From: Escherichia phage phiWec187
Sequence record: LC739536.1
Length of the DNA stretch: 64,000 nucleotides
Direction: 5' to 3' (one strand)
Positions within the stretch are counted from its first letter, which is position 1; every line of letters starts with the position of its first letter. Positions 1 to 64,000 of the stretch are shown piece after piece. Made by a program: the position numbers and the translations under genes. The notes beneath the pieces are model-generated. The model saw only the letters and a list, made by a program, of their open reading frames with translations, was not told the origin of the DNA and made no database searches.

Positions 1-190
1 TCTCCTTCCAATTATTCCCTTCAGTAAAAATAATACCTTCATAAAACAACCATCTGGAACCTTTTTCAACAGGAACAGGAAGCTCTTCTTCAGTAAAGTT
101 ATAAACCTCTCTAGCATCTTCTAAAAGTGATGCAAATGTTTTTGGACTTACTGTTACGCGAGGAGCATTGATCAGTTGATCTAGCATCAT
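1..190 (-). CDS. hypothetical protein, 3' end beyond window start
   Basis: ATG at 188-190 (minus strand) preceded by AAGGAGG at 200-206; frame open to position 1. Confidence 0.4.
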   Translation of the reverse strand, partial: MMLDQLINAPRVTVSPKTFASLLEDAREVYNFTEEELPVPVEKGSRWLFYEGIIFTEGNNWKE

Positions 191-203
191 TCTACTATCC
201 TCC

Positions 204-530
204 TTACCAAACGTGTTGAGAAATAATAGTTTCCGTTTCAATGTTATATTTTTCAAGAATTTGTGCATAGGCTTCTTTTGCATTCTTATTTAGTTGCTCA
301 AGATCTACAGCTACACTTCCTTCGCCACCTTCTAAATAAATCCCATATATGCAATAAGATGCATCAGCGTCATAGAAAGGTGAGATACGGCTTAAATCAA
401 GACCTTCTTGTAAGAACCAATTAAAATCTCCATCAAATTCTTCTTCAATTCTAGGATCTTCTCCTACAGCCTCTTCCCATTTATTAAAAGGTGCACCCTG
501 TAACATACGCCATTCAGTGGCAACTCCCAT
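204..530 (-). CDS. hypothetical protein
   Basis: 108-aa ORF in co-directional gene array. Confidence 0.5.
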   Translation of the reverse strand: MGVATEWRMLQGAPFNKWEEAVGEDPRIEEEFDGDFNWFLQEGLDLSRISPFYDADASYCIYGIYLEGGEGSVAVDLEQLNKNAKEAYAQILEKYNIETETIISQHVW

Positions 531-666
531 TATCTTCCTCCTCTTCTTTTTCTTCCGTGTGAACGAAGCCTAAACCGTTACAATTCCAACACGGAATAAA
601 TTGTTCCATACTAACAATAAAATTCCCAGTACCACCGCAGATAGGACAAATACTTACATCATCCAT
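523..666 (-). CDS. small zinc-ribbon-like protein (about 47 aa)
   Basis: Not in ORF track; hand translation MDDVSICPICGGTGNF...CWNCNGLGF has CxxC...CxxC; stop overlaps the next start. Confidence 0.3.
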
Positions 667-668
667 TA

Positions 669-875
669 TTAAAGCTCCTCAATCTTTTCTAACATCTGTT
701 TTAACTCATTCTCTGTTAACAGAATTTCTGTGATACCATCATAAGTTTCTACCATCAGAGTAAAACATTTCTCTCCATCTGAACACACAAAAGCACCACC
801 TTCATCTTCTGTTAAGTCAGAATTAATATCTACATCAACAAAATCAATCATCTTTTTCTCCTTTGATAATTTCAA
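669..875 (-). CDS. hypothetical protein
   Basis: 68-aa ORF, acidic. Confidence 0.4.
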   Translation of the reverse strand: MKLSKEKKMIDFVDVDINSDLTEDEGGAFVCSDGEKCFTLMVETYDGITEILLTENELKQMLEKIEEL

Positions 876-1062
876 ACTTGGCTACACCATTAACTATAAT
901 GTGACCGCAAGACATAACTCCTAGCCAATGATCACCATTCTTTTTTAAACGTTTACCGTAAACATCACAGAAACCATTCTGTAATTCGGAAGCCTCATAA
1001 GAGGCTCCCTTTTCGAAAACGTCTTTGAAGTCAGAAATTAATCCAACACAAAGTAGTTTCAT
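844..1062 (-). CDS. hypothetical protein
   Basis: 72-aa ORF; start overlaps nrdB stop. Confidence 0.4.
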   Translation of the reverse strand: MKLLCVGLISDFKDVFEKGASYEASELQNGFCDVYGKRLKKNGDHWLGVMSCGHIIVNGVAKFEIIKGEKDD

Positions 1063-2147
1063 TAAAAGTCTAACTCCTCGTCATCACTTACATCTTTATT
1101 TGCTGAATTCAGTTTGTAAGCTGTAATTTGGATCTCCTGTGCTGCTGCTTGAATTTGATCTGGATTTAACCAAACATCCATCCAAGGCAGTGGACTTTTC
1201 TTCGGTGCACGGAATTTGTGTTTCATTTTCAGTCTGCGATAGATAGGCGCAGCATTGAAGTAAACCCAAAGTTTGAACAACTCTGCGTTACCACCAACGA
1301 TAATCCTTCCTTCACTAAACAGATAGTCACACCAATCTTCCTCTTGTCCAACTACCGTGTCAAGAATTTCTGTCAGAACGTAGATATTATCTTCGTATAC
1401 TTTTCTCCAGACAGGATCTTTCAGCAGTGCATCAATAATAGCATAATCCATTTTAACGTGCAATAGTTCATCCAACATAATTTTTTGAATGAGTTTAGCT
1501 GCACCTACAAACAGTTGCTGCTCTGCTAAGGCAAATGTTGCAGCAAAAGATGATATGAATTGAATGCCTTCCAGACCGATAAGTGCAATCATTCCTTTCA
1601 GAATCAGTAGACGAAGGTTATCATCCTTCTCAATCAGACCTAGAGCATACTTATGCCCTGCCTCTGCCAGATCACTCATTATCTCTTCAACTATACCCAT
1701 CCTCTGGAAGATTCTTTCGTTCTCCATAATCTGATCGATAACTTCATTTGGATTAGGGATACACTGACGAATAATTTCAGAATATGTCAAAGCGTGTAAA
1801 ACTTCCATTTCTGATTGCTTCATCATCATTGCACATGCTTCGTTGTTGCTTAAAAATGGTGCAAACAAAGTGATAATTGATTTAGCAAGTGAGTCATTTT
1901 CCCATTGGAAAGATAGGTTTTTGATCATAACATCATAGTTGCTTTTAGAACAAGCTACGAAATCTTTTCGTGTCTGATCTAAGTTTACTTCGTTTTCATC
2001 CCAATCTTGCTGTTTTTGTAGTTTGTACAGACGATGCATTTCTGGGTATGTTACATTAATAGAATCAAAAATACCTAACTGTTCTCCCAAAAATACAGGG
2101 TAGAAACCTTCTTTGTAAGTGTCGTTGTATAAATTAATCGCTGCCAT
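1062..2147 (-). CDS. nrdB: ribonucleotide reductase small subunit, class Ia
   Basis: 361 aa with R2-like length and acidic C-terminal tail ...DDEELDF; GGAGGA RBS upstream; adjacent to nrdA. Confidence 0.85.
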   Translation of the reverse strand: MAAINLYNDTYKEGFYPVFLGEQLGIFDSINVTYPEMHRLYKLQKQQDWDENEVNLDQTRKDFVACSKSNYDVMIKNLSFQWENDSLAKSIITLFAPFLSNNEACAMMMKQSEMEVLHALTYSEIIRQCIPNPNEVIDQIMENERIFQRMGIVEEIMSDLAEAGHKYALGLIEKDDNLRLLILKGMIALIGLEGIQFISSFAATFALAEQQLFVGAAKLIQKIMLDELLHVKMDYAIIDALLKDPVWRKVYEDNIYVLTEILDTVVGQEEDWCDYLFSEGRIIVGGNAELFKLWVYFNAAPIYRRLKMKHKFRAPKKSPLPWMDVWLNPDQIQAAAQEIQITAYKLNSANKDVSDDEELDF

Positions 2148-2469
2148 TTAAATCCTCCACAATATCACACATTGCTTTTATTGTATCAATGTGTTTTCTC
2201 TCCATACCATTCTCTATGTAAGCCTTCTCTAATGCGTTCCATACACTCTTTGTGAGTAGTACAGTAACCTCTCCGTCATATCTTGCCCTGGTTAAAGCAT
2301 ACCAGGTAGCTATGGGATCATTGGAAGCCCATATTTCAACACTGGAAAATTGAAAACCTGCAATATAATGACAACACCAATCGAATGTAAAATCTTTACT
2401 ATCTACCAGTGTATAATTTCCCCTGCGTCTTTGTGGTGTTGCCCCAGGTAATACAACTAATGTAGGCAT
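2134..2469 (-). CDS. hypothetical protein (start moved to internal ATG at 2469)
   Basis: Track start 2511 overlaps the nrdA stop and would translate a GC hairpin; ATG at 2467-2469 follows AAGGAGG. Confidence 0.45.
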   Translation of the reverse strand: MPTLVVLPGATPQRRRGNYTLVDSKDFTFDWCCHYIAGFQFSSVEIWASNDPIATWYALTRARYDGEVTVLLTKSVWNALEKAYIENGMERKHIDTIKAMCDIVEDLNGSD

Positions 2470-2482
2470 ATTCCTCCTTAAG

Positions 2483-2500
2483 AAAGGGGGGACAAAGCCC
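2483..2500 (-). terminator. GC hairpin between nrdA and next gene (attenuator or terminator)
   Basis: Minus strand GGGGGCTTTGTCCCCC then TTTCTT, then AAGGAGG and ATG. Confidence 0.4.
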
Positions 2501-2510
2501 CCTAGTTTCA

Positions 2511-4775
2511 TTACATTTTACAGGCGCTACACCCCTCGTCTTCAGAATCTTCTTGAGCGAGTGAGGATGCCGATTTTGTTCTGCTATTTAGATAGTACAA
2601 AGATTTACCACCAAGTTTTGCAAACTGAAGGATATATTGCATTTCTGATTTAATGGATAAACGACCACCTTCCATCTTAGAGTAGTCAATCCACTTATCA
2701 CATGATGCACCTTGATCTAAGAATTTAGTCAACAGGCCATATGCTTCAGCCATATCTTTATCTGGTGTATCCCAAGCCGATTGGTAAATATCTTTTAGTT
2801 TATCGTAGTCTGGCACAATAAACAGAACATTACCCTTTTGGCTTTGTTTATAAACTATAGTATCACGTACAGGATACACAGAGTTAGTCGTATTACTTAC
2901 AAGACTACTGGACTCATTTGGAGCAATAGCTGCTAATACGCTATTTCGGATACCACCTTGTGCAATGATATCTTGTCGTAAACCTTCCCAATCCATTTTA
3001 AGTTTAAAATTGCCAATATCGTCTACAGCTTTAGCGTAGGTATCAATAGGCAACCATCCTTCAGGCCATTTGGTTTTATGCATCCATTCTGCATTACCTT
3101 TCTCTTTTGCCAAACGAAGAGAAGCTCTTGCTAACCAATAATAATGTCTTTCTGCTAATTCGTGAATTAGTTTTTTGCCGTAAGGATCTGAATAAGTAAC
3201 AAAATTACTTGCCAGATAATGTGCAAGGTTTGTAATACCTACACCGATAGACCTACGTGCTTTAGCAGTGATTTCGTTATGTTTAAACGGATACTGCATT
3301 GTTTCAATAACATTATCAATAGTCAGAACGGTATAATATGCAACATCTTCATATTCTTCTGGTGTAACACGACCAGCTACAATAGAAGACAGGAAGCATA
3401 ATGCCAATTCTTGATCTTCTGTATTCTCACCTGTGAAAAGATCAGTCATATTGTGAAATGCTTTCGTAGGTAAGAAAATTTCTTGGCACAAGTTTGACTG
3501 GTAAATAACATCCTTAAACGGAGTATGCTTATTAGCATTATCCGCAAAGAACATATAAATACGTCCTGTCTCTGCTCTTTGTGTAATAATTTCTGCCAGA
3601 AGATCTCGTGCTTTTACAAACTTCTTCTTAATTCGTTTGCGACTAACTTTTTCATATACTTCTTCAAACTCTTCCTCGCTTTTATAAAGCGCCTCATAGA
3701 GTTCTGGTGCTTCGTCATAACTGACTAGCATCCAATCTTTACCTTTTGCTGCACGGCGCAGGAAAGCATTGTTTACTACAATAGAGTAATCAAGTTTATC
3801 TACTCGTTTTTCACTAACAGTAGTTGGGTTTTTCAAACGTACCAGATCTTCAAAATCAGGTTCTAGTATTGTAAACGTTACTGTTGCACTTCCACCACGA
3901 CTTGCTTGTTTTGATGCTCCAACACTTGTCTCCATCCATTTCAGATATGGTAAAAGACCACCGTGAACGATACGGTTGTTCTTAACACCTTGTCCTGTGG
4001 CACGGGTTTGAAGGTTAACACCAATACCTGCATTATTCAATGTATATTCATGCGCAAGATAGTTAGCAATTGCTAAAGATTCTGCTGTATCGTCTGCTCT
4101 AAACAGACAACAAGAAGCACTACCTTTAATCTTAGTACGCAAAGTTGTTAAATAAGGCGATGGTAAATTAATCTTAAGATCACTTACGTAGGTATATAGA
4201 CGTTTAATGTCTTCTACTCTGCGGTCTTTTGGTTGGATTTCCATTACCTTCATTGCTACACCAATGAATAAAAACTGTGGTGATTCAAAAACAACATCAT
4301 TGATCGCATCTTTCACAAGATACTTATCAACCATCTGGCGCAGTACGGAATAACCATAAGTTAGGTTTTTATCGTGATTGACAATCTTACCAATCTCAAT
4401 AATTTCTTCTTCTGTATAATCCATTTTCCCCCAATAGCCTTTACTTACAGACATATTGTAGAAATCCAGGAGGGAGGGGATATTGTGATATCCCCCATGA
4501 GCCTGTTTATAGATCATACCAAGAAGTAACCGACCTGCCATATCACTATATGCCTGATCTTTCTTATCAATACATGCTGCTATCATAGCTTTATGTAAAT
4601 CACGAGTAGGCACACCGTCGTAACAACGTTTAACAGCTTCGAGTTCGATTTCAGACCAATTTAATTTACCAGCAGCAAACTCTGACCATTTACGAAGTTT
4701 TTCTGGATTAAATTCTTCTTTCTTGCCGTTTGTTTTTGTTACATAACGGATAGATTTGCTTAGATACTGAGTCAC
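2511..4775 (-). CDS. nrdA: ribonucleotide reductase large subunit, class Ia
   Basis: 754 aa; N-terminal ATP-cone-like segment; NxCxE-like NLCQEI; C-terminal cysteine pair CSACKM. Confidence 0.9.
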   Translation of the reverse strand: MTQYLSKSIRYVTKTNGKKEEFNPEKLRKWSEFAAGKLNWSEIELEAVKRCYDGVPTRDLHKAMIAACIDKKDQAYSDMAGRLLLGMIYKQAHGGYHNIPSLLDFYNMSVSKGYWGKMDYTEEEIIEIGKIVNHDKNLTYGYSVLRQMVDKYLVKDAINDVVFESPQFLFIGVAMKVMEIQPKDRRVEDIKRLYTYVSDLKINLPSPYLTTLRTKIKGSASCCLFRADDTAESLAIANYLAHEYTLNNAGIGVNLQTRATGQGVKNNRIVHGGLLPYLKWMETSVGASKQASRGGSATVTFTILEPDFEDLVRLKNPTTVSEKRVDKLDYSIVVNNAFLRRAAKGKDWMLVSYDEAPELYEALYKSEEEFEEVYEKVSRKRIKKKFVKARDLLAEIITQRAETGRIYMFFADNANKHTPFKDVIYQSNLCQEIFLPTKAFHNMTDLFTGENTEDQELALCFLSSIVAGRVTPEEYEDVAYYTVLTIDNVIETMQYPFKHNEITAKARRSIGVGITNLAHYLASNFVTYSDPYGKKLIHELAERHYYWLARASLRLAKEKGNAEWMHKTKWPEGWLPIDTYAKAVDDIGNFKLKMDWEGLRQDIIAQGGIRNSVLAAIAPNESSSLVSNTTNSVYPVRDTIVYKQSQKGNVLFIVPDYDKLKDIYQSAWDTPDKDMAEAYGLLTKFLDQGASCDKWIDYSKMEGGRLSIKSEMQYILQFAKLGGKSLYYLNSRTKSASSLAQEDSEDEGCSACKM

Positions 4776-4786
4776 TTCCTCTCCTA

Positions 4787-5047
4787 TTAATTGTGCATGT
4801 TTAGAACATCTACATCATAACCGCCACGCATCTCGTTATATAAGCCATTTGCGTATAGAAAACCTTCAAAATGATCTATACCTTCAAAACCTTTTGCCTT
4901 TGCTTTGCGGTCTGCTTCTTGTCTTTTTGGTGATAATCTTTTAGATGTATCAAGGATAACTGTTACATTGCAACCTAATGTTTCATCAAAATAGACTTCA
5001 ATTTCACAGCCTTCATATTTATTACTTTCTGTCATTTGGCCTCTCAA
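4787..5047 (-). CDS. hypothetical protein
   Basis: 86-aa ORF downstream of nrdA. Confidence 0.45.
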   Translation of the reverse strand: MRGQMTESNKYEGCEIEVYFDETLGCNVTVILDTSKRLSPKRQEADRKAKAKGFEGIDHFEGFLYANGLYNEMRGGYDVDVLNMHN

Positions 5048-5458
5048 TTAGAATTCAGAATCATCATCTCGTGATGGATCATGTTCATTTCCGAAGTCTT
5101 CCATTTTGATATGAGAGCTACCCCAACCTGTAAAATCTTCTTCTCCAAAGTGCAAAATATCTACACCTTGATAGATTCGCTTATATTTATAGTCTTGTCG
5201 AACTGGGAAAGTATACAATGTAGTATTTGCAAACACCACACGTCGATTGTTGTTACTACGAATATTAACACCACGTTCTACTGTATAATGTCCATCGGTA
5301 GACATACCAAGCATTACTAATGCTGCTCGCAATGTGGTGTTATGATACTCGTGAGGAATTTTTCCTCCATGCTTTTTAGCCATTTCTTTCCAGATCGGTG
5401 TAGCCTTAATGGTAGACATACTTACGGTCGCCCAAATGGTTGTATTAATTAGTGACAT
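5048..5458 (-). CDS. hypothetical protein with acidic C-terminal tail
   Basis: 136 aa ending ...SRDDDSEF; own promoter and RBS upstream. Confidence 0.45.
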   Translation of the reverse strand: MSLINTTIWATVSMSTIKATPIWKEMAKKHGGKIPHEYHNTTLRAALVMLGMSTDGHYTVERGVNIRSNNNRRVVFANTTLYTFPVRQDYKYKRIYQGVDILHFGEEDFTGWGSSHIKMEDFGNEHDPSRDDDSEF

Positions 5459-5509
5459 AAATTCTCCTTCTCTCTTTTAAGGAGAGCATAGCTCTCCTAA
5501 CGTTAGCCT

Positions 5510-5538
5510 ATACTACACGAATCTCAATTAAAAGTCAA
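5510..5538 (-). promoter_or_regulatory. sigma70-like promoter on minus strand
   Basis: Minus strand TTGACT-N17-TAGTAT, then 5' UTR hairpin and GAAGGAG RBS. Confidence 0.45.
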
Positions 5539-5555
5539 CTATAATTTTAAGTTGA

Positions 5556-6527
5556 TCACCATTTTGTATGGTTCGTCAAAAGTTGACGATGTTGAATCCA
5601 ACCACAGAAGTTTCCACTCCACAAACGATGTTTACGATCCATATGTGTAATACCTTCTTCCCAAGAGGAAGGGAACGGAGGAATATTAATACCACCTTTC
5701 TGTTGTTTTAATCCTGACAAATCCATTTCTTTCATTGGCGTTGCCTGGTGTTCAAACGGGGATGCATGTACCTTTTGTCCAGACAGCAAACGAGAATAGA
5801 TATCCAATGCTTTATCTTTAGTATCATTCAACTTACGATAACTTACCTGAGCGCAACAAGAAGCTGAAATAGCTTTTGCTTCATCTTCTGTCAACATTTT
5901 CTCGTTGGAGAAGGTTTCACCCAAGAAATAACGGATCATACCAGTTTCTGGATCTCGATCACGATTAACGTAAGGTGTATGCCATTCTCCTGGGAAAAGA
6001 AGATATGGTTCAGAAGATTCATACAGTTTTTTAATTTCTTTAGCAAGAGCCTCAATAGTAGGATCTGCATCAGCATCTACGCGCAACCACAAGAAGTTTT
6101 CTAGTTCTGTAGTGGTTACTACAGTCTTCATACGCTGAAATGGTTCTAGTAGGCGGTTTGCAACCTGTTTATGATAACCAGCAAGGGCAAACTCTTCTGC
6201 AAAACGTGCAGCACTTAGTGCAGCCAAGTCCCACCATTCTTTTGCAGTATAACCTGCATCAATCAGGGCATCATGATCTGTGCCTTTATCTTGCATACCT
6301 GGTTGGTTAGCACCAAAACGATAAGGACGTGCTGGAGATTGCCGTACCATTTCAATCAGGGTTTTAACAGGGATAGCTCGACTTGATGCGGCATTACGAG
6401 AAAACAAACGATGCGTCATCAATTCAGAGTGAATGATTCGAGGATATTCAAGTTCAAAGGTAACAATATCCTTACCTTCAGATGTTTGAGAGTGTGCAAT
6501 AATTTTTGCTGAAATAGAATCTGTCAT
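5556..6527 (-). CDS. thyX: putative flavin-dependent thymidylate synthase (ThyX-like)
   Basis: Segment THRLFSRNAASSR resembles the ThyX RHR-x7-S motif; sits in nucleotide-metabolism cluster. Confidence 0.5.
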   Translation of the reverse strand: MTDSISAKIIAHSQTSEGKDIVTFELEYPRIIHSELMTHRLFSRNAASSRAIPVKTLIEMVRQSPARPYRFGANQPGMQDKGTDHDALIDAGYTAKEWWDLAALSAARFAEEFALAGYHKQVANRLLEPFQRMKTVVTTTELENFLWLRVDADADPTIEALAKEIKKLYESSEPYLLFPGEWHTPYVNRDRDPETGMIRYFLGETFSNEKMLTEDEAKAISASCCAQVSYRKLNDTKDKALDIYSRLLSGQKVHASPFEHQATPMKEMDLSGLKQQKGGINIPPFPSSWEEGITHMDRKHRLWSGNFCGWIQHRQLLTNHTKW

Positions 6528-6536
6528 TATTTCTCC

Positions 6537-7127
6537 TTAAGGTAGTAAAATACTTTCAATTTCTTCCCACTGATTATCTAAACCAGTGATAATTACATTA
6601 GGAAGTTTCTTTAACTCTTCCAAGTATGGATCTTCGTAAATAGTGTTGAAATATATTTTCAACGTTTCATCTGGAAATAGGACAAGATTTTCAGCCCTAT
6701 CGTCAATAGTTACGTCGCAAGGTAATAAGTATTTTTCTTTTGTTGCGAAAAAGCCATTACCAGATGTTCTACTAAAGTCCACTTTATCTAAAGATCGTGT
6801 TACGTGTCTATATTTAGAACTAAGGTGTCCACCCTTAGTGTGGCTTGCTATAGATATATTAGCTCCATTTGCAATTATACGATGAACAACATCTGTACTA
6901 TTAGGTACTACTCCCATAGTATCATATAGATGTTGGTTATCCCAAAAAGAGTAAGGATCTACACCAAATTGCTTTTTAAAATCAGGAAAATATTTCGTAA
7001 TATCATAATGCACAGTCTTATGTGCCTTATCAAATTTGATATTAGATCTACTTACCGCATTTAACCAATTTAACCATTCTATATCCGCAGGAGCTATTAC
7101 TAAATCCCAATCACATACTAGACGCAT
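6537..7127 (-). CDS. putative HAD-family 5'(3')-deoxyribonucleotidase (start at internal ATG)
   Basis: From M39 the N-terminus reads MRLVCDWDLV (DxDxV); later LPCDVTIDDR; track start 7241 overlaps tdk by about 130 nt. Confidence 0.4.
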   Translation of the reverse strand: MRLVCDWDLVIAPADIEWLNWLNAVSRSNIKFDKAHKTVHYDITKYFPDFKKQFGVDPYSFWDNQHLYDTMGVVPNSTDVVHRIIANGANISIASHTKGGHLSSKYRHVTRSLDKVDFSRTSGNGFFATKEKYLLPCDVTIDDRAENLVLFPDETLKIYFNTIYEDPYLEELKKLPNVIITGLDNQWEEIESILLP

Positions 7128-7674
7128 TATTTCTCCTGTTATAACATTTTCTACACATTGTTTCGTAAATGTCTTCTCCCCCAATAACAATCTGTTCTTT
7201 AGAGTCGATAAGTCTAGCATTAAAAATAGCCTTTCTTCCACATTTACAAATGCTTTTCAATTCTGTAATTGAATCTGCTATGGCTAATAACCGTTCAGAA
7301 CCTTCAAACAATTCTGTAGCAAAATCTGTTTTAAGTCCATAGCAGAATACAGGAATATCGTAATTATCTACCACATCTCCAAGAATGTCAACCATATCTT
7401 TAGTTAGGAATTGTGATTCATCCACAAATACTGCATCTACTGGATTTTCTTTAAGCTGTGTATAAATTTCCAGCATATCTTCTTTTGTTTTAACTGGTTT
7501 TGCTTCCTCTTTAATACCTATCCTAGAAGCAATAGCACAACCAGATCTGGTATCTAAAGCCGAAGTTAAAAGAAGAACTTTCATATTTCTTTCTTTATAG
7601 TTCCAAGCTGTTTGTAAAAGATGTGTGCTTTTACCACTGTTCATTGGACTATATCGGAAATAAAGTTTAGCCAT
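7111..7674 (-). CDS. tdk: thymidine kinase
   Basis: P-loop SPMNSGKST, VDESQF and C-terminal zinc-binding cysteines. Confidence 0.85.
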   Translation of the reverse strand: MAKLYFRYSPMNSGKSTHLLQTAWNYKERNMKVLLLTSALDTRSGCAIASRIGIKEEAKPVKTKEDMLEIYTQLKENPVDAVFVDESQFLTKDMVDILGDVVDNYDIPVFCYGLKTDFATELFEGSERLLAIADSITELKSICKCGRKAIFNARLIDSKEQIVIGGEDIYETMCRKCYNRRNNASSM

Positions 7675-7719
7675 ATTTTCTCCTCTAACGCTCCCATTTG
7701 TGGGAGCGATAATACTGTA

Positions 7720-8295
7720 TTATTTCTCTTCGTCAAGAAGAATTTTTACTATTTGTTTTCTTCGCTTACTTACTGTACTTTCTGGTGAAATTCCGCGCTT
7801 CGTTAGCCAATTTTTATCCTTTTTAGACTGGCATAAAGCTATCGCTTCTTTCTCCGCTTTTGCTTCCCTGAATGTCATATCGTGCTTGTCAGCATAAGCC
7901 AGGATAGCGTTACACTGCTTACAAACTACACGCAGGTCGTCTTCTGTTACATACAATAGGCGTAAAACAAAACTTGGGATATCTTCATAACAGGTTAATG
8001 TACCTGCTGCATTAATATGGTCTACTTGAAAGTCTTTCATACCTCCTGTATATCCACACAATTCACATTTACAATTCCAAACCTGTTTCGGTTTGCCTGT
8101 TTTCTTATCTAAAACTACATTGCCATCTTTATCCAACCTATCGGCTTTAAATCGTACAGATTGGATCTTTTTTATCTTATTCGGGTGTCTCACCCATGCT
8201 TTCCTTAAGCAACCCCTTAAATATGTATAAAAGGCTGCTTGAGTTTTCCAAGGTGTTCCATCTCCCCAAATAACTTTAGGTTCTTTATTTTCCAA
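7720..8295 (-). CDS. HNH-family endonuclease
   Basis: CKCELCGY...DHINAAG and CKQCN arrangement typical of HNH nucleases. Confidence 0.5.
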   Translation of the reverse strand: MENKEPKVIWGDGTPWKTQAAFYTYLRGCLRKAWVRHPNKIKKIQSVRFKADRLDKDGNVVLDKKTGKPKQVWNCKCELCGYTGGMKDFQVDHINAAGTLTCYEDIPSFVLRLLYVTEDDLRVVCKQCNAILAYADKHDMTFREAKAEKEAIALCQSKKDKNWLTKRGISPESTVSKRRKQIVKILLDEEK

Positions 8296-8479
8296 TAGTG
8301 CTCACCTTTTTAGCTACATAATCTCCAGGTGGAATGTTATACTTAAAGAAAAGCATACGGTCTAAACCAGCTTTACACATGTTTTCTGGGATTGTGATTG
8401 TATATAGGAGTTTATCTCCACGTTTATTGTATATTTTATATACTTCACCCTCTCCGTATTGTTTACCGTGAGAAGCCAT
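8285..8479 (-). CDS. hypothetical protein
   Basis: 64-aa ORF. Confidence 0.35.
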   Translation of the reverse strand: MASHGKQYGEGEVYKIYNKRGDKLLYTITIPENMCKAGLDRMLFFKYNIPPGDYVAKKVSTIGK

Positions 8480-8864
8480 CTACACTCTCCTTCAATGTTT
8501 CAATAGCATCTGCTGCTTCAATATACTTACCTTTGTACATTGCTTTTAAAGCCTTACGAACAAGATCATCGTCTGTGTATAAATCAATTAGCTGATTAGC
8601 TAACTCAATTTTTACAGGATTTTTTAAGTTAGGGTAGGCTTCATACAACATATTGTAATACTTATCACTTAATTCTTTTTCAATATGAATAACGTGAATC
8701 GCTTTGTTTAGGTTGATCACACGATCACCTTTGTTTCGACAAGCATACTTAGCTAACTTAGTGAAACAAGGAGTTGCACCAATTAGATATGCAAGTTCCA
8801 AAGGTTGCATACGCATACGTTTGTAGTGATCACCATCAATTTGAATATCCAGTGCTGTAGTCAT
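8463..8864 (-). CDS. hypothetical protein
   Basis: 133-aa ORF downstream of hairpin terminator. Confidence 0.45.
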   Translation of the reverse strand: MTTALDIQIDGDHYKRMRMQPLELAYLIGATPCFTKLAKYACRNKGDRVINLNKAIHVIHIEKELSDKYYNMLYEAYPNLKNPVKIELANQLIDLYTDDDLVRKALKAMYKGKYIEAADAIETLKESVDGFSR

Positions 8865-8871
8865 AAATCCT

Positions 8872-8902
8872 CCAAAAATAAAGGGGCTTTCGCCCCTTTT
8901 TT
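8872..8902 (-). terminator. rho-independent terminator, likely bidirectional
   Basis: AGGGGC-TTTC-GCCCCT flanked by T-runs on both strands. Confidence 0.5.
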
Positions 8903-8903
8903 A

Positions 8904-9866
8904 TTAAATTCCAATAACAGTGTTTACACGCTTCTCTTTGCTACGCAAATTAACACGTCCACGAGACAGGCTATTACATGATGTGCATCTTAGCACTTGG
9001 AATGTACTAACCGCTGTTGTGTAAACCTTACCAGGAACAACTTCAAGGTGCTCTTTACCGCAACGAGGACAACGAAGTTTTTCATCGTCATAGAATGCAG
9101 ATACGTTAGGATGTTGTGGAATCCACGCACGAAGTTTGATGTAAAGATCTCTAAGAGAAACAACATCACCATCATTGTATGTTTGCATACGGAAGAAGGC
9201 ATGTCTGTCCCCTTCACAACATGCTTTCCACAAAGGAAAACCTTCATTATCAAGTTTAAAGTTTTCTGTATCAAAATACAAACACATTTCTTTAAGCGCA
9301 TTAGAAGGTAGTGCAAACTGCTTCTTAGCTGCCTTGAGTGTATCAATTACAACATAATGTGATGGTGGCTCCATACCGTGAAAAGCAAAACGTTGGTTAA
9401 TATAAGCCTTATCAAACTTAATACCATTGTGCGCGATCACAATATCTGCATCGTCAAGTAAGTGCCAGAGATCTTGACATAATTCCCAATCATCTGTATG
9501 ATCTATGTCAAACAAAGGGTAATTGCTAAGGTTCTTACCTTCTACTTCCCCTGTTTCTAAGTCAGCAGATGAATAGGAAAGCAAGTAACCTCGACGAATA
9601 ACTTGTTCAGGTGCAATAAAGGCTTTGAAACGTGAGAAGCTATACACAATCTCCGGTGCTGTCTCTACGTCAATAATTTTAATTACTGGCCCACCTTTAT
9701 CTTGCGGAGCACCGCGATGTGGTGAATTTACACGAGCTAAGTAATCATTTACTGTGCTCTTCTTAGTAGAACTTCCCAACACCTCTTGTGCAATCTTACG
9801 CGAAGAATAACCTTGTGCTTTCATAGATACAATCAAGGCTTTCTGTTCGTCTGTTAATTTACTCAA
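8904..9866 (-). CDS. putative DEDD-type 3'-5' exonuclease with N-terminal HTH and C-terminal zinc ribbon
   Basis: IIDVETAP and IAHNGIKFD resemble Exo I/II motifs; CPRCG...CTSCN at C-terminus. Confidence 0.45.
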   Translation of the reverse strand: MSKLTDEQKALIVSMKAQGYSSRKIAQEVLGSSTKKSTVNDYLARVNSPHRGAPQDKGGPVIKIIDVETAPEIVYSFSRFKAFIAPEQVIRRGYLLSYSSADLETGEVEGKNLSNYPLFDIDHTDDWELCQDLWHLLDDADIVIAHNGIKFDKAYINQRFAFHGMEPPSHYVVIDTLKAAKKQFALPSNALKEMCLYFDTENFKLDNEGFPLWKACCEGDRHAFFRMQTYNDGDVVSLRDLYIKLRAWIPQHPNVSAFYDDEKLRCPRCGKEHLEVVPGKVYTTAVSTFQVLRCTSCNSLSRGRVNLRSKEKRVNTVIGI

Positions 9867-10897
9867 TGTTCCTCCTGCTCTGAAATATATGCTTGTAGCA
9901 TACTTTCAAAAGTTGTTTCATCATTCGCCCAACGTTTCATATATACCAACTGAAAAATTGTCTCTATCCATTCATCAGTTGTCATTTCTACTTCTTCACC
10001 ATCCCAAGAAGTAAATTTAACGCCATCTGGGAACCATTCATAATACTGATCTTTAACTGTCTGAAAAAGTTCAGCCTGTGTTTTACATTTGGAAATAAGA
10101 TTAAAGCAAGTAATATCTCCAAACTTAACATCGAAATCTTGGTAAGGTCGAATACTATCTGTCTTATCGCCCATTAGCATTTGATAAGCTAACCAGTAAC
10201 TACCCCAACCCTTAATTTCTTTTTTCTTACCTTTTTCTACGATCCAGATATCACCGATAGATTCATCAATCAGAATAATACAAGGATTTTTATAAACACC
10301 ATCCTCTTTATAAAAGTTAAAGAGTAAACTTGGTGTGTGCAAGCTATCTTTGTCGATAGATGCTACAATATGAGAAAACTTACCAGTTTCCTTGTAGGCT
10401 TTATACCCTGCATATCCATAGATTTCTAAAGCATCGTCTGCCTCAATACCAGTAACAACGTCACCGTTATGTTTTTCAACTAGATAATCTTTAGTATCTG
10501 ATAAATGGATTGGTCTTAAATCTGATCGTTCTGATTTATATTCTTTTGGCATTTTGAAAGAATGCCGGAAGGTTTTTCCTACCCCGATGACACCGCAATA
10601 CTTTTGAAGTTTTAGGTGATCCATCATCTGGGTTATTTTTGTCTTTGCAGCTTGAAACGTAAAAGAAATATTATCTGGGACTATTTGAACATCTTTTATT
10701 TCAAAATCTTCTCTAGAGAACAACTTCTTACCAGCAGCTTCGCGTTGCGCGTTAAGTGCTCCTAACCATCCTCCAATATTTTTTGAAGATTTACCCCAAA
10801 AATCTGTTCTTGTTTCAAACTCTTTTACATTACCGGAAGCCTTGTGTACAGCGTGGATTTTTCTTTGTTCTAAAGCTGAAGACGCTTGGAACGCCAC
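9863..10897 (-). CDS. putative 5'-3' exonuclease / flap endonuclease
   Basis: GIEADDALEIYGYAGY and IVASIDKD match FEN-family signatures. Confidence 0.5.
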   Translation of the reverse strand: MAFQASSALEQRKIHAVHKASGNVKEFETRTDFWGKSSKNIGGWLGALNAQREAAGKKLFSREDFEIKDVQIVPDNISFTFQAAKTKITQMMDHLKLQKYCGVIGVGKTFRHSFKMPKEYKSERSDLRPIHLSDTKDYLVEKHNGDVVTGIEADDALEIYGYAGYKAYKETGKFSHIVASIDKDSLHTPSLLFNFYKEDGVYKNPCIILIDESIGDIWIVEKGKKKEIKGWGSYWLAYQMLMGDKTDSIRPYQDFDVKFGDITCFNLISKCKTQAELFQTVKDQYYEWFPDGVKFTSWDGEEVEMTTDEWIETIFQLVYMKRWANDETTFESMLQAYISEQEEH

Positions 10898-10989
10898 TTG
10901 ATCGTAGTCTATTGCAAGAATTGTGTTCTCGTCAACATATTTGTGCAGGTCTTCCGGTTGGATTAAAATGTAACCGCTAATATTACCTC

Positions 10990-11202
10990 CTATTCATCAT
11001 CTGAACTCTCTGTTGAGAATGTTCGTGTGTATGGACACTGACGACTTGCAGAAACCTCTATAACCTTGTCGTACATACCGTTAGAGTAAAAACAGTATTT
11101 TGTACTTCCAGAAACTTGTTCTCCAGAATTAATTAAAGTTATTTGACCAGCATAAGAATAAGAACTGATTACTAAAAGTAAACCGACAAGAAGTTTTTTC
11201 AT
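10990..11202 (-). CDS. small secreted protein
   Basis: N-terminal signal-peptide-like MKKLLVGLLLVISSYSYA; own promoter upstream. Confidence 0.45.
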   Translation of the reverse strand: MKKLLVGLLLVISSYSYAGQITLINSGEQVSGSTKYCFYSNGMYDKVIEVSASRQCPYTRTFSTESSDDE

Positions 11203-11244
11203 GGTGTGTCTCCTTAAAAGCCCACCTAACTAAGTAGGTAGGCA

Positions 11245-11273
11245 TATTAACACATATTAAATTAGTAAGTCAA
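11245..11273 (-). promoter_or_regulatory. sigma70-like promoter on minus strand
   Basis: Minus strand TTGACT-N17/18-TAATAT upstream of signal-peptide gene. Confidence 0.4.
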
Positions 11274-11276
11274 GTA

Positions 11277-12161
11277 TTATTTTTGAATAGTTGACTTAAT
11301 AAGGTCTTGCATAATACCACGGATTTCATTAAAGCACAGAAGAACAGATGCTTCAAAAGATCCTTCTTCATCGTTAAAGTATTTAGGGAATTTAATACCA
11401 CTCAACTTAAATTCTTTATCAACAATAAAGTTAACGAAACCGTCATATTCCAGGCCAATGGCAACAACGTGCTTACCATCTTCCATAAGTTCTACTGCAC
11501 GAGATTCATAAAGGGATTCTTTACTCCATACAACCACACCTTCCGAATCTTCAAGTTTAATATAATTACCAAGGGTCAGTCGTTCAGCCTCATGTTCTTC
11601 TAAGATGGTATCAAAACCTTTAATAATGGCTTCTTCGTGTACACTAAACGGCAGGACTGGGAAAGTACCCAACACCCCACGAAGAAACACAGCAATATCT
11701 TCACTAATTTTCTTAGTACCATTAAGAACGTAGGTAATACTGTTTTCAGTGTCTACAACAACATAGTTATAGAAATCATCTGCCTCTGTCTCTGGGAGCA
11801 GAGAAAACACGATATCAGCCTCAATTGCTTTTTTACTTTCTTTGTCCAGGAAGAATTCTTTAGTAGGGTTTGCAGCAATAAACTCTTGTTCCATCTCCTG
11901 GAGTTTTTCATTAAGAATGCGTTTAACTTTTTTCTTGTTAACTTTCTTAACAGATTGCCCTACTTTAATAACCTCTAAACCAGAGAACACTTTTACATAG
12001 GAACCATCATCTTCAAAACGAACAAGACCAATGGTATGTGCTTGTTGACCCTGTGCCACAACAAAATCCAGCGGTTTGTCTGTTACTGTGTTCAGTGCGG
12101 AAATAGACAGACCATCACCAGAAATCAGGGTTACGCAAGATTTGAAATTTTTAGCAAACAT
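11277..12161 (-). CDS. hypothetical protein
   Basis: 294-aa ORF; weak N-terminal resemblance MFAKNF to RdgC-type proteins, not relied on. Confidence 0.4.
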   Translation of the reverse strand: MFAKNFKSCVTLISGDGLSISALNTVTDKPLDFVVAQGQQAHTIGLVRFEDDGSYVKVFSGLEVIKVGQSVKKVNKKKVKRILNEKLQEMEQEFIAANPTKEFFLDKESKKAIEADIVFSLLPETEADDFYNYVVVDTENSITYVLNGTKKISEDIAVFLRGVLGTFPVLPFSVHEEAIIKGFDTILEEHEAERLTLGNYIKLEDSEGVVVWSKESLYESRAVELMEDGKHVVAIGLEYDGFVNFIVDKEFKLSGIKFPKYFNDEEGSFEASVLLCFNEIRGIMQDLIKSTIQK

Positions 12162-12171
12162 AGTTTTCTCC

Positions 12172-12450
12172 TCAAATAATAACTACAAAATATTTTACAC
12201 CATCATATTCGACAATATGATCAGGATATTTAAATCCTTTATAAGATTTACCAAACAGACTAACAGCCTCATTAGCTTTGTTTTGCGGATTACTCAGCCA
12301 CTGTTCTTCTGTGTAAAACTTAAACTCTGTTCTCTTACCTTCTTTTTCTAAACCAACAATTTCCTGTGTGATATCTTCAATACCTGCATTCTTCAAGGAT
12401 TTGATTACCTGACGCAAACCGTGTTTAAAGATATCTTCTGCTGTTAACAT
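12172..12450 (-). CDS. hypothetical protein
   Basis: 92-aa ORF. Confidence 0.45.
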   Translation of the reverse strand: MLTAEDIFKHGLRQVIKSLKNAGIEDITQEIVGLEKEGKRTEFKFYTEEQWLSNPQNKANEAVSLFGKSYKGFKYPDHIVEYDGVKYFVVII

Positions 12451-12460
12451 AATACCTCCA

Positions 12461-12480
12461 ATAAGCCCCGAAGGGGCTTT
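12461..12480 (-). other. GC stem-loop in intergenic spacer
   Basis: AGCCCCGAAGGGGCT; no T-run on minus strand. Confidence 0.3.
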
Positions 12481-12485
12481 ATTTC

Positions 12486-13208
12486 TTAAGCAATGATTGC
12501 TGCGATATTAGGTTTAACAAAGGTAGATGGTTTCATAATTTTACCTTTGTCATCAAAGAATACGTACACCTTTTGAACTTCGTTATATACAGCATGTACC
12601 CCAGTATAAGAACCTTCTGCACGATCTTTGCTTCGCATCTCGATAGCATCGCACTCTTTTTCAAGAGCTTCAATAATATCCTTAGTTTCCCAAATAGCTA
12701 GGAGTTGCTTCTTGGTAGGATACTTGGACTCATTGCTATTCAACACTTCACGCATAACCTTCTTCTCGTTATAAACAGAACGCACCAAAGTATCTCGTGC
12801 CATACGGGTAAGTGTAAGAGACATTAAGGCAAATTGCAAGTCATTTTCTACCATTTTATCAAATTCAATGATAACATCGTAAATGTTCTCTGCCAGAACA
12901 TCTCCTGTTGGCATTTCCAGAGCTTTATCAACACCTTCTTTACCAAAGAACATAAACGCCAGGTAGGATGCTACCACAAAAATATCTGCTGCTGCATCAA
13001 GTAATTCAACGTGATCATTTTCCTGTGCTGCTGCTTGAAACTCTTTAAGTTCTTCTCGTACAAAAGAAAGTTGAGCTTCAAACATCTCTTGAGTAAATTC
13101 TGGAGTTACTCCACCGCGTGCCTTAGCATTCCAAGCAACAATTTGATCGGCAGCTTTGATAAAGAAGCTATTGTCCACTTTTACTTGTTTGAAAAAATTC
13201 TCGATCAT
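12486..13208 (-). CDS. putative MazG-like nucleotide pyrophosphohydrolase
   Basis: REELKEFQAAAQENDHVELLDAAADIFVV resembles the MazG EExxE...D helix motif. Confidence 0.4.
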   Translation of the reverse strand: MIENFFKQVKVDNSFFIKAADQIVAWNAKARGGVTPEFTQEMFEAQLSFVREELKEFQAAAQENDHVELLDAAADIFVVASYLAFMFFGKEGVDKALEMPTGDVLAENIYDVIIEFDKMVENDLQFALMSLTLTRMARDTLVRSVYNEKKVMREVLNSNESKYPTKKQLLAIWETKDIIEALEKECDAIEMRSKDRAEGSYTGVHAVYNEVQKVYVFFDDKGKIMKPSTFVKPNIAAIIA

Positions 13209-13217
13209 TGTTTCTCC

Positions 13218-13424
13218 TTATTTAAAATATTGTTCTAACAAAACACTAATGCGAACTACCGATTCGCCCATATACGCCCCAGCACAGAGGAAAACAACAA
13301 ATCTACAAAAATTGCAGTACCATTTGTCCACTGGAAACGAGGCTAACATTATAATTGCAATAGCAATTAACATCATAAGAACTGTTACTAATACCATATT
13401 ACCTCTTACTCTGCTGGTTCCCAA
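13218..13424 (-). CDS. small membrane protein
   Basis: 68 aa with two hydrophobic helices. Confidence 0.4.
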   Translation of the reverse strand: MGTSRVRGNMVLVTVLMMLIAIAIIMLASFPVDKWYCNFCRFVVFLCAGAYMGESVVRISVLLEQYFK

Positions 13425-14569
13425 GTACCTGGAATCATCTTACGTAAACGGACACCTGTTGGTTTCGTAGGTATTCCACCATCGGAAAACTCTTCATACT
13501 CAATCTCAACAAATTTACCAATTAACATTTCGGCATTTTCTGCTTTACGATAGTTAATGGTTTCATCTGAATCCTTACGCATCAGGAATTCGACTACTTT
13601 ACCATTTTCCATCTCTCCTGTCAATACCCCGTCACCATTTTTATCACGCTTTGCACTTACCACTTTAACTTCAAGCGTCTGACGTGGTTTACGTTTAATA
13701 ACATCATAAGAACGTTTATCGAATTCGTAAACACCTTTTGCGTTACGATACACCACACCTTCCGCTTTCTCGCGTAGGGCTTTTGCATAGAAAGCCTCAA
13801 ACTGTTCTTGGTTTTCAATGTACTCTGTATGTACTACACAAATAAGTTCATCTAAACCTTTATCTTCAACAACTTCTTTTAGAGCAGCCAAAACTTGAAC
13901 CCTCTTCTCAAATGGTACAGATGCCACAGGAACATCATATACATAGTATTTAAGAAGCGGTGTGTTAGCATTATGCTTTTTCCACGCACTATTAATTTGT
14001 TGAAGGCTAAGGACACCCAAGCCAGCAAAAACTTCACCGTCAAGAGGATGACCAACTACTTCTTTAATGAAGGTTGGAATTTCTTCCCAGTGAGGTGGAA
14101 GTTTATATACCTCCCCAGCTTTAGATAAACATTCACCTTGCATGTTAATCATTGAACGTAGACCATTCAATTTATATTGTGCATAACCTGGGAACAAAAC
14201 ACGGTCAGCATAATCTTTATAATCCTGACATTTCATGGGTGTGGAAGGAACATGGTTTTCAGCTTCCTCTTTTGTTTTATAATACCCATTCTTAAGTTGC
14301 TTTGTCCATTTGGCAAGAGCTTCTATTTCAGCTTGTTCTTCTGCTGTTGTTTCATTTGAGCGACCAATATTTTTAGGTTCTGCCGTATAAGATTTGCTAG
14401 TGATCTTTCCACCTAATTGACCATGAGCAACAGTTACAACACTACCTTCGGTATAGACTGACCACTGTCTAATTTTACCTGTAGAAGTTTTACCATACAA
14501 TGTAGGATTAGTTTGTTTCATCTTTAACCTCCAGTTGCGAAAGAACCCATTTAGCCATTTCAATTTCAC
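13406..14569 (-). CDS. ATP-dependent polynucleotide ligase (nucleotidyltransferase superfamily)
   Basis: Motif I KLNGLR, motif III LDGEVF, motif IV EGVVYR, motif V DVIKRK in correct order and spacing. Confidence 0.55.
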   Translation of the reverse strand: MKLKWLNGFFRNWRLKMKQTNPTLYGKTSTGKIRQWSVYTEGSVVTVAHGQLGGKITSKSYTAEPKNIGRSNETTAEEQAEIEALAKWTKQLKNGYYKTKEEAENHVPSTPMKCQDYKDYADRVLFPGYAQYKLNGLRSMINMQGECLSKAGEVYKLPPHWEEIPTFIKEVVGHPLDGEVFAGLGVLSLQQINSAWKKHNANTPLLKYYVYDVPVASVPFEKRVQVLAALKEVVEDKGLDELICVVHTEYIENQEQFEAFYAKALREKAEGVVYRNAKGVYEFDKRSYDVIKRKPRQTLEVKVVSAKRDKNGDGVLTGEMENGKVVEFLMRKDSDETINYRKAENAEMLIGKFVEIEYEEFSDGGIPTKPTGVRLRKMIPGTWEPAE

Positions 14570-14711
14570 CGTGTAGTCTGCCTAGTTCATAGGCATCATC
14601 AATATTACCACCAGTGTAATCATCCACCATAAAGTAAGGATCTTCACTACTGTTAGGCGCGTTTGCAATTCTCGTTAGTTCTTCAATAAATGTCATAGTT
14701 AACCTTACCAA
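14508..14711 (-). CDS. hypothetical protein
   Basis: 67-aa ORF overlapping neighbours. Confidence 0.3.
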   Translation of the reverse strand: MVRLTMTFIEELTRIANAPNSSEDPYFMVDDYTGGNIDDAYELGRLHGEIEMAKWVLSQLEVKDETN

Positions 14712-14929
14712 TTATACACAAGAGTTTGAATTTCTTCCATCAAATCTTCAAGATCTGTATCAACATATTCAGAAGATGTTGCCATAAAGTATGTAATCAT
14801 TATAAACCCTTCCGAAGAAAGGGCATCAAGGATATCATTAAACATATCTTCCATTTCAGTATTCTCACCAAATGAGAATAACATTTGTTGGTCTTCGCTT
14901 ACACCTTTAACATAGATGGCTGTACTCAT
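14705..14929 (-). CDS. hypothetical protein
   Basis: 74-aa acidic ORF. Confidence 0.4.
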   Translation of the reverse strand: MSTAIYVKGVSEDQQMLFSFGENTEMEDMFNDILDALSSEGFIMITYFMATSSEYVDTDLEDLMEEIQTLVYNW

Positions 14930-14932
14930 ATA

Positions 14933-15253
14933 TTAATCCTTAAGACGTTCATTTAAATCTGCAATAACATCACCTAAATCTTCACATTCCAGTGTTAACT
15001 CTGAAACTTGTCCACTCAAATAACAAACTTCTTCATTTAGATCTGAAATAATGTTTTCTAATGAATCTACTTGGTCATCATATGAACGTTTTGTTTCTTC
15101 AAGTTCTTCCGTAAGATCATTAATCAAACGGAGCAAAGATAAGATATAACCGTCTCCTGTCTCGTTCCTCCACTCACTTCCGTAGCGATAAATAATAATT
15201 TCACCATTATCAACTACTGTAAAATACTTACCTTCACCAGAATAAATTTCCAT
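14933..15253 (-). CDS. hypothetical protein
   Basis: 106-aa ORF. Confidence 0.45.
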   Translation of the reverse strand: MEIYSGEGKYFTVVDNGEIIIYRYGSEWRNETGDGYILSLLRLINDLTEELEETKRSYDDQVDSLENIISDLNEEVCYLSGQVSELTLECEDLGDVIADLNERLKD

Positions 15254-15262
15254 AAACTCTCC

Positions 15263-15667
15263 TTATTGTAGCTTAAGTGAACTGCGAAGACGTTCCTCTT
15301 GCTGATCACGAATATGTTGTGGAACCTCATGAATTGAATCGTTACCGTGCCTATTCTCCACAACTAAAGAAATAACTTGATAACCAAACTCTTCGGCAAG
15401 AGTTAAATAAGGTTTAAGTTCTTTTTCTGTAGTAGAGGTATTAGAAACAATAATCTTTTCAACACCATACTGCATATATTTTTGTACTTTGACACGACAC
15501 CATTGGTGTGCTTTATGGATATTCTCTTGTTTCCACTCATACACACCATCTTCAGTGTAGTGGTATTGATCTGCCTCACAAATAGGCCAATGATTTTCAG
15601 AGATAATTTCTGCTACTGTAGATTTACCTGCACCTGAAACACCACGTAAAATGATAAGTTGTTTCAT
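15263..15667 (-). CDS. P-loop kinase, polynucleotide-kinase-like
   Basis: N-terminal MKQLIILRGVSGAGKST Walker A. Confidence 0.5.
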   Translation of the reverse strand: MKQLIILRGVSGAGKSTVAEIISENHWPICEADQYHYTEDGVYEWKQENIHKAHQWCRVKVQKYMQYGVEKIIVSNTSTTEKELKPYLTLAEEFGYQVISLVVENRHGNDSIHEVPQHIRDQQEERLRSSLKLQ

Positions 15668-16600
15668 TTAGCCTCCAAAGAAGTTTTCTATTTCTTTACG
15701 TCGCTCTTGTGGATCTAGAGCAGCCCATTGAACCTTCGTAAAGTTATTTCGAAGCCATTCTAGCAAAGTATAATATTCTTCGTCAACAATTTGTTTAGCA
15801 TTGTTTGGGTTGTCCCAAATCATATCCCACTTCTTATTGCCACCACGCATAAGGAACTTCTTAGCAAGATAGTATGGTGACTTAATCTTTAAGAGTAAGT
15901 TAAACGGATAGTTTGTTTCACGAACAACAAAGCCTTCGTGTCGACAATGTTTAGACATTTCAACAACATCTGAAAATTTAATCATCGGATAAACTTCAGG
16001 ACGTTTAAATTTTGTAATAGATGCAATCCCATCAAGAACACCTTCAGGTAACATGAAACTTGTTCCATCAAGATTTTGAATTCTTGCTCCAATTAAGTAT
16101 GCGCCTGGTTCTTCTTCGACAATATGTGGATCAGAAGGATCACAGATTTCAAAAAGAAAAGTTGCTTTTGCACTCTCTGTCCACTTAATGAAATACTCTA
16201 TGTCGTCACACTCGGAAACAATACGGTTCTTTGCCATAATTGCGAAATCTGATTCTAGGCTCCCTGTTGTTGATACAACAAGTTTCCCTTTGTACACACC
16301 TACAGATGCCATAAAACCGTTTACTTTACGGACAGCATCTACAATTTCGTCTGCTGGAAGATCTGTACCATTTTCAAAACGATTAAAGATTTTAGTAAAA
16401 GGCCAAATAACAACATTGTCTTCTGAGTCAACAACCAACCCACGACAATCTAAAAGTCGTTTGTCAACGTTCCACAAATTATCCCAGAATACATTGTTTT
16501 TGTATTTAAGCACAGCAAGACCAGCATACTCTCCAGATTTAACTTCTTTTTTATGCACTAAACCTTTTGCAATCAGGTCATCACAATTGAACTTAGCCAC
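15668..16600 (-). CDS. putative RNA-ligase-like nucleotidyltransferase
   Basis: Motif I KVNGF, motif IV EGFVVRE, motif V LLLKIK with Rnl2-like spacing. Confidence 0.45.
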   Translation of the reverse strand: MAKFNCDDLIAKGLVHKKEVKSGEYAGLAVLKYKNNVFWDNLWNVDKRLLDCRGLVVDSEDNVVIWPFTKIFNRFENGTDLPADEIVDAVRKVNGFMASVGVYKGKLVVSTTGSLESDFAIMAKNRIVSECDDIEYFIKWTESAKATFLFEICDPSDPHIVEEEPGAYLIGARIQNLDGTSFMLPEGVLDGIASITKFKRPEVYPMIKFSDVVEMSKHCRHEGFVVRETNYPFNLLLKIKSPYYLAKKFLMRGGNKKWDMIWDNPNNAKQIVDEEYYTLLEWLRNNFTKVQWAALDPQERRKEIENFFGG

Positions 16601-16601
16601 C

Positions 16602-17153
16602 TTAATCTCCTTTGATTATCTTATGATGGTCTACAACAACAATATCACGCTTATCCATAATAGATATGATTTCGTCAAAATGCAAGATTTTCCCGTGTGC
16701 ATCCCAACCAACATCCAACATCTTCCCATACAAATGATCAGGGAATGATCCGTGAGAGTGTCCGTGTAGCATGATTGATCCATGCCCTTGTTTATTCCAT
16801 GCAGCCATAGGGTAATGGCTTAAGACGAAAAACAGCTTCTGATATTTCACTTCGTCATAATAAATCACTTCTCCATACTCTGCAAGCACTTTTCTGTGTT
16901 TACTGTAATCATGGTTCCCAACACAGTAAGTAATATCCCCTTGGAGACGGGAAGCAATCTTACGGGTATCTTCTTCAGTCCCGAAACAGAAGTCCCCAAG
17001 ATGGTACATCTTTACTCCTGGTGTTGTGGCACATTTATTCCATGCTTCGATCAGTGCTTCTGTCATATGCTCCATATCTTCCCACGGGCGATATTCAGGA
17101 GCAAACTCTCGGATACGTTTGTGCATAAAATGCAAATCACTTGTAATAAACAT
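16602..17153 (-). CDS. calcineurin-like metallophosphoesterase
   Basis: DLHF, GDFCFG, GNHDY and GHSHG metal-binding motifs in canonical order. Confidence 0.7.
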   Translation of the reverse strand: MFITSDLHFMHKRIREFAPEYRPWEDMEHMTEALIEAWNKCATTPGVKMYHLGDFCFGTEEDTRKIASRLQGDITYCVGNHDYSKHRKVLAEYGEVIYYDEVKYQKLFFVLSHYPMAAWNKQGHGSIMLHGHSHGSFPDHLYGKMLDVGWDAHGKILHFDEIISIMDKRDIVVVDHHKIIKGD

Positions 17154-17512
17154 TAGTATAATCCCTCGCTGAATAGTTCACTGTTGTGACCATTTCTTTC
17201 GTAGTTAATTTGTTTGGCGTTATCTGCAATGATATAAGCATCTTTGCGACTCCACCAATTATAATACTGATCAATAAACCCTTGATTATCAGGTAAGCAA
17301 AACAGTTTATCAATCAATCCTGCATCTTTTAAAACATTAAGTTGTGCAGATAGTACAGGATTTGCATGCCTAACACAAGGAATAATTAACTCTTCACCAT
17401 TGTTGAGAATATACTTATTCGCAGCGCATACTATAACACGTTGAGCATAGTGATCCTCACCAATCCAAGTAAGAGGTTGGTAACAAATATCATGTTGATT
17501 AGTAGCGCACAT
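17153..17512 (-). CDS. hypothetical protein
   Basis: ATG at 17510-17512 preferred over track TTG at 17515. Confidence 0.45.
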   Translation of the reverse strand: MCATNQHDICYQPLTWIGEDHYAQRVIVCAANKYILNNGEELIIPCVRHANPVLSAQLNVLKDAGLIDKLFCLPDNQGFIDQYYNWWSRKDAYIIADNAKQINYERNGHNSELFSEGLY

Positions 17513-17661
17513 CAATTTTCTCCGTACTCTTTTAATCTATCAGCGAAAAAACTGTAGTCAGGAAGTAAAAGATCATTACTCGTATTGCTCCAGTTTTCTT
17601 CCTCTTCATAGATAAAACGCCCTTCATCCTCTTCTTGCTCTGACCAAACTGAGTAATGCAT
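17512..17661 (-). CDS. small acidic protein (about 49 aa)
   Basis: Not in track; hand translation MHYSVWSEQEEDEG...; stop overlaps next ATG. Confidence 0.3.
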   Translation of the reverse strand: MHYSVWSEQEEDEGRFIYEEEENWSNTSNDLLLPDYSFFADRLKEYGEN

Positions 17662-17670
17662 AATACCTAC

Positions 17671-18045
17671 TTAATAGTTAACACGTTTAATTTCAACACC
17701 ATAGGATGAAATAAAATTTTCCTTAGCTAACATATATTTACCAGCAGCAGAAGGATTTGATGTATGAACATAGATAGTTTTAAGAGCATCCCATTCACCC
17801 GCGTACAACATACACTCTACATCTAAGAATGCATGATATCCTTCCTGATCTTCTCCAAGATCATTATCGAAGTGTATCTCTGAGATATCATTGAAATTAT
17901 CTTCATCTGAAATAAAAGATAACCAATCCTCAAAAGATTTTAACCAAATGGCATCCTCATAACCATAATCTTTAGGATCTCTTAAATCGTCTAACCAAAG
18001 AATTTTAGCCACTATTAACCCCCTTCCTGTTTCTCTTCTTTCCAA
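17671..18045 (-). CDS. hypothetical protein
   Basis: 124-aa ORF. Confidence 0.45.
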   Translation of the reverse strand: MERRETGRGLIVAKILWLDDLRDPKDYGYEDAIWLKSFEDWLSFISDEDNFNDISEIHFDNDLGEDQEGYHAFLDVECMLYAGEWDALKTIYVHTSNPSAAGKYMLAKENFISSYGVEIKRVNY

Positions 18046-18206
18046 GTTTTACCATTATCTACCAACTTCTTAGAAACAGCAAATCTTTCTCCATTGATAT
18101 AAAACAAATAAAGAATAAAGGATTTTCCTATAGTTACAGTATCTACTACTTCTACACGCTTCACACCTTGCATGTATTTGGCTTTACCTGAATAAATAAG
18201 GAACAT
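18015..18206 (-). CDS. hypothetical protein
   Basis: 63-aa ORF. Confidence 0.35.
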   Translation of the reverse strand: MFLIYSGKAKYMQGVKRVEVVDTVTIGKSFILYLFYINGERFAVSKKLVDNGKTWKEEKQEGG

Positions 18207-18484
18207 TACTTATTCCTTTTGTTGTTGATCACATCTAAAGCTGTGTAAGGCTTGTTTGTACCGCTGTATTCCAGAATAATTGGTACATATTCATAGACCA
18301 ACTCAAAAGTACCATACATAGAATCTGCAACTGAAATAAGCATTTCAGTGCTTTTGTCGTTCTTAATTAATGAAAATCTTGCCCCTGGTTTATTGAGCAC
18401 TTCATATTTCTTACCTGCTGTCAGCAAACCTGAATACCATTCATTTTGCACAACAGACAAACACTTCAGATAAGTTTTTCTCAT
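18206..18484 (-). CDS. hypothetical protein
   Basis: 92-aa ORF. Confidence 0.45.
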   Translation of the reverse strand: MRKTYLKCLSVVQNEWYSGLLTAGKKYEVLNKPGARFSLIKNDKSTEMLISVADSMYGTFELVYEYVPIILEYSGTNKPYTALDVINNKRNK

Positions 18485-18822
18485 TTCTTTTTGCTCCTTC
18501 TTTTAGGTTTCTCGTATAAACCTAACACAGCCGACTCTTTTGCGCAAATAGGAACTGACTTCATTCCTCGTTTTTTAGCTTCTGGTAGATTCAAAACCCA
18601 CCAGCCAAACCAGTACAATTCATCTTCTGTGAAAGGATCTGCCATAGGATCTGCATCACGTGCTTCAAATTTAGCAAGAGCTTCTTCTATCTTTTCTATA
18701 GGAGTATCAAAGACAAAAGCCTCTGTGTCAAATTTTTGTTTCTTAGGAGCGGCTTTTGCCGCCCCATCTTTAGATGCGCGCTTTGTTACGGATCGCTTCT
18801 TCGGTGTTTTCGCCATCAACAA
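18481..18822 (-). CDS. hypothetical basic protein
   Basis: Lys/Arg-rich N- and C-termini. Confidence 0.45.
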   Translation of the reverse strand: MLMAKTPKKRSVTKRASKDGAAKAAPKKQKFDTEAFVFDTPIEKIEEALAKFEARDADPMADPFTEDELYWFGWWVLNLPEAKKRGMKSVPICAKESAVLGLYEKPKRRSKKK

Positions 18823-19009
18823 CCTCCATGCGGTGTAAGAAATCTTGCTGGAATCGCCAATACTGTTGACCAGTCCTTACATCTTCGTAGATCACAACAG
18901 GATCAAATACTTTAGATACACCCGCTGGTTTAGGAAAGCCAACTACACGATATAAACCGCCTTTGCTAATACAAGAATATGTTACATCAGTTAAAATTTC
19001 TTTTTTCAT
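18770..19009 (-). CDS. hypothetical protein
   Basis: 79-aa ORF. Confidence 0.4.
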   Translation of the reverse strand: MKKEILTDVTYSCISKGGLYRVVGFPKPAGVSKVFDPVVIYEDVRTGQQYWRFQQDFLHRMEVVDGENTEEAIRNKARI

Positions 19010-19203
19010 TTCTTAATAAACTCCAATACAGGTACGTGATCAGCAGTTAAAGTTACACAATTGTAACTTACCTTTTCAACTTCAGAGAATGCTTCAACCC
19101 ATAGCAAGAAATTCTCTTTAGCTTCTTCATAATTCAATGTTGACTTAACAACATGGAACTCACCAAGGATGACTCTATAGATTGTTTGCATAGTTTGATT
19201 CAT
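19006..19203 (-). CDS. hypothetical protein
   Basis: 65-aa ORF. Confidence 0.4.
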   Translation of the reverse strand: MNQTMQTIYRVILGEFHVVKSTLNYEEAKENFLLWVEAFSEVEKVSYNCVTLTADHVPVLEFIKK

Positions 19204-19269
19204 TTATTTTTCCTTTGTTTAAAATGTGTTAAACAATCGCAAATGCTTGTGACGCACTTTGTGATCCCA

Positions 19270-19638
19270 CTAATTAATGTCAGCACTATGATTGTTGAGA
19301 GTATAGGATACTCCATCGCCCAAGTCAACATGAATCTCAACTCCTAACTGTCTTTCTAATGGTAAACGTTTTGAGAATTGATAATTACAAAGTTTACAGT
19401 CTAAGTCAAGCAATTCATGTTTGCTTAAACCTAGGATGATAACTTTGCTTCCCACTGTCCACTCAATACCTTCAAAGTTATCTCTTCTTTTCAAAATGTC
19501 AAGTAAGAAGATGATTTGTTGCCATTCCGTAGACAAGTCTTCTTCATAGAACGCAGAACAAAAAGTTTTATCATCGTAGAAAGCATACATTATGCCTCCA
19601 TCTATTGTTTCACTTCTAACGTAACGTGTGACCCTCAT
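19270..19638 (-). CDS. hypothetical protein
   Basis: 122-aa ORF; first gene of the minus-strand block. Confidence 0.45.
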   Translation of the reverse strand: MRVTRYVRSETIDGGIMYAFYDDKTFCSAFYEEDLSTEWQQIIFLLDILKRRDNFEGIEWTVGSKVIILGLSKHELLDLDCKLCNYQFSKRLPLERQLGVEIHVDLGDGVSYTLNNHSADIN

Positions 19639-19769
19639 TATTTCCTCCTGTACGGCTCTGTAACGAGCTAATAGCCTCTAAGATATGCAATCACCTTACC
19701 TCACAGTAAAACTCGTTACAATCGTTTTTAGGAGGTTTAGGTTGTACTTAAAAATAATCTAAAAAGGTG

Positions 19770-19798
19770 TTGACAAACGCAAAAAAGTATGCTACCCT
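19770..19798 (+). promoter_or_regulatory. sigma70-like promoter in divergent region
   Basis: TTGACA-N17-TACCCT, followed by GC-rich hairpin. Confidence 0.3.
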
Positions 19799-19979
19799 AA
19801 CCCCCGAAAAACGCCGAGCGCAGCGAGGGGGTGTTATCTAATCTTGTGATACATGATCTAACAGACAACTGAGTAGTCTACATATAGCACTATGTTATGT
19901 CTATAATACTAACATACATACTCTATACTAACAATAGATTCTTTATTAATTTTATTATTAATTAAATAATAAATATCTA

Positions 19980-20008
19980 TTGACTTTAGATCTATCTGTA
20001 TGTAGAGT
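19980..20008 (+). promoter_or_regulatory. sigma70-like promoter for Prs-like gene
   Basis: TTGACT-N17-TAGAGT with AT-rich UP-like tract 19920-19979. Confidence 0.5.
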
Positions 20009-20047
20009 AGAGAACATAAAGTCCTAACTCAACTAAGGAGATAAACA

Positions 20048-20941
20048 ATGAAAGTTAGTATTCTACATGGTGTTGACTGTTATGTTACTGATGTAGACGT
20101 TAAAGTCTTTACATTCTCTGGTGGAGAACAACATGTTCAACTAGATACGAATCTATCAGGTTTCAATCATGCTACAGACAGAATCTTACTCTCTTTAGAA
20201 GTAAGATCTGCTAAAGACTTGATGACTTTGGTTATGACTAAGAATGCATTGGACAATATGCTATATCATAAACCATATTGTGTTGATTTACTCATGCTGT
20301 ATGTACCGTATGCACGACAAGACAGAGTGTGTGAGCCTGGGGAAGCATTCGGAGTTAAAGCCTTTGCTTCTATAATTAATTCATTAAATTTCTCACGTGT
20401 TATCGTTGCTGATCCACATAGTGATGTTACTCCAGCAGTGTTTGACAGACTCTGTGTAATACCTCAAGAAGAGATTGCTTACGAAACTTTAAAGTGGAAG
20501 TTACGTATGGAGAATTTTGCTCTTGTTAGTCCTGATGGTGGTGCTCTTAAGAAAATATTTAAATTATCTAAGAAAATGTCTTTAGATGTGTTCTGTGCAG
20601 AGAAGGTTAGAGATACTGCAACAGGTGCTATTGTTCGTACAGACATTTCTGTACAGGATTTCAATAAGCGTAACCTGATGATCGTAGATGATATCTGTGA
20701 CGGCGGTAGAACTTTTATTGAATTGGCTAAAGTGCTACGTGCTCGTAACGCAGGTAAGATTGAGTTATATGTTACACACGGTATCTTTTCTAAAGGTCTT
20801 AAAGAGTTAAGTGAGCACTTTGACTGCATTCATTCTCTTAATGTGTGGGAAGATAACATCCAAGAAGATTCCGGTGTTCTTGTTAAGAATCAGTCAGATT
20901 TGCAACAACAAATTGTATCTCCATACGTGTGGAATTTTTAA
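20048..20941 (+). CDS. prs: ribose-phosphate pyrophosphokinase family protein (Prs-like)
   Basis: PYARQDR, DPHSD, VSPDGG and DDICDGGRT signatures; consensus promoter and AAGGAG RBS upstream. Confidence 0.8.
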   Translation: MKVSILHGVDCYVTDVDVKVFTFSGGEQHVQLDTNLSGFNHATDRILLSLEVRSAKDLMTLVMTKNALDNMLYHKPYCVDLLMLYVPYARQDRVCEPGEAFGVKAFASIINSLNFSRVIVADPHSDVTPAVFDRLCVIPQEEIAYETLKWKLRMENFALVSPDGGALKKIFKLSKKMSLDVFCAEKVRDTATGAIVRTDISVQDFNKRNLMIVDDICDGGRTFIELAKVLRARNAGKIELYVTHGIFSKGLKELSEHFDCIHSLNVWEDNIQEDSGVLVKNQSDLQQQIVSPYVWNF

Positions 20942-20951
20942 ATAATAAGTG

Positions 20952-20980
20952 TTGACAATAGGGAGTATGCTTAGTAAGAT
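20952..20980 (+). promoter_or_regulatory. sigma70-like promoter for NadV-like gene
   Basis: TTGACA-N17-TAAGAT; -10 lies inside inverted repeat GGGAGTAT...ATACTCCC. Confidence 0.5.
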
Positions 20981-21012
20981 ACTCCCACACTAACAAACAA
21001 GGAGACATAACT

Positions 21013-22746
21013 ATGAATATTTTTGCACCTTTTGCTACTGATTGGTATAAACCTGGTCACAAGCAGATGTACAACCAAAATACAAAACTCATTTTCTCTA
21101 ATTTAACTCCTCGTAATGATAAAAACTTTGCACACTATGCAGATCGTGAAGCACGTGGTGTAATTGTTTTAGGTATTCGTCGAGCAGTTACTGATGCTCT
21201 TGTAACTATGTGGGATGGCTTCTTTAAAATGTCTCGTAGTGCAGCAGTAAATAAATTTTATCGTATGTCTAAGAATGCATTAGGTGCTTCTGCTCCTTCT
21301 GCTGAATGTTGGGGAGAATTGCACGATTTAGGTTATCTTCCGCTAGAAGTTCGATCTCTGCCAGAAGGTGTTTTGTGTCCTATTGGTGTTCCTGTGTTTA
21401 CTGTGCATAACACTTTAGAAAAATTCTTTTGGTTAACTAACTATGTGGAAACACTCTTGTCAGATGAAACTTGGAAGACAATGACTAATGCCACAGCAGC
21501 TTTTCAGTATAAGCGTATCGCTATGGCGTATGCGATGGCAACGTGTGATAACATTGATCACGTTAATTTCCAGTGTCATGACTTTAGCCTACGTGGTTTA
21601 AGCAATATCGAAGATGGTTATAAGAGTGGTATCGCTCATTTGGCATCTTTCACAGGTACAGATAATATTCTGGCTATTGAAACTGTGCATGATTACTATG
21701 GTATTGATTATGATCAGTTTGTTGCAGGTTCTATTCCGGCAACAGAACATTCAGTAGCAACGACTAACATTGGAGCTATTGTTGAAGATCTGAAGAAACA
21801 TTTCCCACATCTTAAAGATGATGTTGATGGGCTTCGTTATGTAGCAGAGAAAGAGTTTCTTCGCCGCTATATTGAAGAAATTGTTCCAGAAGGTTTTTGT
21901 TCATATGTAGCAGATTCTTATGATTACTGGGCTGTCTTGACTCGCATTCTGGTAGAATTGAAAGAGTCCATTATGTCACGAAATGGTCGTCTTGTTATTC
22001 GTCCAGACTCAGGAGATCCGGTTAAAGTTGTTGCAGGATACAATGTTGAATCTTTTGATAACTATGAAGACCTTTTAAATAATGGTATTGCTACAGCCAC
22101 TGAAGTAGTACATTTGGCTGATGTTAATAAGTATTACAATGTTCTTCAGGATTGCAGTGTTGCTGATTGTATTGATGAAACTTATGAGATTCCTTATTGT
22201 GAAGCAGTAGGTTCTATTCAAATCCTTTGGGAAGTGTTTGGTGGTACTATCAACCGAAAAGGCTACAAGGTTCTTGATCAGCACATCGGTATGATTTATG
22301 GTGATTCTATTACTGTTGAACGAGAACACGAGATCTTACGCCGACTGAAGAAGAAAGGTTTTGCAGCTTCCAATATTGTATTTGGTGTTGGTAGTTATAC
22401 TTATCAGTTCAATACACGAGATACTTTTGGTTTTGCTGTTAAAGCAACAGGTAGTATCATCGGTGAACACGAAATTTTGGTAAGTAAGGAGCCTAAAACT
22501 GATCCTGGTAAACGCTCTGCAAAAGGTTTTATTAAGGTTGTTAAGGATACAAATGGTAAACTTTCTCTTGTGGATAATCTTTCTTTTAAAGATATCCAAG
22601 ATGAAGACAATGAGTTAAAAGTTATCTTCAGGGATGGTACGGTTATTACACCACAAGTAGAAGGACGTGATGAAACATTTACTGATATCCGTAACCGTGT
22701 TGATGTAGAGGTTCTTCGTACTATGGGAACCATCCAGGTTGACTAA
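21013..22746 (+). CDS. nadV: nicotinamide phosphoribosyltransferase family protein (NadV/NAMPT-like)
   Basis: 577 aa; N-terminus ATDWYKPGHKQMY is NAMPT-like; own promoter. Confidence 0.75.
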   Translation: MNIFAPFATDWYKPGHKQMYNQNTKLIFSNLTPRNDKNFAHYADREARGVIVLGIRRAVTDALVTMWDGFFKMSRSAAVNKFYRMSKNALGASAPSAECWGELHDLGYLPLEVRSLPEGVLCPIGVPVFTVHNTLEKFFWLTNYVETLLSDETWKTMTNATAAFQYKRIAMAYAMATCDNIDHVNFQCHDFSLRGLSNIEDGYKSGIAHLASFTGTDNILAIETVHDYYGIDYDQFVAGSIPATEHSVATTNIGAIVEDLKKHFPHLKDDVDGLRYVAEKEFLRRYIEEIVPEGFCSYVADSYDYWAVLTRILVELKESIMSRNGRLVIRPDSGDPVKVVAGYNVESFDNYEDLLNNGIATATEVVHLADVNKYYNVLQDCSVADCIDETYEIPYCEAVGSIQILWEVFGGTINRKGYKVLDQHIGMIYGDSITVEREHEILRRLKKKGFAASNIVFGVGSYTYQFNTRDTFGFAVKATGSIIGEHEILVSKEPKTDPGKRSAKGFIKVVKDTNGKLSLVDNLSFKDIQDEDNELKVIFRDGTVITPQVEGRDETFTDIRNRVDVEVLRTMGTIQVD

Positions 22747-22817
22747 ATAAAAACTTCGTGATAAGATTAAGGTAAGGAGAGCCTGCAACTGCCCTGGATG
22801 GGCTTCACGAAGGATTT

Positions 22818-23039
22818 ATGAAACAACATAATTTTTATTTTCGTTGCCGAGCCTGTAACAGACACTTGACTAATCACTCCCGTAGAGACAGGAATGGTAA
22901 TATTCAAGAGTCGGATCTATGCTCGATTTGTACAAGTTTGGCATTCGACGACAGTCCCGAAAGGGTTTATCAACATCAAAGTGTAACTGATCTTCTTCTA
23001 AATTACACAGCACCAGAGGAGGAATTAGATTTCACATAA
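22818..23039 (+). CDS. zinc-ribbon protein with acidic C-terminal tail
   Basis: CRACNRH...CSICTS pair; ends PEEELDFT, similar to the NrdB tail. Confidence 0.5.
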   Translation: MKQHNFYFRCRACNRHLTNHSRRDRNGNIQESDLCSICTSLAFDDSPERVYQHQSVTDLLLNYTAPEEELDFT

Positions 23040-23052
23040 TTAAGGAAACAGT

Positions 23053-23166
23053 ATGTCTACAGAAATTATTTTTGGCTTATCTGTTTTTATTGCTATTGTA
23101 TCTTTTGTATGCGGTTATACACTATTTTTATTGCTGTTGTATCTTTGGTATGCTGCTCTACACTAG
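23053..23166 (+). CDS. small hydrophobic peptide (about 37 aa)
   Basis: Not in track; AAGGAA RBS then ATG; hand translation is one transmembrane-like segment. Confidence 0.25.
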   Translation: MSTEIIFGLSVFIAIVSFVCGYTLFLLLLYLWYAALH

Positions 23167-23200
23167 GTTACAGATCAAGAAAAAATATTGTAAAAACTAG

Positions 23201-23230
23201 TTGACAACATAGCTAGTTATTTGCTAAGAT
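23201..23230 (+). promoter_or_regulatory. sigma70-like promoter
   Basis: TTGACA-N18-TAAGAT. Confidence 0.45.
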
Positions 23231-23260
23231 AAGCCCAAGTTAAACAAAAAGGAGAAAACT

Positions 23261-23527
23261 ATGACAGAACGTACTTATGGTAAAGAATTGATTGAGAAGC
23301 ACGTATTGATTGATAATAAAGGTGGAGCAATCTTTATTTTTGAACCTGAATCAGTTCTTACTGAAAACGAAAATGGTAGCGTTAGCCTTAAAACAGAAAG
23401 TTTGGTAATTGACTTCCTTGCTCTTCTGGATGAAATGGGGCTTCCTCACGAAGAAGAAGCAGCTATTGCTTTGATTGCAGTTCTTCTGGAGAAACGCGAA
23501 GCTGGTGAAATGACCCAGTATGCTTAA
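23261..23527 (+). CDS. hypothetical protein
   Basis: 88-aa ORF with promoter TTGACA-N18-TAAGAT upstream. Confidence 0.5.
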   Translation: MTERTYGKELIEKHVLIDNKGGAIFIFEPESVLTENENGSVSLKTESLVIDFLALLDEMGLPHEEEAAIALIAVLLEKREAGEMTQYA

Positions 23528-23534
23528 TATTCAA

Positions 23535-23610
23535 GGTTCCATAGCTCACTGACGAGAGCGCACACCTCATAAGTGTCGAGGGCAGGGATTGTAACCCTGG
23601 GGAACCACCA
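23535..23610 (+). tRNA. tRNA-Met or Ile2 (anticodon CAT)
   Basis: Hand-folded cloverleaf; anticodon loop CTCATAA; encoded CCA. Confidence 0.55.
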
Positions 23611-23641
23611 TTTAAAAGGAGGTGCTATGCATCTCCTATAT

Positions 23642-23727
23642 GCAAGTGTGGTGGAATTGGTGATACACATTGTGCTTAAAACGCAACGCTTAAATGCTTG
23701 AGGGTTCGAATCCCTCCACTTGCACCA
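23642..23727 (+). tRNA. tRNA-Leu (anticodon TAA), long variable arm
   Basis: 7-bp acceptor, loop CTTAAAA, T-loop GGTTCGAATCC, encoded CCA. Confidence 0.6.
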
Positions 23728-23743
23728 AAACCTAAAAATATCT

Positions 23744-23772
23744 TGACATTTACTTAGTTTTTTGTTATAGTT
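23744..23772 (+). promoter_or_regulatory. sigma70-like promoter within tRNA cluster
   Basis: TTGACA-N17-TATAGT, 10 nt before tRNA at 23783. Confidence 0.5.
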
Positions 23773-23782
23773 ACTATGAAAA

Positions 23783-23864
23783 CGGGGTGTATCTCACCTG
23801 ACTTCTAATCAGGCGTTAACCGAGTAATTGGAGTATGCAGGTTCGAATCCTGTCACCCCGGCCA
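23783..23864 (+). tRNA. atypical tRNA-like gene (possible anticodon TCT)
   Basis: Perfect acceptor and canonical T-arm; stem-loop CCTGA-CTTCTAA-TCAGG; D-arm region too short. Confidence 0.4.
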
Positions 23865-23882
23865 AAAAGTTTTAAAAACTAC

Positions 23883-23911
23883 TTGACAAGCAAGATAGTT
23901 TTATGTTAGAT
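23883..23911 (+). promoter_or_regulatory. sigma70-like promoter within tRNA cluster
   Basis: TTGACA-N17-TTAGAT upstream of tRNA-Ser at 23928. Confidence 0.45.
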
Positions 23912-23927
23912 TTAAAGTATGGTAACA

Positions 23928-24017
23928 GGAAGGTAGGGCGCAGCGGTGCGCAACCAGGTTTGAACCCTGGCCCATTGTAGCGATACGGTGATGGTTCGAC
24001 TCCATTATCTTCCTCCA
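23928..24017 (+). tRNA. tRNA-Ser (anticodon TGA)
   Basis: Anticodon loop TTTGAAC, long variable arm, encoded CCA. Confidence 0.6.
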
Positions 24018-24196
24018 AATTCTCTTAGGAGCTTTATGAATTATAAAACTATTGGACAGGTTGTTACCTGAGTTAAGATTGTAAATAATAAAGTTGTTTA
24101 TGAGTATTCTAATCTTCAACAATCCGAAGATGGTAAGAATATTCGTATGGTAAAAACAGAACAAAAAGATTCCGGTTGTTTTGAATAATTAAAAAC

Positions 24197-24282
24197 GGTA
24201 GATTGGTGAAATGGTAGCCACAACAGTTTGCTAAACTGTCGTCGGAAACGGCGTGTAGGTTCAAGTCCTACATCTACCGCCA
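24197..24282 (+). tRNA. tRNA-Ser (anticodon GCT)
   Basis: Anticodon loop TTGCTAA, variable-arm hairpin, T-loop GGTTCAAGTCC, CCA. Confidence 0.6.
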
Positions 24283-24416
24283 AGTTATCTTTAATGTAGC
24301 TTGTAATCTTACTTTAGCAGAGTAAACTTTCGGCAGATGGTGGCAGCCATTTTACCGATACCCCAATACTTCATAGCTAAGTGCCGCAAACACTGGCTAT
24401 TTTAAAGATAATTTAT

Positions 24417-24492
24417 ACATCGTTAGCTTAGTTGGTAGAGCAAGGTGCTTTTAACTCCAAGGTCGAAGGTTCGAATCCTTCACGATGTACCA
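24417..24492 (+). tRNA. tRNA-Lys (anticodon TTT), tentative
   Basis: D-arm GCTTAGTTGGTAGAGC; loop CTTTTAA with one stem mismatch; CCA. Confidence 0.5.
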
Positions 24493-24497
24493 AACAC

Positions 24498-24584
24498 GTA
24501 GGTATCGCATAGCGGCAATTGCTGGAGACTGTAAATCTCCTGCCCTTCGGGGCTTCGTTGGTTCGAGTCCAACTACCTGCACCA
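24498..24584 (+). tRNA. tRNA-Tyr (anticodon GTA)
   Basis: Anticodon arm GGAGA-CTGTAAA-TCTCC; variable-arm hairpin; CCA. Confidence 0.65.
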
Positions 24585-24591
24585 AATTAAA

Positions 24592-24676
24592 GATGGATTG
24601 GCCTAGTGGTTGGGCGACGGACTGTTAATCCGTGAACGAAAGTTCTAGCAAGGTTCAAATCCTTGATCCATCGCCA
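24592..24676 (+). tRNA. tRNA with anticodon GTT (Asn) and unusually long variable arm
   Basis: Anticodon arm ACGGA-CTGTTAA-TCCGT; 15-nt variable hairpin; T-loop GGTTCAAATCC; CCA. Confidence 0.5.
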
Positions 24677-24680
24677 AATA

Positions 24681-24749
24681 GTGCTTGTAGAGTTAATAGA
24701 AACCTCTAGAATTTTCTAGAATTGTAGGTATCAAATCCTACCAAGCAAA
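24681..24749 (+). ncRNA. degenerate tRNA-like element
   Basis: 6-bp acceptor-like pairing and T-arm-like hairpin but anticodon loop of 6 or 8 nt and no CCA. Confidence 0.25.
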
Positions 24750-24755
24750 TATTTT

Positions 24756-24830
24756 GCTCCTATCGTATAACGGCTATTACGGTTGCCTTGTAAGCAACTT
24801 ATCAGGGTTCGAGTCCTTGTGGGAGCACCA
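24756..24830 (+). tRNA. tRNA-Thr (anticodon TGT)
   Basis: Anticodon arm GTTGC-CTTGTAA-GCAAC; T-loop GGGTTCGAGTCC; CCA. Confidence 0.65.
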
Positions 24831-24852
24831 ATTTAACTCTAAAGGAGTGTAT

Positions 24853-25176
24853 GTGACAGAAAAAGAGTTAGAGAAATATTTTAATATCAATGTTTTCGAT
24901 GGCTTTGATGATATTGAAGATGTTGAAAGATATTATGAAGTAGAGTTAGATAAGGATAACATTGTAATTCTTTCTGCCACTTACGATTGTGCATATTATG
25001 AAGGCGAATCTCACGTTTATTTCTATGATATGAAAACATCTTTGTTTTATGAAGTACACGCATATCATTGTTCTTGCTATGGCTTAGAAGGTCAGTGGGA
25101 ACCTGAAGAAATAGGTGATTTGGACTTTACTATTGCATATCTAAACAGACGTGGTTCATCTACTATTTTAAAATAA
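24853..25176 (+). CDS. hypothetical protein inside tRNA cluster (GTG start)
   Basis: Track start 24754 overlaps tRNA-Thr; AAGGAG at 24842-24847 then GTG at 24853. Confidence 0.4.
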   Translation: MTEKELEKYFNINVFDGFDDIEDVERYYEVELDKDNIVILSATYDCAYYEGESHVYFYDMKTSLFYEVHAYHCSCYGLEGQWEPEEIGDLDFTIAYLNRRGSSTILK

Positions 25177-25190
25177 ATATCAAAAGCCTC

Positions 25191-25220
25191 TTGACAAAGG
25201 GGCTAATAATATGTTAGAGT
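25191..25220 (+). promoter_or_regulatory. sigma70-like promoter within tRNA cluster
   Basis: TTGACA-N17/18-TAGAGT upstream of tRNA-Gly at 25232. Confidence 0.45.
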
Positions 25221-25231
25221 AATATTGTTAA

Positions 25232-25306
25232 GCGGGTATAGTGTTAATGGTAGCATATGAGGTTTCCACCCTCCAGGTGCAGGTTCAAGTCCTGTTACTC
25301 GCTCCA
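25232..25306 (+). tRNA. tRNA-Gly (anticodon TCC)
   Basis: Anticodon loop TTTCCAC; T-loop GGTTCAAGTCC; CCA. Confidence 0.6.
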
Positions 25307-25737
25307 AGATTATTTAAATGGAATCGCTAGAGAAAATTTCTCTTTTCGCTCATGGTTTTCTCCTTCAAACTCTAGCGGTTCTTTTTAAGTGATTTTTTAG
25401 TTTATTGGAGATTCACTTCCTTAGTGTGAGCTAAAATCGAGGAGCCATCGAACTGTCTGATTAATGATTTGCGAATCATTATAGTTTTAAGACCCCGGTA
25501 GTTTTATGGTGTACCTCTTGAATGTGAATGATGACGGGTTTATGGTTATCCTGGTCGTTAAATATCCAAAAACCTATGTTCCCCTTGAGGGCTTGCGCAG
25601 GTAATGCCAATAAGTCCTGCATTTTCATTTAAAAGAGAATTTATAATGGAAAAAGATGAACTTAAGTATGCTAAGCCTCTGGCTTCTGCTGCACGAAAAG
25701 CAGTTCGTCACTTTGTGGTAACACTGAAGTAATTTAT

Positions 25738-25812
25738 TGGAGATTAGCCTAGTGGGAAGGCAACGGCCTTTGAAGTCGTGATGACTAGGTTCGATTCCTA
25801 GATCTCCAGCCA
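25738..25812 (+). tRNA. tRNA-Gln (anticodon TTG)
   Basis: Anticodon arm ACGGC-CTTTGAA-GTCGT; T-loop GGTTCGATTCC; CCA. Confidence 0.65.
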
Positions 25813-25819
25813 AGATTTA

Positions 25820-25895
25820 CAGTGCGTAGCGCAGTTGGTAGCGTGGGAGCCTTGGACGCTTCAGGTCGCAGGTTCGAGTCCTGCCGCACTGACCA
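25820..25895 (+). tRNA. tRNA-Pro (anticodon TGG)
   Basis: C1:G72 acceptor; anticodon loop CTTGGAC; CCA. Confidence 0.65.
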
Positions 25896-25900
25896 AATTT

Positions 25901-25975
25901 GCAGAGATAGCTGAGACGGATTAGTGCTACCCTGAAAAGGTAGAAAGGATGGATCGTTACCATCTCTCTGCACCA
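25901..25975 (+). tRNA. tRNA-Phe (anticodon GAA)
   Basis: Anticodon arm CTACC-CTGAAAA-GGTAG; CCA. Confidence 0.65.
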
Positions 25976-26052
25976 AATAACACCATCCAAGGAGTAGACT
26001 TGGTTAACTGTCAATAGCACATTGAGGCTTCTTACAGTGGTGTACTTATTAT

Positions 26053-26137
26053 GGCTAAGTGGTGGAATGGTATACACGATACGCTTAGAACGTATTGCCC
26101 CAAGGGATTGTGAGTTCGAGTCTCACCTTAGCTACCA
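26053..26137 (+). tRNA. tRNA-Leu (anticodon TAG), long variable arm
   Basis: Anticodon arm ATACG-CTTAGAA-CGTAT; T-loop GAGTTCGAGTCTC; CCA. Confidence 0.65.
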
Positions 26138-26152
26138 AATTATTACAGATTG

Positions 26153-26231
26153 TGCGGGATAGAGGAGTCTGGTCGTCCTCGCCAGTTTCATATGCTGGAG
26201 ATCATCGGTTCGAATCCGATTTCCGCCTCCA
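26153..26231 (+). tRNA. tRNA with anticodon CAT (Met or Ile2), mismatched first acceptor pair
   Basis: Anticodon arm CCAGT-TTCATAT-GCTGG; T-loop GGTTCGAATCC; CCA; 1:72 pair U-C. Confidence 0.5.
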
Positions 26232-26289
26232 ATAAATACCTCCCTTCTGGTGTAATGATTAAATTACATTGACACTTCAAGGAACTCAT

Positions 26290-26372
26290 AGCCGGGTAGA
26301 TTTAAAAGAGTATGGTACTCAATATGGCTCCAAACCATAGATCAGGGGGTTCGATTCCTCACCTTGCTGCCA
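26290..26372 (+). tRNA. atypical tRNA-like gene, possible tRNA-Trp (anticodon CCA)
   Basis: Anticodon arm TATGG-CTCCAAA-CCATA; T-loop GGGTTCGATTCC; CCA; D region too long. Confidence 0.35.
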
Positions 26373-26377
26373 ATTAT

Positions 26378-35296: not shown

Positions 35297-35845
35297 ATGC
35301 TTATAGCTAGTGACCTTGTACCTATGATCCGCATATTGGTATTTAACCCTTCACAAGAAACACTTCCTGATGCAATGATTGAACAAATCATTCAAACGTG
35401 GATAGATGTGCTAGGGAATGATGATGCCAATAAATGTGCTGTACTGTGGAACAGTCTGATCTCTGTACTTGAATACTTGTGGAATACAGACGTACTAAAT
35501 CATAATACACAAACAGGTGGTGCTCTTTCTAGAAAAGAGAAAGTTGGCGAAGTACAGGTTGAAGTAACCTTTGGTACTGGACAGACAGAATACATTTCAC
35601 CTTGGGAAAATATCTATAAAGGATATCTTGATGGTGATATGATGATACCTGGTTGTACTTCTGGTAGAGGTGTAACGAGTAAAGTATTAGTTGGTGGTGT
35701 TGATGCTCGCGAAATTGATCGTGTCAACAGTGATCCTAATTCAGTAAATGGTTTAGGTGGTGTTGGTAGTGTAGATCGACATACGAGAAATATCAAATAT
35801 ACCAGAAACTATGGCCCCATTGGTTACTACAGAAGGGATAAATAA
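35297..35845 (+). CDS. hypothetical head-tail joining protein
   Basis: 182 aa between capsid and tail genes. Confidence 0.3.
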   Translation: MLIASDLVPMIRILVFNPSQETLPDAMIEQIIQTWIDVLGNDDANKCAVLWNSLISVLEYLWNTDVLNHNTQTGGALSRKEKVGEVQVEVTFGTGQTEYISPWENIYKGYLDGDMMIPGCTSGRGVTSKVLVGGVDAREIDRVNSDPNSVNGLGGVGSVDRHTRNIKYTRNYGPIGYYRRDK

Positions 35846-36333
35846 TGAAATGTGAGATCACACGTGGCGATGATATGTCGTTAGATGAATATTTTATTAA
35901 AATGCTGGCTCTAGATAATATAGAAATAGATGCTGGTTTTCTTACTGCTGTTCGCCATCCAGAATCAGATCTCACTATCCCTGCAATTGCTGCCATACAA
36001 CAGTTTGGTAATGAAACAAACAATACTCCTGCACGTCCGTTTTTAACGGACGGTGCAGTCCATGCCAGTAAAGAAATACCTAAGCATTTTGAAGAAGTGT
36101 TTAGAAATTATTTACTTCGTGGAAGGGGTTTAGCTGCCTTTGAACCTATTGCAAAAGTTTCACGAGAATCTATTGCTAAAGCGATTGCTCTGCAACGTTA
36201 TAGACCGCTATCTCCTGTGACTATTAAAATCCGTAGAGATAAAGGTAACTACTCTTCTCATATTCTTATTGATACTGGACACTTAATTAACAGTATCGAA
36301 TCAGAAATCAAGAAGGGTCGTTCTAAAAAATAA
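35845..36333 (+). CDS. hypothetical structural protein
   Basis: 162-aa ORF, translationally coupled. Confidence 0.35.
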   Translation: MKCEITRGDDMSLDEYFIKMLALDNIEIDAGFLTAVRHPESDLTIPAIAAIQQFGNETNNTPARPFLTDGAVHASKEIPKHFEEVFRNYLLRGRGLAAFEPIAKVSRESIAKAIALQRYRPLSPVTIKIRRDKGNYSSHILIDTGHLINSIESEIKKGRSKK

Positions 36334-36334
36334 C

Positions 36335-36363
36335 TTGCAATAAGTCTGTTTTTGATGTATACT
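36335..36363 (+). promoter_or_regulatory. sigma70-like promoter
   Basis: TTGCAA-N17-TATACT. Confidence 0.45.
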
Positions 36364-36377
36364 AAAAAGGAGATACA

Positions 36378-36794
36378 ATGCTATTAGACCAATTTACTCT
36401 CCTTGATCTTACAACGTATCAGGGTCGTAAAAGAACCTATGTTCAAGATCCTGATTCGCCAATTTCCAATATGGGTAATACAGTAGCATACGAAGACTTT
36501 ACAATAGAGGCTGCAAGTTTGCAACCAATATCAGGTAGAACACTTCAAGCACTGCCAGAAGGATACAGATCTAAGGCACAATATAGCTTCTGGACAAAAA
36601 CAGAAATCAGAGGCATTCAGCAAGGATCAGATCAATTATCTGACCAAATACTAATAGATGGACAATGGTTTTCCATTTATTCTTTGAAAGACTGGACAAG
36701 AACATCTTTCTTAATACACACACATTGTGTTGCTATTCTAGATGACCAGAATAACACCTATTCTTATTCTGAGGAGGGTGGTAATTTTGGCTAA
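36378..36794 (+). CDS. hypothetical structural protein
   Basis: 138 aa; promoter TTGCAA-N17-TATACT upstream. Confidence 0.35.
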   Translation: MLLDQFTLLDLTTYQGRKRTYVQDPDSPISNMGNTVAYEDFTIEAASLQPISGRTLQALPEGYRSKAQYSFWTKTEIRGIQQGSDQLSDQILIDGQWFSIYSLKDWTRTSFLIHTHCVAILDDQNNTYSYSEEGGNFG

Positions 36795-37443
36795 TATCTA
36801 TGAACAAATTGAATTGTATGAAAATACGATATTATTAAATATCGCTAAGTTCTTACAAAGACTCGTGGGGCTTCCGGTTTATGTTATGGATAAGCCATTT
36901 GTTAAACCAACAACCCCATATCTGACATTACGTATTGTATCATCTGATGATTCAGGTGGTTGGTCACAAAAATATTCTTTTAGTGAAGATGCGTTTTCAT
37001 ATCTAATGGACAATAAGTATGAAATAGAACTTATGGCTTTTAGAGGAAGACCAATGACACTTTTAAGTTATGTTCTTGCGGCACTTCGTGGTGCAGATGA
37101 ATTAAAATACCAGTATCTTTATTCCAAAGGTATTAGCTTCTTGTCTGCAACAAATGTTGCACAGGCTAACACTGTTCTGGATGGAGATAAAACTGAACAA
37201 AGAGCGAGAATATTTCTTACATTCAATACTACGATGGTTATTGAGGATTTAGTAACTACCGAAATTGAAGCAATTAATATGAACATTCATTCGTTCAGAG
37301 ATGATTACGATGATCCTACTCCAATAGATCTTCCTTTGGATAAGATTTACATTGTTGCTCACAGAAGTAAAACCTATTACTTTACGACGACTGATGATGG
37401 ATCATTAATTAAGTATATCCCAACGGATAATTCATTGGAATAA
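36787..37443 (+). CDS. hypothetical structural protein (TTG start)
   Basis: Track start 36742 is inside previous gene; AGGAGG at 36772-36777 then TTG 36787. Confidence 0.35.
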   Translation: MANIYEQIELYENTILLNIAKFLQRLVGLPVYVMDKPFVKPTTPYLTLRIVSSDDSGGWSQKYSFSEDAFSYLMDNKYEIELMAFRGRPMTLLSYVLAALRGADELKYQYLYSKGISFLSATNVAQANTVLDGDKTEQRARIFLTFNTTMVIEDLVTTEIEAINMNIHSFRDDYDDPTPIDLPLDKIYIVAHRSKTYYFTTTDDGSLIKYIPTDNSLE

Positions 37444-37463
37444 AGTTTCTAACAGGAGCATAA

Positions 37464-38870
37464 ATGGCAACTTTTCGTGATAAGGTAGTTTCCGTAACCC
37501 TTACCTACGGTGCTACTTCAATTAGTGAAACACAGTTTGATATCCCTCTAATTCTTACAGGGCATAACGTTACTGGCAATCTTGTAGATTATTTCACTTC
37601 TTCAGACGCACTTCTGCAAGCAGGTTTTGGCACTGCCGATCCAGCTTATAAAATGGCAAAACTACTATTTGACGGTCTGTTCGCACCAGAACAAGTTATC
37701 GTCGGTAAGCGTGATGTTTCTAAAACGACTCTAACTCCAGTAGTTGAAGATAGTGCAACTTACGTTATCACTATTAAAGCAAATTCAAAAAGCAAGGACT
37801 TCAAGTTTGTTGCCGATGATACTGCAACTGCTCAAGAGATTGTTGTTGGTTTAACAGAAATGATCAACGCAGACGTAGTGTATAAAGAATTTTTCACTGT
37901 GTCAAACGATGGTAGTGTTATCACTGTAACCCCAGTTGCAGGTAAATACGCTACTATGGATAGTTCAGGATTCACAACTAACGTAGAATATGCAAATGAT
38001 ATCTTAGAAGATATTGCTAAAATTGCAGACTATGAAAACAGTTGGTTCTGGTTACTATCTGATTCTCACGCAGAACAAGATATTATCGATCTAGCAGGTT
38101 ATGTAGAAGAGCACGATAAAGTGTACTTCTTCTCTACCTCGCAACCAGGTGTTCTAACTAAAGAAGAAGATAACATTCTAGAACGCTTAGGTGATATGGG
38201 CTACAATAACACTTGTATGGCATTGTGGATGACTAACGCTGATACAGTGTTCCCAGAAGCTGCTGTAGTTGGTTCTATCTGCTCTGCAACACCAGGTACT
38301 ACTACCTTGCATGGTAAAACCCTTGTTGGTATCGAGATTGAAAAACTTGGTCAGACAGCAGAAAACTTTATCGTTCAACAGAATGGTAATATTTACCGTA
38401 AAGAACACGGTGTTCTGTTCTACCGTGATGGCTTCATGGTAAGTGGTTTCTATGTTGACTATGTGGTACACGCTCTGTGGTTCAAAGCTCGCGTAGAAGA
38501 ATCTCTGTTCGCTCTATTCAAACAGCAATCTATGCTTGGTAGTGGTGTTAGAGCAACTTCTGCTGGTCTTGCTTTGATTCGTCAGGCTGTTACTGCAAAC
38601 CCAATCCAAGTAGGTATTAACAATGGTTCTATTGCCAATGAGGTAGTAACTTCAGAGGAAACAGGACTTCTGGTAAGCCTTAAACCTACTATCTATATCC
38701 CATCTCGTGCAGATATGACTGATGCTCAAATCAATGCACGTTTGGTTGATGGTATGGTTATTGAATACGTATATGCTGGATTCTTCCACTATGTTAAAGT
38801 GCAGGTAAACGTTCTGACGAACCGCACTGCAAATAGCCAGAATTCCAATAGCTCTACTGTATCTTCATAA
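37464..38870 (+). CDS. putative tail sheath protein
   Basis: 468 aa in sheath, tube, chaperone, tape-measure order; hairpin downstream. Confidence 0.45.
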   Translation: MATFRDKVVSVTLTYGATSISETQFDIPLILTGHNVTGNLVDYFTSSDALLQAGFGTADPAYKMAKLLFDGLFAPEQVIVGKRDVSKTTLTPVVEDSATYVITIKANSKSKDFKFVADDTATAQEIVVGLTEMINADVVYKEFFTVSNDGSVITVTPVAGKYATMDSSGFTTNVEYANDILEDIAKIADYENSWFWLLSDSHAEQDIIDLAGYVEEHDKVYFFSTSQPGVLTKEEDNILERLGDMGYNNTCMALWMTNADTVFPEAAVVGSICSATPGTTTLHGKTLVGIEIEKLGQTAENFIVQQNGNIYRKEHGVLFYRDGFMVSGFYVDYVVHALWFKARVEESLFALFKQQSMLGSGVRATSAGLALIRQAVTANPIQVGINNGSIANEVVTSEETGLLVSLKPTIYIPSRADMTDAQINARLVDGMVIEYVYAGFFHYVKVQVNVLTNRTANSQNSNSSTVSS

Positions 38871-38876
38871 TTAAAA

Positions 38877-38900
38877 GCAGCGGGGGAAACCCCGCTTATA
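38877..38900 (+). terminator. hairpin after sheath-like gene (weak T tract)
   Basis: AGCGGGG-GAAA-CCCCGCT then TTATAT. Confidence 0.35.
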
Positions 38901-38928
38901 TGAAAAGTAGTATAAAAGGAGATCCACT

Positions 38929-39408
38929 TTGGATAAAATGCTTACTGGCGTAATGGCCTATGATCCTTCTCAAGTAATCCTGTCTTTGGGTGGTTGGGAA
39001 CCTTGGGGTTTCGCCGCAGATACCAAAATTGTTATTAACAAAACTAACGATATCATCAACCCATATTCAGGTACTGATGGTGACGTTTCCTTGGCTCTTA
39101 GTCGTAACCGTTTAGGTACGCTAACAATGTCACTGCAACGTACTTCCCCAGCAAACGAAGTTCTTGCTGCTTATGCACAAACGATGTATTCTACTCGTCA
39201 AGTAGCATTTAGCGTATATCTAGAAGACCCTCGCGGATATTATATCAGCACAATTGGTTGGATTCAAAGCCAACCGGACGACACTATTGGTGAAACTATT
39301 CAAGAAAACCAATGGGTAATTGGTCTTAAAGATGCAAGCCTACTTCGTTCTACTGTAGGTGTTGGTGTTAACGCACTTAACTCTATTAGTGCTCTAACTA
39401 TTCAGTAA
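38929..39408 (+). CDS. putative tail tube protein
   Basis: 159 aa after sheath-like gene; terminator at 39414-39440. Confidence 0.4.
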   Translation: MDKMLTGVMAYDPSQVILSLGGWEPWGFAADTKIVINKTNDIINPYSGTDGDVSLALSRNRLGTLTMSLQRTSPANEVLAAYAQTMYSTRQVAFSVYLEDPRGYYISTIGWIQSQPDDTIGETIQENQWVIGLKDASLLRSTVGVGVNALNSISALTIQ

Positions 39409-39413
39409 CAAAA

Positions 39414-39440
39414 AGGGCAGAAATGCCCTTTATTTTTAAA
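39414..39440 (+). terminator. rho-independent terminator after tube-like gene
   Basis: AGGGCA-GAAA-TGCCCT then TTATTTTT. Confidence 0.5.
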
Positions 39441-39451
39441 GAGAGGAAATA

Positions 39452-39934
39452 ATGGAACAACAAAAAGATAATACTATTGCAAAATTTGCTCGTCCAGAAG
39501 TAATGGTTGAAATTGATCTGGATGAAGGACGCAGTGTAAAATTTAGAGTTCTCAAGTGGAGTCCAACTAAAGTTTTTGAAAGGATTCCAGAACTAGGTAG
39601 TGTACTAGCTGTTCCTATGACAATGTATAATACTGCTCTTATGTCAGCAGACGAAGATCTAGAAGCTCGTATTGCTATGGCGCTGATCCAATTATTCAGT
39701 GGTCTGGAAGAAAAAAACTTAGCCGCATTCTTACGTAAAATTTTAGATGAAGTTTACACAGAAGCAGGTCACAGTGTTTCCGATAATTTTGATGAATTGT
39801 TTTTTGCTCACCCAGAATTAGTTGTTGACTTAGCTGCAAAAGTTCTTGAGGTGAACTATGCCCCTTTTTTCAAACGAGGTTTCGGAAAACTGTTGACCCA
39901 ATTTCAAGGAATAGAGACTCTAGCGAAGAGTTAA
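39452..39934 (+). CDS. putative tail assembly chaperone (zero-frame product)
   Basis: 160 aa immediately upstream of tape measure; slippery heptamers near 3' end. Confidence 0.45.
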   Translation: MEQQKDNTIAKFARPEVMVEIDLDEGRSVKFRVLKWSPTKVFERIPELGSVLAVPMTMYNTALMSADEDLEARIAMALIQLFSGLEEKNLAAFLRKILDEVYTEAGHSVSDNFDELFFAHPELVVDLAAKVLEVNYAPFFKRGFGKLLTQFQGIETLAKS

Positions 39935-40209
39935 GTCCGGCAATTAAATCAGCAATTGAAATTGCCTCACAAACCCTTAGCTTGACATGGTATGAAGTAA
40001 TTCTTTGTAAGGTAATTAAGAATACCTCCGAAACCTTGTCCTCATTAGATAATTATGGTGTAGATTATCTACTTAAAATTTATGAATATTTAACATTTGA
40101 AGACTATGTACAAGATCTTCACGTTAAAGATGCGGATATTAAACGTGGTCAACAGAGAACAATAAGAGAACTGGATACGGCTATGAAAAAATTAATTCCA
40201 GATTCATAA
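39862..40209 (+). CDS. -1 frame extension of tail assembly chaperone
   Basis: -1 frame open from 39850 to 40209; track ORF 39982-40209 lacks an ATG and is read as the fusion C-terminus. Confidence 0.4.
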   Translation, partial: PFFQTRFRKTVDPISRNRDSSEELSPAIKSAIEIASQTLSLTWYEVILCKVIKNTSETLSSLDNYGVDYLLKIYEYLTFEDYVQDLHVKDADIKRGQQRTIRELDTAMKKLIPDS

Positions 40210-40228
40210 GTAATACGGAGGATTACCC

Positions 40229-42208
40229 TTGTTAGAAATTAACACTTCCAAGATTAAGAATACAGTAACGTTTACTGTAGATAAAGACAGTTTAAAAAAT
40301 ACTAAAGACGCAATTAAAAACCTTAAAACTTTTACAGAATCTATTGAACCATCTTTAAATATGACTAAAATGCGTCGTCAATTTAAAAGTATGGAAGAGT
40401 ATGCTAAAAGAATAAGGCAGCAAATGTCAGGTCTTGGCGGCGGTAATCCTCCACCAATCCCACCAACCGGAGGTTCAAGCGGTGGTGGAAAAGGAGGAAG
40501 TGGTAGAGGTGGTTCTGGATCTTCTGGAGGACGTAAAACACCAGAGGAAAGAGCCGCAGAAGCCGCCGCTAAACGTGCAGCACTTGCTAATATGAAGCAA
40601 GACGATTTTAGTTTTAAAGCTATGCCTTTTACAAAAGCAGACAGCAGAATTCTAGAAAAATCTAAAAAGATTGTAGAAGAAACTGTTGAACTTTATCGTA
40701 AAGGTGTAATCACTAGCCAACAAATGAATAATACTTTGGCTAGACAGTTAGAAGAACTACGAAGATCTCATAAAGAGAAGAATGCACAACTTCTTGATGA
40801 AGAGAGAGCTAGACGCAGAATTGCCCGTCTGCAAGAAGCAGAAGATAAAAGAAGACAGCGTATCCGAGAAAGAGAAAGAAAGGATTTCGAACGTCAGCAA
40901 AGAAGAGAAAAAGAAGCAAGACAACGCGACAGACAACGTAAGCTATCTGGTGTAGGTAATGCTGCTATTGCTCTTAACCCTGCTATGTTTGGTGCTGCTC
41001 TTTTAGGTGCTGGTTTATATCAAGGTATAAGTAAAATTTCCGAAGGTATTACTGCATCGGCAGAGCGTGTTAATATGGTTAGTAGAGGTGGTCAGAACGT
41101 ACAGGTAAACCCTAACGCAATCTTAACAATGCGTACTTGGGGTGAAATGAACGGTGTAGACTCTGCTAGTATTATTAAAGCTATTGATAACCTTAAAGAC
41201 GTTCGTGAACGTTTAGGTAACACTGTACTCCACTCTGAATTTGATGAAAAATCAGGTAAATGGAAAGGTGGAGATAGTGGTATTAATGAAATCATGAACC
41301 AATTTGGTTGGACAAAAGAAGATGTTGCTAAATTCCAGAATAGACCTTTAGACTTTGTTCAAGCACTTGTTAATGAAGGTCAAAAAAGAGGAATGAACTC
41401 TGCGCAAATTGGTCGTCTGATGGAAAACCTTGGTGATGACTTAATGCACTACCAACGTATGTTTTTGGATAATGGTAAAGAGTTTATGGAAGTCCTGAGA
41501 ATGTTAAGTAATTCAGGTGCAACTCTTAACGACGAAAACATCCAAGCAGCACAAGATTTTGTTAAGCTAAGAGCACAAATTAATGCAGCAGGAGAAGGTT
41601 TTACCAATAACTTACTTGTAGGTTTTATGGATGGTTTAAAATCTGCACCAGATTTTGCAGAGAATATGAAAACTTTCCAAGAGGCTGCTCGTGGTCTTGG
41701 TGAAATGTCTGGTAGTATTGTAAGTAGCCTTGCAAAAATTGCAAAATATTTCCTTGATTTTTCAAATAAGGTTGGGCCAAAAAATAATACTAAAGAAGCT
41801 GTAAGAGATTATTATAATGGTACGCAGTATGGGTACGATGCACAGGTTGGTGGTAATCCTTGGGCTTATTGGCCTATTGGAAGAGATCAACATCTACCTG
41901 AAAATCAACCTTTAGGTAACTTTGATAGTAGTTTCTTAACTAGTGCCTTAAATCCAAGTGCTTCTAGTATTGGTTACAATAGACCTGATTTAACAGCATC
42001 TATGCTAACACCACGCCAAGGTGTTCCAGTACCGTTAAGTGTAGAGAATACAGTTGTTATCCCAGACAACGCATTCCAGATTAATGTTATTCCAGATGGT
42101 TATGGTTTTAGTAATTATCTAGATGCGACAATGAATACCAGTTTTAGTAACTTCTCACAAGGTTTAACTCTTCAGTTAAGCAGTGGACAATCTTCTACTG
42201 GTGGTTAA
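40229..42208 (+). CDS. tail tape measure protein
   Basis: 659 aa, TTG start after GGAGG; Gly-rich stretch and Arg/Glu/Lys coiled-coil; follows chaperone pair. Confidence 0.6.
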   Translation: MLEINTSKIKNTVTFTVDKDSLKNTKDAIKNLKTFTESIEPSLNMTKMRRQFKSMEEYAKRIRQQMSGLGGGNPPPIPPTGGSSGGGKGGSGRGGSGSSGGRKTPEERAAEAAAKRAALANMKQDDFSFKAMPFTKADSRILEKSKKIVEETVELYRKGVITSQQMNNTLARQLEELRRSHKEKNAQLLDEERARRRIARLQEAEDKRRQRIRERERKDFERQQRREKEARQRDRQRKLSGVGNAAIALNPAMFGAALLGAGLYQGISKISEGITASAERVNMVSRGGQNVQVNPNAILTMRTWGEMNGVDSASIIKAIDNLKDVRERLGNTVLHSEFDEKSGKWKGGDSGINEIMNQFGWTKEDVAKFQNRPLDFVQALVNEGQKRGMNSAQIGRLMENLGDDLMHYQRMFLDNGKEFMEVLRMLSNSGATLNDENIQAAQDFVKLRAQINAAGEGFTNNLLVGFMDGLKSAPDFAENMKTFQEAARGLGEMSGSIVSSLAKIAKYFLDFSNKVGPKNNTKEAVRDYYNGTQYGYDAQVGGNPWAYWPIGRDQHLPENQPLGNFDSSFLTSALNPSASSIGYNRPDLTASMLTPRQGVPVPLSVENTVVIPDNAFQINVIPDGYGFSNYLDATMNTSFSNFSQGLTLQLSSGQSSTGG

Positions 42209-42215
42209 TGCATAA

Positions 42216-42242
42216 AGCCTCGCTTCGGCGGGGCTTTTTATT
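42216..42242 (+). terminator. rho-independent terminator after tape measure gene
   Basis: GCCTCGC-TTCG-GCGGGGC then TTTTTATTT. Confidence 0.55.
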
Positions 42243-42246
42243 TGTC

Positions 42247-42278
42247 TTGACAAAGAGTTGTTTTTCGTGATAAAATGA
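42247..42278 (+). promoter_or_regulatory. sigma70-like promoter with extended -10
   Basis: TTGACA-N17 then TGATAAAAT after tape-measure terminator. Confidence 0.45.
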
Positions 42279-42323
42279 GTGATAAGGGAGAATGTTTCTT
42301 ATCACATTAAGAGGTAAAATTAT

Positions 42324-43040
42324 ATGGCAGCAAACACTCCAGAACAACACGTTCAAGCGGTTTATAAAGCGGAACAAGAAATAAATTCTACAAAAAACAC
42401 AAATAACTCTGCCTCTACTGTGAAAGGGGAGAATGGTTTTTGTATTTTAGCAAGTGTTTACAATAGTGCAAGTGATCAATATATTCAAAACTACCAAGCT
42501 ATAGTTTTTGATGCTGTTCCAAATATCGGTGTAAAACGTCAAGCTGATGTTACGAGCTATCCTGTAGAAAATGGTGCTAATGTATCGGATCACGTTCAAG
42601 TTAAAAATAATACTTTCTCTTTATCAGGAATGATTACAGAGACACCTGTAAGATTGATGCGAGATATGCTATATAGTGCTGGTGTTAACGGTACTCGTAT
42701 CAGTCAAGCAATTACTTACTTAGATAAAATATTTGATCAAAGACAGCCTATCATTTTAATAACAGAACATAAGGTGTATGAGAATGTTATTTTGAAAGGC
42801 ATATCATATGAATATCAAACAGAGTATGCAATGCAATTTGACTTGGAATTTGAACAAGTAAGATTAGTTTCTTACGGAGAAACCAACGCTATTGCACTTA
42901 AGACTCAACCAAATAAAAACACAGGTGTTAAGAACAAAACAAACGCAACAGGTAGCAAACCAGATGCTGATTTGAACAAACGAGCAGGACAAGCAACAGG
43001 CACTGAACATTTGAGTAATGACAGTCCAGATGGTAAGTAA
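42324..43040 (+). CDS. hypothetical tail/baseplate protein
   Basis: 238 aa after tape measure; extended -10 promoter upstream. Confidence 0.35.
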   Translation: MAANTPEQHVQAVYKAEQEINSTKNTNNSASTVKGENGFCILASVYNSASDQYIQNYQAIVFDAVPNIGVKRQADVTSYPVENGANVSDHVQVKNNTFSLSGMITETPVRLMRDMLYSAGVNGTRISQAITYLDKIFDQRQPIILITEHKVYENVILKGISYEYQTEYAMQFDLEFEQVRLVSYGETNAIALKTQPNKNTGVKNKTNATGSKPDADLNKRAGQATGTEHLSNDSPDGK

Positions 43041-43054
43041 TAAGGAGTAATATT

Positions 43055-43474
43055 TTGGCTATTTCATCTTATTCAAGAGTAAGTAGAAGCACTTCAAATA
43101 GCGGATATAACGCGGTATTTATTGATCAAAAGTTAGGTTATTCTTCTTGGTACTTACCTACAGAACAGTACCCAGATCAAACATATACAGTAACTCTCGA
43201 TGGAGTAGATTATGATATACGTTTGAGATGGAATACAAGAGATCAAGCGTGGCAAATGCAATTAGGATTATCAGGAGACAATCCTAGTGTAACTTTTAAA
43301 GTAACCAATGGTTTAGATCTTCTAGAACCATATAAGTATATAGAATCTGTGCCGGATGGTCAACTTTATTTGGTAGATACTGTTAAAATAAACGGTAGAC
43401 CTAATTACTATGACACAGGTGTAGATAAAAGATTTGCTTTGGTTTATATCGACGCTCTTCCATATCAAGCATGA
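43055..43474 (+). CDS. hypothetical tail/baseplate protein
   Basis: 139-aa ORF. Confidence 0.35.
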   Translation: MAISSYSRVSRSTSNSGYNAVFIDQKLGYSSWYLPTEQYPDQTYTVTLDGVDYDIRLRWNTRDQAWQMQLGLSGDNPSVTFKVTNGLDLLEPYKYIESVPDGQLYLVDTVKINGRPNYYDTGVDKRFALVYIDALPYQA

Positions 43475-43490
43475 TAAAAGGAGTTTTTAA

Positions 43491-44501
43491 ATGGCAGAAG
43501 AAAGAAATTACACAAAAGCTCCTGCACCAAATCTAAACAGAGCATACAAACTGTTAATAGGTACAGCTACTAATACTAAAGAAAAAAGGACAAAAAATTC
43601 CTCTTTCAAATCTACAGTAGACTTAGATACTAAACTAGGGGATGCTAAAAAATCAACCCCTAATTTGTATGTTATTACGGAGCACCAAATATCTTTCACA
43701 ATAAGAAAAGATAATAATAAAGATCCTAATCAAGCCGAGATAACTATTTATAACCTAAGTGATGATACTGTTAATTATATTAACAAGGGTATTCGTAACA
43801 ACTTGGCTGTTGCTTTAGCGGTAGGTTATGAAGGTCAAGAGTTAATTATGATCTTTAAGGGAACGGTGCAATGGGTGAGTGATACCTTTAACAATACAGA
43901 CAGACGTACAGTGTTACATTGTCTGGATGGTGGTATTAACATCTCCGAAGCAAGGACAAGCAGAAGTTATCCGAAAGGTACAAAAGTAAGTAAGGTTGTT
44001 AAAGATTTAGTTAAAGATTTAGGTACTACAGAAGGTAATATTCACGTAGACACAGAGAAAACTTTATCATCTGCAACAGCTATGTGTGGGAACACATCAC
44101 ATTACTTAGAAAGTATCTGTAAAGGTATTGATCATAATGTGTCAATACAAGACGGATCTGTTTACGTAACACCAAGATCACAAATGTCTAGCGCAAGATG
44201 CGCATATATTAGTGCAGAAACAGGTTTAATTGGTAGTCCAGAACCTTTCCACAACGATATTAAACCGACACAAAAAGTAACTAAATCTTCTAAGAAAGCT
44301 AAAAAGCCTACAGATGGTGTTAAGTTCAGATGTGAGATGAACGGTGCTATCCTACCAGAAAAAACTGTTTGGCTCAAGAGCCATAACTACGATGGTGGTT
44401 TTAAGGTAGTATCTGTTGTTCATACAGGAGATAGGGAAGGTAAAGACTGGACAACTGAAGTAGAGTCTGTATCTGTATCTGCAATTATTAAGAAGGGCTA
44501 G
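43491..44501 (+). CDS. putative baseplate hub protein
   Basis: 336 aa located before spike and wedge genes; assignment by position. Confidence 0.3.
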   Translation: MAEERNYTKAPAPNLNRAYKLLIGTATNTKEKRTKNSSFKSTVDLDTKLGDAKKSTPNLYVITEHQISFTIRKDNNKDPNQAEITIYNLSDDTVNYINKGIRNNLAVALAVGYEGQELIMIFKGTVQWVSDTFNNTDRRTVLHCLDGGINISEARTSRSYPKGTKVSKVVKDLVKDLGTTEGNIHVDTEKTLSSATAMCGNTSHYLESICKGIDHNVSIQDGSVYVTPRSQMSSARCAYISAETGLIGSPEPFHNDIKPTQKVTKSSKKAKKPTDGVKFRCEMNGAILPEKTVWLKSHNYDGGFKVVSVVHTGDREGKDWTTEVESVSVSAIIKKG

Positions 44502-44503
44502 AA

Positions 44504-45241
44504 ATGGATGCTTTAAATTTTGTAACAGCAATCCGTGGATTAATCAACGAGCAAGTTGCGGAAGTACATACATCTTTACCTGTAAGGGTAATTGGTGTAG
44601 ATTATGGATCTAAGACAGTAACTTTAGAATCTATCGTAAAAAATACCAGATCTACTGAAGATGAAATAGATTACCCAACATTCCACGATGTTCCTTTTAT
44701 GGTAAATGGTGGCGGTACAGGTAGAATTTCATTCCCAATCAAAGCAGGAGATATTGGTGTTGTTGTCTTTTCAGAAAGAGATCCGTCGAATGCTTTCCAG
44801 ACAGACGGAGATACAGCCAGCAGCGGAACATTAATTCAACCTTGTGGTTTGTATCCAGCCTGTTTTATTCCTAAGATAGCAACAGCTACAGATTCTTCAG
44901 AAGAAGTAGACTCTGAAAAAGTTGTTATCTCAAATAATAAGCAAACTTACGCTTCGTTTGATCCTAACGGTAATATATCTGTGTACAACACACAAGGTAT
45001 GAAAATAGATATGACACCAAACAGTATCGTCCTTACCGATGCAGGAGGGGGAAAACTTACACTGCAAGGTGGAACTATGACATATAAAGGTGGTACTGTA
45101 AATTTAAACGGTTTAACAATCACACCTGACGGTCGTATGACAGATAGTGGTGGCATTGGTTTACACACACATACACACCCTGTACGCGGTGTTGAAACTG
45201 GTGGTGGCACTGTTACTTCCGACAAACCAAATGGAGGTTAA
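44504..45241 (+). CDS. putative baseplate spike protein (gpV-like)
   Basis: N-terminal PVRVIGVDYGSKTVTL OB-like segment; Gly-rich C-terminus. Confidence 0.4.
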   Translation: MDALNFVTAIRGLINEQVAEVHTSLPVRVIGVDYGSKTVTLESIVKNTRSTEDEIDYPTFHDVPFMVNGGGTGRISFPIKAGDIGVVVFSERDPSNAFQTDGDTASSGTLIQPCGLYPACFIPKIATATDSSEEVDSEKVVISNNKQTYASFDPNGNISVYNTQGMKIDMTPNSIVLTDAGGGKLTLQGGTMTYKGGTVNLNGLTITPDGRMTDSGGIGLHTHTHPVRGVETGGGTVTSDKPNGG

Positions 45242-45244
45242 CAG

Positions 45245-45880
45245 ATGGGAATACCATTTGATTTAAAACTTGATGGTTCTAACGATTTAGTAATGGTGGA
45301 TGGTGATTTAACACTAACCACAACTAAAAGTGAAATTGCAGCACAGACGCTTGGAATAACACTTAGAACTTTCCGTGGAGAATGGTTCCTCAACTCTAAT
45401 TTTGGGGTTCCATATCTGCAAGAGATTATTGGTGTTGCCAAGAAGAAAGAGATTGTTGATCGCATTTTCTTATCAACTATCGCAAGTAATGTTTATATAG
45501 ATAATATTAATTCCTACACATCCTCTTATGATAGAGATGATAGGTATTACTCAATGAACGTTACTGTTACAGTTGGTGAACAAGTTGTTAGTGCTCTATT
45601 CAGTACACAGCCGTCTGAAGAATATATCTATCCAGAAGCTGGTGACGATAATGCAGCAATCACTTGTGAAGCATTTGAAATTGTTGAATCTGCAAATAGA
45701 CTCTATCGCTTTATTAACATTGTTGGTCTTCCTAAAGATACTTATTCTACTTGGTGGAATGAGTGGTCTAACGAGGCATTGATTGAAAAATACCTTGTTA
45801 ACGAAGCCAATAAAGGTCTTGCAACCAATTACAACTATACTATAACAGCAACAATGGGAGCTACAAATAATAATGGCTGA
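45245..45880 (+). CDS. putative baseplate wedge protein (gp25/gpW-like)
   Basis: LRTFRGEWFLNSNFGVPYL resembles the gp25-family core motif. Confidence 0.45.
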   Translation: MGIPFDLKLDGSNDLVMVDGDLTLTTTKSEIAAQTLGITLRTFRGEWFLNSNFGVPYLQEIIGVAKKKEIVDRIFLSTIASNVYIDNINSYTSSYDRDDRYYSMNVTVTVGEQVVSALFSTQPSEEYIYPEAGDDNAAITCEAFEIVESANRLYRFINIVGLPKDTYSTWWNEWSNEALIEKYLVNEANKGLATNYNYTITATMGATNNNG

Positions 45881-46346
45881 TTTAACTACAATCAAGGTGT
45901 CTGATCTACCTGTAACAACATCTGTTTCAGACACAGATTATTTTGTAACAGATCAATCAGGCATCACTAAGAAAACATCATTACGTGTTCTTCTTGCGGG
46001 TGCTGGTGTTACACGAAATCGTCTTTCTGCAAGGGGTACTGTTACAAACACCCTAGCTTTAGATATTAGCACGGCAGAGTATTTCTCTGCCACTTTATCT
46101 AGTCCAACTTGCAGTATTTCATTTAGTAATGTTCCAGTTACAACTAACATTGTTCAAAACTTTACGCTATCCCTACGTCAAGGCAGTGGAGCAAATAAAG
46201 TAACGTGGCCTCAATCTGTTAAATGGAGTTTTGGTCGCGCTCCTGTTTTGAGTTATAAACAGGGAGCTACAGATATTTTTGAATTTGTTAGTTATGATAA
46301 TGGAGCTACCTGGATAGGTAGTTTAGTGATGGCAGGAGTGATTTAA
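45873..46346 (+). CDS. hypothetical baseplate protein
   Basis: 157-aa ORF. Confidence 0.35.
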   Translation: MADLTTIKVSDLPVTTSVSDTDYFVTDQSGITKKTSLRVLLAGAGVTRNRLSARGTVTNTLALDISTAEYFSATLSSPTCSISFSNVPVTTNIVQNFTLSLRQGSGANKVTWPQSVKWSFGRAPVLSYKQGATDIFEFVSYDNGATWIGSLVMAGVI

Positions 46347-49222
46347 TGTCAAGAATTAAGCACAGAATTGACAATGTTTTTCAACTGATCGATGGACATA
46401 TTCAGTTCTTAGATCGTAATACAGGTTTAACTGTAGATCCTACAGTGCAACACTATGTATTAAACCCACAAAACGTTCTAGCTAATAACAGACACTTTAT
46501 AAACTGGACTGCTCAAGAAGGGCAACCAAACGGGGATGCTACAACAGAAGGTCAATCCGTGCTTATTCTTGGTTGCGCTTATGCATACCTAGCTTCCGGC
46601 GATACAAAGTATTTAGACTCTGCTAAAAAATATTGGCAAGCCTATATAGATTACTTCTTTGGTGGTCAACCTATCCCAGATCCGCCAGCAAAGTATCGCC
46701 CTAACTGGATTATTAACGGTAAAGAACCACGTCTTGCACATTATCCTCTTACAGATGATGGCTACCCTACACACGGAGGTTTTAAGGGTAGCTTAATGAC
46801 GTGGACTAACGGTAGAACAGTTATTCCTCATGGTGCTCCGCATTGGGGAGAATACCTTGACAAAGCATGGTTTGCTTTTAATGGTAATCTAGGATGGAAC
46901 TCTGTAAACGCTACAGTTTATGCTGTTAATGCAGATGGTACAACAGATTGGTCTAAGAAGGGAGATCAATGGGATGTTGATTGGATCATTGATCGTCTAG
47001 GACGTAAAGTTGATTGGGATGGAAATATCTTAGAAGAAGGTTTTCCAACATCTCAATACGGAACAGTTCAACTAAAAAATACTTCTGTAAATGGTACATA
47101 TAAATTTAACTATGCGACTTGTAACCCTGTTGAACACGGTGGTTATTTAATGGAGCGTAACACTATGTGGCATAACAGACCAGTTAACGTTCCGGTAGAA
47201 ATGGGCTTTCAGGATAATGCGTCAGATGCCGAAACTTGGTGGTGTGATGCTAATTACCTGATGTACCAAATTACAGGAGAAAGAAAATATTGGTTATGCT
47301 GGCAGTCTTCACTGTTAGTGTGTCAAGATTACTCAAACATTGATATGTTTGATAAATTCTTCCGTAAGTCTACATATGCAACTATTCCGTTTACAGATGG
47401 TATCTCTTACGATTATTCGTATCCATCTACAGCAATACCTAAATATTCAAGAGATACTTTAGGTTATATTGTTATTAGACAAGATGTTGCTGCTCAAACA
47501 ACATTAGAACAGCAATCCATTTGGTTTAAAGTTGATCAGAACTCTAAGTTACGAGTTCAGTTCCAAGGTGTAGATGACGCAGGACATGGTATCCTTTTCC
47601 GTCCAGAATTGAAGCTAAGTAATACCAAAGATGAAAATAACACAGTAACTTACCGTTGTGGCTTACCACTAGGTACAGCTAATATGACAAGCATGGATAT
47701 TCCATTATCCAGCTTTATGAGAAGTACCCCTCCAAATGGTGGAACATATATTATCGCAGATCCGCGAATTATTGTTGACTGGGGTGACAATACTGTGGTA
47801 CAATTTAAGTATGTAACAGGTATTACTGGAACTAATGATGACCAGATTGTTACTGCATCAATGGATACGGATGGTGGTGTCACTGTTGGTTTTTGGTTAA
47901 CCCCTACATCAAAAGCTAATGTTAAGTCTATCACATATAGAACATATGAAGATGACTTTAACATGACTATCACGGATGCTCAAGGTTGGAGATGGTGGGC
48001 TATGCTACCTAAAACGCAAGGAGCATGGAGTACGAAGACTTTATCAGCCTCTGATTTTAAGTTAAGTGCTTACCAGCCTAATCATCCAGAAACAGATCCT
48101 AAACCTTCAGCAATAAATCTTACTGCTGTAGATCAGGTAAATTTAGTTCTCGATACGGCTCCTGTCAATGGTTTAACAGGAACAATAGATTTCTATTGTA
48201 TTAACGATGTGCCTGAAAGATATTCGTCATCTTCTGGTGATGATTATACCATGTACTTCCGTATCACTGTACAGGCTTCAAGTCCTCATACTGCTAAGTT
48301 AGGTGATTGTACTATTATTGACTATAAGTTAAATAGTCTTAATTACACACCAGGAATAATTCCATTCTCTAATATCAGTGACCCAAACACTGCATTGTAT
48401 GATGGCTGGCGTGGTATTCCATACCCAGGATACCAATACCCTTCCTTATACTGTTTTGCAGGTAGAGATATTGATTGGACGCGTTTAAATAACAGTATCA
48501 ATTTCTTGTATGATTCTCAAATGTGGTTTTATAACACATTCGATCCTGTGATGCCTGGGCCTATGGCACAAGCGTATGTGTGGGATCGTTGGGATGCAAG
48601 AAAATACGGTGAACCAAATACGTTCACAATGAAACACTGGAATGAAAAAGCGTGGGATGGTTATGAAGCTCGTGCATTCTACTGTGCTTGTCATGCTGTA
48701 TACGAACTTGTACAAAGAGGAGAAACACCTCCTGAAAAACTAGTAACAGTTTGTAAAAATTGGATCAACTATCTTAAATGGTTCCAAGACAATAATGATG
48801 GAAGAACACCAACTATCTTTAACCCAGATGGTACAGTTCTTGCGCCTATAGATGACTTTACTAGTCATATGTCTGCACTGTTTATGGCGGGTTGTTCAAT
48901 CATGGGCTTGGCAGGTTATGATTCACAAATTCCAAACATTGGTATTGTAGCAGACAGATGTTTTGATCTGATTCAGCAAAACTATATTGTGCTTTCCCCT
49001 AACCATCCGATGAATGGTTCCTGGAGTGTTGCACCACGCCCAGATTCAGATAACGGAATGTTCTTTGGTTTCCATGCTGGAGAACTATTACGTGGTTTTG
49101 GTTTATATGCCTTGTATCGTAAACTAAACCCTCAAAACGCTTTACCAATTTTGGATAATAGTAACATACCAACACTAACTGTTCTAACTATGAATGATAT
49201 TAGTGTTGATGTAACCAAATAA
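46346..49222 (+). CDS. large structural protein, function unknown
   Basis: 958 aa inside baseplate/fibre module; Trp/Tyr-rich. Confidence 0.4.
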   Translation: MSRIKHRIDNVFQLIDGHIQFLDRNTGLTVDPTVQHYVLNPQNVLANNRHFINWTAQEGQPNGDATTEGQSVLILGCAYAYLASGDTKYLDSAKKYWQAYIDYFFGGQPIPDPPAKYRPNWIINGKEPRLAHYPLTDDGYPTHGGFKGSLMTWTNGRTVIPHGAPHWGEYLDKAWFAFNGNLGWNSVNATVYAVNADGTTDWSKKGDQWDVDWIIDRLGRKVDWDGNILEEGFPTSQYGTVQLKNTSVNGTYKFNYATCNPVEHGGYLMERNTMWHNRPVNVPVEMGFQDNASDAETWWCDANYLMYQITGERKYWLCWQSSLLVCQDYSNIDMFDKFFRKSTYATIPFTDGISYDYSYPSTAIPKYSRDTLGYIVIRQDVAAQTTLEQQSIWFKVDQNSKLRVQFQGVDDAGHGILFRPELKLSNTKDENNTVTYRCGLPLGTANMTSMDIPLSSFMRSTPPNGGTYIIADPRIIVDWGDNTVVQFKYVTGITGTNDDQIVTASMDTDGGVTVGFWLTPTSKANVKSITYRTYEDDFNMTITDAQGWRWWAMLPKTQGAWSTKTLSASDFKLSAYQPNHPETDPKPSAINLTAVDQVNLVLDTAPVNGLTGTIDFYCINDVPERYSSSSGDDYTMYFRITVQASSPHTAKLGDCTIIDYKLNSLNYTPGIIPFSNISDPNTALYDGWRGIPYPGYQYPSLYCFAGRDIDWTRLNNSINFLYDSQMWFYNTFDPVMPGPMAQAYVWDRWDARKYGEPNTFTMKHWNEKAWDGYEARAFYCACHAVYELVQRGETPPEKLVTVCKNWINYLKWFQDNNDGRTPTIFNPDGTVLAPIDDFTSHMSALFMAGCSIMGLAGYDSQIPNIGIVADRCFDLIQQNYIVLSPNHPMNGSWSVAPRPDSDNGMFFGFHAGELLRGFGLYALYRKLNPQNALPILDNSNIPTLTVLTMNDISVDVTK

Positions 49223-49230
49223 GGAAAATA

Positions 49231-51306
49231 ATGAAACAGGCTATTTTTACTGTAACTCGAAATACGAGAGTAAATGCCAGTTCATTCAGCTATAAGACCG
49301 TCGATGGAACGGCGGTCGCTGGTAGAGATTATGTAGCTAAACAGGGAACAGTAACGTTCCCTTCTGATGCAGATTCTGCTACTGTAGTGGTTGATGTATA
49401 TGAACGCCCGGCAAACTCTTTAGATCTTTATTTTACTCTTGAGATTACTAGCATAAGTCAAAATAACATGATGATCAATGAAGAAATTCGTTGTGTTATT
49501 ACGACTAATCAATCGAATACAACCCCGCTAACTTGGCCTGTTGTGAAGTCTAGAATGTTTGATCCTAAGTTTTGGACAATAGATTCTCAAGCAACAGAAA
49601 GTTGTTCTATTATCTCTAATGGTGATTCTTTCACAGCAAGAATGGTTAATAGGACAGTGGCTGGTCTTGCTGGGATTATTTGGTCAACTTACGATAAATA
49701 TGATCACAAAGGATTAGGCTACCAAGAACATTCTGATTTAAGTAAAGAAAAACTTTGGTTTAAAATGGAACTTAGTCAAGGTGTTCCTGGATTAAAAGAA
49801 GAAAAATTAATGCCATCCTTAACAGTGACACTGAAGGATGAAACAGTTCATTATATATCTCTAAACTTTTATGCAGAAGAAGTTTCAGAGGACGGTAAAA
49901 CAGCAATAATCAAATTAGATTTCTCAAATTTAAAATCTGGGCCAGAAAATGATATTGTTGTTGACACTACACAGATAGATAACATGTTCTTCTCCTTGAT
50001 TTCCGCAAGGTATCAAGAAATTGAAGATGTTATACCAGTAGACAATATAGATCTTTCCTTTAAGTTTACCATACTAGAGCCTGATACTGGTTACAGTATG
50101 ATGAATATGGGTAATTTAAATGTTCCGGCGCACACCATAAGAATGTGTACATCTTATGATGATATGTATAACCTAACCCCAGAGCGAGTTATTTCTAACA
50201 CCTATAGATTAGGTTATAGAGATATGATTAACCATTATAATGGTATGTCACACTATTATCAATTTAGTTGGGATGCTGGATCTAATAAATGGGCTTTGAA
50301 CAGAACAGAATATTTAAACCCAGCAACAGAGGCCTGGTTTGATAATTTCCACGCTAATGCAAAAGCTATGGGCTACACAGTAATGAACTCCTTAAGTTTT
50401 GAAATTATGAGTACAGTGTGTCCTGTAGAATGGGTACAACATACTTGGAATGATGATCTGGCTGCTACAGGTTATGAGCCACCAAGTTATGTTTTATCTC
50501 CTTCAATTGATGAAGGGATGAATTATTTACAAGGTGTAATAAATAAGATAGCTTCTATATCCGCTGCTAATGATCTTCCGGTTATTATTCAGGTTGGTGA
50601 ACCGTGGTGGTGGTATAACACAGCTACCAATCTCCCGTGTATTTATGATTATGCAACCAAAGTTGCATTTAATAATGAAACTGGATTATATGCACAAGAT
50701 GTTGGTACAGTTAAGAATTATAAAACTGGTACACCATATGATGAATATTATGCATTCTTATCTAAAACATTAGGACTGCGTGTTGCTAAATTTGCAACAG
50801 ATACTAGATTAGCATATCCTGGAGCAAAAGTTACATTGTTACCATTTGTACCATCCATCTTAGGTAACGGTATGATGGAATTTGTTAACTTCCCTAAAGA
50901 TTATTATATCCCAGAAAACTTTGACTTTTATTGTTCAGAATGTTATGACTGGTTGTTGGAAGGTCAGATGGAAAGATCTTTCGATGCTATCACAATACCT
51001 AATGAACAATTAGGTTTTAGTTATGATAAGATACATTATCTTGCAGGGTTTGTTCCAGATGCAACTCTAGCACCATTATATGGCTTTGATCCTGAATCAG
51101 ACTACAGAACATATTTGTGGAAAATGATTATAGGTAATATTGTATTGAATGACCAGAGGTTTGTTGGTTTGTATCAATACATATGGGCTTATCCACAAAT
51201 TATGGCAGATTCATTAACTGTTCTTAATTCAAAATCCCAAGTTTTTTATATGGGTAACGTACCTCTGAATGTCTTTTTACAAGATACAGTATATGTTTCT
51301 TCTTAA
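49231..51306 (+). CDS. large structural protein, function unknown
   Basis: 691-aa ORF following the 958-aa gene. Confidence 0.4.
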   Translation: MKQAIFTVTRNTRVNASSFSYKTVDGTAVAGRDYVAKQGTVTFPSDADSATVVVDVYERPANSLDLYFTLEITSISQNNMMINEEIRCVITTNQSNTTPLTWPVVKSRMFDPKFWTIDSQATESCSIISNGDSFTARMVNRTVAGLAGIIWSTYDKYDHKGLGYQEHSDLSKEKLWFKMELSQGVPGLKEEKLMPSLTVTLKDETVHYISLNFYAEEVSEDGKTAIIKLDFSNLKSGPENDIVVDTTQIDNMFFSLISARYQEIEDVIPVDNIDLSFKFTILEPDTGYSMMNMGNLNVPAHTIRMCTSYDDMYNLTPERVISNTYRLGYRDMINHYNGMSHYYQFSWDAGSNKWALNRTEYLNPATEAWFDNFHANAKAMGYTVMNSLSFEIMSTVCPVEWVQHTWNDDLAATGYEPPSYVLSPSIDEGMNYLQGVINKIASISAANDLPVIIQVGEPWWWYNTATNLPCIYDYATKVAFNNETGLYAQDVGTVKNYKTGTPYDEYYAFLSKTLGLRVAKFATDTRLAYPGAKVTLLPFVPSILGNGMMEFVNFPKDYYIPENFDFYCSECYDWLLEGQMERSFDAITIPNEQLGFSYDKIHYLAGFVPDATLAPLYGFDPESDYRTYLWKMIIGNIVLNDQRFVGLYQYIWAYPQIMADSLTVLNSKSQVFYMGNVPLNVFLQDTVYVSS

Positions 51307-51317
51307 GGATCTCTAGT

Positions 51318-51563
51318 ATGAGAAAATTTTTAATAGGTATGTTTTGTACATATCCTGATAATAAAGTCAGTTCTACTAAAGTTTGGAATGCTATTGGTAT
51401 GATTGTTATGTCCAGTATGTTTATTTATTTGGGAATTGATAAAGAAATTCCTGAATGGATGGGCTGGGCTTTTGTTTTTATGATCACACCATCCAGACTG
51501 ATGAAGAATTTAATAGATTTACGTTGGGGCAGATCACCTGCCCCTGATAAGGAGGATAACTAA
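51318..51563 (+). CDS. small membrane protein
   Basis: 81 aa, two hydrophobic segments, charged C-terminus; embedded among baseplate genes. Confidence 0.35.
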   Translation: MRKFLIGMFCTYPDNKVSSTKVWNAIGMIVMSSMFIYLGIDKEIPEWMGWAFVFMITPSRLMKNLIDLRWGRSPAPDKEDN

Positions 51564-53050
51564 TGGCAGATTATGGTTTAACAGATGCTGGTTTTGTCAT
51601 TCCAACGTTTGATGATATTTTAAATAATTATATGACAGCATTGAAAAACACTTTCGGTGCAGATACAGCTACATCTGAAGATACTGTCTTTGGTCAACTG
51701 TTTCGTATTATTGCATATACAGATTACACCCTTTGGGAAGGTATGCAAGGTGTTTACAATACCCAAACCTTAGATGGTGCAGAAGGTATTTATCTTGATG
51801 AAATTTTCTCTAAAAGGGGTTTTTATCGTAAAGCTGCTTCTGCTGGTAGTGGTTATGCTTATGTTAAATCTAACAATAAGGCAGCTTGGACTTATGAGCT
51901 AAGCACAGATGTTTATTTTAATGCCGATAACGATTTGACATATTATGTCAGTGCACCAACAATGTTGAATGCTAAGATTGGAGCATATACCATTTCTAAA
52001 GCAAACGCAACAGCTTCTGGTGAAACTTCTATTACTTTCTACATTCAAAGTGCTATTGACGGTGGTCTTAACAGTAAAACACTAAGTCCTAGCAATACAA
52101 ACTTTATTTTAGATCTCACGAATTTCATTAAAGCTAACGTATCAACAACAGATCGTGCTTTAGTATGGAATGATGCTAGTAATGTTTACATGGGTTATAA
52201 TCCAGAAGATAATGTTAACCCAATAGGTTTAGTAACACCAGTGAAATTTTACGCATCTATTGCAATAGGTACAAAATGGAGTGAAATTCCAGTTACGTGT
52301 TCAGACGTTGGTTATAATCCAGTAGGTACAGAAAGTATCACAGGTATTTCTTCAACGTTTACAGGCTTTTTAGATACAGGTAACTTCTATCCATTCTCTC
52401 CAGGTACAGATGTTGAAACAGATGCAGAATTCCGTTCTCGTTTCAATGATAATATGGATGAAGCTAATGCTGCTACTCGTGCTGCTATTGTTAAAGCTCT
52501 GCTACTGACAGATGGTGTGACAAAGGTTAAGATTTATGATAACCCTACATTACATGATCAGGAACATGCTCCAGCTATGACATTCCAGACTATTGTGTAT
52601 GGTGGTACAGCAGAAGAAGTTGCACAGGTTATTTATAATACTAAACCTATTAACACCTTAACCTATGGTACAACAGCAATTACTATCGTAACAGAAGATG
52701 GCGGTCAAGAAGTAATTCGTTTTTCTCCTGGTGACAATGCTGAATATTCACTTAAACTGATATATCAAACTGGCAATGGTAGTGTGTTAAGTACAACAGA
52801 AAGAGAAAATATTGTTTCTGCTCTTTCAAACCTACAGGCTTATTTTGAGTTAGGGTCAACAGTAACTAACGATCAGATAAAAGGTGTAATTTATTCTGCA
52901 CTTGCGTTCGGACGCTTGACTTCTCTCCGTGTTTATGTTAAACTTAATACTGAGGATGACAGTAAATATAATGAGGGAGATATCACTCCAGCGTACAATG
53001 TTGTACCATCCTTTGACCTTGATAATATTTCCTACGAGTACGGAGTCTAA
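51563..53050 (+). CDS. putative baseplate J-like protein
   Basis: 495 aa; position before I-like and fibre genes. Confidence 0.35.
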   Translation: MADYGLTDAGFVIPTFDDILNNYMTALKNTFGADTATSEDTVFGQLFRIIAYTDYTLWEGMQGVYNTQTLDGAEGIYLDEIFSKRGFYRKAASAGSGYAYVKSNNKAAWTYELSTDVYFNADNDLTYYVSAPTMLNAKIGAYTISKANATASGETSITFYIQSAIDGGLNSKTLSPSNTNFILDLTNFIKANVSTTDRALVWNDASNVYMGYNPEDNVNPIGLVTPVKFYASIAIGTKWSEIPVTCSDVGYNPVGTESITGISSTFTGFLDTGNFYPFSPGTDVETDAEFRSRFNDNMDEANAATRAAIVKALLLTDGVTKVKIYDNPTLHDQEHAPAMTFQTIVYGGTAEEVAQVIYNTKPINTLTYGTTAITIVTEDGGQEVIRFSPGDNAEYSLKLIYQTGNGSVLSTTERENIVSALSNLQAYFELGSTVTNDQIKGVIYSALAFGRLTSLRVYVKLNTEDDSKYNEGDITPAYNVVPSFDLDNISYEYGV

Positions 53051-53052
53051 AA

Positions 53053-53682
53053 ATGGCAGTGAGTGTTGACCATGTGACAACGTGGGATAGTATCAATGAA
53101 GATGTTAAAGACCTACTGATTGAAGATTTTAAATCTTCTCCGAACATTGTCAAACTACTCTATATCATTTCTAGCGAAAAACAAAAGATAGATCAGGCAA
53201 TGATCTATCTTGCCAAACACCGCTTGATCTCTACTGCAACTGGTAAGTATTTAGATCTTATTGGTGAAGAGATGGGGATGGAAAGAAATGGTGCTACAGA
53301 TGAAGAGTATCGTACAATATTAAAAATCAGGGCTTATCGTGTTGCGTCTTCTGGTACGCGAGATGATATCATTGATATGTTCGCTCGTTTTACAGGAACA
53401 GAAAAAGAAACGATCAATACATACGTTGGATTAAATAAAACATTCGACGTATTCTTTTATAATTTGTGTCTACAATCCGATCAGGCAGTAGCACAGTTAC
53501 TTAACGTTTTCCCGATCCTAAGTAGTTATCGCTTAGGTGCGAAAGCGGGTTCAGCCTTTGGTTTCACTTCCTATTATGCCACAACTCCACCTCATGGCAT
53601 AGGTGGTTTAGGTTCTCTTTACACAGAGGCTGAAGGAGATGATACAGGGCGAATGACTATGCTGATAGCTCAAATAGAATAA
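53053..53682 (+). CDS. putative baseplate/tail protein (gpI-like position)
   Basis: 209-aa ORF following J-like gene. Confidence 0.3.
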   Translation: MAVSVDHVTTWDSINEDVKDLLIEDFKSSPNIVKLLYIISSEKQKIDQAMIYLAKHRLISTATGKYLDLIGEEMGMERNGATDEEYRTILKIRAYRVASSGTRDDIIDMFARFTGTEKETINTYVGLNKTFDVFFYNLCLQSDQAVAQLLNVFPILSSYRLGAKAGSAFGFTSYYATTPPHGIGGLGSLYTEAEGDDTGRMTMLIAQIE

Positions 53683-53695
53683 GGAGTTACCCTTA

Positions 53696-54676
53696 ATGGC
53701 AAAGCCACAATACTACCCTGACTGGGCGACACAAACAGTAACCCTCCCAGGAACGGGAAACACAAACAAGATTAGACCAAAAGAAACCATCCGTAATGTT
53801 GGTATGGACTTTGGTCAGATTATGACTTGTGAAGAAATGAACTGGATCTTAAACAATATTGGGTCTTGGATTCGCTATATGCAAGATGAATTCTTCCCAA
53901 CATTGCCTACTACATATCTTCCTATAGTCGGTACTAAAATTACAATGGCAGGTGATGCTACAGGTGAAGTTACATGGAATGGTAATGCTGCTGTAACATT
54001 ATCTATTCAAGTAGTAGATAACAGTCATAATCACTTATCAGCTAACATTACAGACGCAACATCGAACCAAGTTGTAGGAAATGTCCTTGTTAAGCGTGAT
54101 AATGGTGGTGCTATCTATGCAGGTGATATTTACACTTGTGGTACAGGTGCTACAGATCCTGCAACATTATTTTTTAGAAACTATAATGGACAAACAGTAG
54201 GCAATATGTCTTCTGAACCAGGTGCAGGTGGTCAACTCTATATTTATAGAATAAATCCATCTACTGGAGGAACATCTTGTGGAGTCCGTTTGTATGATGC
54301 AGGTTATGTTTTAATAGACAATCCTCGTTCTAATTCTGGTCAAGATACTGGCAATGGTAATGCTCTTGTAAGATTAGATTATCTTAACTCAAGACTAAAC
54401 TCATTGCAAAGTACACTGCAAAATAATATTAACAACGTTAATAGCAACTTGCAAGGCCAAATTAATAACATTAACAATAGAGTTTCTTCTGTTGTGTCTT
54501 CTATCCGTCTAGGTACACGTATTAAAGCTGGTGTATCTGAATCTCCTTTCTATGCTGGTCACGTGATCACAGGTTGGGGTTTTGGTGATAAGAAAGAACT
54601 TCGTGGTGCTTGGTATTGGTCTGCTCCGCTACAATATTACATTAATGGTAGGTGGATAACAGTAACCAACGTTTAG
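53696..54676 (+). CDS. putative tail fibre protein
   Basis: 326 aa with Asn/Gln/Leu-rich coiled-coil and Gly-rich beta region. Confidence 0.4.
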   Translation: MAKPQYYPDWATQTVTLPGTGNTNKIRPKETIRNVGMDFGQIMTCEEMNWILNNIGSWIRYMQDEFFPTLPTTYLPIVGTKITMAGDATGEVTWNGNAAVTLSIQVVDNSHNHLSANITDATSNQVVGNVLVKRDNGGAIYAGDIYTCGTGATDPATLFFRNYNGQTVGNMSSEPGAGGQLYIYRINPSTGGTSCGVRLYDAGYVLIDNPRSNSGQDTGNGNALVRLDYLNSRLNSLQSTLQNNINNVNSNLQGQINNINNRVSSVVSSIRLGTRIKAGVSESPFYAGHVITGWGFGDKKELRGAWYWSAPLQYYINGRWITVTNV

Positions 54677-54688
54677 TAAGGAGAACAC

Positions 54689-55240
54689 ATGAAAAAAGAT
54701 GTTATTTACACTGGCTTTGAACTATATCAACCAGAATTGACAGAAGAAAATGTCATCTATCTTTCAATAGGTGCTGGTTTTCTTAAAGATAAAGATGGTA
54801 ATGATTGGTACGAAATTCAGAAATATTTATCCAAAAATTACCCTGATGCCTATTTCTTAACTCTAGATCACAACAATGTAGTTGTTGCAGCTACGAAAGA
54901 TGTTTCTACATATTTTCCCGCTGGTCTTACTGTTCTTGTAACATACAATGTTCCAGATAAAATAGAAGAAGAAAGCAACCTAGGGTCGTGGAGATATGAC
55001 AATGGTAAGTTTATTTCTCATAATGGGTTTGCAATAGAAGATGCCAACCTTAAAATGGAAAAAGAATTAACTTGGGCCACAAATCAAATATCTGCAATTC
55101 AAGATTTAGAGGAATTACAAGGTTTATCTGAAGAACAAAAAGATTGGTTAGGAAAAGTTAAACTCTATCGTGCAACATTAATTCAAATTAACGTTGAAGA
55201 TGCACCTAATATAACTTGGCCTACAAGACCTAAGAAATAG
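54689..55240 (+). CDS. putative tail fibre assembly protein
   Basis: 183 aa immediately after fibre gene. Confidence 0.35.
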   Translation: MKKDVIYTGFELYQPELTEENVIYLSIGAGFLKDKDGNDWYEIQKYLSKNYPDAYFLTLDHNNVVVAATKDVSTYFPAGLTVLVTYNVPDKIEEESNLGSWRYDNGKFISHNGFAIEDANLKMEKELTWATNQISAIQDLEELQGLSEEQKDWLGKVKLYRATLIQINVEDAPNITWPTRPKK

Positions 55241-55249
55241 GGGCAATGT

Positions 55250-55591
55250 ATGGAGCTAACAGAAGTATGGGATATCGCTAAAGAGGCGATTATCCCTCTT
55301 ATTGGCGTAATCTGGGTGGTCTTCAAACAGAAGATAGATGATATGGCAAGTGATTTGGATAAAATGGAAGACAAATACCGCGAACTAGAAAAGAAGTTGG
55401 TGTTTGTTGAATCCACTTATGCTACCAAAGCAGAACTTGCTCAAATGCTTAACCAGATCAACTCTACATTAATGGCAAATAATACTGCCTTAGAACAGAA
55501 GATTGAAAAAATAATGGATTTAAAAAATGCTCCTGTTCAATTAATGCTAGAGGAGATTACAAAGCGCACACAAAGTAAGGACAAAAATTAA
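55250..55591 (+). CDS. hypothetical membrane-anchored coiled-coil protein
   Basis: 113 aa; N-terminal hydrophobic segment then coiled-coil. Confidence 0.35.
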   Translation: MELTEVWDIAKEAIIPLIGVIWVVFKQKIDDMASDLDKMEDKYRELEKKLVFVESTYATKAELAQMLNQINSTLMANNTALEQKIEKIMDLKNAPVQLMLEEITKRTQSKDKN

Positions 55592-58005
55592 TGGCGAATT
55601 TTCCAACATATCCTGCTACGACACTAGAACAAGGTGTTGATCTGGTTATATTCTCGTCTAACCAGATGCATGATGTTATTAATGGGGATGCTACAGCAAC
55701 TGTAGAAACCGAAACAGGTTTAATACCTACACTGCGTAAAGCACTTGTTGATAACTTCTTCTTTAAGAGTCCTGTTGCTTGGTCAGCAGGATCAACTGAA
55801 ACTGTATTTAACCAGTTACGTTATTTTGAAAACGGTATCTTGAGTGGGTACTATTATGCCCCATCTGCCACTACTGCGAACCCTGTACCTATGCAGGGCA
55901 CACCTGTAGGGGACAGTAACTGGACTCTGTACGCTCTTAAAACTGAACAGTTAGCTTCAGATGTGTATCCTTGGTATTTTAAAGGTGCTACAGGATATGA
56001 AACAGAAATCAGTCCTCCTTATATCTTTGATAATGCTATTGTCACCATTAACGGTGTAATTCAGATTCAAGGTGAAGCATTTACTATCAAAGATAGTAAA
56101 ATTATTCTGGCAGAACCATTAGGTTTAGATCCGTCTACTGGTCTACCTAACAAATTGTTTGCTTTTATTGGTAAAACAACAGCTTCTACTTCTTACGTAG
56201 AGAAAAACCTTTTGTCATCTACTACTGGTGCAGCAATGGTTGGTCTTCCATCTGGAGGCAACCTGTTACAAGCTCAATACTTTGTAACGCCTGAGCAGTT
56301 TGGTGCAATTGGTGATGGAGTTACCGATGATACTCAAGCAATTTTAAAAACTATCACTTTCGCTAACACGAATAACATTCAAGTACGTGCAGATAAGAAT
56401 TATAGATTCACAAGCTCAATTGCTATGTCTGGTATTCGTTGGTATGGTGGTACATTCACTGGTAACGGTGGAACAATGATTTCTACTGTGTCCTGTTGGA
56501 TGGAAAACGTTCGCTTTGAAAAATGTTATGTTAAGATGTTAGGTGGTGATTGCCGATTCTATCGTAATATCTTCTCCAACGCAACATCTACAGCAGCATT
56601 CTTAATGCAAGCAATGACAAGTGAAGGTACGTTGGACTTCAGTTACAACGAAATGTATGGTTGTAAATATGCGATCCTGCAACAAGGTACTGGAGAAGTA
56701 ATGACCTACGGGCGTTACTCTAACAACTATATTCACGATATCAAAGGTGATGCTATTGAACTTAACGTAGTTCAAAAACACTACACTGAAGGTTTGATTA
56801 TCGAGAATAACCACATTGCTAACGTAGATGCTTCTGGACAAGGTGCAAACTGGGGTATTGGTATTGGTGTAGCAGGTAGTGGCCCATATGGTGTTGATGT
56901 TCCTGATTCACAATATGTACGTAATTTCAGTATCGTTGGGAATAGGGTTTACAATTGCCGTCAATGTTTACACGTTGAAATGGGTAAAAACTTCACAATA
57001 CGTGATAATGAAGTTTATCCTAACACAGCAGTTTCAACAGGTACAGGTTTAACTACTTGTGGTGTTGCATTATACGGATGCCAAGATTTTGAAGTTGATG
57101 GTTTAACTGGTTATCTGCTCAATGATCCGTCTGTTTCAACACGTATGGTCTTTATTGACTGGGGTGTTAACAGTGGAAGATATGCGGGGCCACCAATTAA
57201 CTTTACAATTAAGAATTTGGATATTCCAGAATCTTCAATTGAGATTGCAACATCTGGATCAGATGCCTGGGAAAACTCTACAATTGTTAGTAATATCAAT
57301 TGTAATATTTTTAAATGGCGTGGGCTACCATCTAGCTCTACCTTTAATAATATTCGTTGCCGTAGTATTGACTTTATTGGTCAACACGGAAGCGGAGAAG
57401 GAAGTGGTGGCGGTTTCTATACTCGCAGCCAATTCACGTATATGAAGTGGGTAGGATGTACAGCACTTAGCGGAGATGAAACAACAGTTTCTTTTGCTAA
57501 AATCTACACTGATCGTTGCGATCAGGTTGGAAATAACTTTGGTGTTCCAACTGCTGTTGATGGTACAGGTCATCGTGGGCCAGTTTTAACTACTATTTCT
57601 GAACAATATTTTACAGCTTATGATGAATTCCCAGGTGGGCGTGAATTCCCTACTGGAACAGTTATTCATTGTGCAAGCGGTAAAAAACATGTTGTTACAG
57701 TAGGTGGTGCTTTCTTTAGTGACAACGAGAAAATAAAAGCAACTGTTACAGGTCAAACCTATCTACAGTCTAATGCTTTAAACTGGGCTAGTAATGGCTA
57801 CGCTAAAGCAGCAGGTACTAAGATTGTTATTCCAGGTGCAGGTGCAAATGGCGGCGATCTTGTGACAACTATAGCACGTGCTACATATGTGACAAATAGT
57901 TTGTACACAATAGATATTGCAGATCCAATTGTAACACCTACAGCAGAGAATACACAAATTAAAGCTCTGAATCCTGTTACTTTTGTTACTGTCAATAATG
58001 CTTAA
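55591..58005 (+). CDS. tailspike with pectate-lyase-like beta-helix domain
   Basis: FGAIGDGVTDDTQAILKTI is the signature of right-handed beta-helix glycanases in tailspikes. Confidence 0.55.
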   Translation: MANFPTYPATTLEQGVDLVIFSSNQMHDVINGDATATVETETGLIPTLRKALVDNFFFKSPVAWSAGSTETVFNQLRYFENGILSGYYYAPSATTANPVPMQGTPVGDSNWTLYALKTEQLASDVYPWYFKGATGYETEISPPYIFDNAIVTINGVIQIQGEAFTIKDSKIILAEPLGLDPSTGLPNKLFAFIGKTTASTSYVEKNLLSSTTGAAMVGLPSGGNLLQAQYFVTPEQFGAIGDGVTDDTQAILKTITFANTNNIQVRADKNYRFTSSIAMSGIRWYGGTFTGNGGTMISTVSCWMENVRFEKCYVKMLGGDCRFYRNIFSNATSTAAFLMQAMTSEGTLDFSYNEMYGCKYAILQQGTGEVMTYGRYSNNYIHDIKGDAIELNVVQKHYTEGLIIENNHIANVDASGQGANWGIGIGVAGSGPYGVDVPDSQYVRNFSIVGNRVYNCRQCLHVEMGKNFTIRDNEVYPNTAVSTGTGLTTCGVALYGCQDFEVDGLTGYLLNDPSVSTRMVFIDWGVNSGRYAGPPINFTIKNLDIPESSIEIATSGSDAWENSTIVSNINCNIFKWRGLPSSSTFNNIRCRSIDFIGQHGSGEGSGGGFYTRSQFTYMKWVGCTALSGDETTVSFAKIYTDRCDQVGNNFGVPTAVDGTGHRGPVLTTISEQYFTAYDEFPGGREFPTGTVIHCASGKKHVVTVGGAFFSDNEKIKATVTGQTYLQSNALNWASNGYAKAAGTKIVIPGAGANGGDLVTTIARATYVTNSLYTIDIADPIVTPTAENTQIKALNPVTFVTVNNA

Positions 58006-58008
58006 TTA

Positions 58009-58032
58009 AAAAGGGGCGAAAGCCCCTTTATA
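58009..58032 (+). terminator. hairpin terminator after tailspike gene
   Basis: AAAAAGGGGCGAAAGCCCCTTTAT; same sequence as the 8881-8900 hairpin on the opposite strand. Confidence 0.45.
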
Positions 58033-58046
58033 AAAGGAGTAGTAAA

Positions 58047-60008
58047 GTGATTTTAACACGTCCAAATAGTGCCATTGCAGACATGGTAGAGTCTCGCTAT
58101 AGAAAGCGTAGAAGTTTTGCAAGTGGTTTTACCTTAAGAGATGCTCGTGAAGCATTGCTCTTTGAAACTGACGGTAACTACTATCAGTGGAAAGGTTCTC
58201 TACCTAAAGTTGTACCTGCTAACTCTACTCCTACATCTACTGGAGGGATTTCAGATACAGCTTGGAAAAATGTGGGTAATGCAGATGACATTGCTCAAAT
58301 AGAATCAGAATTAGATGCTATTGAAGCTGAAATTGAAGATCTTAGAGAATCCATTCCAGAGGCTGGTAAATCAGCTTACCAGATTGCCGTAGACAATGGT
58401 TTCCAAGGTACTGAGACAGAGTGGTTGGCTTCTTTAAAAGGTGATCCAGGTGCTCCATTAAAGCTACTAGGGACGCTATCTAATACCAACCAATTACCTA
58501 CAACTGGAAACAATGCAGGGGATGCATGGATTGTAGGCGAGAATATGTATGCTTGGGATGGTACTGCTTGGAGAAAAGTAAACTCACAGGGGCCAGAAGG
58601 TAAATCTGCTTATGAAGTATGGCTTGCAGCAGGAAACGAAGGTACAGAACTAGATTATCTTGCCGCAATTAAAGGTGATAAAGGGGAGCCTGGCCCAGAG
58701 GGGCCACAAGGTGTGCCAGGTAATAATGCTAATGGTTTTGATTACCAAGGCGCAGCTAATTCCGTTTCAGATCTTCCTTCTGCATCTCCTGGAAACACAT
58801 CTCAAGCATGGAGTATTGGTACATATCTATACGTGTCAAACGGTGTAGAATGGATCAATATGGGCGCTATAGTGGGGCCAAAAGGAGATAAAGGCGACAA
58901 AGGAGATAAGGGTAACACTGGTGATTCAGCTTATCAAGTCTGGTTAAATGCTGGTAACGTTGGTACTATTGACGAATATATTGCCTCTCTGAAAGGAGAA
59001 AAAGGTGATAAGGGAGACAAGGGTGATCAAGGTGAACAGGGTATACAAGGCTTGACGGGGCCAACTGGTGCAGGGTTGACCATTATTGACATTCTGACTA
59101 GCACTTCTGAACTACCACAAACTGGAGAAGATGGCGATGGTTATCTGATCAATAATGAACTTTGGGTCTGGTTGCAAGGAGCCACAGAGTGGACAAATGT
59201 TGGTCGTTTAGCTGGTACTCCAATCACTGCAAAAGGACACGTTGCGTCTGCAAGTGCACTTCCTCCTACAGCCAATTACGGTGATGCTTATCTGACGGAA
59301 GATACAGGTCATCTTTACATTTACACCTATGATGAACAAACTCAAACTGCTGAATATGTAGATATGGGTAGTTTGAAAGGTGATAAGGGTGAAAAAGGTG
59401 ACGCTGGTACTAACGGTACAGACGGTGCAACTTGGATTGTTAAAACAACAGATCCAATCTCTAGTGATGGTAAACAAGGTGATTATGCCTTTAATATCTC
59501 CACTGGCGAGGTGTTCTTAAAAACATCTGCAACTATCTGGACTTCTCAAGGTACACTACCTAGTATCACAGATGCACCTAGTGATGGTAAGACTTATGCT
59601 CGTAAAGATGGAGCATGGGAAGAACTCACTAATTCTGTAGATGGTCAAGATATAGTTCCAACAAAAGTAACAACTAATTTTATAGAGGTTACAGCATATA
59701 CTAACAATTCTGTTACAGGGGACTGGACACCTCCAGGAACACATAACATGAATGTGTTGAATCTTACTGGTAACTCTACTATAAAAGCATGGCCTGGTGT
59801 CGAAGATAGCACAAAACCTAAACCATTCTCTGCAATAGTTTATCTTATCCAAGATGCCACTGGAGGTCGTACTGTTACTTTAGATCCATCTTACAAAGTA
59901 ATTGGTTCCAGTGATATTAATACAGATCCTAACGGAGTAACAATACTACAACTAACATATTGTGGTGTTGGCGATTACGTGGATGCTATTGTTGCTAAAC
60001 GCACATAA
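58047..60008 (+). CDS. tail fibre with collagen-like and fibre-repeat modules
   Basis: Gly-X-Y runs (GDKGDKGDKGNTG, GEKGDKGDKGDQGEQG) alternate with three repeats of a GKSAYQ...WL...LKGD module. Confidence 0.55.
   Translation: MILTRPNSAIADMVESRYRKRRSFASGFTLRDAREALLFETDGNYYQWKGSLPKVVPANSTPTSTGGISDTAWKNVGNADDIAQIESELDAIEAEIEDLRESIPEAGKSAYQIAVDNGFQGTETEWLASLKGDPGAPLKLLGTLSNTNQLPTTGNNAGDAWIVGENMYAWDGTAWRKVNSQGPEGKSAYEVWLAAGNEGTELDYLAAIKGDKGEPGPEGPQGVPGNNANGFDYQGAANSVSDLPSASPGNTSQAWSIGTYLYVSNGVEWINMGAIVGPKGDKGDKGDKGNTGDSAYQVWLNAGNVGTIDEYIASLKGEKGDKGDKGDQGEQGIQGLTGPTGAGLTIIDILTSTSELPQTGEDGDGYLINNELWVWLQGATEWTNVGRLAGTPITAKGHVASASALPPTANYGDAYLTEDTGHLYIYTYDEQTQTAEYVDMGSLKGDKGEKGDAGTNGTDGATWIVKTTDPISSDGKQGDYAFNISTGEVFLKTSATIWTSQGTLPSITDAPSDGKTYARKDGAWEELTNSVDGQDIVPTKVTTNFIEVTAYTNNSVTGDWTPPGTHNMNVLNLTGNSTIKAWPGVEDSTKPKPFSAIVYLIQDATGGRTVTLDPSYKVIGSSDINTDPNGVTILQLTYCGVGDYVDAIVAKRT
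58880..59420 (+). repeat. collagen-like Gly-X-Y coding repeats
   Basis: Reiterated AAAGG(A/T)GA(T/A)AAGGG units at about 58881, 58990 and 59377. Confidence 0.5.
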
Positions 60009-60009
60009 T

Positions 60010-60035
60010 CAAAGCCCCTTCTGGGGCTTATTATT
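60010..60035 (+). terminator. hairpin terminator after collagen-like fibre gene
   Basis: AGCCCC-TTCT-GGGGCT then TATTATTT. Confidence 0.45.
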
Positions 60036-60047
60036 TAAGGAGATTAA

Positions 60048-62867
60048 ATGTATCCTATTCCTTTATTTATGTCAACAACATCAGCTTCAGTAGTAACAGC
60101 TACATCTATAACTACTTCCTCTATTGGTATTGCAATAGTTGGTGGTAAAAAACAACTGACATACACAGTTACACCGGAAGATGGTGCATTATTTGATATA
60201 GCTTTTTCATCTTCAGATAATACCAAAATGGTTATAGATAATAGTGGTATGATGGAGTTTGTTGCCGAAGGTGGTTTTGATGCAATAATGACAGCTAAAA
60301 ATAATTTAGGTGCTGTCTTAACTGATCAATCTGGTGGTTATGCTTCAGAATTAAGTGTGTACACTGAAAGTCTATCGGCTATGGATGTAGGCACTACTCA
60401 ACAGTTGGTTGCTACAATCAGTCCAGAAGGTGCTAAAGACCTTCCAGATATGGTAATTACATACACCACAACAGATCCAGAAGTAGCTACTGTAAGCCCT
60501 ACAGGGTTAATAACTGCTCTTAAAGATGGCGGTTGCCGTATAGGTTGTACTGCAACGTATCAAGGAACAGTTGTGGCCTCTGATAGGTCTTATTTAGGTG
60601 TTAATGCTATTCCTGTTATTTCTAATGTAACAGCCGTGGCAAACAGTTATGGAGACGTTCGTGTTGCTTGGGATGTAACTGATCCGCTAGACGGTGATAC
60701 TTATACTGTAGAAGTATTAGATTTAAGTAATAATAGTGTTCAGTGGACTACAACAACCACGAATACTTACGCTTACTTTGATATCTCTGACTCTATTCCT
60801 CTTTATGGGTTTGCTCCAACATACCTTAAAATTAGCGTTAAGAGCACCAAAGCAGCAGCCGTTATCTTTAATAACTCAATAGCTACAGATGATTCGTTCA
60901 TTAAAGAAGTTATTGTCTTTGCTGGACAAGATAACGTAAATGCACACTTTACAGAACTATCTGGTGCAAATAAAGCAGCAATGAGTAGCACAACAGCCCG
61001 TAATGCATATGCCACGCAACGTGGTTTAGCAAATGCTGAAGTTCTTCCGTTAAATACAGCTTCTGGATCATCAGCAGCAGATAAATATGCAGATGATAAA
61101 GCCGGAACAGGAACACCAGACAACTACTGGTATGATCTGGATAACACAGCAGATGGGCCATGCTTAACTAACTTTATCACTAAAGTCACACCTTATGCAA
61201 GTAAGGTTAAAGCCATTATTTGGGGACAAGGTGAAAATGATGCTGTATCAGCATCTTCGACTGTTGCAGGTAGGTACAGTAACACTACACGTTACCATGA
61301 TGCTACGATAGCCATCTTTGATAAGATGCGTACAATAGTTCCTGCTTCTCAAGCAAAAATTGTTTGGCAGATCCTAGGACGTTCTTATTTATATGGTGTA
61401 GAAGTTAATGGTGTGGATTGGCAGAAGTACAGAAATGTACAAAGAACCATCTCTACAGCACGTGATGATGTTATCATTGGTTCTTGGGTAGATGGTGCTG
61501 AACGTTACAGTGGTTATGTTTATGAAGAAGGTATTGATGGTCGTATCCATTATATTTCTTCTGTATACCAAACAGCAGCTACAAAACTTGCTAAATCAGC
61601 AGCAGACGGTACAGACTTAACATCAACGTCACCTGTTTGGGTTGATATGGCTGTTCCAACTGGAGCAACAGCTACTTCCCAATCTAATCAAGATACAATT
61701 TTAGCATGGGATGCTCAAGGCTATAGTAAACACTACTTCCGTAATATTAACGTCTTAACCGCATCTGTATTAACTGAACAAACGCTTAATACGAACAGTT
61801 ATACGTTTACCTATGCAGATCAAGTAGCACAATATGGCTTTGCAGCAGGAACTACTATATTTGATGTTGCATATTATGACGAAGCAAATGATGTGTTATC
61901 TCCTTTAGTACGTTTTAATGTTAACGTTACAGCAGGAACCGTAGAAGATAAACCTGTAGTGATGGATTATGATTTAACACAAGAAACTCTTCCATCAGAT
62001 GTTAAGGTTAATGGTGGGAACTCTTTTGCTCGTACTTCTGGAGATACACTTGTAGCCACTAACACCTTGGTTGCTCCGTTGGAGTATATTGGTACTACCC
62101 CTGTAGGTAGACGTGTAACAGCTAACACAGCTACACAAATTTTTGTCAACAACGCCTTAACAAGTGCAAGCCCGTGGGTAAAGACCAACTTAACTGTTGC
62201 AGCTTCATCTGATAACTCTCCGGTTGGAACTACTGCTAATGTATTCAAATTAACTCCGACTACAACCTCTGGTAGTCATATCTTAACTGCAACATATACT
62301 AACGCGTACAACATATCTGCCGGACGTAACTGGTCTGCCTCTGTTTTCTTGAAAGCGAACGGGATTACTAAGGCCAAACTAAGATTAAAAGCAGGAACTG
62401 AAGTTAATGAGGGTACTTTTGATTTAGCAGCAGGTACATTCACAGGAAGTGAAGCTAATATTATATCTATGGGCAACGGTTGGTATCGTGCTATTCTGCA
62501 TAAAACAGGGATAGCCAAACAGTCCTCCATAAGTTTTGAAATAATTGCCTTGGATGCAACTGGTGCGGAGATTTTCGCTGGAGATGGTACTAGTAACCTT
62601 GCAGTTTGGTTGCCACAGCTTGAAGGTGCTTCTACAGGAGAAACATCAAAAGCTGGATCGCCTTATGTCTGCACATATCCTGGAAATTTAGGAGGAGTAT
62701 CCTTCACTATACCAAGGAACGGACATACTGGTGTGGATGTTTACTATTCCAACGGAGACGTTGTTCGTGACGTATTCTCTGGTACGGCATCTACTTGGAC
62801 AATAAACTACTCCAGCTTGTACGATTGGGGATCAGTCTTTATTACAGGTTTGAAATATTACGACTAA
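60048..62867 (+). CDS. tail fibre / receptor-binding protein with Ig-like domains
   Basis: 939 aa; two Big_2-like segments in N-terminal third; Thr/Ser-rich; terminator downstream. Confidence 0.5.
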   Translation: MYPIPLFMSTTSASVVTATSITTSSIGIAIVGGKKQLTYTVTPEDGALFDIAFSSSDNTKMVIDNSGMMEFVAEGGFDAIMTAKNNLGAVLTDQSGGYASELSVYTESLSAMDVGTTQQLVATISPEGAKDLPDMVITYTTTDPEVATVSPTGLITALKDGGCRIGCTATYQGTVVASDRSYLGVNAIPVISNVTAVANSYGDVRVAWDVTDPLDGDTYTVEVLDLSNNSVQWTTTTTNTYAYFDISDSIPLYGFAPTYLKISVKSTKAAAVIFNNSIATDDSFIKEVIVFAGQDNVNAHFTELSGANKAAMSSTTARNAYATQRGLANAEVLPLNTASGSSAADKYADDKAGTGTPDNYWYDLDNTADGPCLTNFITKVTPYASKVKAIIWGQGENDAVSASSTVAGRYSNTTRYHDATIAIFDKMRTIVPASQAKIVWQILGRSYLYGVEVNGVDWQKYRNVQRTISTARDDVIIGSWVDGAERYSGYVYEEGIDGRIHYISSVYQTAATKLAKSAADGTDLTSTSPVWVDMAVPTGATATSQSNQDTILAWDAQGYSKHYFRNINVLTASVLTEQTLNTNSYTFTYADQVAQYGFAAGTTIFDVAYYDEANDVLSPLVRFNVNVTAGTVEDKPVVMDYDLTQETLPSDVKVNGGNSFARTSGDTLVATNTLVAPLEYIGTTPVGRRVTANTATQIFVNNALTSASPWVKTNLTVAASSDNSPVGTTANVFKLTPTTTSGSHILTATYTNAYNISAGRNWSASVFLKANGITKAKLRLKAGTEVNEGTFDLAAGTFTGSEANIISMGNGWYRAILHKTGIAKQSSISFEIIALDATGAEIFAGDGTSNLAVWLPQLEGASTGETSKAGSPYVCTYPGNLGGVSFTIPRNGHTGVDVYYSNGDVVRDVFSGTASTWTINYSSLYDWGSVFITGLKYYD

Positions 62868-62869
62868 TA

Positions 62870-62900
62870 AAAAAGGAGCCATTAGGCTCCTTTTCTTTTA
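62870..62900 (+). terminator. bidirectional terminator between convergent genes
   Basis: GGAGCC-ATTA-GGCTCC flanked by A-run and TTTTCTTTT. Confidence 0.55.
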
Positions 62901-62902
62901 TC

Positions 62903-63334
62903 TTAATCAGTGAAAATTACGCTCACATCTTCTTTAGAGAAGAGTTTATGATCTTCACCTTTTGTCTCAAGAGTTTCATACAGGTTAAGAAGTTCTGAAA
63001 CATCTTTCTCTACCAGTTTCTTCAATGTTGCAATTTTCTGTTTGCGATTCTTAATACGTTCAGCTACAACCTTACGTTGGTATCCGGCAGTACGATAACC
63101 TGAGAAAGTTACACCAGTAAGACTTGCAGTTACAGGATCGTAGTGACGTTCAATCTGAAATTTATTAAAAGGTACAGCGTCATCACGAATAATCTTACCG
63201 CCATTACTTACTTGACGAAGACCAGTAACTTGCTCAAGTCGTGCCATAGAAATCTTTGGAGACAGACCAGAATCCAGGTTCATACCGTTGTTAATCAGTG
63301 CTTTCAGGGTGATTTTGCTGTTCAGTGTACTCAT
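62903..63334 (-). CDS. hypothetical protein
   Basis: 143 aa; GGAGGA RBS 8 nt before ATG at 63334. Confidence 0.45.
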   Translation of the reverse strand: MSTLNSKITLKALINNGMNLDSGLSPKISMARLEQVTGLRQVSNGGKIIRDDAVPFNKFQIERHYDPVTASLTGVTFSGYRTAGYQRKVVAERIKNRKQKIATLKKLVEKDVSELLNLYETLETKGEDHKLFSKEDVSVIFTD

Positions 63335-64000
63335 TTAGTCGTTCCTCCGCTTGCTTAAAAATATTTACATCGGCTTCACAGCCTAAGTATTCTCTACCTG
63401 TTAAAAGTGCCGCAACTTGTGTTGTTGCACTTCCAGAGAAGAAGTCTAAGACTACATCTCCTTCGTTGGTGTGTATATTAATAAGGTCACAAAACAAAGT
63501 CAAGTGTTTTTGTGTTGGATGAAAACGATCTGCTCCTTGATAGATAGGATACTCGAACACACCCTTATGGTAGGAAGCATTGAAGGTTGGCTTCGAACCT
63601 TTAACACAAACAATAGCCATCTCTTTAGCGTTACTAAGGTAGTTAACACCACTGTTGATGGGTACAGGGTTTGTTTTAATCCATTCAATAGTACGGAACA
63701 TACGAAAACCAAGCGGTTCAAGGATTTCACGTAGCTCCTGGATCTTCCAGATATCATACCAAACTATACAAGTACCACCTTTTCTAAGCACCCTGTAGGC
63801 TTCTTTGAATACTTCTTTAAAGTAAGGAATATCTACAACATCCCAATCACCAAAGTTGTAAGATACACGGAATCTATCCGTATCTTTTCCAGTCGGCTCT
63901 CCAGATTGAAAATTTGTGTCACGAGAAATAGCATATGGTGGGTCAGTAAGAATCAAATCTACACTATTGCTTTCGAGGGTTTGCAGGTAGTTTAACGCGG
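63291..64000 (-). CDS. DNA amino-methyltransferase (DPPY motif), 5' end beyond window
   Basis: Motif IV DPPY near N-terminus and motif I LDFFSGSATT; frame stays open upstream of the track start to position 64000. Confidence 0.75.
   Translation of the reverse strand, partial: ALNYLQTLESNSVDLILTDPPYAISRDTNFQSGEPTGKDTDRFRVSYNFGDWDVVDIPYFKEVFKEAYRVLRKGGTCIVWYDIWKIQELREILEPLGFRMFRTIEWIKTNPVPINSGVNYLSNAKEMAIVCVKGSKPTFNASYHKGVFEYPIYQGADRFHPTQKHLTLFCDLINIHTNEGDVVLDFFSGSATTQVAALLTGREYLGCEADVNIFKQAEERLNEYTEQQNHPESTD

Follow-up and report, generated by a model that had tools for sequence, protein, structure and literature searches.

Adjacent adps and namat genes in a phi92-like Escherichia coli myovirus: a probable core two-gene NARP1 module

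What chemistry is encoded by the two neighbouring genes of Escherichia phage phiWec187 that resemble a PRPP synthetase (Prs) and a NAMPT? We analyzed a window of 64,000 nucleotides (sequence record LC739536.1), which derives from a phi92-like E. coli myovirus (Justusliebigvirus) and shares 99% identity with the genomes of phi92-like Justusliebigvirus phages. The locus has a tRNA cluster nearby, as well as terminase, portal and tail genes. An earlier note, made from the sequence alone, had described the two genes as a pair that opens the plus-strand block beside this cluster. Both open reading frames were present at the sizes it gave, and the layout was as described: the minus-strand genes stop at 19638, the plus-strand block begins at 20048 after a divergent intergenic region of 409 nt, and the first of 15 tRNA genes lies at 23535. 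The two genes adjoin on the plus strand in the order adps, namat, with a gap of 71 nt, and the pair was kept in 55 of the 56 matching phage records (≥95% nucleotide identity).

20048–20941, + strand: adps, predicted ADPR-PP synthetase of the Prs family, 297 aa (open reading frame, ATG start)
21013–22746, + strand: namat, predicted nicotinamide ADPR-transferase of the NAMPT family, 577 aa (open reading frame, ATG start)

We concluded that these genes very probably constitute NARP1 in its core two-gene form, carried by a phi92-like E. coli myovirus, a reading that draws on sequence comparison with characterized homologs. NARP1 consists of Adps and Namat, and overcomes bacterial immunity based on NAD+ depletion by making NAD+ anew out of nicotinamide and ADP-ribose (Osterman et al. 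2024, bioRxiv 10.1101/2024.02.11.579819). Adps adds pyrophosphate to ADP-ribose, which yields ADPR-PP, and Namat converts ADPR-PP and nicotinamide to NAD+; the supporting evidence in that study comprised reactions carried out in vitro, mutants of the active sites and deletions in phages. Its criterion for NARP1 was the presence of Adps and Namat within 10 genes, with the two typically adjacent and on the same strand. In the window a member of the Adps clade adjoins one of the Namat clade, and the pair is encoded on a phage genome, as is usual for the mainly phage-borne NARP1. The Adps proteins of phi92, VEcB and PaulScherrer are listed in Table S1 with Namat adjacent, the phi92 entry reading ‘Namat within 10 genes: Yes’, and the phi92 Namat is labelled ‘Adps-associated’ in Table S2 (Osterman et al. 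2024). The specificity determinants of Namat have been defined structurally (PMC12774641).

The PRPP-synthetase signatures quoted in the earlier note were all found in the 297-aa protein: PYARQDR (aa 87–93), VSPDGG (aa 160–165) and DDICDGGRT (aa 214–222). The protein matched TIGR01251 (2e-34) and phrog_619 (5e-91, 306 bits), and both the Prs and the NAMPT family matches of the pair were far above chance. Against TIGR01251, a broad Prs subfamily model, Adps barely passed the cut-off (118.8 bits vs 113), and it fell below the cut-off of all other NCBIfam Prs models (best Prs-specific scores 99.6 vs 297 and 98.0 vs 296). With leave-out profiles, the window protein scored 276.6 bits against the Adps profile and 82.7 bits against the Prs profile, a 3.3-fold difference, whereas E. 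coli Prs showed the opposite pattern (140.7 and 491.9, respectively). In 200 of 200 bootstraps, a neighbor-joining tree separated cellular Prs (E. coli Prs and seven actinobacterial Prs) from the Namat-linked proteins of phages and placed the window protein among the latter. The identity of the window Adps to any tested Adps was only about 28–40% (about 40% for ICP1 Adps), and the validated homologs Bas63, SPbetaL1, ICP1 NrsAB and DyoEdafos bracket the window protein. The earlier note had called for an alignment with E. coli Prs, and two segments defined by alignment are pertinent.

20600–20614, + strand: catalytic flexible-loop segment EKVRD with K186 (alignment)
20687–20713, + strand: ribose-phosphate binding loop DDICDGGRT, aa 214–222 (alignment)

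The catalytic lysine was kept, in that K186 aligned with K162 of SPbetaL1 Adps, K190 of Bas63 and K194 of E. coli Prs; the K162A mutant of SPbetaL1 Adps is inactive (Osterman et al. 2024). The binding loop, by comparison, was altered. It matches the loop of Bas63 Adps at every residue; relative to the Prs loop DDMIDTGGT, Thr is replaced by Gly and Gly by Arg. No published Adps structure was found. From the altered loop we infer that ADPR, rather than ribose-5-phosphate, would be the acceptor of this Adps.

The second protein had been credited with a NAMPT-like N-terminus. The similarity to NAMPT was real, but it was not limited to the N-terminus and spanned aa 7–564, with matches to NF006629 (1e-137, 460 bits), phrog_448 (2e-187, 625 bits) and PF04095 (2.5e-37). 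The best match among solved structures was SPbetaL1 Namat (9w5x, E = 1e-117), compared with about 1e-48 for human NAMPT. PDB 9ke8, for which no descriptive paper was found, was the second-best structural match and has a partial clamp motif. Identity to SPbetaL1 Namat was 47% (447 aligned residues), and 17 of 21 NAD+ contacts were identical, including R330 (R306 in SPbetaL1), the catalytic His246, D10 and Y12. The NAMPT-like core that we tested (the NAM pocket, the catalytic His, and the ribose-binding Arg and Asp) was conserved throughout, with residues D10, Y12, F191, R194, D217, A243, H246, R330 and D332 identical to those of SPbetaL1. Four further features of the Namat protein bear on its specificity or lineage.

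21106–21129, + strand: selectivity-clamp loop (SCL) region TPRNDKNF, with K37 at the position of SPbetaL1 R40 (alignment)
21769–21858, + strand: insertion 1 relative to SPbetaL1 Namat, aa 253–282 (gap in the 9w5x alignment; likewise in Bas63)
22039–22209, + strand: insertion 2 relative to SPbetaL1 Namat, aa 343–399 (gap in the 9w5x alignment; likewise in Bas63 and Ag3)
22390–22422, + strand: selectivity-clamp helix (SCH) GSYTYQFNTRD, aa 460–470 (fit to published consensus)

The published SCH consensus of Namat is GS-X-phi1-X-phi2-X-phi3-TRD, where X is aromatic, and the clamp motif is absent from true Nampt (PMC12774641). The helix of the window Namat conforms to this consensus, with Y, Y and F at the X positions and T, Q and N at the phi positions; the same columns read GSFTYQYNTRD in SPbetaL1 and GMGGALLQKVDRD in Xanthomonas Nampt. 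The clamp loop is described as variable, its third residue being Arg, Lys or Tyr, and with Lys or Tyr the following residue stacks on adenine (PMC12774641). In the window protein the third residue is Lys37, which is permitted, the fourth is the non-aromatic Asn38, followed by Phe39, and the loop is six residues longer than in SPbetaL1. Adenine stacking from the NDKNF loop is uncertain, because Asn follows Lys where the SDKWF loop of Bas63 has an adenine-stacking Trp. The use of ADPR-PP also needs determinants outside the clamp (PMC12774641). The earlier note had held that the substrate could not be told from reading the sequence, which proved too cautious: the clade placement, the changes in the ribose-phosphate loop and the clamp motif each argue for ADPR and ADPR-PP as substrates, and against ribose-5-phosphate and PRPP.

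Our analysis established the presence of the genes, their family and clade membership, and the conservation of catalytic and specificity residues, whereas both enzyme reactions and the anti-defence phenotype were demonstrated on homologs (Osterman et al. 2024), from which we infer that the window pair has the same activity. In the proposed mechanism, a host NAD+-depleting defence (SIR2-HerA/Nezha, type I Thoeris, DSR1/2, SEFIR and similar) would cleave NAD+ to ADP-ribose and nicotinamide. Adps, using ATP, would transfer pyrophosphate onto the free ribose C1'' of ADP-ribose to form ADPR-PP, and Namat would exchange the pyrophosphate of ADPR-PP for nicotinamide, regenerating NAD+ directly. This route would involve neither an NMN intermediate nor host NadR or PncC, and because NAD+ is regenerated without them, phage replication could continue. 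Homologs with NAD+ synthesis or rescue are those of Bas63, SPbetaL1, FADO, ICP1, DyoEdafos, Gary and P. foliorum; validation was in vivo for Bas63 (E. coli), in vitro for SPbetaL1 (Bacillus) and DyoEdafos (Mycobacterium), and genetic for ICP1 NrsAB (Vibrio). The literature yielded no experiments with a phi92-like phage or its proteins, Bas60 included. SPbetaL1 Namat still makes NMN from PRPP in vitro if ADPR-PP is absent (Osterman et al. 2024), and by analogy some canonical PRPP-to-NMN activity of the window Namat is possible.

That activity is one point in favor of canonical salvage, in which a true PRPP synthetase and a true NAMPT/NadV would yield NMN, host NadR or PncC would complete NAD+, and the supply of precursors for lytic growth would be boosted. 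All relatives are publicly annotated as ‘ribose-phosphate pyrophosphokinase’ and ‘nicotinamide phosphoribosyl transferase’, and the TIGR01251 cut-off for Prs was just cleared, but the other NCBIfam Prs models, the 3.3-fold higher Adps profile score and the unanimous bootstrap placement all set the protein apart from Prs, and its partner carries the Namat clamp motif that true Nampt lacks. Moreover, the SPbetaL1 homolog, when purified, converted ADPR and ATP to ADPR-PP but yielded no product of the Prs type, and SIR2-HerA was still defeated by Bas63 when the host lacked both pncC and nadR (Osterman et al. 2024). We therefore regard canonical salvage as highly improbable. A pathway resembling NARP2, in which PRPP would be turned into NMN by the NAMPT homolog and the NMN into NAD+ by a phage-encoded NMN adenylyltransferase of the Nmnat/NatV type, as in vibriophage KVP40, is scarcely credible here. 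The second protein does belong to the NAMPT family, and NARP2 is a real phage pathway. However, no Nmnat, NadR or NatV was annotated in the complete 145-kb genome of the relative Antha (99.3% identical), and its lone generic ‘nucleotidyltransferase’ was a weak match to a poly(A)-polymerase head and had no cytidylyltransferase-type NMNAT domain; this search consisted of annotation and one Pfam scan, which a very divergent NMNAT would escape. The partner gene is adps, the phi92 protein is classed as ‘Adps-associated’ and not ‘Nmnat-associated’ (Osterman et al. 2024, Table S2), and the clamp motif points to an ADPR-PP substrate.

A different doubt concerns purpose: the same NARP1 chemistry could recycle ADPR and nicotinamide released by the phage’s own NAD+-consuming enzymes, or serve NAD+ homeostasis, rather than counter host defence. 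Away from the locus, the genome of the relative Antha does encode a Sir2-family protein (PF02146, E = 4e-22) and a Macro-domain protein that handles ADPR, and bacterial chromosomal NARP1 modules exist for which a homeostatic role has been suggested. But the Sir2 gene lies outside the window, and Sir2 deacylases yield O-acyl-ADPR, not free ADPR, which counts against recycling from a phage Sir2. Furthermore, deletion or restoration of NARP1 (Bas63, FADO, SBSphiJ knock-ins, ICP1) produced phenotypes on hosts with NAD+-depleting defences, and the ADPR-PP intermediate of Bas63 was seen only with the defence system present (Osterman et al. 2024). A recycling or homeostatic role is accordingly very unlikely to be the main explanation, and a core NARP1 pair that counters NAD+ depletion remains the reading we prefer.

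Each gene had been said to have its own consensus promoter; promoter-like sites do stand in both upstream gaps, and each gene is preceded by a ribosome-binding site.

19980–20008, + strand: promoter-like TTGACT-17-TAGAGT upstream of adps (consensus match only, 9/12)
20036–20041, + strand: ribosome-binding site AAGGAG of adps (sequence reading; the phi92 annotation has AGGAG at the equivalent position)
20952–20980, + strand: promoter-like TTGACA-17-TAAGAT in the 71-nt gap before namat (10/12 matches)
21000–21005, + strand: ribosome-binding site AAGGAG of namat (sequence reading; the phi92 annotation has AGGAG here)

The label ‘consensus promoter’ was nonetheless overstated, because only 9 of 12 and 10 of 12 positions match, and the −10 boxes of both sites are non-canonical. 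Promoter-like sites in the region showed no excess (17 vs 13.5 ± 4.2 in shuffles). The window has four occurrences of the pattern TTGACW-N17-TARRRT, where 0.35 would be expected, and three of them lie in successive gaps at the adps–namat locus, although the pattern was built from the same sites on which it was then counted. Co-transcription of adps and namat is also possible, because no terminator-like site was found between them.

We also considered whether accessory genes extend the module. No Macro domain, as in NARP1-AP, was found by a Pfam scan of nine neighbouring open reading frames; neither Gary Adpp nor the Macro protein of Antha had a tblastn match in the window; and phi92-like phages are not in the published NARP1-AP table. 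Similarly, no RyR domain (PF02026), as in RyDEP, was found in the neighbouring open reading frames at E up to 1. Gary Adpp is a validated ADPR-1''-phosphate phosphatase (Osterman et al. 2026 preprint). Antha encodes an Adpp homolog about 62 kb from adps–namat, outside the window; the C-terminal 150 residues of this Macro-domain protein are 41% identical to Gary Adpp, and it has an extra N-terminal region of about 90 residues. Its gene adjoins those of a ComF-like PRTase and a HAD hydrolase. That phi92-like phages run a ‘split’ NARP1-AP, combining the distant Macro protein with adps–namat, is a speculative idea that we consider unlikely. If the Macro protein did feed ADPR to NARP1 in trans, phi92-like phages would also resist aRES-type defence, and the published operon-based count, in which 15% of NARP1 phages have Adpp, would underestimate the extended pathway. 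Two other candidates were rejected. A cREC_REC match (17671–18045), 2 kb upstream, was entertained as a processor of the NARP1 by-product ADPR-cyclic-phosphate, but was dropped because the adjoining metallophosphoesterase, Rnl1-type RNA ligase and P-loop kinase read as a separate RNA-repair module. Two small open reading frames 3' of namat are not general NARP1 partners, being restricted to about 130 records of the phi92/phAPEC8 lineage, as against about 1,570 records with Adps.

The earlier suggestion that the pair rebuilds NAD+ after Thoeris- or SIR2-type depletion, possibly from ADP-ribose, agrees with the published NARP1 pathway, in which phi92-type proteins are tabulated (Osterman et al. 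2024). The interpretation is thus supported but is a rediscovery, because NARP1 was described in 2024 with phi92-type genes in the catalogue; it has since been extended by NARP1-AP, RyDEP and Namat structures. The locus matters in other respects. Public records of the phi92 group still say PRPP synthetase and NAMPT/NAPRT, an annotation from which the wrong chemistry is predicted. Phage therapy is a prospective use of phi92-like phages, and knowing that they carry a counter-measure to NAD+ depletion helps in predicting host range. Finally, the residue-level comparison indicates the extent to which sequence can part Adps from Prs and Namat from Nampt.

Compared with cellular class I Prs (E. coli) and NAMPT (human, Xanthomonas), the window pair has the same folds and catalytic cores. 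Adps shares with E. coli Prs the FSGGE and YARQDR motifs, the DPHS/DLHA histidine, the catalytic Lys and the DD of the PRPP loop, and Namat shares with cellular NAMPT the NAM pocket, catalytic His, and ribose-binding Arg and Asp. In contrast, Adps is only 19–26% identical to Prs, has an altered phosphate-binding loop, and in our alignment lacks the N-terminal ~20 residues of Prs, whose C-terminal segment is missing or unrelated; the aromatic clamp residues of Namat are absent from Nampt. The NARP1-AP of Vibrio phage Gary (Adps, Adpp Macro phosphatase, Namat; Osterman et al. 2026 preprint) has the Adps and Namat core in common with the window, but also has a Macro-domain gene that the window operon lacks. 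SPbetaL1 (Adps WIT26982.1; Namat PDB 9W5W, 9W5X) has the same SCH motif class as the window Namat, whereas its Adps is 28–35% identical and carries the loop DDLSSFGGT, and its Namat lacks both insertions (aa 253–282 and 343–399 of the window Namat) and places Arg40 at the clamp-loop position that Lys37 occupies in the window Namat.

Among the closest known systems is that of Bas63 (JohannRWettstein, Felixounavirus), also a lytic E. coli myovirus, whose genes 79–80 are likewise adps then namat, adjoining and on the same strand. The DDICDGGRT loop is identical and the catalytic Lys aligned; in Bas63 Namat, too, both lineage insertions occur, at matching positions, and the clamp loop is of the Lys type. 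The two differ in the identity of Adps (31–35%), in the clamp loop (SDKWF in Bas63, NDKNF in the window) and in phage subfamily (Stephanstirmvirinae); the function of Bas63 NARP1 is known from deletion, and that of the phi92-type pair is predicted from homology. Within the phi92 group, gp107 and gp108 of phi92 differ from the window Adps and Namat by one and four residues, respectively. Phi92, PaulScherrer (Bas60) and VEcB have essentially the same genes, in a locus 98.4–99.3% identical in nucleotides, with the same neighbours and tRNA cluster and no functionally notable difference from the window.

We found two open reading frames on the plus strand at the positions and lengths that the earlier note had given for a Prs-like and a NAMPT-like protein:

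20048–20941, + strand: adps, Prs-like, ORF of 297 aa
21013–22746, + strand: namat, NAMPT-like, ORF of 577 aa

The two genes are 71 nt apart and, as had been noted, open the plus-strand block beside the tRNA cluster: the minus-strand genes end at 19638, and 15 tRNA genes lie from 23535 onward. The PRPP-synthetase motifs claimed for the 297-aa protein were all present (PYARQDR, aa 87–93; VSPDGG, aa 160–165; DDICDGGRT, aa 214–222). In profile searches this protein matched TIGR01251, ribose-phosphate diphosphokinase (2e-34), and phrog_619 (5e-91), and the 577-aa protein matched NF006629 (1e-137), phrog_448 (2e-187) and Pfam NAPRTase (2.5e-37). Both family assignments lie far beyond chance. The NAMPT likeness had been placed at the N-terminus of the 577-aa protein; it is real, but it spans aa 7–564.

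This gene order, Prs-like and then NAMPT-like, is the arrangement of NAD+ reconstitution pathway 1 (NARP1), a published phage pathway whose operon is present in four BASEL phages (Osterman et al. 2024, bioRxiv 10.1101/2024.02.11.579819). In that study, Bas63 without NARP1 was sensitive to SIR2-HerA and NAD+ was reduced, and infected cells contained ADPR-pyrophosphate (ADPR-PP). Bas63 overcame SIR2-HerA even in a pncC nadR double-deletion host (Osterman et al. 2024), so that the NMN route is ruled out. Purified SPbetaL1 Adps converted ADPR and ATP to ADPR-PP and yielded no Prs-type product, whereas purified SPbetaL1 Namat formed NAD+ from ADPR-PP and nicotinamide, favouring ADPR-PP over PRPP (Osterman et al. 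2024). Other tested homologs are Bas63 (in vivo), ICP1 NrsAB (genetics, against Nezha), mycobacteriophage DyoEdafos (in vitro), Vibrio phage Gary and a bacterial module of Paenibacillus foliorum.

Because Table S1 of Osterman et al. (2024) also holds ordinary bacterial Prs, the clade membership of the window Adps was tested separately, using the Table S1 sequences and E. coli Prs. An Adps profile was made from Namat-linked phage proteins other than those of the window and phi92. The window Adps scored 276.6 bits against it, versus 82.7 bits against a cellular Prs profile; for E. coli Prs the order was reversed (140.7 versus 491.9 bits). A neighbour-joining tree split the Namat-linked phage proteins from cellular Prs (eight sequences: one from E. 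coli, seven actinobacterial) in all 200 bootstraps. The window protein grouped with Adps of Gram-negative phages, nearest to PVP-SE1, phiR1-37 and KN2-1, and among the NCBIfam Prs models it passed the cut-off of TIGR01251 only, falling under all others. It is only about 28–40% identical to any tested enzyme; despite this low identity, it is bracketed by tested homologs.

The alignment to E. coli Prs that had been proposed for the ribose-phosphate loop revealed a difference there: the window has DDICDGGRT, as does Bas63 Adps, versus DDMIDTGGT in Prs, with Thr replaced by Gly and Gly by Arg in the phosphate-gripping part. The catalytic lysine is kept (window K186, SPbetaL1 K162, Bas63 K190, E. 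coli K194). In the alignment, the first ~20 residues of Prs have no counterpart in the Adps proteins, and the C-terminal segment of Prs is absent or unrelated. These loop and terminal changes may make room for the ADP moiety; we found no solved Adps structure.

For the window Namat, the best solved relatives were SPbetaL1 Namat structures 9W5W and 9W5X (E=1e-117), with human NAMPT at about 1e-48. Identity to SPbetaL1 Namat was 47% over 447 aligned residues. Seventeen of the 21 reported NAD+ contacts are identical, including R330, D332, D217, F191, D10 and Y12, and the remaining four are conservative (Y462 for F392, F466 for Y396, S432 for A362, K37 for R40). R330 is the equivalent of the essential R306 of SPbetaL1 Namat, and the catalytic His246 is kept. 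The window Namat carries the signature published for Namat proteins (GS-X-phi-X-phi-X-phi-TRD, aromatic X) as GSYTYQFNTRD at aa 460–470; the signature columns of Xanthomonas Nampt read GMGGALLQKVDRD in the alignment. The variable clamp loop fits less clearly. It is NDKNF in the window versus SDKWF in Bas63: Lys is permitted at the third position, but the residue after it is Asn in the window, whereas in Bas63 it is a Trp that is said to stack on adenine. Relative to SPbetaL1, the window Namat has two insertions (aa 253–282 and 343–399); these are a lineage trait and no novelty of the window, since Bas63 Namat has insertions at both positions.

The pair could in principle belong to NARP2, in which a NAMPT homolog is partnered with an NMN adenylyltransferase. 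However, the complete genome of Antha (PP925826.1), a 99.3%-identical relative, has no annotated NMN adenylyltransferase, and its sole generic nucleotidyltransferase lacks an NMNAT domain. Canonical salvage by Prs and NadV is contradicted: the clade tests point the other way, the Namat clamp motif is present, and published experiments on homologs disagree. The suggestion of the earlier note that the pair rebuilds NAD+ is the predicted function, supported by the Adps and Namat membership tests together with the published NARP1 homologs. No Macro domain (Adpp of the NARP1-AP variant) or RyR domain (RyDEP) was found among the neighbours of the pair, which by predicted function is the core two-gene form of NARP1.

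The adps-namat locus is 98.4–99.3% identical to that of phi92-like E. coli myoviruses (Justusliebigvirus, Stephanstirmvirinae), and the entire pair was present at at least 95% identity in 55 of 56 matching records. Adps differs from phi92 gp107 by one residue and Namat from gp108 by four. A literature search for an experiment on a phi92-like phage found none. The finding is already catalogued, because proteins of phi92, VEcB and PaulScherrer (Bas60) are marked 'Namat within 10 genes: Yes' in Table S1 and 'Adps-associated' in Table S2 (Osterman et al. 2024). That is, the system is known and these very genes are listed; the novelty left is limited to a distal Adpp homolog and the Namat insertions.

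Several database entries deserve comment. Four 'Campylobacter phage' records (host C. jejuni; MG065639.1, MG065645.1, MG065656.1, MG065689.1) are 99% identical to the phi92-like locus and probably carry a wrong host label or are contaminated. In the phi92 record, a 151-nt 'hypothetical tRNA' is marked inside namat (phi92 49736–49886, window ~21605–21755); ARAGORN detected no tRNA at this place in the window, so the feature is probably an annotation artefact. Table S1 entry FJ373894_00125 (Shigella phage Ag3) begins as Adps and continues as Namat, and in PHROG 12872 (547 positions) the first ~220 positions match the window Adps and the remainder the window Namat. Some Vequintavirinae-like phages could carry a natural Adps-Namat fusion here, or else a frameshift or an annotation artefact.

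Two genes of the Antha genome, both outside the window, may also bear on NAD+ metabolism:

Antha 47593–48327: Macro-domain protein, 244 aa, annotated phosphatase
Antha 1209–2021: Sir2-family protein (PF02146, E=4e-22)

The Macro protein, absent from the 64-kb window, is 41% identical over aa 94–243 (E=2e-36) to Adpp of Vibrio phage Gary, a validated ADPR-1''-phosphate phosphatase. Some 62 kb separate its gene from the NARP1 pair; its neighbours are a HAD hydrolase and a ComF-like PRTase (PF15610, 1e-41), and the protein is kept across the genus (at least 95% identity in 54 phage records). The NARP1-AP table lists no phi92-like phages. Together with NARP1, the distal homolog could form a 'split' NARP1-AP, serving in trans. 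With Sir2-family and NARP1 genes in one genome, one may ask whether the phage is itself an NAD+ consumer.

Each gene had been credited with its own consensus promoter. Both upstream gaps do contain a promoter-like site, but the two match at only 9/12 and 10/12 positions, with non-canonical −10 boxes. They are listed here with two further sites and the two small conserved ORFs that follow namat:

19980–20008, + strand: site before adps, TTGACT-17-TAGAGT, 9/12 match
20952–20980, + strand: site before namat, TTGACA-17-TAAGAT, 10/12 match
22739–22767, + strand: site before a small ORF, TTGACT-17-TAAGAT
22818–23039, + strand: ORF of 73 aa between namat and the tRNA cluster, CxxC...CxxC pattern
23201–23230, + strand: site before a small ORF, TTGACA-18-TAAGAT
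23261–23527, + strand: ORF of 88 aa between namat and the tRNA cluster

Such sites were in no excess over shuffled controls around adps-namat. The composite motif TTGACW-N17-TARRRT occurred four times in the window versus 0.35 expected (three of the four in successive gaps at this locus), an enrichment biased upward because the pattern was derived from the same sites. The sites before the two small ORFs are of the same unusual kind as those before adps and namat, which suggests a class of phage promoters whose −10 box reads TAAGAT. AAGGAG ribosome-binding sites precede both adps and namat, and no terminator-like site was seen in the gap between them. The small ORFs had no significant Pfam match; they are limited to about 130 phage records of the phi92/phAPEC8 lineage, and hence are not general NARP1 partners.

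Further upstream lie these genes; the MazG/PRA-PH-type gene, close to those of the DNA ligase and the RdgC-like protein, belongs to the same early-gene block:

11277–12161: RdgC-like protein
12486–13208, − strand: MazG/PRA-PH-type nucleotide pyrophosphohydrolase domain protein, 240 aa (PF01503, E=3e-7)
13406–14569: ATP-dependent DNA ligase
15263–15667, − strand: AAA_33 P-loop kinase
15668–16600, − strand: T4 Rnl1-family RNA ligase (E=4e-14)
16602–17153, − strand: calcineurin-like phosphoesterase (metallophosphoesterase)
17671–18045, − strand: cREC_REC 'cyclic-phosphate processing receiver' protein (E=1.4e-14)

Public labels for parts of 15263–18045 are 'phosphoesterase', 'ATPase' and 'RNA ligase and tail fiber protein attachment catalyst'. 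This minus-strand group, 2 kb upstream of NARP1, looks like an RNA/tRNA-repair module, and the stretch holding it, NARP1 and the tRNA cluster is rich in probable counter-defence functions. The module is similar to the Pnk and Rnl1 system of T4, which counters anticodon nucleases.

Follow-up and report, generated by a model that had tools for sequence, protein, structure and literature searches.

The window analyzed here, a stretch of 64,000 nt from Escherichia phage phiWec187 (LC739536.1), contains a short open reading frame (ORF) between a Nampt-like gene and a cluster of tRNA genes (Table 1). A Prs-like gene also lies upstream, beside the Nampt-like gene. The ORF encodes a protein of 73 amino acids (here referred to as the mini-protein) with two CxxC pairs and a C-terminal PEEELDFT, just as a first-pass annotation of the locus had read it. 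The mini-protein matches the HMM of phrog_37033 with an E value of 1.7e-36 (residues 3 to 69 against profile positions 14 to 80 of 83), and tblastn revealed homologues in 142 phage records. It shares 75 to 100% identity with annotated hypothetical proteins of the phAPEC8_00141 type and 98.6% with its phi92 homologue, and metagenomes added homologues as distant as about 29% identity; throughout, the four cysteines alone are invariant. In a 55-codon core, synonymous codon differences (17 to 28) outnumber non-synonymous ones (6 to 15). Because of the profile match, the homologues and this synonymous excess, we conclude that the ORF is a real, conserved zinc-finger protein gene of this phi92-like (Justusliebigvirus) coliphage.

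Table 1. Coordinates of the features at the mini-protein locus and of the NrdB comparator in the window
Feature	Position	Strand	Description
NrdB (comparator)	1062-2147	-	Last seven codons (1065-1085) encode DDEELDF
Upstream promoter-like site and Nampt-like gene	20952-20980 and 21013-22746	+	Predicted source of read-through RNA with both arms
Sigma70-type promoter-like site	22739-22767	+	-35 TTGACT (22739-22744), 17-nt spacer, TGn, -10 TAAGAT (22762-22767)
5' arm of leader helix	22747-22761	+	Outer AUAAA (22747-22751), core CUUCGUGA (22754-22761); in promoter spacer
Conserved element AAGGAGAG just past the -10	22774-22781	+	Predicted 5' end of own transcript
Inner leader hairpin GCCC-UGGAU-GGGC	22791-22803	+	From folding; equivalents in relatives
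3' arm of leader helix	22805-22819	+	UCACGAAG (22805-22812), UUUAU (22815-22819)
CDS of 73-aa protein	22818-23039	+	Member of phrog_37033; AAGGA 4 nt 5' of ATG
C4 zinc finger, Cys10/Cys13/Cys35/Cys38, 21-residue spacer	22845-22931	+	Invariant Cys; weak LIM-finger profile matches
Post-finger motif AFDDSPERVYQHQSVTD, residues 42-58	22941-22991	+	Family consensus AFDxSxxRxYxHQxxTD
Acidic tail PEEELDFT, residues 66-73	23013-23036	+	Low pLDDT in both AF2 models
15 tRNA genes	23535-26453	+	Array starts 496 nt past the mini-protein stop codon

Scans for known families returned little. Pfam held no family above its curated cut-off (the best was RecR_ZnF, with 17.4 bits against a cut-off of 22), NCBIfam and PADLOC gave nothing meaningful, and no functional family was obtained from Pfam, NCBIfam, PADLOC or PHROGs. 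Together with its distant relatives, phrog_37033 is an uncharacterized phage family. As to the start codon, an in-frame start further upstream, as annotated in Phapecoctavirus for a product of 83 aa, was rejected: neither the window nor KP13-26 nor Tr1 has its ATG, its Shine-Dalgarno (SD) spacing would be zero, and the lengths of the local indels are not divisible by three. The records of Phapecoctavirus accordingly show the homologue with a spurious N-terminal extension, and the phi92 reference record leaves the 73-aa ORF unannotated.

Across 17 to 19 family members, Cys10, Cys13, Cys35 and Cys38 are the sole invariant columns. AF2 models reached a pLDDT of 59 with 6 sequences and of a moderate 70.7 with 17 sequences, and in the latter a helix begins at the second knuckle. 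In the post-finger stretch, helices were modeled at residues 36 to 42 and 54 to 63 (17 sequences) or at 47 to 63 (6 sequences). A sequence profile search of the PDB matched only LIM fingers, and these marginally, with E values of 0.0015 to 0.005 for the second finger of CRP LIM domains. Foldseek searches of PDB and BFVD with the AF2 model gave no significant match; the top matches were GATA, LIM and RING fingers, the best PDB E value being 1.5. The four cysteines and their two CxxC knuckles agree with the first-pass term "zinc ribbon". As a fold, the ribbon is not established; the model and the weak matches point to a LIM/GATA-like C4 finger of the treble-clef type. What the modeled phage protein has in common with such fingers is the CxxC-x21-CxxC arrangement and the helix at the second knuckle. 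Unlike them it is a single finger, and the likeness is one of fold class only, the matches lying below the significance expected of homology.

In phage Mu, the RBS of the mom mRNA is occluded by a hairpin, which the small C4 zinc protein Com opens. The mini-protein resembles Com in being a small phage C4 zinc protein, in the pattern of its first knuckle (RC-x-x-CN-x-x-L) and in its proximity to an RBS-occluding hairpin. In contrast, the second knuckle and the C-terminal half of the mini-protein are unlike Com, and the Pfam Com family did not match it even at an E value of up to 1.

Upstream of the gene, we identified a promoter-like site from which transcription is predicted, by consensus, to start at about position 22774. 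The pattern TTGACN-N15-19-TAAGAT occurs four times in the window, compared to 0.33 expected, and promoter-like sites of the form TTGAC[AT] stand in series before neighboring genes. The same -35, spacing and -10 are found in six lineages of Stephanstirmvirinae, also where the upstream gene differs, and a -35 and -10 separated by 17 to 18 nt are kept in every enterobacterial lineage examined. In the record of FBKp34, the depositors annotate the equivalent promoter. Within the conserved element just past the -10, AGGAGA is invariant in the leader alignment, and no conserved start codon follows it in the alignment of lineages. The mini-protein gene is thus predicted to have its own conserved sigma70-type promoter. 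A literature search found nothing relevant on phi92 promoters or transcripts, nor transcriptome data for phi92-like phages.

The first-pass annotation had described an inverted repeat over the RBS (CTTCGTG at 22754-22760 and CACGAAG at 22806-22812). The repeat is present and larger than first noted, with two arms of 15 nt that are 87% complementary. The 5' arm (CTTCGTGA) lies upstream of the predicted transcription start, and the 3' arm covers the SD sequence GAAGGA (22809-22814) and the AU of the AUG. The long leader folds into an 8-bp core and a 5-bp outer stem. Its minimum free energy is -23.2 to -23.6 kcal/mol (z = -3.4 to -3.6); no more than 0 to 1 of 200 shuffled sequences folded as well. 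When the leader was folded from the predicted start, i.e., without the 5' arm, the value was -10.6 (z = -0.1). Equivalents of the inner hairpin (ACCC/GGGU and CCCC/GGGG) were recognized in relatives by eye, the alignment being gap-shifted there.

Across six leaders, 90.5% of the cells were paired and three pairs carried compensatory changes, and slid controls reached a pairing of at most 54%. The covariation score was 0.262 versus 0.157, a score attained by 1 of 500 shuffles of these six related sequences. G-U pairs were confined to the plus-strand RNA sense. One KP13-26-like contig (L026) has an A-C mismatch in its core stem without compensation. An independent helix of unrelated sequence was found in FBKp34, where 13 bp form between CAUAAAAUCUCAC, located in the promoter spacer, and GUGAGAUUUUAUG, which lies over SD and AUG; this leader folds with -23.7 (z = -5.2) with the arm and with -2.7 without it. 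We conclude that the leader hairpin is real. The earlier suggestion of translation regulated by an RBS-sequestering hairpin gains support from the conservation of the helix with compensatory changes and from its recurrence in the distant FBKp34.

Among 15 promoter-to-ORF pairs in the window, and leaving one terminator aside, only that of the mini-protein has a match of at least 8 nt to its own initiation region. A candidate for the same design at position 31752 was rejected as an 18-bp terminator hairpin that overlaps a promoter and does not occlude an RBS, and a 6-bp match considered as an anti-SD arm in L009 was not significant (z = 0.3). An Rfam scan of 22600-23600 with E values up to 10 yielded only noise. 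The leader hairpin was also considered as an intrinsic terminator and dismissed: region 22400-23700 contains no terminator-like site, hence none between the Nampt-like and the mini-protein gene, and no U-run follows the stem.

What the first reading had overlooked is the location of the 5' arm between the -35 and the -10 of the conserved promoter, so that the hairpin would form only on read-through transcripts. Transcripts from the gene's own promoter, starting at about 22774, would lack the 5' arm and leave SD and AUG open. Read-through RNA from the Prs-like and Nampt-like genes would carry both arms, and the resulting 8+5-bp helix over SD and AUG would leave the gene untranslated. Expression of the mini-protein would in this way be tied to its own early promoter, as in the phage T4 genes e, soc, 49 and I-TevI. 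The position of the promoter, at which transcripts are predicted from the consensus to lose the 5' strand, recurs in the six lineages and in FBKp34. Where a lineage lacks the anti-SD arm, its promoter is immediately preceded by either a canonical terminator or a GC-rich hairpin, which fits selection for insulation from upstream transcription. Probably, then, the hairpin blocks translation only on read-through transcripts. As a complete explanation of the locus, a translational block limited to read-through RNA, combined with an early zinc-finger protein and a merely coincidental likeness of its tail to NrdB, is slightly more likely than not to be correct.

These T4 genes each have an RBS-sequestering helix, the 5' strand of which is encoded within their own promoter or adjacent to it (PMC3014915). 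The leader studied here shares with them long read-in transcripts on which SD and AUG would be paired, an own promoter that overlaps the 5' strand and a helix conserved among related phages. It differs in that its predicted internal promoter is of the sigma70 type and looks early, in contrast to the late promoter of T4, in that its 8+5-bp helix is multibranched with an interior of 43 nt, and in that the regulated gene is no lysis, capsid or nuclease gene. If such transcript-selective occlusion is true, the T4 design, in which an own promoter deletes the anti-SD strand, would extend to sigma70-type early promoters and would reach a different group of phages, one in therapeutic use (phi92, phAPEC8 and Klebsiella relatives). 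For the locus, an annotation rule would follow as well, giving the true start codon and the ORF missed in the phi92 reference.

A ribosome terminating upstream could partly open the helix, resulting in coupling rather than silencing. Taken further, the hairpin would couple translation or attenuate it constitutively, with the ribosome that terminates at the TAA of the upstream ORF (22744-22746) melting the 5' arm, the RBS being freed transiently and the promoter being weak or irrelevant; mini-protein synthesis from polycistronic RNA would then require that the upstream ORF be translated. This would agree with the upstream stop codon lying 8 to 14 nt before the 5'-arm core in the window, KP13-26, ZCKP1, Tr1 and FBKp34, with an outer stem that begins 1 nt past the stop codon, and with the start at about 22774 being a prediction only. 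However, -35 and -10 are kept in Phapecoctavirus, which has a different upstream gene, and in lineages that carry a terminator in place of the anti-SD arm. The 8-bp core would moreover lie largely past the expected reach of a terminating ribosome, as judged from general knowledge of ribosome footprints. We regard coupling or constitutive attenuation as unlikely.

The family has a conserved downstream neighbor. Of 17 informative contexts, 15 have a tRNA array on the same strand no more than 3.8 kb downstream, in most cases within 1 kb; narrower alignments added a few loci from viral contigs. The contexts comprise Stephanstirmvirinae, FBKp34-like phages, Otagovirus and several unrelated-looking metagenomic phages, and the position upstream of tRNA arrays is kept among phages with only 29 to 35% identity in the mini-protein. 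In L008, the gene is located between two tRNA genes.

We also considered the mini-protein as a third component of a NARP1-type Prs/Nampt pair. NARP1 is described as a two-gene operon in a Felixounavirus (Bas63) and SpbetaL1, and no Felixounavirus was among the tblastn matches to the mini-protein. The idea was discarded because the pair is missing in Phapecoctavirus and Otagovirus, yet the mini-protein family is present there.

A protein that serves the phage tRNA array, by binding tRNA or pre-tRNA, by contributing to maturation or by countering a tRNA-targeting defense of the anticodon-nuclease type, would explain the position at the head of tRNA clusters, and the independence of this link from the Prs/Nampt pair is in its favor, as is the frequency of downstream arrays. 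Much of the synteny may nevertheless be inherited, as ligase, PhoH and HslV-like neighbors are also shared, and L009 and L022 have no tRNA within 3 to 6 kb. The protein itself is net acidic, with just one or two conserved basic residues and no recognizable RNA-binding or enzymatic domain. We are doubtful of such a role, and just as doubtful of its fuller form, in which the family would be an unrecognized component of tRNA arrays with an insulated early promoter of its own and an acidic-aromatic docking end, with phage tRNAs or the tRNA-targeting immunity of the host as its target. Nothing relevant came from a literature search for zinc-finger proteins in tRNA clusters of phages. The gene lies between a gene pair of the NAD+-reconstitution type and a tRNA array; counter-defense functions tend to cluster in such regions, and a knockout screen against defense systems would therefore be cheap and could inform.

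Most likely, we infer, the mini-protein acts early as an accessory or take-over factor and engages a partner through its finger-plus-helix core, to which the acidic, often aromatic end might add non-specific docking or autoinhibition. Judged from the alignments, only this acidic, often aromatic, character is conserved across the family at the C terminus. Of 30 family members, 23 have a net charge of -6 to -9 in the post-finger region, and 16 have an aromatic residue among their last three positions, compared to about 25% expected from composition. The end may be a real docking motif for some partner.

One candidate is a generic tail for docking, like SSB-Ct, the tail of T7 gp2.5 or clamp-binding ends. 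It would recruit the zinc finger to a replication or repair protein, rather than to ribonucleotide reductase (RNR), or compete there. The SSB tail of E. coli is DDDIPF, and the EEELDF pattern of the mini-protein resembles it, which is to be taken as a lead only; the charge and the near-terminal aromatic residues of the family would also suit such a tail. The aromatic residue is, however, seldom terminal and is gone in phi92, Phapecoctavirus, KP13-26-like phages and Otagovirus. Where SSB-Ct has a terminal Phe, the mini-protein has a penultimate one or none, and in place of an OB fold it has a zinc finger. Since there is also no linkage to replication genes and no nameable partner, we consider a tail of this kind very unlikely.

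The first-pass annotation had proposed that the tail mimics that of NrdB and modulates RNR. In this reading, EEELDF(T) would dock in the pocket of the phage NrdA (2511-4775) for the beta-subunit tail, compete with NrdB and so modulate the class Ia enzyme. The NrdB of the window does end in DDEELDF, and the 5-mer EELDF is an exact match between the two C-terminal tails. An acidic tail that includes an aromatic residue among its last three positions is found in only 3 of 82 window proteins, and C-terminal R2 peptides are established competitive inhibitors of RNR, such as YAGAVVNDL of HSV and the mammalian N-Ac-FTLDADF (PMC9221315). Like these peptides, the mini-protein has a short acidic and hydrophobic C terminus, but its motif lies off the true C terminus, is unconserved and sits on a zinc-finger protein unlinked to nrdAB.

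Comparison of the homologues argues against a mimic. The first-pass annotation had named a tail not conserved among homologues as a refutation, and the tail is indeed not conserved, with no invariant columns past residue 58. The closely similar phi92 homologue already has ELDLT, and ZCKP1 keeps the NrdB tail of the window (DDEELDF) while its mini-protein ends in EDEQLTD. Nor do the tails track the cognate NrdB in phiWec190 (NrdB DDMEFDF versus mini-protein EDEQTID), KP13-26 (DDEEFDF versus GDDEIDTN), Tr1 (EDEELEW versus SDEEADFN) or FBKp34 (PDFLSKLKID versus KSEDFD). In five close lineages, the true C terminus of NrdB is always F or W (LDF, FDF or LEW), which is without counterpart in the mini-proteins of the close genomes; these end in DFT, DLT, DTN, TID, LTD or DFN, and any F is never terminal.

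At least one pair of window proteins with a common 5-mer in the last 10 residues was obtained in 72 of 1,000 composition-preserving shuffles (about 7%). In all Stephanstirmvirinae loci, nrdAB lies about 20 kb from the mini-protein gene on the opposite strand, and the conserved neighbors of the gene are tRNA arrays, not RNR genes. With a tail that is not conserved and does not covary with that of the cognate NrdB, and with a gene unlinked to nrdAB, a NrdB mimic is extremely unlikely, and this reading, which would have been the most striking had it held, is unsupported. On these comparisons, the shared EELDF looks like a coincidence of two acidic tails. A 136-aa protein cited alongside for its similar end is present on the minus strand (5048-5458) and terminates in DDDSEF.

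The stretch around the locus (20000-26000) shares 98.9% identity with Escherichia phage phi92 (Justusliebigvirus, Stephanstirmvirinae). Judged from sequence, the gene for the 73-aa zinc-finger protein (here called the mini-protein) is real. The cysteines (Cys10, Cys13, Cys35 and Cys38) and the C-terminal end PEEELDFT described in the first-pass annotation are present, and the protein matches phrog_37033 (E 1.7e-36). It is 100% conserved in ~49 Justusliebigvirus records and ~75% identical in homologues of Phapecoctavirus, Klebsiella phages and Citrobacter phage Tr1, with 17-28 synonymous versus 6-15 non-synonymous codon differences in a 55-codon core. The ORF carries no annotation in the phi92 reference. 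An 83-aa form annotated in Phapecoctavirus was rejected: three lineages lack the ATG of its N-terminal extension, which is not conserved, and indel lengths across the region are not divisible by three. In two metagenomic relatives (L016 and L017), the place of the window's 37-aa ORF is taken by one of 36 aa. Furthermore, four "Campylobacter phage" records (MG065645, MG065639, MG065656 and MG065689) are 98.6% identical to the phi92-like window over 6 kb and encode an identical mini-protein; their labelled host, C. jejuni, looks doubtful.

Features of the locus and of related contigs (L018, L020, L034)
Feature	Position	Strand	Remarks
NrdB (class Ia RNR)	1062-2147	-	far left of mini-protein gene
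NrdA (class Ia RNR)	2511-4775	-	far left of mini-protein gene
Prs-like gene	20048-20941	+	297 aa
Nampt-like gene	21013-22746	+	577 aa
Mini-protein ORF	22818-23039	+	73 aa
Hydrophobic ORF (phi92 gp109)	23053-23166	+	37 aa, strongly hydrophobic; own AAGGAA SD; directly 3' of mini-protein gene
88-aa ORF		+	between 37-aa ORF and tRNA array
tRNA array	23535-26453	+	15 genes
GC-rich hairpin before mini-protein promoter	L018 ~2880-2910
GC-rich hairpin before mini-protein promoter	L020 ~2890-2915
Hairpin before mini-protein promoter	L034 ~4880-4910		GGGGAAGCCCGAAAGGGCTTCTTTTT, canonical terminator

Profile searches over 1.84 billion representatives and then a 5.8-billion-sequence set recovered ~25 different proteins, all small (61-115 aa), with the consensus FYFRCxACxxxL...KNGxIxESDLCSxC...AFDxSxxRxYxHQxxTD and only the four Cys as invariant columns. 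The AF2 model (pLDDT 70.7 with 17 sequences) shows short strands, one helix that begins at the second CxxC and another at residues 54-63; confidence is low in the tail. Foldseek gave no significant match in PDB or BFVD, the top PDB hits being GATA, LIM and RING fingers (E >= 1.5), and the sequence profile marginally matched the second finger of CRP LIM domains (E 0.0015). Based on this model, these top matches and the LIM profile match, the mini-protein is a predicted C4 finger of the treble-clef type, a fold class that carries no indication of function. Searches of Pfam, NCBIfam and PADLOC returned no family at threshold; the mini-protein belongs to an uncharacterised phage family.

The inverted repeat reported in the mini-protein leader (CTTCGTG at 22754-22760, complementary to CACGAAG at 22806-22812) was found to be longer, with 15-nt arms at 22747-22761 and 22805-22819. 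An 8-bp core and a 5-bp outer stem pair the SD GAAGGA together with the first two bases of the AUG. The helix folds at -23.2 to -23.6 kcal/mol (z = -3.4 to -3.6; at most 1 of 200 shuffles folds as well), whereas RNA from the predicted transcription start (~22774) folds at -10.6 (z = -0.1) with the SD largely free. Overlapping the 5' arm is a sigma70-type promoter-like site, with a -35 hexamer TTGACT (22739-22744), a 17-nt spacer, and TGn plus TAAGAT (22762-22767). The window has four matches to TTGACN-N15-19-TAAGAT versus 0.33 expected, and three of these sites (20952, 22739 and 23201) directly precede consecutive plus-strand genes. Further TTGAC[AT] promoter-like sites lie ahead of the Prs-like gene, and others are within the tRNA array. 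Among 15 promoter-to-ORF pairs in the window, the mini-protein leader alone carries a complement of at least 8 nt to its own initiation region (null probability ~0.007), barring a terminator at 31761-31800.

The Prs-like and Nampt-like genes have one TTGAC-type promoter-like site each (19980 and 20952), the latter with an inverted repeat, GGGAGT/ACTCCC (20961-20986, +), flanking its -10 hexamer. Sites with perfect TTGACA -35 hexamers lie within the tRNA array at 23743, 23883 and 25191. The segment 31752-31806 (+) combines an 18-bp hairpin and trailing UUUUU (-18.6 kcal/mol, z = -4.75) with an overlapping promoter-like TTGACA-17-TAGACT; it looks like a terminator/promoter overlap between a 522-aa gene and the next ORF, whose true start is probably ATG 31817 (SD GAGGAA) rather than 31805.

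The -35, spacing and -10 recur at equal distance from the ATG in KP13-26, phiWec190, ZCKP1, Tr1 and one metagenomic relative, and Phapecoctavirus retains them despite a different upstream gene. There is no reason for the sequence of a promoter spacer to be conserved, yet in all these lineages it includes CCTTCGTG, which is complementary to the SD region. In an alignment of six related sequences, the 14-pair helix is 90.5% paired, while shifting the partners by one to three columns leaves just 37-54% paired. Three pairs are changed on both sides (e.g., G-C to A-U in Tr1), and the covariation score, from these six sequences only, is 0.262 versus 0.157 in shuffles, with 1 of 500 shuffles reaching it. 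Several pairs are G-U, which fits a plus-strand RNA. One KP13-26-like contig has an uncompensated mismatch. The strongest evidence, an independent instance, comes from the Klebsiella phage FBKp34, whose mini-protein is ~41-47% identical to that of the window. The promoter annotated by its depositors, TTGACATAAAATCTCACTCTGGTGTATAGT, includes CATAAAATCTCAC, a perfect pairing partner of GTGAGATTTTATG, which spans the SD and start codon; the leader folds at -23.7 kcal/mol (z = -5.2) with this arm and at -2.7 (z = 0.35) without it.

The conserved helix and the promoter position support the RBS-sequestering hairpin of the first-pass annotation and sharpen it to a putative transcript-selective occlusion. 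With helix, conservation and promoter position read or predicted from sequence, transcripts from the gene's own promoter would lack the 5' arm and be translatable, while read-through transcripts from upstream genes would carry both arms and leave the gene silent. No terminator-like site was found between the Nampt-like and mini-protein genes. In three relatives without the anti-SD (5') arm (L018, L020 and L034), a GC-rich hairpin lies immediately 5' of the mini-protein promoter, and the use of either device fits selection for insulation from upstream transcription. Leaders of the same kind are described from T4, in genes e, soc, 49 and I-TevI (PMC3014915); the mini-protein leader would resemble them in transcript-selective RBS occlusion, differing in its sigma70-type promoter. 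The main rival is translational coupling, in which the helix could be partly melted by a ribosome that terminates at the upstream stop codon, 8-14 nt 5' of the 5'-arm core in every lineage. The leader also holds AAGGAGAG (22774-22781, +), directly after the -10 hexamer and ~38 nt 5' of the real AUG. All six Stephanstirmvirinae leaders have its AGGAGA unchanged, and so does another relative (L028), with no conserved start codon 3' of it in the leaders compared; AAGGAGAG might serve for ribosome standby or for cleavage, or be a relic SD.

A downstream same-strand tRNA array was the constant neighbour of the gene, found in 15 of 17 informative contexts. Those with the array are the Justusliebigvirus, Phapecoctavirus, KP13-26-like, Tr1 and FBKp34-like groups, two Pseudomonas phages of Otagovirus and several metagenomic phages; in L008, one of the latter, two tRNA genes flank the gene. 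Part of this linkage may be inherited synteny, because ligase, PhoH and HslV-like genes nearby are shared too, and for this reason we do not adopt a tRNA-related function, which we consider unlikely. A tie to the Prs/Nampt pair was rejected, as Phapecoctavirus and Otagovirus have the mini-protein gene without the pair. NARP1 is a two-gene NAD+-reconstitution pathway (bioRxiv 10.1101/2024.02.11.579819); the window's pair (20048-22746) is of this kind and a candidate for this counter-defence pathway (Adps plus Namat). The mini-protein might be an early accessory or take-over protein, whose finger-helix core would bind a partner and whose acidic tail would add docking or autoinhibition. The locus is of interest chiefly for its conserved, putatively insulating leader and for its unexplained association with tRNA arrays. 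In KP13-26-like Klebsiella phages, ARAGORN predicted a CTA-anticodon tRNA (amber reader, labelled Pyl; L003 29757-29831 and L026 7198-7272) that may be a suppressor.

The mini-protein end was also proposed to mimic the NrdB tail and thereby modulate RNR, a reasonable idea since C-terminal R2 peptides inhibit RNRs (PMC9221315), and the two tails do read as described. We compared them genome by genome.

C-terminal ends of the mini-protein and NrdB
Genome	Mini-protein	NrdB
Window	PEEELDFT	DDEELDF
phi92	EEELDLT	
KP13-26	GDDEIDTN	DDEEFDF
phiWec190	EDEQTID	DDMEFDF
ZCKP1	EDEQLTD	DDEELDF
Tr1	SDEEADFN	EDEELEW
FBKp34	KSEDFD	TPDFLSKLKID

NrdB tails of the five close lineages keep acidic residues, L/F, D/E and a terminal F/W, whereas in the mini-protein the aromatic residue and its terminal place are both unconserved. 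The tails do not co-vary: ZCKP1 shares the window's NrdB tail, yet its mini-protein tail differs, and in FBKp34 the NrdB tail is wholly different while the mini-protein is still acidic and aromatic. Six close homologues have no invariant column past residue 58, whereas most core columns are invariant, and the gene is not tied to RNR genes. Also, when the 82 window proteins were shuffled with composition preserved, 7.2% of trials gave at least one pair sharing a 5-mer within their last ten residues. The tail is not conserved among homologues, a finding that the first-pass annotation itself named as refuting mimicry, which we regard as very improbable. The end is better read as a loosely conserved acidic, often aromatic tail than as a defined motif, since the post-finger region has a net charge of -6 to -9 in 23 of 30 members, at least two of the last eight residues are acidic in 27, and 16 have an aromatic residue within the last three positions. 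The 136-aa protein at 5048-5458 (-; phrog_15711) ends DDDSEF, as noted before, and only two other window proteins combine an acidic tail with an aromatic residue in its last three positions; a similar-sized ORF adjoins NrdA in every Stephanstirmvirinae locus examined.

What the first reader, a model, noticed from the sequence alone, without database searches (positions are those of the whole stretch)
23783..26372. Structurally atypical tRNA-like genes inside the cluster
Four elements have good acceptor stems and T-arms but odd bodies. At 23783-23864 the D-arm region is only about 5 nt and the variable region 23 nt. At 24592-24676 an Asn anticodon GTT is combined with a class-II-like 15-nt variable hairpin. 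At 24681-24749 the anticodon loop is 6 or 8 nt and CCA is absent. At 26290-26372 a Trp anticodon sits behind an over-long D region. These may be decaying pseudo-tRNAs, altered decoders, or decoys; my manual folding could also be wrong.
Basis: seen in the sequence. Interest (0 to 1): 0.45.

Follow-up and report, generated by a model that had tools for sequence, protein, structure and literature searches.

The report
Conserved rewired tRNAs in phage cluster
Four odd tRNA-like genes in the tRNA cluster of a phi92-like coliphage are real: three belong to widespread, phage-restricted families of structurally rewired tRNAs that probably still decode (Arg, Asn, Trp), and one is an anticodon-less tRNA look-alike, so they are not decaying pseudogenes.

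Summary
The window is a phi92-like coliphage (Justusliebigvirus). All four elements exist as described and none refolds into a canonical cloverleaf.

- **E1 (23783-23864)** is a tRNA-Arg(UCU). Its D-stem 5' strand (CUC) pairs with a GAG that lies 3' of the anticodon arm, followed by a D-loop-like UAANUGGAG. There are 49 distinct relatives. Every change in this helix is compensated, and every anticodon in the family is an Arg anticodon. In related phages it occupies the locus of a canonical tRNA-Arg(UCU).
- **E2 (24592-24676)** is a tRNA-Asn(GUU) with an extra 4-bp, GNRA-capped variable hairpin. In 15 distinct relatives, 44 of 45 free stem pairs are Watson-Crick.
- **E4 (26290-26372)** is a tRNA-Trp(CCA) with an 8-bp acceptor stem and a 4-bp T stem. 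A covarying 3-bp helix encloses a compact D hairpin and the anticodon arm. None of 22 loci carrying it has a canonical tRNA-Trp.
- **E3 (24681-24749)** is a tRNA-shaped RNA with a tetraloop hairpin instead of an anticodon arm, an 8-nt T loop and no CCA. It is confined to Stephanstirmvirinae.

E1, E2 and E4 are most likely working decoders with non-canonical cores. The selective reason is inferred (possibly evasion of tRNA-targeting defences). I found no published description.

The parts
23743..23771 (+). Sigma-70-like promoter (TTGACA-17 nt-TATAGT with TG) ending 12 nt before the 5' end of E1
   Evidence: Best promoter-like site of the region, 11 of 12 matches. It is a consensus match only; transcription was not shown.
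23783..23864 (+). E1: non-canonical tRNA-Arg(UCU), 82 nt. Acceptor 23783-23789 with 23854-23860, anticodon arm 23797-23813 (anticodon TCT 23804-23806), T arm 23837-23853, discriminator G 23861, CCA 23862-23864
   Evidence: Rfam tRNA 38.6 bits with the D arm deleted. Not called by ARAGORN. In a 38-sequence alignment 99.3% of cells are paired, against 33-47% in slid controls.
23793..23795 (+). E1 helix X, 5' strand (CTC, inside the connector TATCTCA that replaces the D arm)
   Evidence: Pairs with GAG at 23822-23824. The pairing is 100% across 38 sequences. The middle pair is UA in 34, AU in 2 and GC in 2, all compensated. A further CGC/GCG case occurs in Streptomyces phage Yaboi.
23822..23836 (+). 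E1 helix X 3' strand (GAG 23822-23824) followed by the D-loop-like tail TAATTGGAGTAT, with GGA at 23830-23832 (proposed equivalents of G18, G19 and A20)
   Evidence: GGA is present in all V-region variants recovered (the parsing filter favoured it). A20 is the main ArgRS determinant in bacteria (PMC9976931). The equivalence is inferred.
24592..24676 (+). E2: tRNA-Asn(GUU) with an otherwise canonical 7/5 cloverleaf (anticodon 24624-24626, G73, CCA encoded) plus an extra variable hairpin
   Evidence: ARAGORN tRNA-Asn. Rfam tRNA 56.5 bits. Annotated as tRNA-Asn in relatives.
24634..24645 (+). E2 variable-arm hairpin GAAC-GAAA-GTTC (4 bp plus a GNRA tetraloop)
   Evidence: In 15 distinct homologues the three free stem pairs are 44/45 Watson-Crick plus 1 G-U, with 11 different stem sequences. 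Compensatory changes are visible in A6.
24681..24749 (+). E3: anticodon-less tRNA-like element. Acceptor 24682-24687 with 24742-24747, hairpin TCTAGA-ATTT-TCTAGA 24705-24720, T arm 24724-24741 with the 8-nt loop TATCAAAT, no CCA
   Evidence: No Rfam or ARAGORN hit. MFE -16.9 kcal/mol, z -3.5. A longer homologue occurs in 88 Phapecoctavirus/Justusliebigvirus records, with 3 compensated stem pairs relative to the window copy.
26290..26372 (+). E4: non-canonical tRNA-Trp(CCA), 83 nt. 8-bp acceptor 26290-26297 with 26361-26368, compact D hairpin 26308-26320 (GAGTA-TGG-TACTC), anticodon arm 26323-26339 (anticodon CCA 26330-26332), 4-bp T stem within 26346-26360, G73 at 26369, CCA 26370-26372
   Evidence: In a 16-sequence alignment 91.4% of cells are paired, against 42-48% in slid controls. 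The 8th acceptor pair is UA 9, AU 3, CG 2, UG 2. The 7/5 alternative fails in 13 of 16 sequences. Covariance model R1 scores it 94 bits.
26299..26301 (+). E4 helix X, 5' strand (GAT), pairing with ATC at 26341-26343
   Evidence: All three pairs change on both sides across homologues: GAT/ATC, AGT/ACT, GGT/ACC, GTT/AAC, GCT/AGC, GAC/GTC, GCG/CGC. 93.8% of cells are paired.
26341..26343 (+). E4 helix X, 3' strand (ATC), one nucleotide after the anticodon stem
   Evidence: As for the 5' strand.
26566..26584 (+). Intrinsic-terminator-like hairpin plus T run that closes the tRNA cluster

Best explanation
E1, E2 and E4 are most likely functional phage tRNAs that decode their ordinary codons (AGA/AGG, AAC/AAU, UGG) and carry conserved non-canonical cores. 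E3 is a conserved tRNA-shaped RNA that cannot decode.

**E1 and E4.** Nucleotides at the usual D-stem 5' position (about 10-13) pair with nucleotides that lie 3' of the anticodon arm, not 5' of it. The anticodon arm is therefore nested inside this 'D-stem' (helix X).
- In E1 the strand leaving helix X is a D-loop-like UAANUGGAG. It probably supplies the G18/G19 contacts to the T loop and the A20 read by ArgRS.
- In E4 helix X also encloses a compact hairpin with a UGG loop, and the acceptor/T branch is 8/4 instead of 7/5.

**E2.** It is an ordinary tRNA-Asn body with a GNRA-capped hairpin added in the variable region.

**Shown:** the helices, their covariation, restriction to phages, anticodon specificity, and occupation of the Arg(UCU) and Trp slots in the clusters.

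**Inferred:** L-shaped folding, charging by the host ArgRS, TrpRS and AsnRS, and use on the ribosome. The selective reason is also only inferred. One possibility is that a changed core or an added arm escapes host tRNA-targeting nucleases that read the D loop or anticodon stem, or escapes phage-induced host tRNA turnover, while synthetase recognition is kept.
For: **E1**
- 49 distinct family members were recovered. They come from Stephanstirmvirinae, Ounavirinae, Vequintavirinae, Demerecviridae, a jumbo phage, Streptomyces phages and many IMG/VR contigs.
- The three standard helices are 99.3% paired, with 16 pairs changing on both sides. Helix X is 100% paired, and all variants are compensated: CUC/GAG, CGC/GCG, CAC/GUG.
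- All anticodons in this architecture are Arg: UCU, CCU, ACG.
- The acceptor 5' strand and T arm are identical to a canonical T5-like tRNA-Arg(UCU), and the acceptor 3' strand differs at one base.
- LPML1 carries E1 exactly where its 91-97% identical relative SarahDanielle carries a canonical tRNA-Arg(UCU). Mydo has Leu-E1-Cys where SSE121 has Leu-Arg(UCU)-Cys.
- Only 2 of 46 E1 loci also have a canonical-length Arg(UCU).
- A near-consensus promoter lies directly upstream.
- AGA is the second commonest Arg codon in the window, at 11.4 per 1000 codons.
- The pattern occurs in only 2 MAG contigs among 185,579 species genomes.

**E4**
- 16 or more distinct members, 91.4% paired, helix X 93.8% paired with all pairs covarying, and the 8/4 branch supported.
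- A1-U72, G73 and CCA match the E. coli Trp identity elements.
- 0 of 22 E4 loci have a canonical tRNA-Trp, including clusters of 19-32 tRNAs.
- The covariance model finds only Trp elements above 45 bits.

**E2**
- Called by ARAGORN and Rfam.
- V-stem pairs are 44/45 Watson-Crick across 11 different stem sequences.
- GUU plus G73 is the AsnRS identity set.
- It is the only Asn tRNA in its clusters.

**E3**
- The cloverleaf-like fold has z about -3.5 to -3.7 in both forms.
- Between the two forms, 3 stem pairs are compensated.
Against: - There is no expression, processing, aminoacylation or ribosome data for any element. Function is inferred from conservation and context.
- Helix X of E1 rests on one variable pair (four compensated alignment rows plus Yaboi). 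Its two C-G pairs are invariant, partly because two of the three search patterns fixed them.
- Pairs 38-49, 39-48 and 40-47 of a rival V hairpin in E1 are also compatible with the data.
- E4-family members were picked by architecture from a pattern scan that fixed the anticodon loop and T arm. That scan alone therefore cannot show Trp specificity or T-stem conservation.
- In the SSE121/Mydo/Felix O1-like subgroups only 2 of the 3 helix X pairs form.
- The MFE of E4 is no better than shuffled sequence (z +0.24).
- A few phages carry both E1 and a canonical Arg(UCU), so E1 need not be a simple substitute.
- The defence-evasion rationale is untested. E2 keeps the exact U36AAUC|C41 site that AriB cleaves in E. 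coli tRNA-Asn.
- E3 varies little and is absent from Citrobacter phage Tr1. A slowly decaying remnant is therefore not excluded.
Confidence: 0.65

Rival explanations
1. Decaying pseudo-tRNAs: duplicated tRNA genes that lost their D arms or anticodon loops and now drift without function.
For: ARAGORN misses E1, E3 and E4, and Rfam misses E3 and E4. RefSeq leaves them unannotated in phi92 and relatives. E3 is present in only part of the genus, has lost the GG of its D loop and its 1-72 pair in the window copy, and is absent from Tr1.
Against: E1, E2 and E4 are conserved across phage subfamilies and dozens of environmental contigs, with 91-99% stem pairing and abundant double-sided compensatory changes. 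The atypical parts themselves (connector, V region, helix X) are the most conserved or covarying parts. E1 replaces a canonical gene at the same locus. Even E3 shows 3 compensated pairs against 1 disrupted pair.
Confidence: 0.05
2. Non-decoding tRNA mimics. The elements would be decoys or sponges for host tRNA-binding factors (anticodon nucleases, modification enzymes, toxins), or processing/punctuation signals for RNase P and RNase Z in the polycistronic transcript, and would not be used on the ribosome.
For: E3 has no anticodon loop yet keeps acceptor and T stems by compensatory change. It sits between tRNA-Asn and tRNA-Thr in a Lys-Tyr-Asn-Thr block whose host counterparts are known defence targets (PMC12409363). 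Some phages carry E1 in addition to a canonical Arg(UCU).
Against: E1 and E4 keep perfect 7-nt anticodon loops with U33 and a purine at 37, family-specific anticodons, cognate discriminator bases and encoded CCA. They are usually the only tRNA with that anticodon in otherwise near-complete clusters. The hairpin sequence of E3 is not conserved between its two forms, which argues against mimicry of a specific anticodon loop.
Confidence: 0.2
3. Recoding or mis-decoding tRNAs. The altered bodies would change what is inserted or read. For example, E4 could read UGA as Trp (as D-arm mutants of tRNA-Trp do), or E2 could be charged with Ser, Leu or Tyr through its long variable arm.
For: The D-arm mutation G24A of E. 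coli tRNA-Trp (the Hirsh suppressor; my own knowledge, not tested here) allows UGA reading, and E4 has a radically altered D region. E2 has a class-II-like arm and G73, which is also the Ser discriminator (Table 3 of PMC9976931). TGA is the stop of only 9 of 66 long ORFs in the window.
Against: TGA is still used as a stop, and no in-frame TGA pattern was seen. E4 has a normal 5-bp anticodon stem. The V stem of E2 is only 4 bp, and the rest of E2 (4-bp D stem, an anticodon arm matching E. coli tRNA-Asn [my recollection of that sequence], GUU plus G73) matches Asn identity. The architecture is tied to single amino-acid specificities rather than to stop or mixed anticodons.
Confidence: 0.08
4. 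Folding artefact: with other boundaries the elements are ordinary cloverleaves.
For: Manual folding is error-prone. One database record reads an E1-type gene as 'tRNA-Val(aac)'.
Against: ARAGORN and Rfam find no canonical solution. The 7/5 alternative for E4 fails in 13 of 16 sequences. The Val reading of the Yaboi gene ignores a perfect CUUCUAA loop on a 5-bp stem that is conserved family-wide.
Confidence: 0.02

Closest known systems
(8/4) tRNAs and allo-tRNAs (Mukai et al. 2017, PMC5389517)
   Same: E4 has the defining 12-bp acceptor branch split 8/4 and a compact D hairpin (5-bp stem, 3-nt loop). That paper reports (8/4) tRNA-Ser and tRNA-His in bacteriophage tRNA clusters. The window's own tRNA-Ser(UGA) at 23928-24017 is of that type.
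   Different: E4 has a Trp anticodon, which the paper's main text does not mention. It has no long variable arm. It has a 10-nt connector after the acceptor stem and an extra covarying helix between that connector and the variable region. The abstract and passages of that paper that I read describe neither.
D-arm-lacking mitochondrial tRNAs (metazoan and nematode mt-tRNAs; reviewed in PMC7609411)
   Same: E1 has only 7 nt between the acceptor and anticodon stems, with no D hairpin.
   Different: The mitochondrial forms are shrunken molecules (my own knowledge; not checked here). E1 is full length (82 nt). It re-creates a D-stem-like helix with its 23-nt variable region, keeps a GG(A) motif and a canonical T loop, and occurs in phages of bacteria. 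The review does not mention phages.
Class II (long variable arm) tRNAs: bacterial Leu, Ser, Tyr, Sec
   Same: E2 has a base-paired variable arm (4 bp plus tetraloop) between the anticodon and T arms.
   Different: The anticodon and discriminator are those of Asn, a class I-type tRNA. The D stem is 4 bp, whereas bacterial class II tRNAs have, to my knowledge, a 3-bp D stem. The arm is short and GNRA-capped.
tRNA-Sec (Rfam RF01852)
   Same: This is the only Rfam model that touches E4 (22.4 bits). It shares an 8-bp acceptor stem and a compact D arm with E4.
   Different: The score is far below the gathering score of 47. The anticodon is CCA, not UCA. There is no long variable arm, and the T stem is 4 bp rather than the 5 bp that bacterial tRNA-Sec has, to my knowledge.
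Defence-resistant phage tRNAs (T5 tRNA-Lys/Thr/Asn versus PARIS AriB; PMC12409363)
   Same: These are phage-encoded copies of tRNAs whose host versions are cleaved by immune nucleases. The window carries Lys(UUU), Asn(GUU) and Thr(UGU) side by side.
   Different: The known escape is by point substitutions at positions 39/41 and in the D loop. Here the proposal is escape through changed architecture (an added V arm, a rewired D region), and it is untested. E2 retains the AriB cleavage-site sequence.
Stable tRNA-like RNAs in phage tRNA clusters (T4 species 1 and 2 RNAs, rnaC/rnaD; my own knowledge, not checked here)
   Same: E3 is a small structured RNA gene lying among tRNA genes. It has tRNA-like acceptor and T stems but no decoding capacity.
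   Different: No sequence relation was tested. E3 is tRNA-sized (about 69-78 nt) and confined to Stephanstirmvirinae.

Membership tests
tRNA (Rfam RF00005) | Covariance-model score at or above the gathering score of 29 bits | tested here: inconclusive
   E1 scores 38.6 bits (met, but only with the D arm treated as a deletion). E2 scores 56.5 bits (met). E3 has no match at E<=10. E4 has no tRNA match. Two elements pass and two fail.
Canonical cloverleaf tRNA | D hairpin placed 2 nt after a 7-bp acceptor stem and closed 5' of the anticodon arm | tested here: not met
   E1 has no D hairpin; CUC pairs with a GAG 3' of the anticodon arm. E4 has an 8-bp acceptor, a 10-nt connector and helix X spanning the anticodon arm. 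E2 meets this feature. E3 has at most a 3-bp D stem.
Canonical cloverleaf tRNA | 7-nt anticodon loop with U33 and a purine at 37 on a 5-bp stem | tested here: met
   E1 has CUUCUAA, E2 has CUGUUAA and E4 has CUCCAAA, each on a covarying 5-bp stem. E3 does not meet it, because it has a tetraloop.
Functional tRNA-Arg (bacterial ArgRS identity) | C35, U/G36, A/G73 and A20 in the D loop (PMC9976931) | tested here: inconclusive
   C35, U36 and G73 (A73 in some relatives) are present. A candidate A20 follows GG in UGGAG (23830-23832), but its spatial equivalence to A20 cannot be tested with these tools.
Functional tRNA-Trp (E. coli TrpRS identity) | CCA anticodon, G73, A1-U72 (PMC9976931) | tested here: met
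   E4 has A1-U72, G73 and CCA. Charging was not tested.
Functional tRNA-Asn (AsnRS identity) | GUU anticodon and G73 (PMC9976931) | tested here: met
   E2 has GUU and G73. Its anticodon arm CGGACUGUUAAUCCG matches my recollection of E. coli tRNA-Asn, and its U36AAUCC matches the E. coli tRNA-Asn site quoted. The effect of the V arm on AsnRS was not tested.
(8/4) tRNAs (Mukai 2017) | 8-bp acceptor stem plus 4-bp T stem (12-bp branch) | tested here: met
   In E4 the pair 8-73 forms in 16/16 sequences with 4 pair types. The alternative fifth T-stem pair fails in 13/16.
allo-tRNA (Mukai 2017) | Long variable arm and serine identity | tested here: not met
   E4 has a 6-nt variable region, part of which forms helix X, and there is no V hairpin.
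tRNA-Sec (RF01852) | Gathering score of 47 bits; UCA anticodon | tested here: not met
   E4 scores 22.4 bits at E=0.33, and its anticodon is CCA.
Class II tRNA | Base-paired long variable arm | tested here: met
   The V stem of E2 covaries, with 44/45 Watson-Crick pairs across 11 stem sequences.
Class II tRNA | Leu, Ser, Tyr or Sec specificity in bacteria | tested here: not met
   E2 and all 15 relatives carry the Asn anticodon GUU. The search pattern fixed it, but ARAGORN and database annotations agree.
Expressed, aminoacylated tRNA | Stable mature transcript carrying an amino acid | not testable with these tools
   Only indirect support is available: a promoter-like site upstream of E1 and a terminator after the cluster.

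The most novel reading that the evidence does not exclude
E1 and E4 may represent a previously undescribed tRNA architecture that has arisen at least twice in phages. In it the D-stem is closed across the anticodon arm (the anticodon arm is nested in the D-stem), yet the RNA would still fold into an L shape, be charged by the host ArgRS or TrpRS, and work on the ribosome. The rewiring, and the extra arm of E2, would be maintained because it makes the phage tRNAs invisible to host tRNA-targeting immune nucleases, or to phage-directed host tRNA destruction, which read the D loop or the anticodon-stem face.
Probability: 0.3. Interest if true: 0.85.

Novelty: new variant of a known kind. Interest (0 to 1): 0.7.

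Why it matters
[quoted passage not shown] A widespread, phage-restricted tRNA-Arg family with no D hairpin, and a tRNA-Trp family with an 8/4 branch and an extra helix, would be natural counter-examples that have to work with bacterial synthetases, EF-Tu and ribosomes.

Three practical consequences follow.
- **Annotation.** Phage annotation pipelines miss or mislabel these genes. E1 and E4 are unannotated in phi92 and most relatives, and an E1-type gene is labelled 'tRNA-Val(aac)' in Streptomyces phage Yaboi. Phage tRNA repertoires and codon-usage analyses are therefore systematically incomplete for Arg(UCU) and Trp.
- **Identity rules.** The elements give ready-made natural tests of what ArgRS (A20) and TrpRS need from the tRNA core.
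- **Defence and engineering.** They are candidates for structure-based escape from tRNA-targeting defence systems, and possible scaffolds for orthogonal tRNA engineering.

Tried and rejected
1. **Canonical refolding.** ARAGORN and Rfam (gathering and E<=10) gave no canonical solution for E1, E3 or E4.
2. **E1 variable region as a self-contained hairpin (the MFE prediction CCGA-GUAA-UUGG).** It is 86% paired, its pair 41-46 fails in 19 of 38 sequences, and the four sequences that vary at position 41 are compensated in helix X instead. I kept it only as a possible partial or tertiary contact for 38-49 and 39-48.
3. **A 7/5 reading of E4.** Rejected.
4. **E4 as tRNA-Sec or allo-tRNA.** Rejected on score, anticodon and the lack of a V arm.
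5. **E4 as a UGA suppressor.** Stop-codon usage gives no support: TGA ends 9 of 66 long ORFs. The idea is left as a minor rival.
6. **More distant E3 homologues.** A blastn 'distant' search of phage records and an IMG/VR pattern scan found only Stephanstirmvirinae copies in two forms. Covariation statistics for E3 are therefore weak.
7. **E1-type genes in cellular genomes.** Only two MAG contigs were found among 185,579 species.
8. **Literature.** Six completed full-text searches, including literal sequence strings, found no description of these families. One search call failed on a short term.
9. **Other anticodons in the E1 architecture.** A scan with the anticodon left free returned only Arg anticodons. 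The apparent exception, Yaboi 'tRNA-Val', is a mis-annotated Arg(UCU).
10. **Other anticodons in the E4 architecture.** A search with covariance model R1 (built) over 98 sources found only Trp above 45 bits. The model was trained on Trp sequences, so this test is biased.

Full report
**Origin and context.** The window is 98.6% identical over the tRNA region to Escherichia phage phi92 (Justusliebigvirus, Stephanstirmvirinae). The finding lies in a plus-strand tRNA cluster at about 23535-26453. ARAGORN tRNAs there. The cluster ends at an intrinsic-terminator-like hairpin at 26566-26584. The RefSeq annotation of phi92 and that of phage Paula list E2 as tRNA-Asn and leave the positions of E1, E3 and E4 empty. 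Among hundreds of related records, E1 is almost never annotated; one record calls it 'tRNA-OTHER'.

**Check of the observation.** All four elements are there, and none refolds into a standard cloverleaf.
- ARAGORN finds only E2.
- Rfam's tRNA model reaches E1 (38.6 bits) only by treating the D arm as a deletion, with 15 model positions against 4 nt.
- The same model reaches E2 (56.5 bits) with an insertion in the variable region.
- At E<=10 it reports nothing for E3. For E4 it reports only a tRNA-Sec match at 22.4 bits, below the gathering score of 47.
- For E3, the predicted arm is a 6-bp palindromic stem with a 4-nt loop, and the oversized loop is the 8-nt T loop.

**E1 (23783-23864), the structure.** The sequence reads:
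- CGGGGUG (acceptor)
- UAUCUCA (connector)
- CCUGA-CUUCUAA-UCAGG (anticodon arm, anticodon UCU)
- CGUUAACCGAGUAAUUGGAGUAU (variable region)
- GCAGG-UUCGAAU-CCUGU (T arm)
- CACCCCG-G-CCA

Full-length homologues at 82-88% identity occur in Felix O1-like phages, Klebsiella phage Sugarland (Demerecviridae), Proteus phage Mydo (Vequintavirinae) and a 368-kb jumbo phage. They always lie inside tRNA clusters. Three IMG/VR pattern scans, which fixed different parts of the element, brought the family to 49 distinct sequences.

On a gap-free alignment of 38 of them, the acceptor, anticodon and T helices plus helix X are 99.3% paired, against 33-47% when the partners are slid. Sixteen pairs change on both sides.

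The connector and variable region, which make the element atypical, are its most conserved parts. The few sequences that vary there are informative. Connector C-U-C with variable-region G-A-G becomes CGC with GCG (L276, L284) or CAC with GUG (L279, L292). It is the first GAG, in CGAGUAA, that covaries. Streptomyces phage Yaboi adds another CGC/GCG case.

The 5' strand of the D stem is therefore still at its usual place. Its partner lies 3' of the anticodon arm, so the anticodon arm is nested inside this helix, which I call helix X.

The hairpin that RNAfold draws inside the variable region is less well supported. It is 86% paired, and one pair fails in half of the sequences.

After helix X comes UAANUGGAG. 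It resembles a D loop, with GG followed by A. A20 is the main ArgRS determinant in bacteria (PMC9976931). Equating this A with A20 is an inference.

**E1, evidence that it is the phage's tRNA-Arg(UCU).**
- Every anticodon found in this architecture is an arginine anticodon: UCU in 46 sequences, CCU in one, and ACG in two with related variable regions. This holds although one scan left the anticodon free.
- Its acceptor 5' strand and T arm are identical to those of a canonical T5-like tRNA-Arg(UCU), and the acceptor 3' strand differs at one base. It is therefore a derivative of such a gene.
- Hafnia phage SarahDanielle and phage LPML1 are 97% and 91% identical on the two flanks. Between those flanks one has a canonical tRNA-Arg(UCU) and the other has E1.
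- SSE121 has Leu(UAA)-Arg(UCU)-Cys where Mydo has Leu(UAA)-E1-Cys.
- Of 46 loci with E1, only two also have a canonical-length Arg(UCU). Clusters of 15-28 tRNAs carry canonical Arg(ACG/UCG/CCU) but leave the UCU slot to E1.
- The best sigma-70-like promoter of the region (TTGACA-17-TATAGT with TG) ends 12 nt before E1.
- AGA is the second commonest Arg codon in the window's long ORFs, at 11.4 per 1000 codons.
- The family is essentially phage-restricted. The pattern occurs in two MAG contigs among 185,579 species genomes.

**E4 (26290-26372).** Homologues occur in Klebsiella and Citrobacter Stephanstirmvirinae, Hafnia/'Listeria' Ounavirinae, Vequintavirinae (SSE121, Mydo), Felix O1-like phages and environmental contigs. 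Across 16 distinct sequences the structure that fits has these parts, in order:
- an 8-bp acceptor stem
- A9
- helix X 5' strand (GAU)
- a U/A-rich linker
- a compact hairpin (GAGUA-UGG-UACUC)
- the anticodon arm (CUCCAAA loop)
- one nucleotide
- helix X 3' strand (AUC)
- two nucleotides
- a 4-bp T stem
- G73-CCA

Overall 91.4% of cells are paired, against 42-48% in slid controls. The eighth acceptor pair is U-A, A-U, C-G or U-G, and is never unpaired. Helix X is 93.8% paired, and all three of its pairs change on both sides: GAU/AUC, AGU/ACU, GGU/ACC, GUU/AAC, GCU/AGC, GAC/GUC, GCG/CGC. The 7/5 alternative fails in 13 of 16 sequences. In the SSE121/Mydo and Felix O1-like subgroups only two of the three helix X pairs form.

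E4 has A1-U72, G73 and CCA, the E. coli Trp identity set. None of 22 loci with an E4-type gene has a canonical tRNA-Trp, including clusters of 19-32 tRNAs. A covariance model of E4 scores only Trp(CCA) elements above 45 bits in 0.85 Mb of phage tRNA-cluster DNA.

There are three caveats. Members were chosen by architecture from a scan that fixed the anticodon loop and the T arm. The model was trained on Trp sequences. And the MFE of E4 is unremarkable (z +0.24), so the support is comparative, not thermodynamic.

**E2 (24592-24676).** This is a normal tRNA-Asn body: a 4-bp D stem, an anticodon arm that matches my recollection of E. coli tRNA-Asn, G73 and an encoded CCA. It carries an added hairpin G-AAC-GAAA-GUU-C in the variable region. 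The same design is found in Justusliebigvirus, Phapecoctavirus, KP13-26, Tr1, SSE121, Providencia phages and environmental contigs. In 15 distinct sequences, the three stem pairs that the search pattern left free are Watson-Crick in 44 of 45 cells and G-U in the other, with 11 different stem sequences. It is the only Asn tRNA in its clusters. It is already annotated as tRNA-Asn. What is new is that a class-II-like arm on an Asn tRNA is a conserved phage feature.

**E3 (24681-24749).** The window form occurs in 38 records. A longer form, with the hairpin CCAG-UC-GCC-AAGA-GGC-UU-CUGG, occurs in 88 Phapecoctavirus/Justusliebigvirus records at 94-100% identity, and is never annotated as a gene. 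Both forms fold as acceptor stem, weak D region, long tetraloop hairpin and a T arm with an 8-nt loop UAUCRAAU. The folding z-scores are -3.5 and -3.7. Between the two forms, three stem pairs are compensated (2-71, 3-70 and one T-stem pair), one terminal pair is lost in the window copy, and the hairpin sequence is entirely different but still a hairpin. No CCA is encoded. No homologue was found outside Stephanstirmvirinae, and Tr1 lacks it. It cannot decode. A structured, possibly processed tRNA-like RNA is the best guess, and a slowly decaying remnant is not excluded.

**How it most likely works.** E1, E2 and E4 are best explained as working decoders. The shared principle of E1 and E4 is that the anticodon stem is joined by a single nucleotide to helix X, on the 5' side in E1 and on the 3' side in E4. 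The two helices could therefore stack like the D and anticodon stems of a normal tRNA. A GG-containing element could reach the T loop: the tail after helix X in E1, and the UGG loop of the compact hairpin in E4. These spatial statements are inferences.

Why phages keep such cores is not shown. The PARIS nuclease AriB cleaves E. coli tRNA-Lys(UUU), Thr(UGU) and Asn(GUU) at U36AAUC|N41, and also reads the D loop (PMC12409363). The window carries Lys, Tyr, Asn(E2), E3 and Thr side by side. Its Lys and Thr have substitutions at position 39. E2 keeps the E. coli site but adds an arm three nucleotides (positions 41-43) 3' of the scissile bond. Escape from tRNA-targeting defences by changed architecture is therefore a reasonable hypothesis, but it is untested.

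**Comparison with what is known.** E4 meets the 8/4 definition of Mukai et al. (PMC5389517). It is not an allo-tRNA or tRNA-Sec, and its specificity (Trp) is not mentioned in that paper's main text. Its helix X is not described in the abstract or passages I read. The cluster also contains an 8/4 tRNA-Ser(UGA), which is of their phage type. E1 resembles D-armless mitochondrial tRNAs only in lacking a D hairpin. E2 resembles class II tRNAs only in having a paired variable arm. A review of non-canonical natural tRNAs does not mention phages. Full-text searches, including literal sequence strings, found no description of these families. The library searched is incomplete, so prior description elsewhere cannot be excluded.

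**Verdict.** The 'decay' reading is rejected for three of the four elements. I rate the finding a new variant of a known kind (tRNA), with interest 0.7.

Noticed in passing
window 23928-24017: The tRNA-Ser(UGA) is itself non-canonical. It has an 8-bp acceptor stem (GGAAGGTA/TATCTTCC), a 4-bp T stem (ATGG/CCAT) and a compact D arm. Rfam's best match is tRNA-Sec at 35.3 bits, and the tRNA model does not reach threshold. Relatives (KP13-26, AYO145A, SSE121) keep the 8/4 split with compensatory changes. This matches the phage (8/4) tRNA-Ser of Mukai 2017. RefSeq flags it as a pseudogene in phi92.
   Followed up: partly
window 23535-23610: The tRNA-Met(CAU) called by ARAGORN does not reach the Rfam tRNA threshold. 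Its T loop is ATTGTAA instead of TTCRANY. phi92 annotates it as 'hypothetical tRNA'.
   Followed up: no
window 26153-26231: A 79-nt tRNA(CAU) has an enlarged D arm (GAGGA-GTCTGGTCG-TCCTC) and an apparent U1-C72 mismatch. tRNA(CAU) genes of the same length (78-79 nt) occur in Paula, UP17, KP13-26 and E9.1. It could be an elongator Met or a lysidine-type Ile tRNA.
   Followed up: no
window 24417-24830: Lys(UUU), Tyr(GUA), Asn(GUU)=E2, E3 and Thr(UGU) lie side by side. Lys, Thr and Asn are the E. coli tRNAs cleaved by PARIS AriB (PMC12409363). The phage Lys (U36AACUC) and Thr (U36AAGCA) differ at position 39 from the cleaved site U36AAUCA. E2 keeps U36AAUCC.
   Followed up: partly
window ~25400-25737: About 340 bp, including a 42-codon ORF annotated as rIII lysis-inhibition accessory protein, is 92-98% identical to the rIII region of hundreds of T4-like phages. 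This stretch is not covered by the match in many Justusliebigvirus genomes. It looks like a recent horizontal transfer into the tRNA cluster. One T4-like record annotates an 'ori type 2 repeat' there.
   Followed up: partly
L312 (Streptomyces phage Yaboi NC_048730.1 86686-86764): The gene annotated tRNA-Val(aac) is an E1-type tRNA-Arg(UCU). The annotation took GTTAACA of the variable region for the anticodon loop. Eight Streptomyces phage records matched E1, so the mislabel may be repeated.
   Followed up: partly
IMG/VR loci (e.g. L199, L221, L136, L144, L145, L178; L088:3383-3453): 46 of 111 distinct Trp(CCA)-like genes recovered by one pattern are not called as tRNA-Trp by ARAGORN. Besides the E4 type there is at least one other recurrent odd form (GCGTTCC-ACAGACAAGGTGTCGG..., with a compact D hairpin with an AGG loop, U-U mismatches in the acceptor stem and no encoded CCA). 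There is also a 71-nt form in a Felix O1-like contig. Phage tRNA-Trp genes seem unusually prone to non-canonical D regions.
   Followed up: no
L012:3604-3694 (phage UP17): A 91-nt class-II tRNA-like sequence with a UGA (Ser) anticodon loop lies in a gap of the annotated Phapecoctavirus cluster. Neither the record nor ARAGORN calls it.
   Followed up: no
window 24283-24416 and 26454-26565: Two spacers of 134 and 112 nt inside the cluster contain hairpins and T-arm-like motifs (e.g. GGAGGGGTGCGACTCC) but match no RNA family at E<=10. They could be tRNA remnants or processing signals.
   Followed up: no

What the first reader, a model, noticed from the sequence alone, without database searches (positions are those of the whole stretch)
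39850..40209. Programmed -1 frameshift site in the tail assembly chaperone gene
Near the 3' end of the 39452-39934 gene the sequence G-CCC-CTT-TTT-TCA contains overlapping slippery heptamers C CCT TTT (39862-39868) and T TTT TTC (39865-39871). The -1 frame is open from 39850 through 40209 and has no ATG of its own; the track ORF 39982-40209 starts at TTG. This matches the lambda G/GT arrangement immediately upstream of the tape-measure gene and predicts a fusion protein of roughly 250 aa.
Basis: partly seen in the sequence, partly recalled or inferred. Interest (0 to 1): 0.5.

Follow-up and report, generated by a model that had tools for sequence, protein, structure and literature searches.

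The report
Tail chaperone frameshift in phi92-like phage
A phi92-like E. coli phage almost certainly makes a long form of its tail assembly chaperone by a programmed backward ribosome slip on a conserved T TTT TTC sequence; this is the ordinary lambda G/GT strategy, and public records of these phages have not annotated it.

Summary
The window is a phi92-like myophage (Justusliebigvirus, 98-99% identical to phi92 and inny). The gene order is sheath, tube, tail assembly chaperone (TAC, 39452-39934, Pfam Phage_TAC_15), a -1 frame ORF open over 39850-40209, then the tape measure gene (40229-42208). The zero-frame reading is GCC CCT TTT TTC AAA, so C CCT TTT (39862-39868) and T TTT TTC (39865-39871) are both correctly phased. 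Either gives the same 252-aa fusion (...NYAPFF|QTRFRK...).

Comparative evidence carries the case. In 15 non-redundant GenBank lineages and 22 IMG/VR loci, down to about 30% amino-acid identity, the -1 ORF always overlaps the TAC 3' end. T TTT TTC is invariant, including its three synonymous positions. No start codon lies ahead of the conserved C-terminal domain. The stretch between the TAC stop and the annotated TTG evolves as coding sequence in the -1 frame. More distant relatives keep the arrangement but use other heptamers (G GGA AAG, A AAT TTT, G GTT TTT).

There is no conserved 3' RNA structure. An SD-like GAGGTGA lies 10 nt upstream and may stimulate the shift. This is a new member of a well-known kind, of low to moderate interest and mainly an annotation correction. 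No protein evidence exists.

The parts
37464..38870 (+). Tail sheath gene (phi92 gp130 homologue); context
   Evidence: Pfam DUF3383 and phrog_205 tail sheath. phi92 annotation. Cryo-EM identification.
38929..39408 (+). Tail tube gene (phi92 gp131 homologue); context
   Evidence: Pfam KPP10_Orf10/DUF3277. Identified as the tube in the phi92 cryo-EM paper.
39412..39440 (+). Terminator-like hairpin plus T tract between the tube gene and the chaperone gene. It may reduce transcription into the chaperone and tape measure genes.
   Evidence: Pattern scan only. Function is inferred.
39452..39934 (+). Tail assembly chaperone gene, short (zero-frame) product of 160 aa (TAC-N, gpG-like; phi92 gp132)
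39848..39854 (+). SD-like GAGGTGA, a candidate 5' stimulator, 10 nt upstream of T TTT TTC
   Evidence: Duplex with the 16S 3' end is -9.9 kcal/mol, within the top 0.84% of 20-nt windows over 30-62 kb. The spacing falls in the 9-14 nt range reported for -1 stimulation (PMC5009743). It is present in all Stephanstirmvirinae-like loci and in Vequinta-, Avuna- and Felixounavirus, and is weak or absent in other lineages. Function is inferred.
39862..39868 (+). Slippery heptamer C CCT TTT (lineage-specific, auxiliary)
   Evidence: In phase. Present in all Stephanstirmvirinae-like loci, where the preceding codon is GCC, GGC or TCC and always ends in C. C_CC.U_UU.U is among the efficient motifs in E. 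coli (PMC4066793).
39865..39871 (+). Slippery heptamer T TTT TTC (the conserved shift site)
   Evidence: In phase. Invariant in 15 of 15 lineages, including three synonymous positions, in 22 of 22 IMG/VR loci and in Felixounavirus Alf5. It is the only FF dipeptide in the window encoded as T TTT TTC. The H_HH.U_UU.Y class is the most efficient in E. coli.
39871..40209 (+). -1 frame extension: 112 codons plus stop. Base 39871 is read twice. Fusion = join(39452..39871, 39871..40209), 252 aa. The conserved C-terminal 'T-like' domain starts at about 39931. The region includes the ORF annotated as phi92 gp133 (39982-40209).
   Evidence: Translation. phrog_16039. There is no start codon before the conserved domain. 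pN/pS is 0.44 in the -1 frame over 39934-39981, against 1.0-1.4 in the other two frames.
40229..42208 (+). Tape measure gene (TTG start, GGAGG 7 nt upstream; phi92 gp134); context
   Evidence: phrog_16051. phi92 annotation. Cryo-EM.

Best explanation
This is a programmed -1 ribosomal frameshift in the tail assembly chaperone gene of a phi92-like myophage.

Most ribosomes read 39452-39934 and release a 160-aa chaperone (TAC-N). A minority slip back one base when tRNA-Phe occupies TTT/TTC of T TTT TTC (39865-39871), or when tRNA-Pro and tRNA-Phe occupy C CCT TTT (39862-39868). These ribosomes continue in the -1 frame to TAA at 40207-40209. The product is a 252-aa fusion (TAC-NC) in which the chaperone fold is joined through a short linker to a conserved, roughly 90-aa helical domain.

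By analogy with lambda gpG/gpGT, the shared N-terminal part would coat the tape measure protein (gp134). The frameshift-only C-terminal domain would recruit tube protein (gp131), so that the tube polymerises around the tape measure. The fixed slip frequency would set the G:GT ratio, and neither product would stay in the virion.

The SD-like GAGGTGA 10 nt upstream may raise the slip rate. No 3' RNA structure appears to be involved.

Shown: anatomy, phase, family membership and conservation. Inferred: that the fusion is made, its ratio, its binding partners and the role of the SD-like element.
For: - Anatomy and phase.
- Arrangement: in 17 GenBank loci covering Stephanstirmvirinae, six named Vequintavirinae genera plus two Vequintavirinae phages without an assigned genus (SSBI34, ABPH49), and an Aeromonas phage, the -1 ORF of 117-136 codons always overlaps the TAC 3' end by 85-148 nt.
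- Site conservation: T TTT TTC is invariant in 15 of 15 non-redundant lineages. The preceding amino acid varies (Pro, Cys, Ser) but its third base is always T. The three synonymous positions inside the heptamer are 100% conserved, against 27-67% at most flanking third positions. The same holds in 22 of 22 IMG/VR loci.
- No independent start: no ATG, GTG or TTG lies between the slip site and codon 31-86 of the -1 ORF. Hena1 and KB57 have none for more than 80 codons. The first candidates differ in position between lineages and fall inside the conserved domain. No SD precedes TTG 39982.
- Coding signature: 39934-39981, upstream of that TTG, has pN/pS 0.44 in the -1 frame, similar to 0.39 further downstream, and 1.0-1.4 in the other frames.
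- Slip-site turnover in more distant relatives: Felixounavirus has the same T TTT TTC, Barbavirus has G GGA AAG, Vibrio qdvp001 has A AAT TTT, and Nankoku- and Pakpunavirus have G GTT TTT.
- Avoidance elsewhere: 20 of 24 Phe-Phe dipeptides in the window start with TTC, although TTT is the commoner codon.
- Motif efficiency: both heptamers belong to the most efficient class measured in E. coli (PMC4066793).
- Domain logic: the slip site sits at the end of the predicted fold; residues 141-160 have pLDDT below 50.
- Virion composition: gp132 and gp133 are not among the phi92 virion proteins resolved by cryo-EM.
- Published parallels: a conserved -1 PRF with a poly-T motif has been argued for TAC genes of related Vandenendeviridae and Andersonviridae (PMC12846349), and a frameshift was annotated in phage Moogle.
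Against: - There is no direct evidence for the fusion protein.
- No GenBank record inspected (about 25) annotates a joined CDS. No protein in the 5.8-billion-sequence collection covers both halves; maximum coverage is 60%.
- No stimulatory 3' structure: z-score -0.39 and no consensus pairs. Efficiency may therefore be low.
- The invariant Phe-Phe is also constrained as protein, so part of the nucleotide conservation reflects the amino-acid sequence.
- In the overlap itself the -1 frame shows no purifying selection (pN/pS 1.27); that stretch behaves as a linker.
- The SD-like element is missing in several lineages.
- The single-sequence model of the -1 domain was uninformative (pLDDT 44.5).
Confidence: 0.88

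Rival explanations
1. Transcriptional slippage instead of ribosomal slippage. RNA polymerase would insert one extra U while copying the T6 run (39865-39870). A fraction of mRNAs would then carry the chaperone and the downstream ORF in one frame and yield the same 252-aa protein.
For: - The conserved core is a homopolymeric T6 run.
- U and A runs are known slippage sites and are avoided in E. coli genes in all frames (PMC4066793).
- The title of Vladimirov et al. 2022, cited in PMC12846349, points to a non-translational mechanism for T4-like TAC genes. That paper was not held, so I could not read it.
- The protein product would be identical, so nothing computed here separates the two mechanisms directly.
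Against: - From general knowledge, six T is shorter than the runs of roughly 8-9 or more that give efficient slippage by bacterial RNA polymerase.
- The run is always exactly T6 followed by C and never drifts longer, across 37 loci.
- More distant relatives keep the -1 arrangement with non-homopolymeric tandem-slippage heptamers: G GGA AAG in Barbavirus and A AAT TTT in Vibrio qdvp001. These fit ribosomal slippage only.
- Stephanstirmvirinae add a second phased heptamer, C CCT TTT, and a correctly spaced SD-like element. Both matter only to ribosomes.
Confidence: 0.06
2. Two separate genes. The downstream ORF (phi92 gp133) would be translated independently from TTG 39982 as a 75-aa protein, as currently annotated, and the heptamers would be incidental.
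For: - phi92 and several relatives annotate a separate small CDS.
- One record (Mangalyan) even marks a ribosome-binding site for it.
- No fusion protein is on record.
Against: - No SD precedes TTG 39982; the upstream sequence is GCCTCACAAACCCTTAGC. The phi92 record annotates an RBS for its neighbours but none for gp133.
- Annotated starts differ between records (43-88 aa), and five records annotate no gene there at all.
- The first possible start lies anywhere from codon 31 to codon 86 and would truncate the conserved domain.
- The sequence upstream of the TTG is under purifying selection in the -1 frame.
- The ORF is always open back into the chaperone gene, across variable-length linkers, in all loci.
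Confidence: 0.04
3. Chance coincidence. The heptamer would be an ordinary Phe-Phe codon pair and the long -1 ORF an accident, with no frameshift product of any use.
For: About 0.12 heptamers are expected in the overlap by chance, so a single genome is not compelling.
Against: - The open -1 frame, the heptamer and its synonymous positions are conserved across lineages whose synonymous sites are otherwise saturated.
- The slip site is replaced by other heptamers in more distant relatives.
- T runs are avoided at other Phe-Phe sites.
Confidence: 0.02

Closest known systems
Bacteriophage lambda gpG/gpGT tail assembly chaperone -1 frameshift (Levin et al. 1993; Xu et al. 2004, 2013, 2014, as summarised in PMC5009743)
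   Same: - Two overlapping ORFs lie directly upstream of the tape measure gene.
- The second ORF is in the -1 frame and has no initiation signals of its own.
[quoted passage not shown]
- No conserved 3' RNA structure was found here; from my recollection of Levin et al. 1993, lambda needs none either.
- Neither product is expected in the virion.
   Different: - There is no detectable sequence similarity to gpG or gpT; the Pfam family here is Phage_TAC_15.
- The heptamer is T TTT TTC (tRNA-Phe) rather than G GGA AAG (tRNA-Lys).
- The phage has a contractile tail, so the partner is a tube protein inside a sheath.
- An overlapping second heptamer and an SD-like 5' element are present.
- The efficiency is unknown (about 1:30 in lambda).
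Proposed -1 PRF in TAC genes of Vandenendeviridae (Pakpunavirus and others) and Andersonviridae (FelixO1- and Moogle-like), PMC12846349 and PMC4319497
   Same: - The virion module is homologous (DUF3383 sheath, DUF3277/KPP10_Orf10 tube, TAC, -1 ORF, TMP).
- The slip site sits at the same conserved N-(F/Y)-G-x-(F/V)-F motif and is poly-T.
- Felixounavirus Alf5 has the identical T TTT TTC.
- The evidence is likewise comparative only.
   Different: - That paper reports an invariant GTTTTT motif. The window has CCTTTTTTC with no G, and Pakpuna- and Nankokuvirus have G GTT TTT rather than a canonical heptamer.
- In the passages I retrieved, the paper's TAC-locus analysis covers only Vandenendeviridae and Andersonviridae. 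It mentions Stephanstirmvirinae and Vequintavirinae elsewhere, but I did not see their TAC loci analysed there.
E. coli dnaX and IS element -1 frameshift signals with a 5' Shine-Dalgarno-like stimulator
   Same: An SD-like sequence (GAGGTGA, -9.9 kcal/mol) lies 10 nt 5' of the heptamer. This is within the 9-14 nt range that stimulates -1 shifting (PMC5009743). U_UU.U_UU.C is also used by some IS elements.
   Different: There is no 3' stem-loop or pseudoknot. The SD-like element is not conserved in all lineages, and it overlaps conserved Leu-Glu-Val codons, so its role is unproven.
Phage T7 gene 10A/10B -1 frameshift (named in PMC12846349; the G GUU UUC site is recalled from memory)
   Same: tRNA-Phe slips on a U-rich site in an E. 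coli phage structural gene and produces a minor C-terminally extended product.
   Different: The gene is different (capsid), and the T7 site is non-canonical. This is a resemblance only.

Membership tests
G/GT-type tail assembly chaperone with programmed -1 frameshift | Pair of overlapping ORFs located between the major tail/tube gene and the tape measure gene | tested here: met
   The order is tube 38929-39408, TAC 39452-39934, -1 ORF to 40209, TMP 40229-42208. Roles of gp131 and gp134 are confirmed by cryo-EM.
G/GT-type tail assembly chaperone with programmed -1 frameshift | Upstream ORF belongs to a tail assembly chaperone family or fold | tested here: met
G/GT-type tail assembly chaperone with programmed -1 frameshift | Downstream ORF in the -1 frame, overlapping the 3' end of the first ORF and lacking its own start codon and SD | tested here: met
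   The overlap is 85 nt. There is no ATG, GTG or TTG before 39982 and no SD there. The same holds in all relatives.
G/GT-type tail assembly chaperone with programmed -1 frameshift | Slippery X XXY YYZ heptamer in zero-frame phase inside the overlap | tested here: met
   C CCT TTT at 39862-39868 and T TTT TTC at 39865-39871. Both are efficient in E. coli.
G/GT-type tail assembly chaperone with programmed -1 frameshift | Arrangement and slip site conserved among divergent relatives | tested here: met
   15 lineages plus 22 IMG/VR loci plus 5 more distant genera. The -1 frame shows a coding signature upstream of any start.
G/GT-type tail assembly chaperone with programmed -1 frameshift | Fusion protein actually made, at a low fixed ratio to the short product | not testable with these tools
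   No proteomic data were found for gp132 or gp133.
G/GT-type tail assembly chaperone with programmed -1 frameshift | Both products required for tail assembly and absent from mature virions | not testable with these tools
   Indirect only: gp132 and gp133 are not among the proteins identified in the phi92 virion structure.
dnaX-type 5' SD-stimulated -1 frameshift signal | Sequence complementary to the 16S 3' end, 9-14 nt upstream of the shift site | tested here: met
   GAGGTGA at 39848-39854, -9.9 kcal/mol, top 0.84% of windows, 10-nt spacer. The spacing rule is from PMC5009743.
dnaX-type 5' SD-stimulated -1 frameshift signal | Stimulator conserved wherever the shift site is conserved | tested here: not met
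   The element is strong in Stephanstirmvirinae and in Vequinta-, Avuna- and Felixounavirus. It is weak or absent in Certrevirus, SSBI34, KB57 and the Aeromonas phage.
dnaX-type 5' SD-stimulated -1 frameshift signal | 3' stem-loop stimulator | tested here: not met
   The fold z-score is -0.39. RNAalifold predicts no consensus pairs in 14 sequences. No Rfam family reaches its threshold.
Transcriptional slippage recoding site | Long homopolymeric A or T run (about 8-9 or more; threshold taken from general knowledge) | tested here: not met
   The run is exactly T6 in all loci. More distant relatives use non-homopolymeric heptamers.

The most novel reading that the evidence does not exclude
The Stephanstirmvirinae site may be a compound, structure-free signal: two overlapping in-phase heptamers (C CCT TTT TTC) plus a dnaX-like SD element at the optimal 10-nt spacing. 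Such a signal could give an unusually high or tunable G:GT ratio for a myophage. Frameshifted ribosomes terminate only 19 nt before the tape measure TTG start, whereas unshifted ones stop about 295 nt upstream. Tape measure translation could therefore be coupled partly to the frameshift, linking the amount of tape measure to the amount of the long chaperone.
Probability: 0.12. Interest if true: 0.5.

Novelty: new member of a known kind. Interest (0 to 1): 0.25.

Why it matters
The main value is correct annotation. In the roughly 25 GenBank records of phi92-, phAPEC8-, rV5- and PVP-SE1-like phages that I inspected, out of 370 with a match, the region is either a free-standing 'hypothetical protein' with an arbitrary start or an empty gap. 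Many of these phages are candidates for therapy. The region should be a join() CDS encoding the long chaperone isoform.

The comparative series also gives a clean natural experiment on slip-site turnover within one homologous tail module: T TTT TTC, G GTT TTT, G GGA AAG and A AAT TTT all occur at essentially the same place. A single genome also shows clear avoidance of T runs at all other Phe-Phe sites.

None of this changes how tail assembly chaperones are understood.

Tried and rejected
- **3' stimulatory structure.** The single-sequence fold of 39872-39960 has z = -0.39. RNAalifold on 14 lineages predicts no pairs. Rfam shows only sub-threshold, irrelevant hits. The conserved GGTTTCG 9-12 nt downstream is better explained by dual coding: Gly-Phe in the zero frame and Arg-Phe-Arg in the -1 frame.
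- **Fused proteins in databases.** I looked for an annotated or naturally fused full-length protein and found none; maximum query coverage is 60%.
- **Solved structures.** Sequence search of the PDB with the fusion found nothing meaningful.
- **AlphaFold2.** The -1 ORF alone gave an unusable model, pLDDT 44.5.
- **Literature.** Searches for phi92, Stephanstirmvirinae or Vequintavirus together with frameshift found no description of this site. A raw-sequence literature search for TTTTTTC was uninformative. Vladimirov et al. 2022 on T4-like TACs was not held.
- **Other shift routes.** The +1 frame is closed after 7 codons. The other in-frame heptamer in the gene, A AAA AAC at 39712-39718, leads to a stop after 8 codons.

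Full report
**Identity of the window and context.**
The 4.9-kb stretch around the finding is 98-99% identical to Escherichia phages inny, ECGD1, PHB05 and phi92 (Justusliebigvirus, Stephanstirmvirinae). The ORFs are:
- tail sheath, 37464-38870 (DUF3383, phrog_205);
- tail tube, 38929-39408 (KPP10_Orf10/DUF3277);
- a 160-aa ORF, 39452-39934, matching Pfam Phage_TAC_15 (E = 1.6e-22) and phrog_3840 'tail assembly chaperone';
- a small ORF ending at 40209 (phrog_16039, unknown function);
- the tape measure gene, 40229-42208.

In the phi92 RefSeq record these are gp130 to gp134. gp132 is called 'tail assembly chaperone'. gp133 is a separate 75-aa CDS starting at TTG, and it is one of the few genes in that stretch with no annotated ribosome-binding site. 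A 2026 cryo-EM study of phi92 assigns gp130, gp131 and gp134 as sheath, tube and tape measure. It does not list gp132 or gp133 among the virion proteins and does not mention a chaperone or a frameshift (PMC13450770).

**Check of the observation.**
The zero frame reads ...GAG GTG AAC TAT GCC CCT TTT TTC AAA CGA.... C CCT TTT (39862-39868) and T TTT TTC (39865-39871) are therefore both X XXY YYZ heptamers in the correct phase. The -1 frame is closed by TGA at 39847-39849 and is open over 39850-40209. The +1 frame closes after 7 codons. Within the -1 ORF the only start-type codons are TTG 39982, TTG 40036 and ATG 40183, and nothing SD-like precedes 39982. A slip at either heptamer gives the same protein...VLEVNYAPFF-QTRFRK..., of 140 + 112 = 252 aa, encoded as join(39452..39871, 39871..40209).

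By chance about 0.12 in-frame heptamers are expected in the overlap (rate 0.0043 per codon). The single-genome observation is therefore suggestive and no more. It is, however, the only one of 52 long ORFs in the window that combines a long -1 extension with a heptamer in the overlap.

**Comparative test.**
A tblastn search with the predicted fusion found 370 phage records, nearly all with a two-piece match. I retrieved 17 loci. They span Justusliebigvirus, Phapecoctavirus, a Klebsiella Stephanstirmvirinae phage, Vequintavirus, Seunavirus, Avunavirus, Henunavirus, Certrevirus, Mydovirus, Salmonella SSBI34, Acinetobacter ABPH49 and Aeromonas 4L372XY, at about 30% amino-acid identity to the window.
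- In every locus a -1 ORF of 117-136 codons overlaps the chaperone 3' end by 85-148 nt, and the +1 frame is closed.
- In every locus T TTT TTC is present in phase inside the overlap.
- In an anchored alignment of 15 non-redundant lineages the heptamer is invariant. The preceding amino acid varies (Pro CCT, Cys TGT, Ser AGT) but always ends in T. The three synonymous positions within the heptamer are 15 of 15 identical, whereas most neighbouring third positions are 27-67% identical.
- Twenty-two further IMG/VR loci behave identically.
- C CCT TTT is confined to the Stephanstirmvirinae-like loci. There the preceding codon varies (GCC, GGC, TCC) but always ends in C, although C is the third base of only 13% of codons in this genome.

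**No independent initiation.**
Aligned -1 translations show a conserved FF(Q/H/R)x(R)RFR stretch, then a variable and often Gly/Ser-rich linker, then a conserved C-terminal domain. In the window this domain begins with the helix LSPAIKSAIEIASQTLSLTWYEV, at about 39931, so it starts upstream of TTG 39982. The first possible start codon lies anywhere from codon 31 to codon 86 after the slip site, depending on lineage, and always inside the conserved domain. Hena1 and KB57 have none for more than 80 codons. GenBank annotators accordingly chose starts giving products of 38 to 88 aa, or annotated nothing.

Among 11 Stephanstirmvirinae-like sequences, the stretch between the chaperone stop and the TTG (39934-39981) has pN/pS 0.44 in the -1 frame. 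This resembles the 0.39 seen downstream of the TTG, and contrasts with 1.0-1.4 in the other two frames. That stretch is therefore translated, and only ribosomes arriving from upstream can do so. In the overlap itself the zero frame is the constrained one (0.44, against 1.27 for the -1 frame), which fits a loosely constrained linker.

**More distant relatives.**
I used the tube protein as an anchor and examined five more distant genera. All keep a -1 ORF of 100-126 codons overlapping the chaperone gene.
- Felixounavirus Alf5 has the identical T TTT TTC at the homologous N-F-G-S-F-F motif.
- Nankokuvirus and Pakpunavirus have G GTT TTT.
- Barbavirus has lambda's own G GGA AAG a few codons downstream.
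- Vibrio qdvp001 has A AAT TTT.

Keeping the frame arrangement while the heptamer turns over is what selection for frameshifting predicts. This result also argues against RNA polymerase slippage as the general mechanism.

**Within-genome control.**
In the window's plus-strand ORFs, 20 of 24 Phe-Phe dipeptides begin with TTC even though TTT is the commoner Phe codon (305 against 187). The chaperone site is the only T TTT TTC. T runs are avoided elsewhere and retained here.

**Stimulators.**
No 3' structure is supported. From my recollection of Levin et al. 1993, lambda G/GT needs none either. Upstream, GAGGTGA (39848-39854) pairs with the 16S 3' end at -9.9 kcal/mol, within the top 0.84% of windows, and lies 10 nt before T TTT TTC. 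SD-like stimulators of -1 shifting act at 9-14 nt (PMC5009743). The element is present in all Stephanstirmvirinae-like loci and in several other genera, but is weak or absent in Certrevirus, SSBI34, KB57 and the Aeromonas phage. It also overlaps conserved Leu-Glu-Val codons. It is a plausible lineage-specific enhancer, not a defining part of the signal.

**Heptamer efficiency.**
Systematic measurements in E. coli place H_HH.U_UU.Y among the most efficient heptamers. That class includes both U_UU.U_UU.C and C_CC.U_UU.U. Both are also listed among motifs that are under-represented in E. coli genes and shift above 0.1% without any stimulator (PMC4066793).

**Structure.**

**Mechanism and comparison.**
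The best explanation is the standard one. A fixed minority of ribosomes slip -1 on T TTT TTC, and in this lineage also on C CCT TTT, and make a TAC-NC fusion. From the lambda work (PMC5009743), its N-terminal part would bind the tape measure protein alongside many copies of the short form, while the frameshift-only domain would recruit the tube protein. Both products would leave the finished tail.

Membership in the G/GT class is met on every sequence-level criterion. The biochemical criteria could not be tested. A December 2025 paper argued the same kind of site, described as a conserved GTTTTT, for the related Vandenendeviridae and Andersonviridae (PMC12846349), and phage Moogle was annotated with a frameshift in 2015. 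I found no paper or record describing it for phi92-like, phAPEC8-like or rV5-like phages.

**Rivals.**
- Transcriptional slippage on the T6 run would give the same protein and cannot be excluded computationally. It is disfavoured by the short, never-lengthened run, the non-homopolymeric heptamers in relatives, and the ribosome-specific accessories.
- Independent initiation at TTG 39982 is contradicted by the missing SD, the non-conserved starts and the coding signature upstream.
- Chance is excluded by the conservation.

**Verdict.**
The finding is real, correctly located and correctly interpreted. It is an unannotated instance of a very well-known recoding event, so it is useful for annotation but not surprising.

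Noticed in passing
window 39412-39440: A terminator-like hairpin (AAAGGGCAGAAATGCCCTTT) followed by a T tract lies in the 43-nt gap between the tube gene and the chaperone gene. It might lower transcription of the chaperone and tape measure genes relative to the sheath and tube genes.
   Followed up: no
window 39712-39718: A second in-phase heptamer, A AAA AAC, lies inside the chaperone gene. A -1 slip there would terminate after 8 codons (KKLSRILT*), so it is probably inconsequential.
   Followed up: partly
window, all plus-strand ORFs of at least 120 aa: Phe-Phe dipeptides avoid T runs. Of 24, 20 start with TTC although TTT is the commoner Phe codon (305 against 187). The chaperone site is the only T TTT TTC.
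   Followed up: partly
window about 38415-38507 (phi92 NC_023693 66790-66882): The phi92 RefSeq record carries a 'Hypothetical tRNA' feature inside the sheath gene. ARAGORN finds no tRNA there in the window, so it is probably an annotation artefact.
   Followed up: yes
GenBank records MG0656xx (e.g. MG065639, MG065689, MG065682): About 23 records named 'Campylobacter phage', with host C. jejuni, are roughly 98% identical to phi92-like or rV5-like coliphages. They are possibly mislabelled or contaminant sequences.
   Followed up: no
L012 (phiTE) 1970-3070; L018 (Aeromonas 4L372XY) 1867-3024; L023 (Barbavirus) 3731-4408: In some relatives one or two extra genes sit between the -1 ORF and the tape measure gene. 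One of them, in Barbavirus, is a reverse-strand DNA-binding protein gene. Immediate adjacency to the tape measure gene is therefore not universal.
   Followed up: no
L005 (Escherichia phage V18) 1974-3074: The tape measure gene of V18 is annotated as two consecutive CDSs overlapping by 4 nt. This could be a sequencing frameshift or a genuine split; I did not examine it.
   Followed up: no
window 39878-39884 and homologous positions in relatives: GGTTTCG, 9-12 nt downstream of the heptamer, is nearly invariant across lineages despite a one-codon indel. It encodes Gly-Phe in the zero frame and Arg-Phe-Arg in the -1 frame. The likely cause is dual-coding constraint, but a role in frameshifting, such as a spacer effect, was not excluded.
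   Followed up: partly
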